From the NCBI GenBank assembly GCA_009784425.1, contig WRBR01000061.1, positions 1 to 11,050 on the forward strand: 11,050 bases of DNA. Direction: 5' to 3'. A model generated the notes under the pieces. That model saw only the letters and a list, made by a program, of their open reading frames with translations, had not been told where the DNA came from and made no database searches. The translations under genes and the position numbers were made by a program. Origin of the DNA: Coriobacteriia bacterium (GTDB taxonomy: Bacteria; Actinomycetota; Coriobacteriia; Coriobacteriales; UBA8131). Below, piece after piece: positions 1 to 11,050 of the stretch. How positions within the stretch are numbered: the first letter of the stretch is position 1; the number at the start of each line of letters is the position of its first letter.

Positions 1-1
1 C

Positions 2-241
2 GGCTATATGTTTTTAAAAGAGCACTGGGGCAAAGGTTTTGCGAATGAAGCAGTTACAGCAATGATTGAATATGCTCAAAATGTATTAAACCTAAAGCGC
101 TTGTATGCCGGTATTGAAGATAAAAATGAGATGTCAATAAAACTGATTGAAAAACTGGGCTTTGAATTGATAGCAGTTTTGCCTGAATCGAATTTTTACG
201 GCAGAATTGCAAACGTGGCATACTATTCACGCACATTATAA
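2..241 (+). CDS. GNAT family N-acetyltransferase, C-terminal fragment. The 5' end is cut by the window edge. It resembles the RimJ/RimL-type C-terminus with the motifs GKGFANEA and IEKLGFE.
   Basis: The ORF is open from the window start to TAA at 239-241. The GNAT C-terminal motifs (acetyl-CoA binding loop G-x-G-x-A, the KLGF acidic patch) were recognised by eye. The segment is visibly more AT-rich than the rest of the window. Confidence 0.6.
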   Translation, partial: GYMFLKEHWGKGFANEAVTAMIEYAQNVLNLKRLYAGIEDKNEMSIKLIEKLGFELIAVLPESNFYGRIANVAYYSRTL

Positions 242-523
242 GCAAACTGGCAGGCATACTATAAATTTGACGTACTTCGTAATATTGTGGATTAACTAAC
301 CAGTAGACCCACAGAAGTAAACAAACAGAATATTAAGCAGAGCCTCTGGCAATGCACTTGTACTCAAGCTCTGATTTTGACTTCTGCAATCCCTGTAACC
401 ATACTGTTTTCAAGAGCCGACTTTTCTACATAACGGACGAAGCCTGACAAGGGGACGCGGGAAACGGTCGAGGCCACTATGAGACTGAGGGCGATGGCCT
501 GTAAATGAAGGAGGCGTCACAAC

Positions 524-790
524 ATGAATCCGATAGCGCTTGGTTTATACCACCACTACAAGGGCAGGCAATACGAAGTGATTGGATTTGCCAAACACAG
601 CGAAACGCTTGAGGATATGGTGGTCTACAAGGCCCTCTACGGCGAGGGCGGCACGTGGGTTCGCCCGCTCTCTATGTGGGATAACCCCATTGAAGTTGAC
701 GGCAAAACCGTAGCTCGCTTTGAGTATGTTGGCGAAGCCAGCGGGCAACTCGAGTTGGCAGAAGGTGTCAAAGTTATACAGCCCCTTTGA
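524..790 (+). CDS. DUF1653 domain-containing protein (small conserved protein of unknown function)
   Basis: An 88-aa ORF with a strong RBS, GAAGGAGG, 8 nt upstream of the ATG. The sequence YHHYKGRQYEV...HSETLEDMVVYKALY...WVRP matches the DUF1653 signature as I recall it. Confidence 0.75.
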   Translation: MNPIALGLYHHYKGRQYEVIGFAKHSETLEDMVVYKALYGEGGTWVRPLSMWDNPIEVDGKTVARFEYVGEASGQLELAEGVKVIQPL

Positions 791-825
791 CACCTTTTGA
801 CACTGCTCTGGCAGGGTTCAAATGC

Positions 826-1581
826 CTACAACAGTTTGCGTCTATATACTCTCATAGCAATAAGCCATGCTACGGTCATAGTGCCAAGGCACCACGCAAA
901 GGTTATCCACAGGTCATTTCCAATCGACTCGCTATAAAATAGGGATCGGATTGCTTCAACCATAGGCGTCATGGGCTGGTTCTCGGCAAAGAACCTGAGT
1001 GCGCTTGGCATCGTTTCCGTTGGCGCAAAAGCTGAGCTGAGCATTGGGAGGAAGATCAGCGGAAACGCGAAGAAGAAGGCCCCGTCACTCGTTTTTGCTA
1101 CAAGTCCCGGGATGATCGCAACCCACGTTAGCGCAAAGGTGAGGGCGATAAGGATTCCCGCTATTACCAGCCATTCGTAGAACGTGGCTTCAGTTCTAAA
1201 CCCTATGATGTAAGCAACTGCAAAGACTGCCACCAGAGTGAATATGCTTGATACCACTGAAGAGAGAACTTGCGCCCAGAGAGCCGAAGAGCGGCTCATC
1301 GGCATGGAGTTGAATCGGCTGAAAATTCCCTTTTCTCTGTCGCCAAACATCCTCACCGCTGTATAAGCCGTATTGTAGGCAATCGTCATGAGGAGTATCC
1401 CAGGCAATTGAAACGTGACGTAATTCACCTCTAAGGGCAAGCTTGCTTTGATAGCACCACCGAATACATAGACGAAGAGCAGCATGAGGCATATTGGCTG
1501 AACCATTGCAGTTACGATGGTTTCTGGGCTCCGAATGATATGCTTCATCAAGCGCATGAAAAGGACTAATGTGTTCTTCAT
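826..1581 (-). CDS. ABC-2 family transporter permease (DrrB/NatB-like, about 6 TM helices)
   Basis: A 251-aa hydrophobic protein with multiple predicted TM segments. Its ATG overlaps the stop of the upstream ATPase gene (ATGA overlap at 1578-1581). This is the operon architecture typical of ABC-2 exporters. Confidence 0.85.
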   Translation of the reverse strand: MKNTLVLFMRLMKHIIRSPETIVTAMVQPICLMLLFVYVFGGAIKASLPLEVNYVTFQLPGILLMTIAYNTAYTAVRMFGDREKGIFSRFNSMPMSRSSALWAQVLSSVVSSIFTLVAVFAVAYIIGFRTEATFYEWLVIAGILIALTFALTWVAIIPGLVAKTSDGAFFFAFPLIFLPMLSSAFAPTETMPSALRFFAENQPMTPMVEAIRSLFYSESIGNDLWITFAWCLGTMTVAWLIAMRVYRRKLL

Positions 1582-2336
1582 TGCGATTTCCCCTGTTCTG
1601 ATCCAATGATTGCGAGAAAGATCTCTTCTAAGGTGGGCTGCTTTGCGATGTATTCCATCTTTTTGGGTGGAAACAGTTTTTTGAGCTCATCAAGTGTTCC
1701 TTTGGCAATGATCTTCCCGCCGTGTAGGATCGCGATTCTGCTTGCTAGCTGCTCTGCCTCTTCGAGGTATTGAGTGGTCAGGAGGATCGTCGTGCCACCC
1801 AGGCTCAGCTCGCTGACTTTTTTCCAAACCTCTATGCGCGCTTCGGGATCAAGCCCAGTTGTGGGCTCATCGAGGAAGATCACCTCAGGATCTCCTATGA
1901 GGCTCATGGCGATATCAAGCCTGCGTGTCATGCCACCGGAATAGACAGCCGCCCGCTTGTTTGCCAATTCGCTCAAGCCAAAACGCTCAAGCAGATCTTC
2001 TGCCACTGCGCCAGCATTTTTGACACCACGCAGTTTTGCAATGAGCATCAAGTTCTCGCGCCCCGTGAGAACACTGTCCACTGCAGCAAACTGCCCCGTC
2101 AAACTGATGGATTGTCGCACTTTTCCTGGTTGGCGCAACACGTCATAGTTGCAAATGCTTGCGCTTCCTCTATCAGGCTTCATGAGTGTAGCGAGGATAT
2201 TGACCATAGTTGTCTTGCCCGCTCCGTTTGATCCAAGCAGCGCAAAAATCTCCCCTCGCTGGATTTCCAGATCAACACCTTTCAAAACGTCATTGTCCTT
2301 AAACGACTTATACAGACCACTGATTTGAATAACCAT
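1578..2336 (-). CDS. ABC transporter ATP-binding protein (DrrA/NatA-like). Walker A is GSNGAGKT, the signature is YSGGMTRR and Walker B is IFLDEPT.
   Basis: Walker A, ABC signature, Walker B, Q-loop and H-loop are all visible in the translation. The preferred start is ATG at 2336 (rc), which gives MVIQISGLYKSF, the canonical ABC N-terminus, with AGGAG 8 nt upstream. The track ORF extends further to in-frame TTG at 2393 and ATG at 2387, which are less likely starts. Confidence 0.85.
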   Translation of the reverse strand: MVIQISGLYKSFKDNDVLKGVDLEIQRGEIFALLGSNGAGKTTMVNILATLMKPDRGSASICNYDVLRQPGKVRQSISLTGQFAAVDSVLTGRENLMLIAKLRGVKNAGAVAEDLLERFGLSELANKRAAVYSGGMTRRLDIAMSLIGDPEVIFLDEPTTGLDPEARIEVWKKVSELSLGGTTILLTTQYLEEAEQLASRIAILHGGKIIAKGTLDELKKLFPPKKMEYIAKQPTLEEIFLAIIGSEQGKSQ

Positions 2337-2647
2337 AACGCGCACTCCTGTTGTCCTTATGAGAGCGTCTCTGCTCTTCTGGTTCATCACCAAGCCAACT
2401 TATCTACCTTCACAACGGGCGTTTCTCTGAGAACAAAACGTACCGCTCTCTATCAGCTTACGGTTGCGGCCAGGCAGAATCGAGCTACTCTGGTTGGAGT
2501 TTGAAGAAACTTTTGGTTGCGGAAGGAGTTTTACCAGACGTACCAGTATGTTATGAGCAAATAATCTATAAATCCTTTCGCTATTCACACTCGAACCATG
2601 CTTTCACTTTCGCTATTAAATGATGGGCACAAAGATTTCAAGGGGGA

Positions 2648-2757
2648 GACAGGGGGACGGTTCTTCTGTCTCAGAGACAGAAGAACCGTCCCCCTGTCTC
2701 AGAGACAGAAGAACCGTCCCCCTGTCTCAGAGACAGAAGAACCGTCCCCCTGTCAGG
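2648..2757. repeat. Tandem palindromic repeat array. One left arm, GACAGGGGGACGGTTCTTCTGTCTC, is followed by three head-to-tail copies of the 28-nt unit AGAGACAGAAGAACCGTCCCCCTGTCTC. Every copy can pair with the left arm.
   Basis: Read directly from the sequence. The unit is the perfect reverse complement of the left arm around an A centre. The copies are contiguous with no spacers. Confidence 0.9.
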
Positions 2758-2817
2758 TTCTGTAGAGACCCTTTTCCTGAGCCTCAAGCCTCACTTACCC
2801 AGTTGCCGCCATGCTCT

Positions 2818-2955
2818 GACACAAATCCGAGAGTTCCTGCCGCGTTTGCACGCAAAAGTACGATTTTCAGCCTATTATTAGTGGAAAATGGGTGTTCAAA
2901 GGTCAAAAATCGTACTTTTGCGTGCAAACGCGGCAGGAACTCTCGGATTTGTGTC
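2818..2955. repeat. A 138-bp perfect hairpin. The 50-bp inverted repeats (GACACAAATCCGAGAGTTCCTGCCGCGTTTGCACGCAAAAGTACGATTTT and its exact reverse complement) are separated by a loop of about 38 bp. It looks like a MITE or a recombination site.
   Basis: Left arm 2818-2867 and right arm 2906-2955 are exact reverse complements (50/50) on direct reading. The loop 2868-2905 is AT-rich. Confidence 0.9.
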
Positions 2956-2966
2956 ACTGAGCGCTG

Positions 2967-2997
2967 CCACCACCTAATCGCCGGAAGCTTCTTGTGC
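2967..2997. terminator. GC-rich stem-loop (12-bp stem ATCGCCGGAAGC / GCTTCCGGCGAT, loop TTCTTGT) immediately 3' of the SPFH gene. It is a possible transcript-end structure with no clear U-tract.
   Basis: A perfect 12-bp inverted repeat lies about 15 bp beyond the stop codon of the minus-strand gene that ends at 3012. There is no T-run on either side, so intrinsic-terminator status is uncertain. Confidence 0.35.
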
Positions 2998-3011
2998 TTC
3001 CGGCGATGCGT

Positions 3012-4106
3012 CTACTTTGAGCTCATGATTTCTCTGAGCTCTCCCAGGAGGTTTCCGCCACTTACTGAGATGGTTCCCACCTTGTCGCAGATCCTTTCCA
3101 GGTATTCAAGTTCCTTGAGCTTGTACAGCGTGGTGTTCTCCTCCATGAGTCGTGCCGTGTTGAGCAGACTTCTGGTTGAGGCAACCTCTTCACGACGGGA
3201 GATGACATTGGCCTGAGCGTTCTTCTCGGCCACCAAAACGGTGTTCATGATGTCACGGATTTCTCCGGGCAAGATGATGTCCTTGAGGCCTGCGTCGGAA
3301 AACTCAACGAACAGGGCGTTTTGCTTTGCCTGGAGCTGCTTCAAGACAAAGGCCGCAATGGAATCCTTTTGCTCAAGCAACTCGTCAAAACGAAAGCGGC
3401 CGATATACTCGCGCAGCGCGAGCTGGGTTGTTGCGTAGACCTGGCTCTTGTAGTCATTGATCTCGCTGATGACCTTGAGTGCGTCAACCACCCGATAGGT
3501 GCAGACAAAGTTAATACGGAGAGAAACCTTGTCGGCAGTGAGAATCTCCTGCCCCGCGATGTCCAGTTGCTGAGCACGCAGGTCAACCCTGAGAACAGAG
3601 ATCTTCTGCAGGTTGAGCCAGAAGTTATAGACACCGCTCTTGAGCATGCGCACAAACTGTCCATCCACGTACAGCAAGCCTGCTTCGCCTTCTGCCACCT
3701 CGTAGCTGCGATACAGGTGGCGGGGTACTGCCATCAGCTGCTCGGCAGTTAGTCCGCCAAGCTCCGCTTCCGTGGTGTTGATGAGCTTGAAGCTCTGCTC
3801 ACGAAAGCAGTTCCAGTAGCAGTAGGTGCCAGGGTACAAGTCGTCGACGATACGACCGTCCTCAGTACGCAGGGCGATGTGGCCGTCAGGCACGTCAATG
3901 CGGGTGACGCTCCGCGCAAACGCCTCGTCTCGCAAAAGAACGGCGATGTCTACGTTGGGGAGCGCAACAGGATGTGCAACATTTACCTTTACGCAGCTCT
4001 CGCCAAACCTCGTTGCCACTCTGTGCTTGCCGGGCAAGAGCAGCTTACGATACGTTCCGTTCTTGAAGAGAAATCCTCTCTCGTTTTCATTGATTACTGT
4101 TTTCAT
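3012..4106 (-). CDS. SPFH/band-7 (stomatin/prohibitin/flotillin/HflKC) domain protein. It is atypical: there is no N-terminal membrane helix, and the N-terminal beta-segment of the SPFH fold appears duplicated.
   Basis: The C-terminal 200 aa (KVSLRINFVCTYRVVDALKVISEI ... VLVAEKNAQANVISRREEVASTRSLLNTARL ... coiled-coil) match the SPFH core. The N-terminus, MKTVINENERGFLFKNGTYRKLLLPGKHRV, resembles the usual SPFH start, and a second copy of the same motif, GLLYVDGQFVRMLKSGVYNFW...VDLRAQQLDIAGQEILTADKV, follows about 150 aa later. The start was chosen at ATG 4106 (rc) because AGAGG sits 5 nt upstream. The track ORF extends to 4322 with no RBS, and its extra 72 aa have no SPFH counterpart. Confidence 0.75.
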   Translation of the reverse strand: MKTVINENERGFLFKNGTYRKLLLPGKHRVATRFGESCVKVNVAHPVALPNVDIAVLLRDEAFARSVTRIDVPDGHIALRTEDGRIVDDLYPGTYCYWNCFREQSFKLINTTEAELGGLTAEQLMAVPRHLYRSYEVAEGEAGLLYVDGQFVRMLKSGVYNFWLNLQKISVLRVDLRAQQLDIAGQEILTADKVSLRINFVCTYRVVDALKVISEINDYKSQVYATTQLALREYIGRFRFDELLEQKDSIAAFVLKQLQAKQNALFVEFSDAGLKDIILPGEIRDIMNTVLVAEKNAQANVISRREEVASTRSLLNTARLMEENTTLYKLKELEYLERICDKVGTISVSGGNLLGELREIMSSK

Positions 4107-4483
4107 TTTTACCTCTATTCTCTCGTTTTTGCCCCTGAACTCCCTGTAAGAGAGAGGGGCAGGTGTTTGATATTGCTTGTTGGTTTCCACCAAAAATGTC
4201 CACGTCTGTTTTGCGGGACCAAGGTTGAGCTCAACAAAAACTCCTCGGTGTGTGTTTCCCAAGTTGTGCAGAAACACTGTGGAAGAGGTCTGGTTAAGCG
4301 GTATCCCCTTTGTCGCAGGCAAACCATACGCTGCAAAGCGTTGCTTATTGGTTGGGCGTGTGCCTAAGCCTCAAAGCAACAGCTGTGCGGGACATTTTCA
4401 GTTTCGACCGTGTGGTGATAAGGCTTTGCTGGCCTTTTCAGGAGGGATACCGCAACAGTTATGTACTGCTGGCATCACGACAT

Positions 4484-4530
4484 ACTCTACCATTGAGCTA
4501 ACCCATGACGGGTGAAGGATTCGAACCTTC
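4484..4530 (-). other. tRNA-like fragments. A perfect T-arm (GAAGG-TTCGAAT-CCTTC) plus a 7-nt acceptor-like strand is followed immediately by a D-arm-like motif, TAGCTCAATGGTAGAG. This order cannot make a tRNA, so it is either a fossil att site or part of an ncRNA.
   Basis: The plus strand reads ...CTCTACCATTGAGCTAACCCATGACGGGTGAAGGATTCGAACCTTC... The reverse complement gives GGTTCGAATCC, the canonical T-loop, and GCTCAATGGTAGAG, the canonical D-arm. No complementary 5' acceptor strand (GACGGGT) exists nearby. No tmRNA tag reading frame was found either. Confidence 0.35.
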
Positions 4531-5158
4531 AACTGTGTCGAAAGGTCTGTTTTTCAGACAGAGTGACGGGCAGACATCCCGGCATACCGCAGGATAGAAT
4601 CCTCGGCACCGCAAGGGCCTCCTAACCCTTTGCATAGGGAAGTAAACCTAAAGTGAAGGGTACTACTCATAAGTTGTTTACCGGATTTGTGGTTGGTGCC
4701 GGCGAGCTGAGCAGTTTGAGCTGCTCTGCCGGTTGTCCAAACAGGTTTTGCGAAGCGTCGATACCAGTGTATCGGCACGCTTTAAAAAGGAACGACTCGT
4801 CATATGCTTATGACCGCCGTGTGAAGATGCTGTTGTCAAGGTTCAGTGGTTCTCGTTCGTTTCTACCAACAGGGGCTTTGGCCGTATATGCTCCAAACAC
4901 CAACCGGAGCCTTGTTGCCTAGAGCCGCTGCTGTTGTCTTCAGTACTTTGAAAACAATTCATGCTCTCACCTTTCTTTTTACTGATGCTCGTACTTGAGC
5001 CTGACCAAGATTAACCGGTCTTGAAACAATAATCATTTAAAAAAGTTTGCGAAGTCATATCTTGTGCGTTTTATCCAAGTCTTGGAAAATGGTTTTAGTT
5101 TCACTCCTTACCGGAGGCACGCGGCGGGCACAGTTGTTTGGAGGGCAGCAACAACGGC

Positions 5159-6394
5159 ATGGCGGATTTCTCAGAGCTGGTAAAAAGGTTTGATAAGATT
5201 AGAGACTATATGCATGACTTTTATGTGTATGGTTTTAAGTCACGCTTGGACTTTACCAAGAAGTCGCCGCGCACTTATGACAACGAGCGCCGCCGCATAG
5301 AGAGCTATCTGAGCGGTCACATGCAGTGGGATTACAGAAATGGCGCCAAGATATCCTTTGTTTCTCTAGACTGCGCTCAGGTTTTGAACAATCCCCTCTA
5401 TGCTGCGTGGAAGTCAAAAAGCTTTACTGCAAACGACATAATGCTGCACTTTTTCCTTTTGGATTCACTTTGCGAGAGCCCCTTGACCATAGAGGAGCTC
5501 ACGCAAGAAGTCTGCACAAGGTGCGAGCTTGTTCTCGACTCCCAAACCATCAGAAATAAATGTGATGAGTATGTGAGGCTGGGCATGCTGGAAAAGAAAA
5601 AGCAGGGCAGGGCCTACGTGTACCGTATCTCTACTGAGCCGGCCTTGTTGCCGCAAGAGCTTATAAACGCGGTGAGTTTTTTCCAGGGCGCAGCTCCTTT
5701 TGGTGAGATTGGCAGTTTTATCCTCGATAACGAAAAAGCAGCCAATACTGTTTTCTCCTTTAAGCACTACTACCTGGCGCACACGCTTGAAGACGGCATC
5801 TTGCTGGAGCTCCTCACGGCCATACGGCAGAGTCGATCGGTGACCTTCAAAAACCAGAGCAGCAAGTCGGAGCAGATATTTGCCTTTGAGGCAATTCCCT
5901 TGAAGATATTCGTCAGCGCTACCACCGGAAGGCGCTATGCCTGTATGTACTCGCCAACGAGCAGGCGTTTTTTCAACTATCGCCTCGATGCCATCAAGGC
6001 GGTAACCCTGGGCGAGGCTGCAGACTGCGCACCTCAACTGAGAGAGCAGCTGGATAAGAACCTCGATATGGTGTGGGGCGTGAGCTTTGGCGGCAAGGCG
6101 CGCTCTGACATCATTCGCATGACGCTGTATATCAATGAGAAGAGCGAGCACTATATCATCGACCGCATAGCGCGTGAAGGGCAGGGGGGCAGTCTTACTC
6201 GCCTGAAGAAAAACACCTTTCTCTTTACCAAGGAGGTCTTTGACAGCAACGACATGTCTCCCTGGATTAAGACGTTCACCGGCCGCATCATCGCACTTGA
6301 GGGGTCCAACCAGGCAGTAGTCAACCGCTTCTATCGTGACATCTCGGCTCTGGCACAGCTCTATGGCATTCAAGCCGGGGAGGCTGATTCTTAA
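5159..6394 (+). CDS. WYL-domain transcriptional regulator with wHTH-WYL-WCX architecture (PafB/BrxR/CapW-like), carrying an extra N-terminal domain of about 110 aa
   Basis: The wHTH is about TIEELTQEVCTRCELVLDSQTIRNKCDEYVRLGMLEKK. The WYL motif is RYACMYSPTSRRFFNYRLDAIKAVTL. The C-terminal WCX-like segment is YIIDRIAREGQGGSL. The start is ambiguous: ATG 5159 has GGAGGG 14 nt upstream, while the track start TTG 5138 has no RBS. The stop TAA overlaps the next ATG (TAATG). Confidence 0.75.
   Translation: MADFSELVKRFDKIRDYMHDFYVYGFKSRLDFTKKSPRTYDNERRRIESYLSGHMQWDYRNGAKISFVSLDCAQVLNNPLYAAWKSKSFTANDIMLHFFLLDSLCESPLTIEELTQEVCTRCELVLDSQTIRNKCDEYVRLGMLEKKKQGRAYVYRISTEPALLPQELINAVSFFQGAAPFGEIGSFILDNEKAANTVFSFKHYYLAHTLEDGILLELLTAIRQSRSVTFKNQSSKSEQIFAFEAIPLKIFVSATTGRRYACMYSPTSRRFFNYRLDAIKAVTLGEAADCAPQLREQLDKNLDMVWGVSFGGKARSDIIRMTLYINEKSEHYIIDRIAREGQGGSLTRLKKNTFLFTKEVFDSNDMSPWIKTFTGRIIALEGSNQAVVNRFYRDISALAQLYGIQAGEADS

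Positions 6395-11050: not shown

Follow-up and report, generated by a model that had tools for sequence, protein, structure and literature searches.

The window analysed here, an 11,050-nt stretch of contig WRBR01000061.1 from a Coriobacteriia bacterium, raises the question of what a very long and perfectly paired intergenic hairpin is and how it came to lie at its site. The initial annotation had placed a perfect hairpin with 50-nt arms at 2818–2955, and a repeat search confirmed this structure and lengthened it by one base per side. The arms (2817–2867 and 2906–2956) are 51 nt each and 100% complementary, and with a spacer of 38 nt (2868–2905) the element measures 140 nt overall. Based on an alignment of 20 members of the repeat family described below, the left arm was divided into an outer segment at 2817–2833 (TGACACAAATCCGAGAG), which is poorly conserved in the family except for TGNCNCA, and a conserved 34-nt core at 2834–2867 (TTCCTGCCGCGTTTGCACGCAAAAGTACGATTTT). 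The right arm is the exact reverse complement of the left arm, with its core at 2906–2939 and its outer segment at 2940–2956. A mini-palindrome, TTTGC-AC-GCAAA, was read from the sequence at 2845–2856 within the left core, and its mirror, TTTGC-GT-GCAAA, at 2917–2928 within the right core. The two lie 72 bp apart centre to centre (~7 helical turns), and their columns are invariant or nearly so in the family alignment. Throughout the family, the spacer (loop) is fixed in length and variable in sequence, with phased A/T tracts. It had been described as a 38-bp AT-rich loop; the length was correct, but at 39% G+C the loop of the window copy is only moderately AT-rich.

In the minimum-free-energy fold, the maximal pairing of the window copy spans 2813–2962, where GCTC (2813–2816) and GAGC (2959–2962) contribute four extra pairs across a 2-nt bulge (CT, 2957–2958). 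Folded as single-stranded DNA, positions 2800–2975 reached −73.4 kcal/mol compared with −22.3 ± 2.9 kcal/mol in 200 dinucleotide shuffles (z = −17.7), none of which folded as well. Two independent assemblies, ENA ERZ27257297 (L001) and JGI 3300010369 (L002), contain exactly the same 140 nt, which rules out an assembly artefact. The JGI data set has been cited as a higher-termite gut metagenome (PMC7800795). The 51-bp stem is followed by no T-run on either strand, and a terminator scan gave no site at 2817–2956. A search of Rfam 15 returned sub-threshold overlaps only, to mir-548 (43 bits against a threshold of 90) and SSRC8_2 (24 against 72); these matches are spurious and typical of any long hairpin. 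As regards integron attC sites, no GTTRRRY boxes were found at the arm ends and no cassette array in the window, whose sole integrase is of the phage type.

The order of features on the minus strand is the SPFH/slipin gene (end at 3012), a small hairpin, the 140-nt palindrome, an array of 28-nt units, a spacer of ~250 nt, and an ABC transporter operon. The element thereby lies between the palindrome array (2645–2756) and the SPFH gene (stop at 3012, minus strand), as had been claimed, 50 nt after the latter gene and 419 nt upstream of the ABC ATPase ORF. The small hairpin (2977–3007, minus strand) is G+C-rich, has a 12-bp stem and a 7-nt loop in the sequence, and is located directly 3′ of the SPFH stop codon; this terminator-like structure belongs to the SPFH gene and not to the repeat. 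An SPFH orthologue at another locus (L027, 87% identical) keeps this terminator-like hairpin and is without the 140-nt element, indicating that SPFH does not need the element. A clean pair of filled and empty sites was not obtained, as L027, the closest SPFH orthologue, is not collinear downstream. The array was resolved by repeat search into one inverted and three direct REP-like palindromic units of the form GAGACAG-GGGGACGGTTCTT-CTGTCTC, and it contains two units fewer in L001 and L002 than in the window. Its units form a repeat family distinct from the 140-nt elements and often near them, and both families are intergenic. The motif GGGACGG occurred at 3.8 per kb within 100 nt of the 140-nt elements compared with 0.51 per kb elsewhere, but this 7-fold enrichment was not counted as a specific association because it is about what would be expected for two intergenic families. 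An exception is the REP-flanked sub-family comprising L010, L012, and L025. Further to the right in the window, two WYL-domain genes, a HigB/HigA-like pair, and another REP-like doublet (8233–8285) were also observed.

Additional copies, for which the initial annotation had proposed a search, were found at 18 distinct loci. A 22-mer from the middle of the arm matched 22 termite-gut metagenome contigs, and comparison of the flanks of these contigs and the window gave this number of loci. Because the scan needed an exact 22-mer match, the conservation of the core among the recovered copies is partly an ascertainment effect. All copies are intergenic and lie among unrelated housekeeping genes (haem synthesis, guaA, recO, pcm, ETF, and transporters), some 15–54 nt past stop codons and some abutting start codons. 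Judged from loop orientations and gene strands, the orientation of the element relative to the flanking genes is mixed. The plasmid and phage collections gave no match to the hairpin by whole-window megablast or distant blastn. Exact scans of IMG/VR with three arm patterns returned nothing but one 32-nt single-arm-like stretch on a high-G+C contig (L030), which is probably a chance match, and a 20-mer scan of the GTDB representative genomes gave only a chance hit in Nocardia, so that the host is not one of these species representatives. The SPFH homologues tentatively point to a host resembling Clostridia.

Among the 22 complete copies, 21 are exactly 140 nt long with a 38-nt loop. Copy L042 has the same length and loop despite a sequence identity of only 61%, and both of its arms have changed in parallel. 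The conserved unit is an inverted pair of 34-nt cores (TTCCTGCCGCGTTTGCACGCAAAAAGACGATTTT) adjoining the loop. The outer 17 nt have only TG.CAC.A in common and comprise several sequence types, usually unlike at the two ends, so that in most copies 7–13 of 17 positions are complementary. Pairing over 50–51 positions was detected in only five of the 22 copies (window, L008, L010, L012, and L025); in L012 and L025 the palindrome continues for another 34–36 nt into flanking REP-like units, and the apparent boundaries of the element reach further out in sub-families. Since the outer 17 nt are mostly unpaired in the family, the 51/51 arms of the window copy represent a derived, symmetrised state. 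The earlier suggestion that the perfection of the hairpin implies either very recent origin or selection is refined accordingly: only the inner 34 nt are conserved family-wide, and the full 51/51 match reflects the symmetrisation of one copy. Several motif-based assignments were also tried and ruled out. A sigma-54 promoter (TGGCAC in some copies) lacks TTGC at the required 5-nt spacing, the GGGG of Tn3-family ends (GGGGTC...ACGC) occurs in one sub-family only, and the loops fit the consensus sequence of neither an IHF nor a Noc site.

The two arms of a copy change together. The core sub-variants AAAAGTAC, AAAAAGAC, AAAAGAAC, and AAATGGAC are nearly always the same on both arms, the pair 42/99 is AU in 10 copies, GC in 10, and unpaired in none, and 85% of the alignment cells are paired compared with 36–45% with slid partners. 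Such covariation means that either the arms are selected for symmetry or pairing, or conversion takes place from arm to arm and from copy to copy. Copy-to-copy conversion is supported by the loop of L024, which matches that of the unlinked copy L017 at 35 of 38 positions but those of its own orthologues at only 10–18 of 38. In addition, AA/TT dinucleotides showed a periodicity peak at 10.25 bp over the central 106 bp (power 3.7 compared with 0.28 in the null). The divergent loops alone gave a phasing z of 18.6, although z values are inflated here by shared ancestry, and the window copy alone reached a power of 4.0 against a shuffle 99th percentile of 0.90. A phasing of 10.25 bp corresponds to the helical repeat of duplex DNA and suggests a constraint on the element as double-stranded DNA.

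These data bear on whether the element is a structured RNA, that is, a long hairpin transcribed with either the 3′ UTR of SPFH or the 5′ UTR of the ABC operon and acting as a stabiliser, RNase III site, or terminator, a role proposed for REP, ERIC, and Correia sequences. We consider such a role improbable, even though the fold is extremely stable, the inner stem has compensatory changes, many copies occur 15–54 nt past stop codons, and both neighbour genes in the window are on the same strand, so that read-through would transcribe the element. The covariation of the arms would also be expected of a selected RNA or single-stranded DNA hairpin. However, the 10.25-bp A/T phasing runs through the loop, which makes sense in a DNA duplex and not in the loop of an RNA, and the orientation relative to flanking genes is mixed. 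Furthermore, no U-tract follows the stem, the SPFH gene has its own terminator-like hairpin that is kept in L027 without the element, the Rfam matches are limited to sub-threshold, spurious microRNA overlaps, and the gene-linked copies described below lie upstream of a predicted leaderless transcription start.

A conventional MITE was among the candidates of the initial annotation. It would be an internally deleted IS with TG...CA terminal inverted repeats, mobilized by a DDE transposase in trans, and its link to the nuclease-like gene described below would be a secondary promoter capture. The element is indeed short (140 nt), non-coding, multi-copy, and intergenic, with unrelated flanks and neighbour genes at the 18 loci. 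TG.CAC. termini and the inner 34 nt are common to the copies, giving TG...CA ends with a conserved subterminal block like the bipartite ends of IS elements, although the outer 17 nt of the two ends pair in only five of 22 copies. The synteny of L004 and L014 breaks exactly at the element edge, and L005 has an 8-bp direct repeat (CTCACCGT) near its ends. By contrast, flanking short direct repeats were not found beyond mismatched controls: the longest flank repeats were distributed as in these controls, and no 2–9 bp duplication was detected at any fixed boundary offset in 19 copies. No autonomous IS with these ends was found in ~130 kb of family contigs, plasmids, phages, and GTDB representatives. 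The arms are 38–70 nt apart at every locus fetched, and no autonomous element was seen because no locus had arms >70 nt apart; none of the 22 contigs has a gap of coding length between the arms. The MITE proposal is therefore borne out in copy number and non-coding character but not in flanking duplications or a matching IS. The length strictly kept even at 61% sequence identity also argues against a MITE, as do the gene-linked copies.

In L015/L023, L018, L024, L041, and L042, the element runs exactly up to the ATG that starts an ORF of ~322 aa. L015, L024, L041, and L042 represent one chromosomal locus directly downstream of guaA, at which the identity of GuaA to the reference is 73% in L024 and 53% in L042. 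The proximal outer arm of the guaA-linked element has TACAAT or TATACT exactly 6 nt before the ATG, and a −10-like hexamer (TAATAT, TATACT, TACACT, and TATTGT in paralogues) followed by 6 nt and the ATG was found at eight of 10 loci. Because this hexamer lies 6 nt before the ATG, a leaderless mRNA is predicted, with the whole palindrome upstream of the predicted transcript. RAYT genes have REPs around them and an IS has inverted repeats at both ends, but here only one side of the gene carries the hairpin. The reference member of the family appears to be the promoter/operator palindrome of a single-copy gene that is apparently inherited vertically at a fixed locus. Among copies without the gene, L017 retains the hairpin and the first 13–14 nt of the gene (ATGGATACTGTAAT compared with ATGGAGACTGTAAT in the gene), and L020 and L005 retain 7–8 nt of it. 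From these sequences we infer that the solo copies retain traces of a gene-linked origin. The window copy is without the TACAAT box of the gene-linked copies.

Seven further paralogue loci (36–58% protein identity) were compared, and in six of them a long inverted repeat closely precedes the gene, with arms of 24–52 nt and spacers of 26–147 nt; the paralogue in L040 has no inverted repeat upstream. Elsewhere in the ~40 kb covered, a single genuine long inverted repeat was detected, a related-type solo hairpin (L038:1535–1682). The arms in L031 are homologous to the 140-nt family (nhmmer, 2e-9), and those of the other paralogues share only the motifs T[GA]NCAC[AT]AA, TTGC[CG]G, and ACGATTTT. 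Independent promoter captures by a MITE would not explain why the paralogues carry different inverted repeats at the same position, and the conservation of the module at one locus while GuaA identity falls to 53–73% is likewise at odds with such an origin. Taken together with the flank comparisons, these results make a conventional MITE an unlikely identity for the element.

The product of the linked gene is a protein of ~320 aa with invariant E186, D231, W234, E242, Y243, S245, H249, and D258 in the pattern SASPxE...CDLFWP...VEYDSxxH...DxxRR. Pfam and NCBIfam contained no full-length family for it and gave only weak partial C-terminal hits; matches to MTES_1575 in 19 of 30 members and to DUF559 in 11 of 30 were weak, and no AbiEi sequence family was detected in these databases. 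The AlphaFold2 model had a pLDDT of 90.4. The protein has a Vsr/DUF559-type PD-(D/E)xK nuclease-like domain, with an N-terminal part that weakly resembles the AbiEi fold. The antitoxin AbiEi and Rv2827c both bind DNA and autoregulate via inverted repeats in their own promoters (PMC7319586). Full-length matches at E ≤ 1e-30 comprised 2838 clusters at 50% identity, and the named relatives come from Coriobacteriales and Clostridiales MAGs. PADLOC does not list the protein as a defence component, no relative is encoded in the 2.9 million viral contigs of IMG/VR, and a full-text literature search on DUF559 gave no link of such proteins to palindromic repeats.

The window copy and the nuclease-like gene were also compared for signs of a common genome. 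The gene, at 99% identity, and its hairpin (L041) lie on ERZ27257297 k141_307977, and the window's source contig comes from this assembly too; the G+C content is 0.50 for both the window and the gene-linked contig. Tetranucleotide correlations with the window were 0.885 (L041) and 0.891 (L015), the highest of all loci compared. The cores of the window copy match the gene-linked copy at 32 of 34 and 30 of 34 positions, compared with 24–28 of 34 for the L042 orthologue. The shared assembly, composition, and core match make it likely that the window and the gene reside in one genome. On balance, we favour with moderate confidence the interpretation that the window hairpin is a solo, gene-less copy of the palindromic promoter/operator element of a nuclease-like gene, in a pattern like that of REPIN-RAYT systems but with a different enzyme.

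If the gene-linked palindrome is an operator, the solo copies could be working operators as well, forming a regulon of the winged helix-turn-helix (wHTH)-nuclease protein in which the window copy controls the ABC transporter operon or SPFH. The cores are the same as in the gene-linked promoter palindrome, and some solo copies abut start codons, such as those in L006/L007 located 9 nt upstream of a cobA-hemD gene. However, the copies have no common position relative to genes, as they lie past stop codons, in convergent intergenic regions, or at a distance from start codons; the neighbour genes are functionally unrelated, and the window copy lies downstream of SPFH and hundreds of nucleotides (419 nt) before the ABC ATPase ORF. 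Moreover, 140-bp units with remnants of another gene's first codons are atypical of operators, and we doubt that such a regulon exists. The regulatory element envisaged in the initial annotation fits the gene-linked members, in the promoter region of the nuclease-like gene, but nothing indicates that the window copy regulates its neighbours. The window copy is probably located at its site without a dedicated role for these genes, and could at most add a long RNase III-type hairpin to read-through transcripts.

A site for recombination or resolution had also been suggested, and the combination of long inverted repeats with a tyrosine integrase gene (8589–9860) in the window would be in line with site-specific recombination or inversion by this integrase or another recombinase. 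The L024 loop may be inverted relative to its orthologues, as it matches the L015 loop at 13 of 38 positions and at 18 of 38 if inverted, but the loop centre is quasi-palindromic and the comparison is ambiguous. The integrase gene lies beside a tRNA-Met 3′ fragment in a separate island that starts near 8340, ~5.4 kb from the hairpin, and no recombinase is found beside the element at the other 17 loci examined. In addition, the loop orientation is the same in all three assemblies of the window locus, and duplex inversion by looping would require a spacer longer than 38 bp. A role as a recombination site is thus highly improbable, and the earlier suggestion found no support.

The family was next compared with known repeat systems. 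In REPIN-RAYT systems, REP doublets that form hairpins are accompanied by a single-copy REP-associated tyrosine transposase (Bertels & Rainey, PMC3116915, PMC3337134; bioRxiv 10.1101/2021.07.10.451892). As in these systems, the 140-nt elements form non-coding hairpins of constant length that are dispersed between genes and lack target-site duplications, and their halves evolve in concert. There is also one cognate gene with a linked repeat, apparently vertically inherited at a fixed locus, and the solo copies most closely resemble the gene-linked copy from their own genome. However, the linked gene encodes a Vsr/DUF559-type nuclease domain and not an HUH/Y1 transposase (PF01797), and no RAYT was found among the neighbour genes scanned. 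RAYT genes have repeats on both sides, whereas the nuclease-like gene has one only at its upstream end, where the repeat includes the promoter. The 34-nt box is also no 20–40-nt palindrome of the REP type, having only a 5-2-5 mini-palindrome and no unpaired GTAG/CGTC tag (PMC3733652). Unlike in REPINs, the conserved block consists of the inner 34 nt that border the loop. The helical phasing found here suggests recognition of the duplex, whereas the substrates of RAYTs are single-stranded hairpins. We classify the element family as a REP/REPIN-like dispersed palindrome with an unexpected nuclease-gene association.

Correia elements of Neisseria, ERIC/IRU of enterobacteria, RUP and BOX of pneumococcus, and bcr1 of the Bacillus cereus group are 100–160-bp, non-coding, multi-copy, intergenic, and largely self-complementary sequences that often lie at gene ends. 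The 140-nt element falls in the same size range and is likewise non-coding, intergenic, and self-complementary. Correia elements carry promoter elements and a central bend (IHF) site. The present family differs from MITEs of the Correia/ERIC type in that no TA or other duplication and no IS with matching ends were found, and in that one member persists with exact length at an orthologous locus over deep divergence. BIME/RIP sequences of Escherichia coli consist of inverted REPs around an IHF site and bind gyrase and IHF. Both arrangements have two inverted conserved boxes at a fixed distance around a bendable centre and occur at the 3′ ends of transcription units, and binding as a duplex, by architectural proteins in the case of BIME/RIP, is also proposed for the 140-nt element. 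The sequences are nevertheless unrelated, the loop has no IHF consensus, and a gene-linked cognate member is present here.

On the side of the linked gene, a parallel is provided by the autoregulatory operators of AbiEi and Rv2827c in type IV toxin-antitoxin systems (PMC7319586, PMC3985639). Those of AbiEi are ~23 bp, whereas the arms here are 34–52 nt and lie 26–147 bp apart. The nuclease domain is fused in the same polypeptide here, with no separate DUF1814 toxin, and the operator-like palindrome has spread as solo copies. I-Bth0305I (PDB 3r3p) is a Vsr-like (EDxHD) homing endonuclease, but the gene studied here has no intron or intein context. It is stationary at guaA, and the palindrome, not the gene, appears to spread.

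These comparisons are compatible with a mechanism in which the element acts as double-stranded DNA, forming a curved binding module with two-fold symmetry. A dimeric or tetrameric cognate protein would occupy the two core boxes, 72 bp apart, and at the gene-linked copy the bound protein would autoregulate the leaderless promoter. Solo copies would arise from the gene-linked copy, and it may be recombination or gene conversion, perhaps initiated by the nuclease, that spreads and homogenises them, and not cut-and-paste transposition. The perfect 51-nt arms of the window copy could then result from homogenisation of one arm by the other. Both the binding of the protein to the element and the means of dispersal are inferred here, and duplication-free dispersal by a PD-(D/E)xK nuclease is hypothetical. 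A further-reaching possibility, which we put forward tentatively and hold to be less probable than the solo-copy interpretation itself, is a second and independent partnership of the REPIN-RAYT kind. Each paralogue would own a cognate promoter palindrome and bind it as curved duplex, and the nuclease would drive the duplication-free spread and homogenisation of solo copies by break-induced gene conversion; REP doublets, for example, could provide the homology at the receiving sites. The hairpin in the window would then be among the offspring of this process.

Dispersed palindromic repeats are common in bacteria, but to our knowledge a dedicated, vertically inherited enzyme partner is known only for REPs and REPINs, namely the RAYT transposases. 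On a minimal view, the repeat family is new but the window hairpin is just one of its ordinary copies and plays no particular part at its locus. In at least one lineage, a promoter palindrome has multiplied around the genome with an exact 140-bp geometry. The nuclease-like protein is a concrete candidate for a different repeat partner, hinting at a kind of repeat-enzyme partnership that has not been described before. If confirmed, this partnership would give a large and so far uncharacterised protein family a function and show how repeats can spread without duplications. It would also account for some of the very long perfect palindromes at which metagenome assemblies break.

Two related contigs with a higher G+C content (0.59), L006 and L007, carry the 140-nt element within a cluster of haem-biosynthesis genes, at positions 1943-2082 and 4069-4208, respectively. 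In both contigs, the start codon of cobA-hemD lies 9 nt downstream of the element, and in L007 the upstream hemA-hemC ORF terminates within its outer arm. The element sequence therefore forms part of the coding or translation-initiation regions at these sites.

Other repeats were observed at the loci of the nuclease-like paralogues. Units of ~22 nt are tandemly arrayed immediately downstream of the nuclease-like gene in one contig (L015, 10165-10390) and immediately upstream of such a gene in another (L040, 2296-2450); among the paralogue loci compared, the latter was the only one lacking an upstream inverted repeat. In addition, L038:1535-1682 holds a solo hairpin that belongs to another sub-type (TGCCACAAAATTGCGG...GTACGATTTT, 34-nt arms, 80-nt spacer); the gene-linked hairpin of a paralogue with 39% identity follows ~700 nt downstream. 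The arms of the solo hairpin are closer to the repeat upstream of the paralogue in L036 than to the adjacent gene-linked hairpin.

A second, REP-like repeat family is made up of short hairpins that have variable stems of 6-7 bp and share a conserved GGGGACGG(GG) motif in the loop or stem. Arrays of these hairpins are present in most contigs of these organisms, including L007, L008, L012, L013, and L018, and occur in the window at 2645-2756 and 8233-8285. Positions 1-115 of L018 form a perfect palindrome composed of second-family units (55-nt arms, 13-nt centre), which resembles an "empty" counterpart of the 140-nt copies flanked by REP-like units in L010, L012, and L025. In the window, the array at 2645-2756 comprises four 28-nt palindromic units, one inverted and three direct, whereas the corresponding contigs from ENA (L001, ERZ27257297) and JGI (L002, 3300010369) contain only a two-unit doublet. 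This difference amounts to 56 nt in contigs that are otherwise 100% identical, and reflects either copy-number variation or assembly collapse.

The two REP-like doublets of the window enclose a block consisting of the SPFH gene, two tandem WYL-domain proteins (418 and 352 aa; 5138-7452), and a Gp49/HigB-like toxin paired with an HTH antitoxin (7598-8213). ARAGORN called a 97-nt tRNA-Pro(cgg) at 7008-7104, within the second WYL-domain ORF (6394-7452); the call overlaps a Gly/Ala/Glu low-complexity stretch and is probably a false positive. The second doublet (8233-8285) is followed by a terminator-like hairpin and, at about 8340-8392 on the minus strand, by the putative 3' half of a tRNA-Met gene, read from the sequence by its anticodon loop CTCATAA, T-loop GGTTCAAATCC, and CCA end. 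ARAGORN did not call this fragment in the window. Beyond it lies a tyrosine integrase (8589-9860), followed by an HTH_17 protein and a PIN-domain gene (block 8589-10385). Together, 8233-8392 and 8589-10385 resemble the attachment end of an island that has integrated.

Finally, matches to YrlA, a Y RNA-like family, were detected in four related loci at 29-33 bits, below the gathering score of 69: window 4480-4538 (minus strand), L027:113-174 (the locus of the 87%-identical SPFH orthologue), L028:5580-5689, and L029:239-348. Each lies ~300-400 nt upstream of SPFH/slipin on the same strand. The gene order in L028 is WYL-WYL-x-RtcB-x-[YrlA-like]-SPFH; RtcB is absent from the window. These results suggest a conserved module of the RNA-repair type, with a non-coding RNA that scores below the Rfam threshold.

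Follow-up and report, generated by a model that had tools for sequence, protein, structure and literature searches.

The window analysed here, 11,050 nt from the start of a Coriobacteriia contig (WRBR01000061.1), carries a gene for an SPFH/Band-7 protein of the slipin type together with two regulator genes that point away from it. The SPFH gene (3012-4106, minus strand) encodes 364 amino acids (Pfam Band_7, E = 1.6e-33). Its product has thousands of homologues, the closest of them in Clostridia, and since it shows no predicted transmembrane segment (maximum hydropathy 1.15) it is expected to be soluble. The regulators are two paralogous WYL-domain proteins (5159-6394 and 6394-7452, plus strand; Pfam WYL, PADLOC WYL), whose genes are divergent from the SPFH gene and the RNA described below; when the locus was compared with known defence systems, PADLOC recognised these WYL domains only. 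The region between the two divergent units, 4107-5158, had been described as non-coding in the original prediction, and the gene starts agree with this: the SPFH ATG lies at 4106, where M1 is invariant in 33 homologues, and the WYL ATG lies at 5159. The open reading frames called at 3012-4322 and 5138-6394 are over-extensions into the intergenic region.

To the right of the WYL genes lie a HigB/Gp49-type toxin gene, the 3' half of a tRNA-fMet with a terminator, a tyrosine integrase and an HTH_17 gene. The tRNA-fMet half (8397-8350, minus strand) is called by neither ARAGORN nor Rfam, and together with the adjacent integrase it does fit the definition of an att remnant. It is the junction of an integrative element, and the SPFH cassette lies outside that element. 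All of this comes from a metagenomic contig of 22.5 kb, on which a relaxase is encoded as well.

On the strand that encodes SPFH, 372 nt upstream of its start, positions 4540-4478 read CGACA-CAGUU-GAAGG-UUCGAAU-CCUUC-ACCC-GUCAU-GGGU-UA-GCUC-AAUGGUA-GAGU-A-UGUCG. A T arm (4530-4514, GAAGG-UUCGAAU-CCUUC), then ACCCGUCA directly 3' of it, and then a D arm (4498-4484, GCUC-AAUGGUA-GAGU, preceded by (U)GGGU-UA) are found exactly where they had been predicted, and both loops, UUCGAAU and AAUGGUA, are canonical. It had also been stated that no complementary acceptor strand exists, and this is wrong: ACCC (4513-4510) pairs with GGGU (4504-4501) to form a closed acceptor hairpin (4513-4501). The acceptor is thus capped by a loop (3-5 nt), and a free acceptor end and CCA are absent. 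The whole module is enclosed by an outer helix resembling an anticodon stem (CGACA, 4540-4536, with UGUCG, 4482-4478). Between this helix and the T arm lies CAGUU as a variable loop, between the acceptor hairpin and the D arm a UA that resembles U8-A9, and after the D arm a single A that resembles A26, so that the minus strand runs from one strand of the stem through the variable loop, the T arm, the closed acceptor hairpin, the UA and the D arm to the other strand of the stem.

The two pairings ACCC/GGGU and CGACA/UGUCG mean that these parts form a permuted tRNA and are not scrambled. We conclude that the module (4478-4540), which is defined by its sequence, by the Rfam YrlA family, by two models of our own (R1 and R2) and by covariation, is an intact tRNA circularly permuted at the anticodon loop, rather than debris. 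The earlier argument that no tRNA can arise from parts in this order is valid for a linear cloverleaf, but it fails for the three-dimensional shape: because the acceptor stem is closed by a loop and the anticodon stem is opened instead, the L-shaped fold of a tRNA can still be reached. As a canonical tRNA the element does not qualify, since sequence inspection, ARAGORN and Rfam reveal neither an end-to-end acceptor stem nor an anticodon arm that separates the D arm from the T arm. A weak alignment to tRNA-Sec in normal order at 4584-4506 (19 bits, E = 1.1) was treated as chance.

When the whole window was compared with Rfam, no family reached its gathering score. An Rfam scan had been suggested with the original prediction, and a permissive one (1.5-kb search) did return a best match at the module, to YrlA (RF02553; 30.6 bits, E = 3e-4). 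The match is confined to model positions 23-85 of 114, which are the tRNA-like part, and it stays below the YrlA gathering score of 69 bits, a value reached neither by the window nor by any of 13 related loci. At the module ARAGORN called neither a tRNA nor a tmRNA, and the Rfam tRNA model was silent as well. Model R1 scores the window module at 65.4 bits, and the leave-one-out covariance model R2, built from nine modules of other loci with the window left out, scores it at 55.2 bits (E = 6.5e-18); the next R2 match in the window, at 11 bits, falls on the tRNA-fMet half (~8350-8397), at its T arm. R1 matches alone are not specific, as the model gives scores to the junctions between tandem tRNA genes of phage contigs as well, and for this reason match counts from the viral collection were left out of the evidence. 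ARAGORN calls no tRNA genes at the R1 sites of the SPFH loci.

Covariation supports the fold. In 27 homologues with strong matches, standard pairs occupy 98% of cells; shuffled controls reach 68%, and controls with slid pairing partners 34-52%. Both sides have changed in 12 of the 15 pairs, and every helix contains compensatory changes. The element is real, and it is conserved well beyond chance.

The conservation extends to genomic position. Of 80 genomes that represent several families of Bacillota and one Synergistota, 71 have an R1 match on the strand that encodes SPFH, and its distance upstream of the SPFH start is 205-940 nt (median 322); most of the nine exceptions are truncated contigs. 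This bears directly on the proposal that the region is a fossil att junction, or a set of decayed tRNA genes, left by serial tRNA-targeted integrations. The tRNA-fMet junction that had been noted about 4 kb away is real (the half and its integrase lie ~3.9 kb from the module) and lends the proposal some colour. However, the same arrangement stands upstream of orthologous SPFH genes in many unrelated contexts without a nearby integrase, substitutions in its helices are compensated throughout, and the acceptor strand is paired within its own hairpin. Moreover, a standard tRNA occupies the site in none of 60 related loci scanned with ARAGORN, the comparison with related genomes yielding only two tRNA-like calls on the element itself (L014 and L045). 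The comparative data thus refute an att fossil, which we regard as very improbable.

Several relatives carry tandem arrays of two to four modules, in which each acceptor hairpin is self-complementary but has a sequence unlike that of its neighbours. Besides the two ARAGORN calls just mentioned, the Rfam tRNA model calls three relatives tRNA-like (L010, L011 and L015), and for these three we considered a tRNA in normal order that would span adjacent modules. It was rejected: acceptor hairpins that are each self-complementary and differ from one another favour the permuted reading over the normal order.

The cassettes fall into three types. In type A, WYL2 and WYL1 are divergent and are followed by rtcB, a gap of ~450-550 nt and SPFH; in type B the order is WYL1, WYL2, gap, SPFH and rtcB; type C has the arrangement of type A without rtcB. 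In type B, a hairpin resembling an anticodon arm occupies the gap together with a T arm, an acceptor hairpin that is long and closed, and a D-like arm; ARAGORN sometimes calls these elements tRNA-Asp or tRNA-His. RtcB is present in 46/80 orthologous loci, while 34/80 have no rtcB within the sequence examined; within 5 kb it is missing from the window and from some 20 further full-length loci. A tblastn search of the 1-kb gap of the window with three RtcB proteins found no remnant of the gene, and in ten RtcB-less loci the genes downstream of SPFH are mutually unrelated. WYL genes co-occur with SPFH in 53/80 loci. As loci without RtcB are not rare, the RNA and SPFH are the constant pair, and RtcB is dispensable in many loci.

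Comparison with these relatives suggests that the module sits within a larger conserved structured RNA of ~450 nt, predicted to occupy about 4637-4186 on the minus strand: window positions 4637-4182 align with the rtcB-SPFH gap of relatives, and RNAalifold proposes a conserved domain on either side of the module. The unit is absent from Rfam release 15. Its 5' domain (4581-4633), obtained by RNAalifold on type A and on type B loci, consists of a hairpin P1 (4633-4611, GCAAAGGG...CCCUUGC) followed by GGUGCCG, a hairpin and CGGUAUGCC (4610-4581). The form common to the loci is P1 and then GGUGCNN-hairpin-NNGUAUGCC, and the pairs adjacent to GGUGC covary between types A and B (CCG/CGG, CAC/GUG, CGC/GCG). 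Between the 5' domain and the module lies the hairpin with a 7-nt loop that had been noted upstream of the T arm (UCUGU-CUGAAAA-ACAGA, 4562-4546). In its full form, CUCUGU-CUGAAAA-ACAGA(G) (4546-4563), it is anticodon-arm-like and has U33-like and R37-like positions; in an alignment with the closest relative (L089) the stem is kept while the loop changes to CUCAAGA.

On the other side of the module, alignment with relatives identifies two further hairpins, likewise on the minus strand. The first, CAGCAGU-ACAUA-ACUGUUG (4453-4471), keeps its pairing in L089 (CGGCGG/CUGCCG) through two changes from A-U to G-C. At the equivalent position L002 and L004 have a hairpin and a second T arm, and the second T arm of the window is degenerate. 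The other, AAGGC-CAGCAAA-GCCUU (4420-4436), again has a 7-nt loop and aligns with the anticodon-loop-like GACC-UUUCAAG-GUC(U) of the same two loci. In an exploratory count, hairpins with 7-nt anticodon-like loops were ~3.4x enriched upstream of SPFH genes relative to shuffles, and GUN triplets were over-represented at the anticodon position of such hairpins, also as an exploratory count.

The 3' domain (4186-4401, RNAalifold) would be closed by a long-range helix between CUGAAAAUGUCC (4401-4390) and GGACAUUUUUGG (4201-4190). Most type A and C loci have a homologous helix in which the sequences are entirely different and the complementarity is kept. Its 3' strand ends in a U run and, in several loci, overlaps a local CCCGCA...UGCGGG hairpin in a manner that resembles an expression platform. 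Within this domain the motif GGAUACCG (4306-4299) is invariant, in type B as well. A long-range pairing of CGGUAUGCC with GGAUACCG, attractive as long as only type A is considered, was tried and rejected: the switch of the 5' block to GUG/GCG in type B is not accompanied by any change in GGAUACCG, and the covariation of the block is a local one, with GGUGCNN.

Upstream of the RNA, on the same strand, lies a 22-nt motif, TTCGCAAACTTTTTTAAATGAT (5053-5032), followed by a -10-like box (~5013-5008). At the equivalent position of 19 related loci the motif matches at 91-100% over 21-24 nt, and longer alignments (25-41 nt) give about 81-88%; the proteins at these loci are just 45-62% identical. Judged from this sequence conservation, the motif and the box are probably the WYL-controlled promoter and operator of an (rtcB)-RNA-SPFH transcript. 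Between promoter and RNA, where type A has rtcB, the window has a spacer of its own (~360 nt, 4638-5004), inside which a 37-codon open reading frame with a ribosome-binding site is present on the minus strand (4962-4843). With blastn and tblastx, similarity to the spacer among the fetched loci was limited to near-identical contigs; a 99.4% identical copy exists in another sample.

How does this RNA relate to known tRNA mimics? In YrlA the effector domain has the form of a tRNA that is circularly permuted and whose acceptor stem is closed (Chen et al. 2014; Wang et al. 2018; crystal structure PDB 6cu1, Wang et al. 2018). YrlA is modified by TruB and DusA, and its gene adjoins rsr, often in rtcBA operons (Chen et al. 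2014; Wang et al. 2018). The window module has the same permuted layout and the same conserved D-arm and T-loop nucleotides, and linkage to RtcB operons is common to YrlA and the SPFH-associated RNA. R1, moreover, recovers modules in phage contigs that lie directly beside TROVE/Ro60-vWA genes, which served as a positive control. These matches tie one module type to two protein partners: the same kind of module is used with Ro and with SPFH.

Might the element then simply be a genuine YrlA that binds a Ro60/Rsr protein encoded elsewhere, its place beside SPFH being incidental? YrlA is its best Rfam match, its D arm (UAGCUCA..GGUAGAG) agrees fully with the YrlA consensus, and a model built from the modules does find RNAs adjacent to Rsr. 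Against this, the match is less than half of the gathering score, and it leaves the Ro-binding stem (model positions 1-22 and 86-114) unmatched. Y RNAs bind Ro/Rsr through a long terminal stem whose 5' motif is GNCGAAN0-1G (Chen et al. 2014); this motif is absent from the minus strand of 4107-5158. A YrlA gene is expected to lie within about 4 kb of an rsr (TROVE) gene, and a TROVE domain was found neither in the ten window ORFs tested, nor in the genes called on the fetched part of the source contig, nor in the loci of five relatives (L002-L008). Finally, a link to SPFH in 71 of 80 genomes is not what incidental adjacency would produce. A genuine YrlA therefore seems improbable here, though less so than an att fossil. 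The SPFH-linked RNA differs from YrlA in lacking the Ro-binding stem and motif and an rsr gene, in having SPFH as its partner, and in its build, with modules that occur in tandem arrays within an RNA of ~450 nt where YrlA measures 80-130 nt.

Two-piece tmRNA, the TYMV TLS and mascRNA share with the module the mimicry of the tRNA elbow by a T arm and a D arm, and in permuted tmRNA the T arm and 3' acceptor strand likewise precede the 5' part. One could thus take the element for one piece of such a tmRNA. ARAGORN calls none, however, an Rfam scan of the region gives no tmRNA family at E = 10, and the loop-closed acceptor comes without a free end, CCA or tag reading frame, so that this identification is rejected as the least credible of all. 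Nor were an aminoacylatable acceptor or pseudoknots, as known from such mimics, detected in the element.

A closer precedent exists in the literature on RtcB. According to the summary given in 10.1101/312249, Burroughs and Aravind (2016) reported that RtcB adjoins, in some bacteria, a Band-7 protein and a predicted 'band 7-associated tRNA', and that YrlA occasionally adjoins a Band-7 protein. The RNA is said there to be one with a strong likeness to a genuine tRNA, and the same summary describes it as a prediction only, without experimental validation. A literature search found no later paper on it. Independently of this, the rtc locus of P. aeruginosa has been observed to contain an SPFH gene. 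Like the RNA of that class, as far as it is known through the summary, the window element is a tRNA-like RNA that adjoins a Band-7/SPFH gene in a cassette which, in relatives, usually bears RtcB, and it matches the class on this basis. It differs from the summarised description in being permuted, as well as uncalled by ARAGORN and by the Rfam tRNA model, in belonging to a cassette without rtcB, and in that its tRNA-like part is predicted to be embedded in a larger RNA with conserved 5' and 3' domains. Compared through the citing summary, the 2016 publication may not have covered the 450-nt architecture, the tandem arrays, the invariant operator or the RtcB-less core.

Taken together, the reading we prefer, with a probability of roughly 0.7, is that of a structured RNA of ~450 nt with a tRNA-mimic core, which would be co-transcribed with SPFH under WYL control and would act as RNA partner of an SPFH oligomer. 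The RNA would be made from the WYL-controlled promoter at ~5050-5005 and would share its transcript with the SPFH gene. Within it, the T arm, the loop-closed acceptor stem and the D arm, held inside the anticodon-stem-like helix, would fold into an L-shaped tRNA mimic that has neither free 5' and 3' acceptor ends nor an anticodon loop. By analogy with YrlA and other Y RNAs, which partner Ro/Rsr, the RNA may partner the soluble SPFH oligomer. It could then offer a tRNA-shaped handle or decoy to the RtcB ligase, or to tRNA-cleaving toxins, in an inducible response to RNA damage. In the window, which has no rtcB, the RNA-SPFH pair would need a ligase from elsewhere, or no ligation at all, and the absence of RtcB here and in about 20 other loci weakens the link to ligation.

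The original prediction had also listed a permuted tRNA-like non-coding RNA and a tRNA-mimic cis element among its explanations. The permuted mimic they have in common is borne out by our results, and it may work in trans, in an RNP, or in cis, as a leader. As a leader, the tRNA-shaped structure and the 3' domain would control transcriptional read-through into SPFH, or else the processing or translation of its mRNA, by such means as RNase P/Z-type processing or the binding of a tRNA-recognising protein. The position of the element directly upstream of SPFH, on the same strand and at 205-940 nt, agrees with such a role. So do other features of the sequence: no independent minus-strand promoter or terminator was detected, nor was any terminator-like site between RNA and SPFH, and the U run and the overlapping hairpin at the end of the long-range helix are those of a possible expression platform. 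On the other hand, a simple switch does not easily account for arrays of one to four modules, and the same module acts in trans in Y RNAs. In one locus (L088), furthermore, the RNA still adjoins rtcB although ~2.8 kb of additional genes lie between it and SPFH, which argues for an independent role of the RNA. A cis-acting leader is compatible with the RNA-SPFH partnership that we favour; as an explanation of the element we consider it unlikely, though clearly less so than a genuine YrlA.

The shoulder domain of the vault major protein is SPFH-like, and the vault particle carries vault RNAs. Vaults and Ro-Y RNA particles both combine a large oligomeric scaffold with a small structured RNA, and the SPFH-RNA pair may be analogous to them. 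Extending the preferred reading along these lines, one can imagine a unit of the 5' domain, one to four permuted modules with their anticodon-arm-like hairpins and the GGAUACCG 3' domain, which would join an SPFH cage in a vault- or Ro-like particle. Switched by WYL regulators and able to dispense with a ligase of its own, it would act as a decoy or sentinel for tRNA-cleaving toxins. We put this forward as a speculative proposal that is rather doubtful in its full form. Neither similar RNA nor orthologous SPFH was found in the plasmid and phage collections.

For annotation, the results guard against labelling such elements as tRNA debris, att scars or pseudo-tRNAs. This locus and its ~80 relatives bear on the way in which tRNA mimicry is tied to RNA repair, and the element now has a testable definition, namely a permuted module with flanking domains and an invariant operator. 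One tRNA-shaped module serves two unrelated scaffold proteins, Ro and SPFH.

We identified a candidate WYL operator from sequence conservation: the 22-nt TTCGCAAACTTTTTTAAATGAT (window 5032-5053, minus strand) is nearly invariant in 19 related loci, where the proteins are only 45-62% identical. In these loci it lies with the WYL genes on one side and the rtcB/RNA unit on the other, and some 20 nt farther downstream comes a -10-like box. The position held by rtcB, the RNA ligase gene, in relatives is occupied in the window by a spacer of ~360 nt (4638-5004, minus strand), and none of about 170 fetched loci has a homologue of it. An ORF of 37 codons lies in this spacer at 4962-4843 (minus strand) and has a ribosome-binding site (MNCFQSTEDNSSGSRQQGSGWCLEHIRPKPLLVETNENH). 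At 4640-4650 (minus strand), ~100 nt upstream of the window's tRNA-like module, we also noted GGUUUACUUCC; the Rsr-adjacent phage modules (L171, L127, L097 and L165) carry GGUUACUUC directly 5' of theirs, and this likeness between phage modules and window may be due to chance.

Related SPFH loci differ in how the RNA is arranged. In six of them (L010, L015, L011, L012, L085 and L002) two to four permuted tRNA-like modules stand in tandem upstream of SPFH, for example at 4331-4515 in L010 and 4591-4740 in L015, and a full anticodon arm often closes the last module. Rfam's tRNA model exceeds its gathering threshold across the module junctions in L010, L011 and L015, and automatic annotation could therefore call pseudo-tRNAs at these arrays. 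In L088 (2063-5001), a locus from one Lachnospiraceae genome, an insertion of ~2.8 kb with two extra ORFs separates the tRNA-like RNA from SPFH, yet the RNA still adjoins rtcB. Within the window itself, ARAGORN called a 97-nt tRNA-Pro (cgg) at 7008-7104 (plus strand), inside the second WYL reading frame; since Rfam gave no tRNA match there, this call is probably a false positive. A 198-aa ORF at 2620-3216 (plus strand), which has no Pfam match and overlaps both the SPFH gene at its 3' end and the palindromic repeats, is probably not a gene.

Six copies of a 23-nt unit, GACAGAAGAACCGTCCCCCTGTC, were seen in the window: four at 2648-2754, one of them inverted, with a 28-nt period, and an inverted pair at 8233-8283. 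They form long hairpins on both sides of the SPFH-RNA-WYL-WYL-toxin/antitoxin block, and spurious miRNA-family matches in Rfam arise from these hairpins. A perfect 51-nt inverted repeat (2817-2867/2906-2956) is separate from this unit. All these repeats could mark cassette boundaries or be REP/MITE-like. Beyond them, the 3' half of a tRNA-fMet, running from the anticodon loop CUCAUAA to CCCCGCGACCA, lies at 8350-8397 (minus strand) and was called by neither ARAGORN nor Rfam; an intrinsic terminator follows it (8318-8345) and a tyrosine integrase gene adjoins it (8589-9860, plus strand). This half is the att junction of an integrative mobilisable element that extends to its right and excludes the SPFH cassette.
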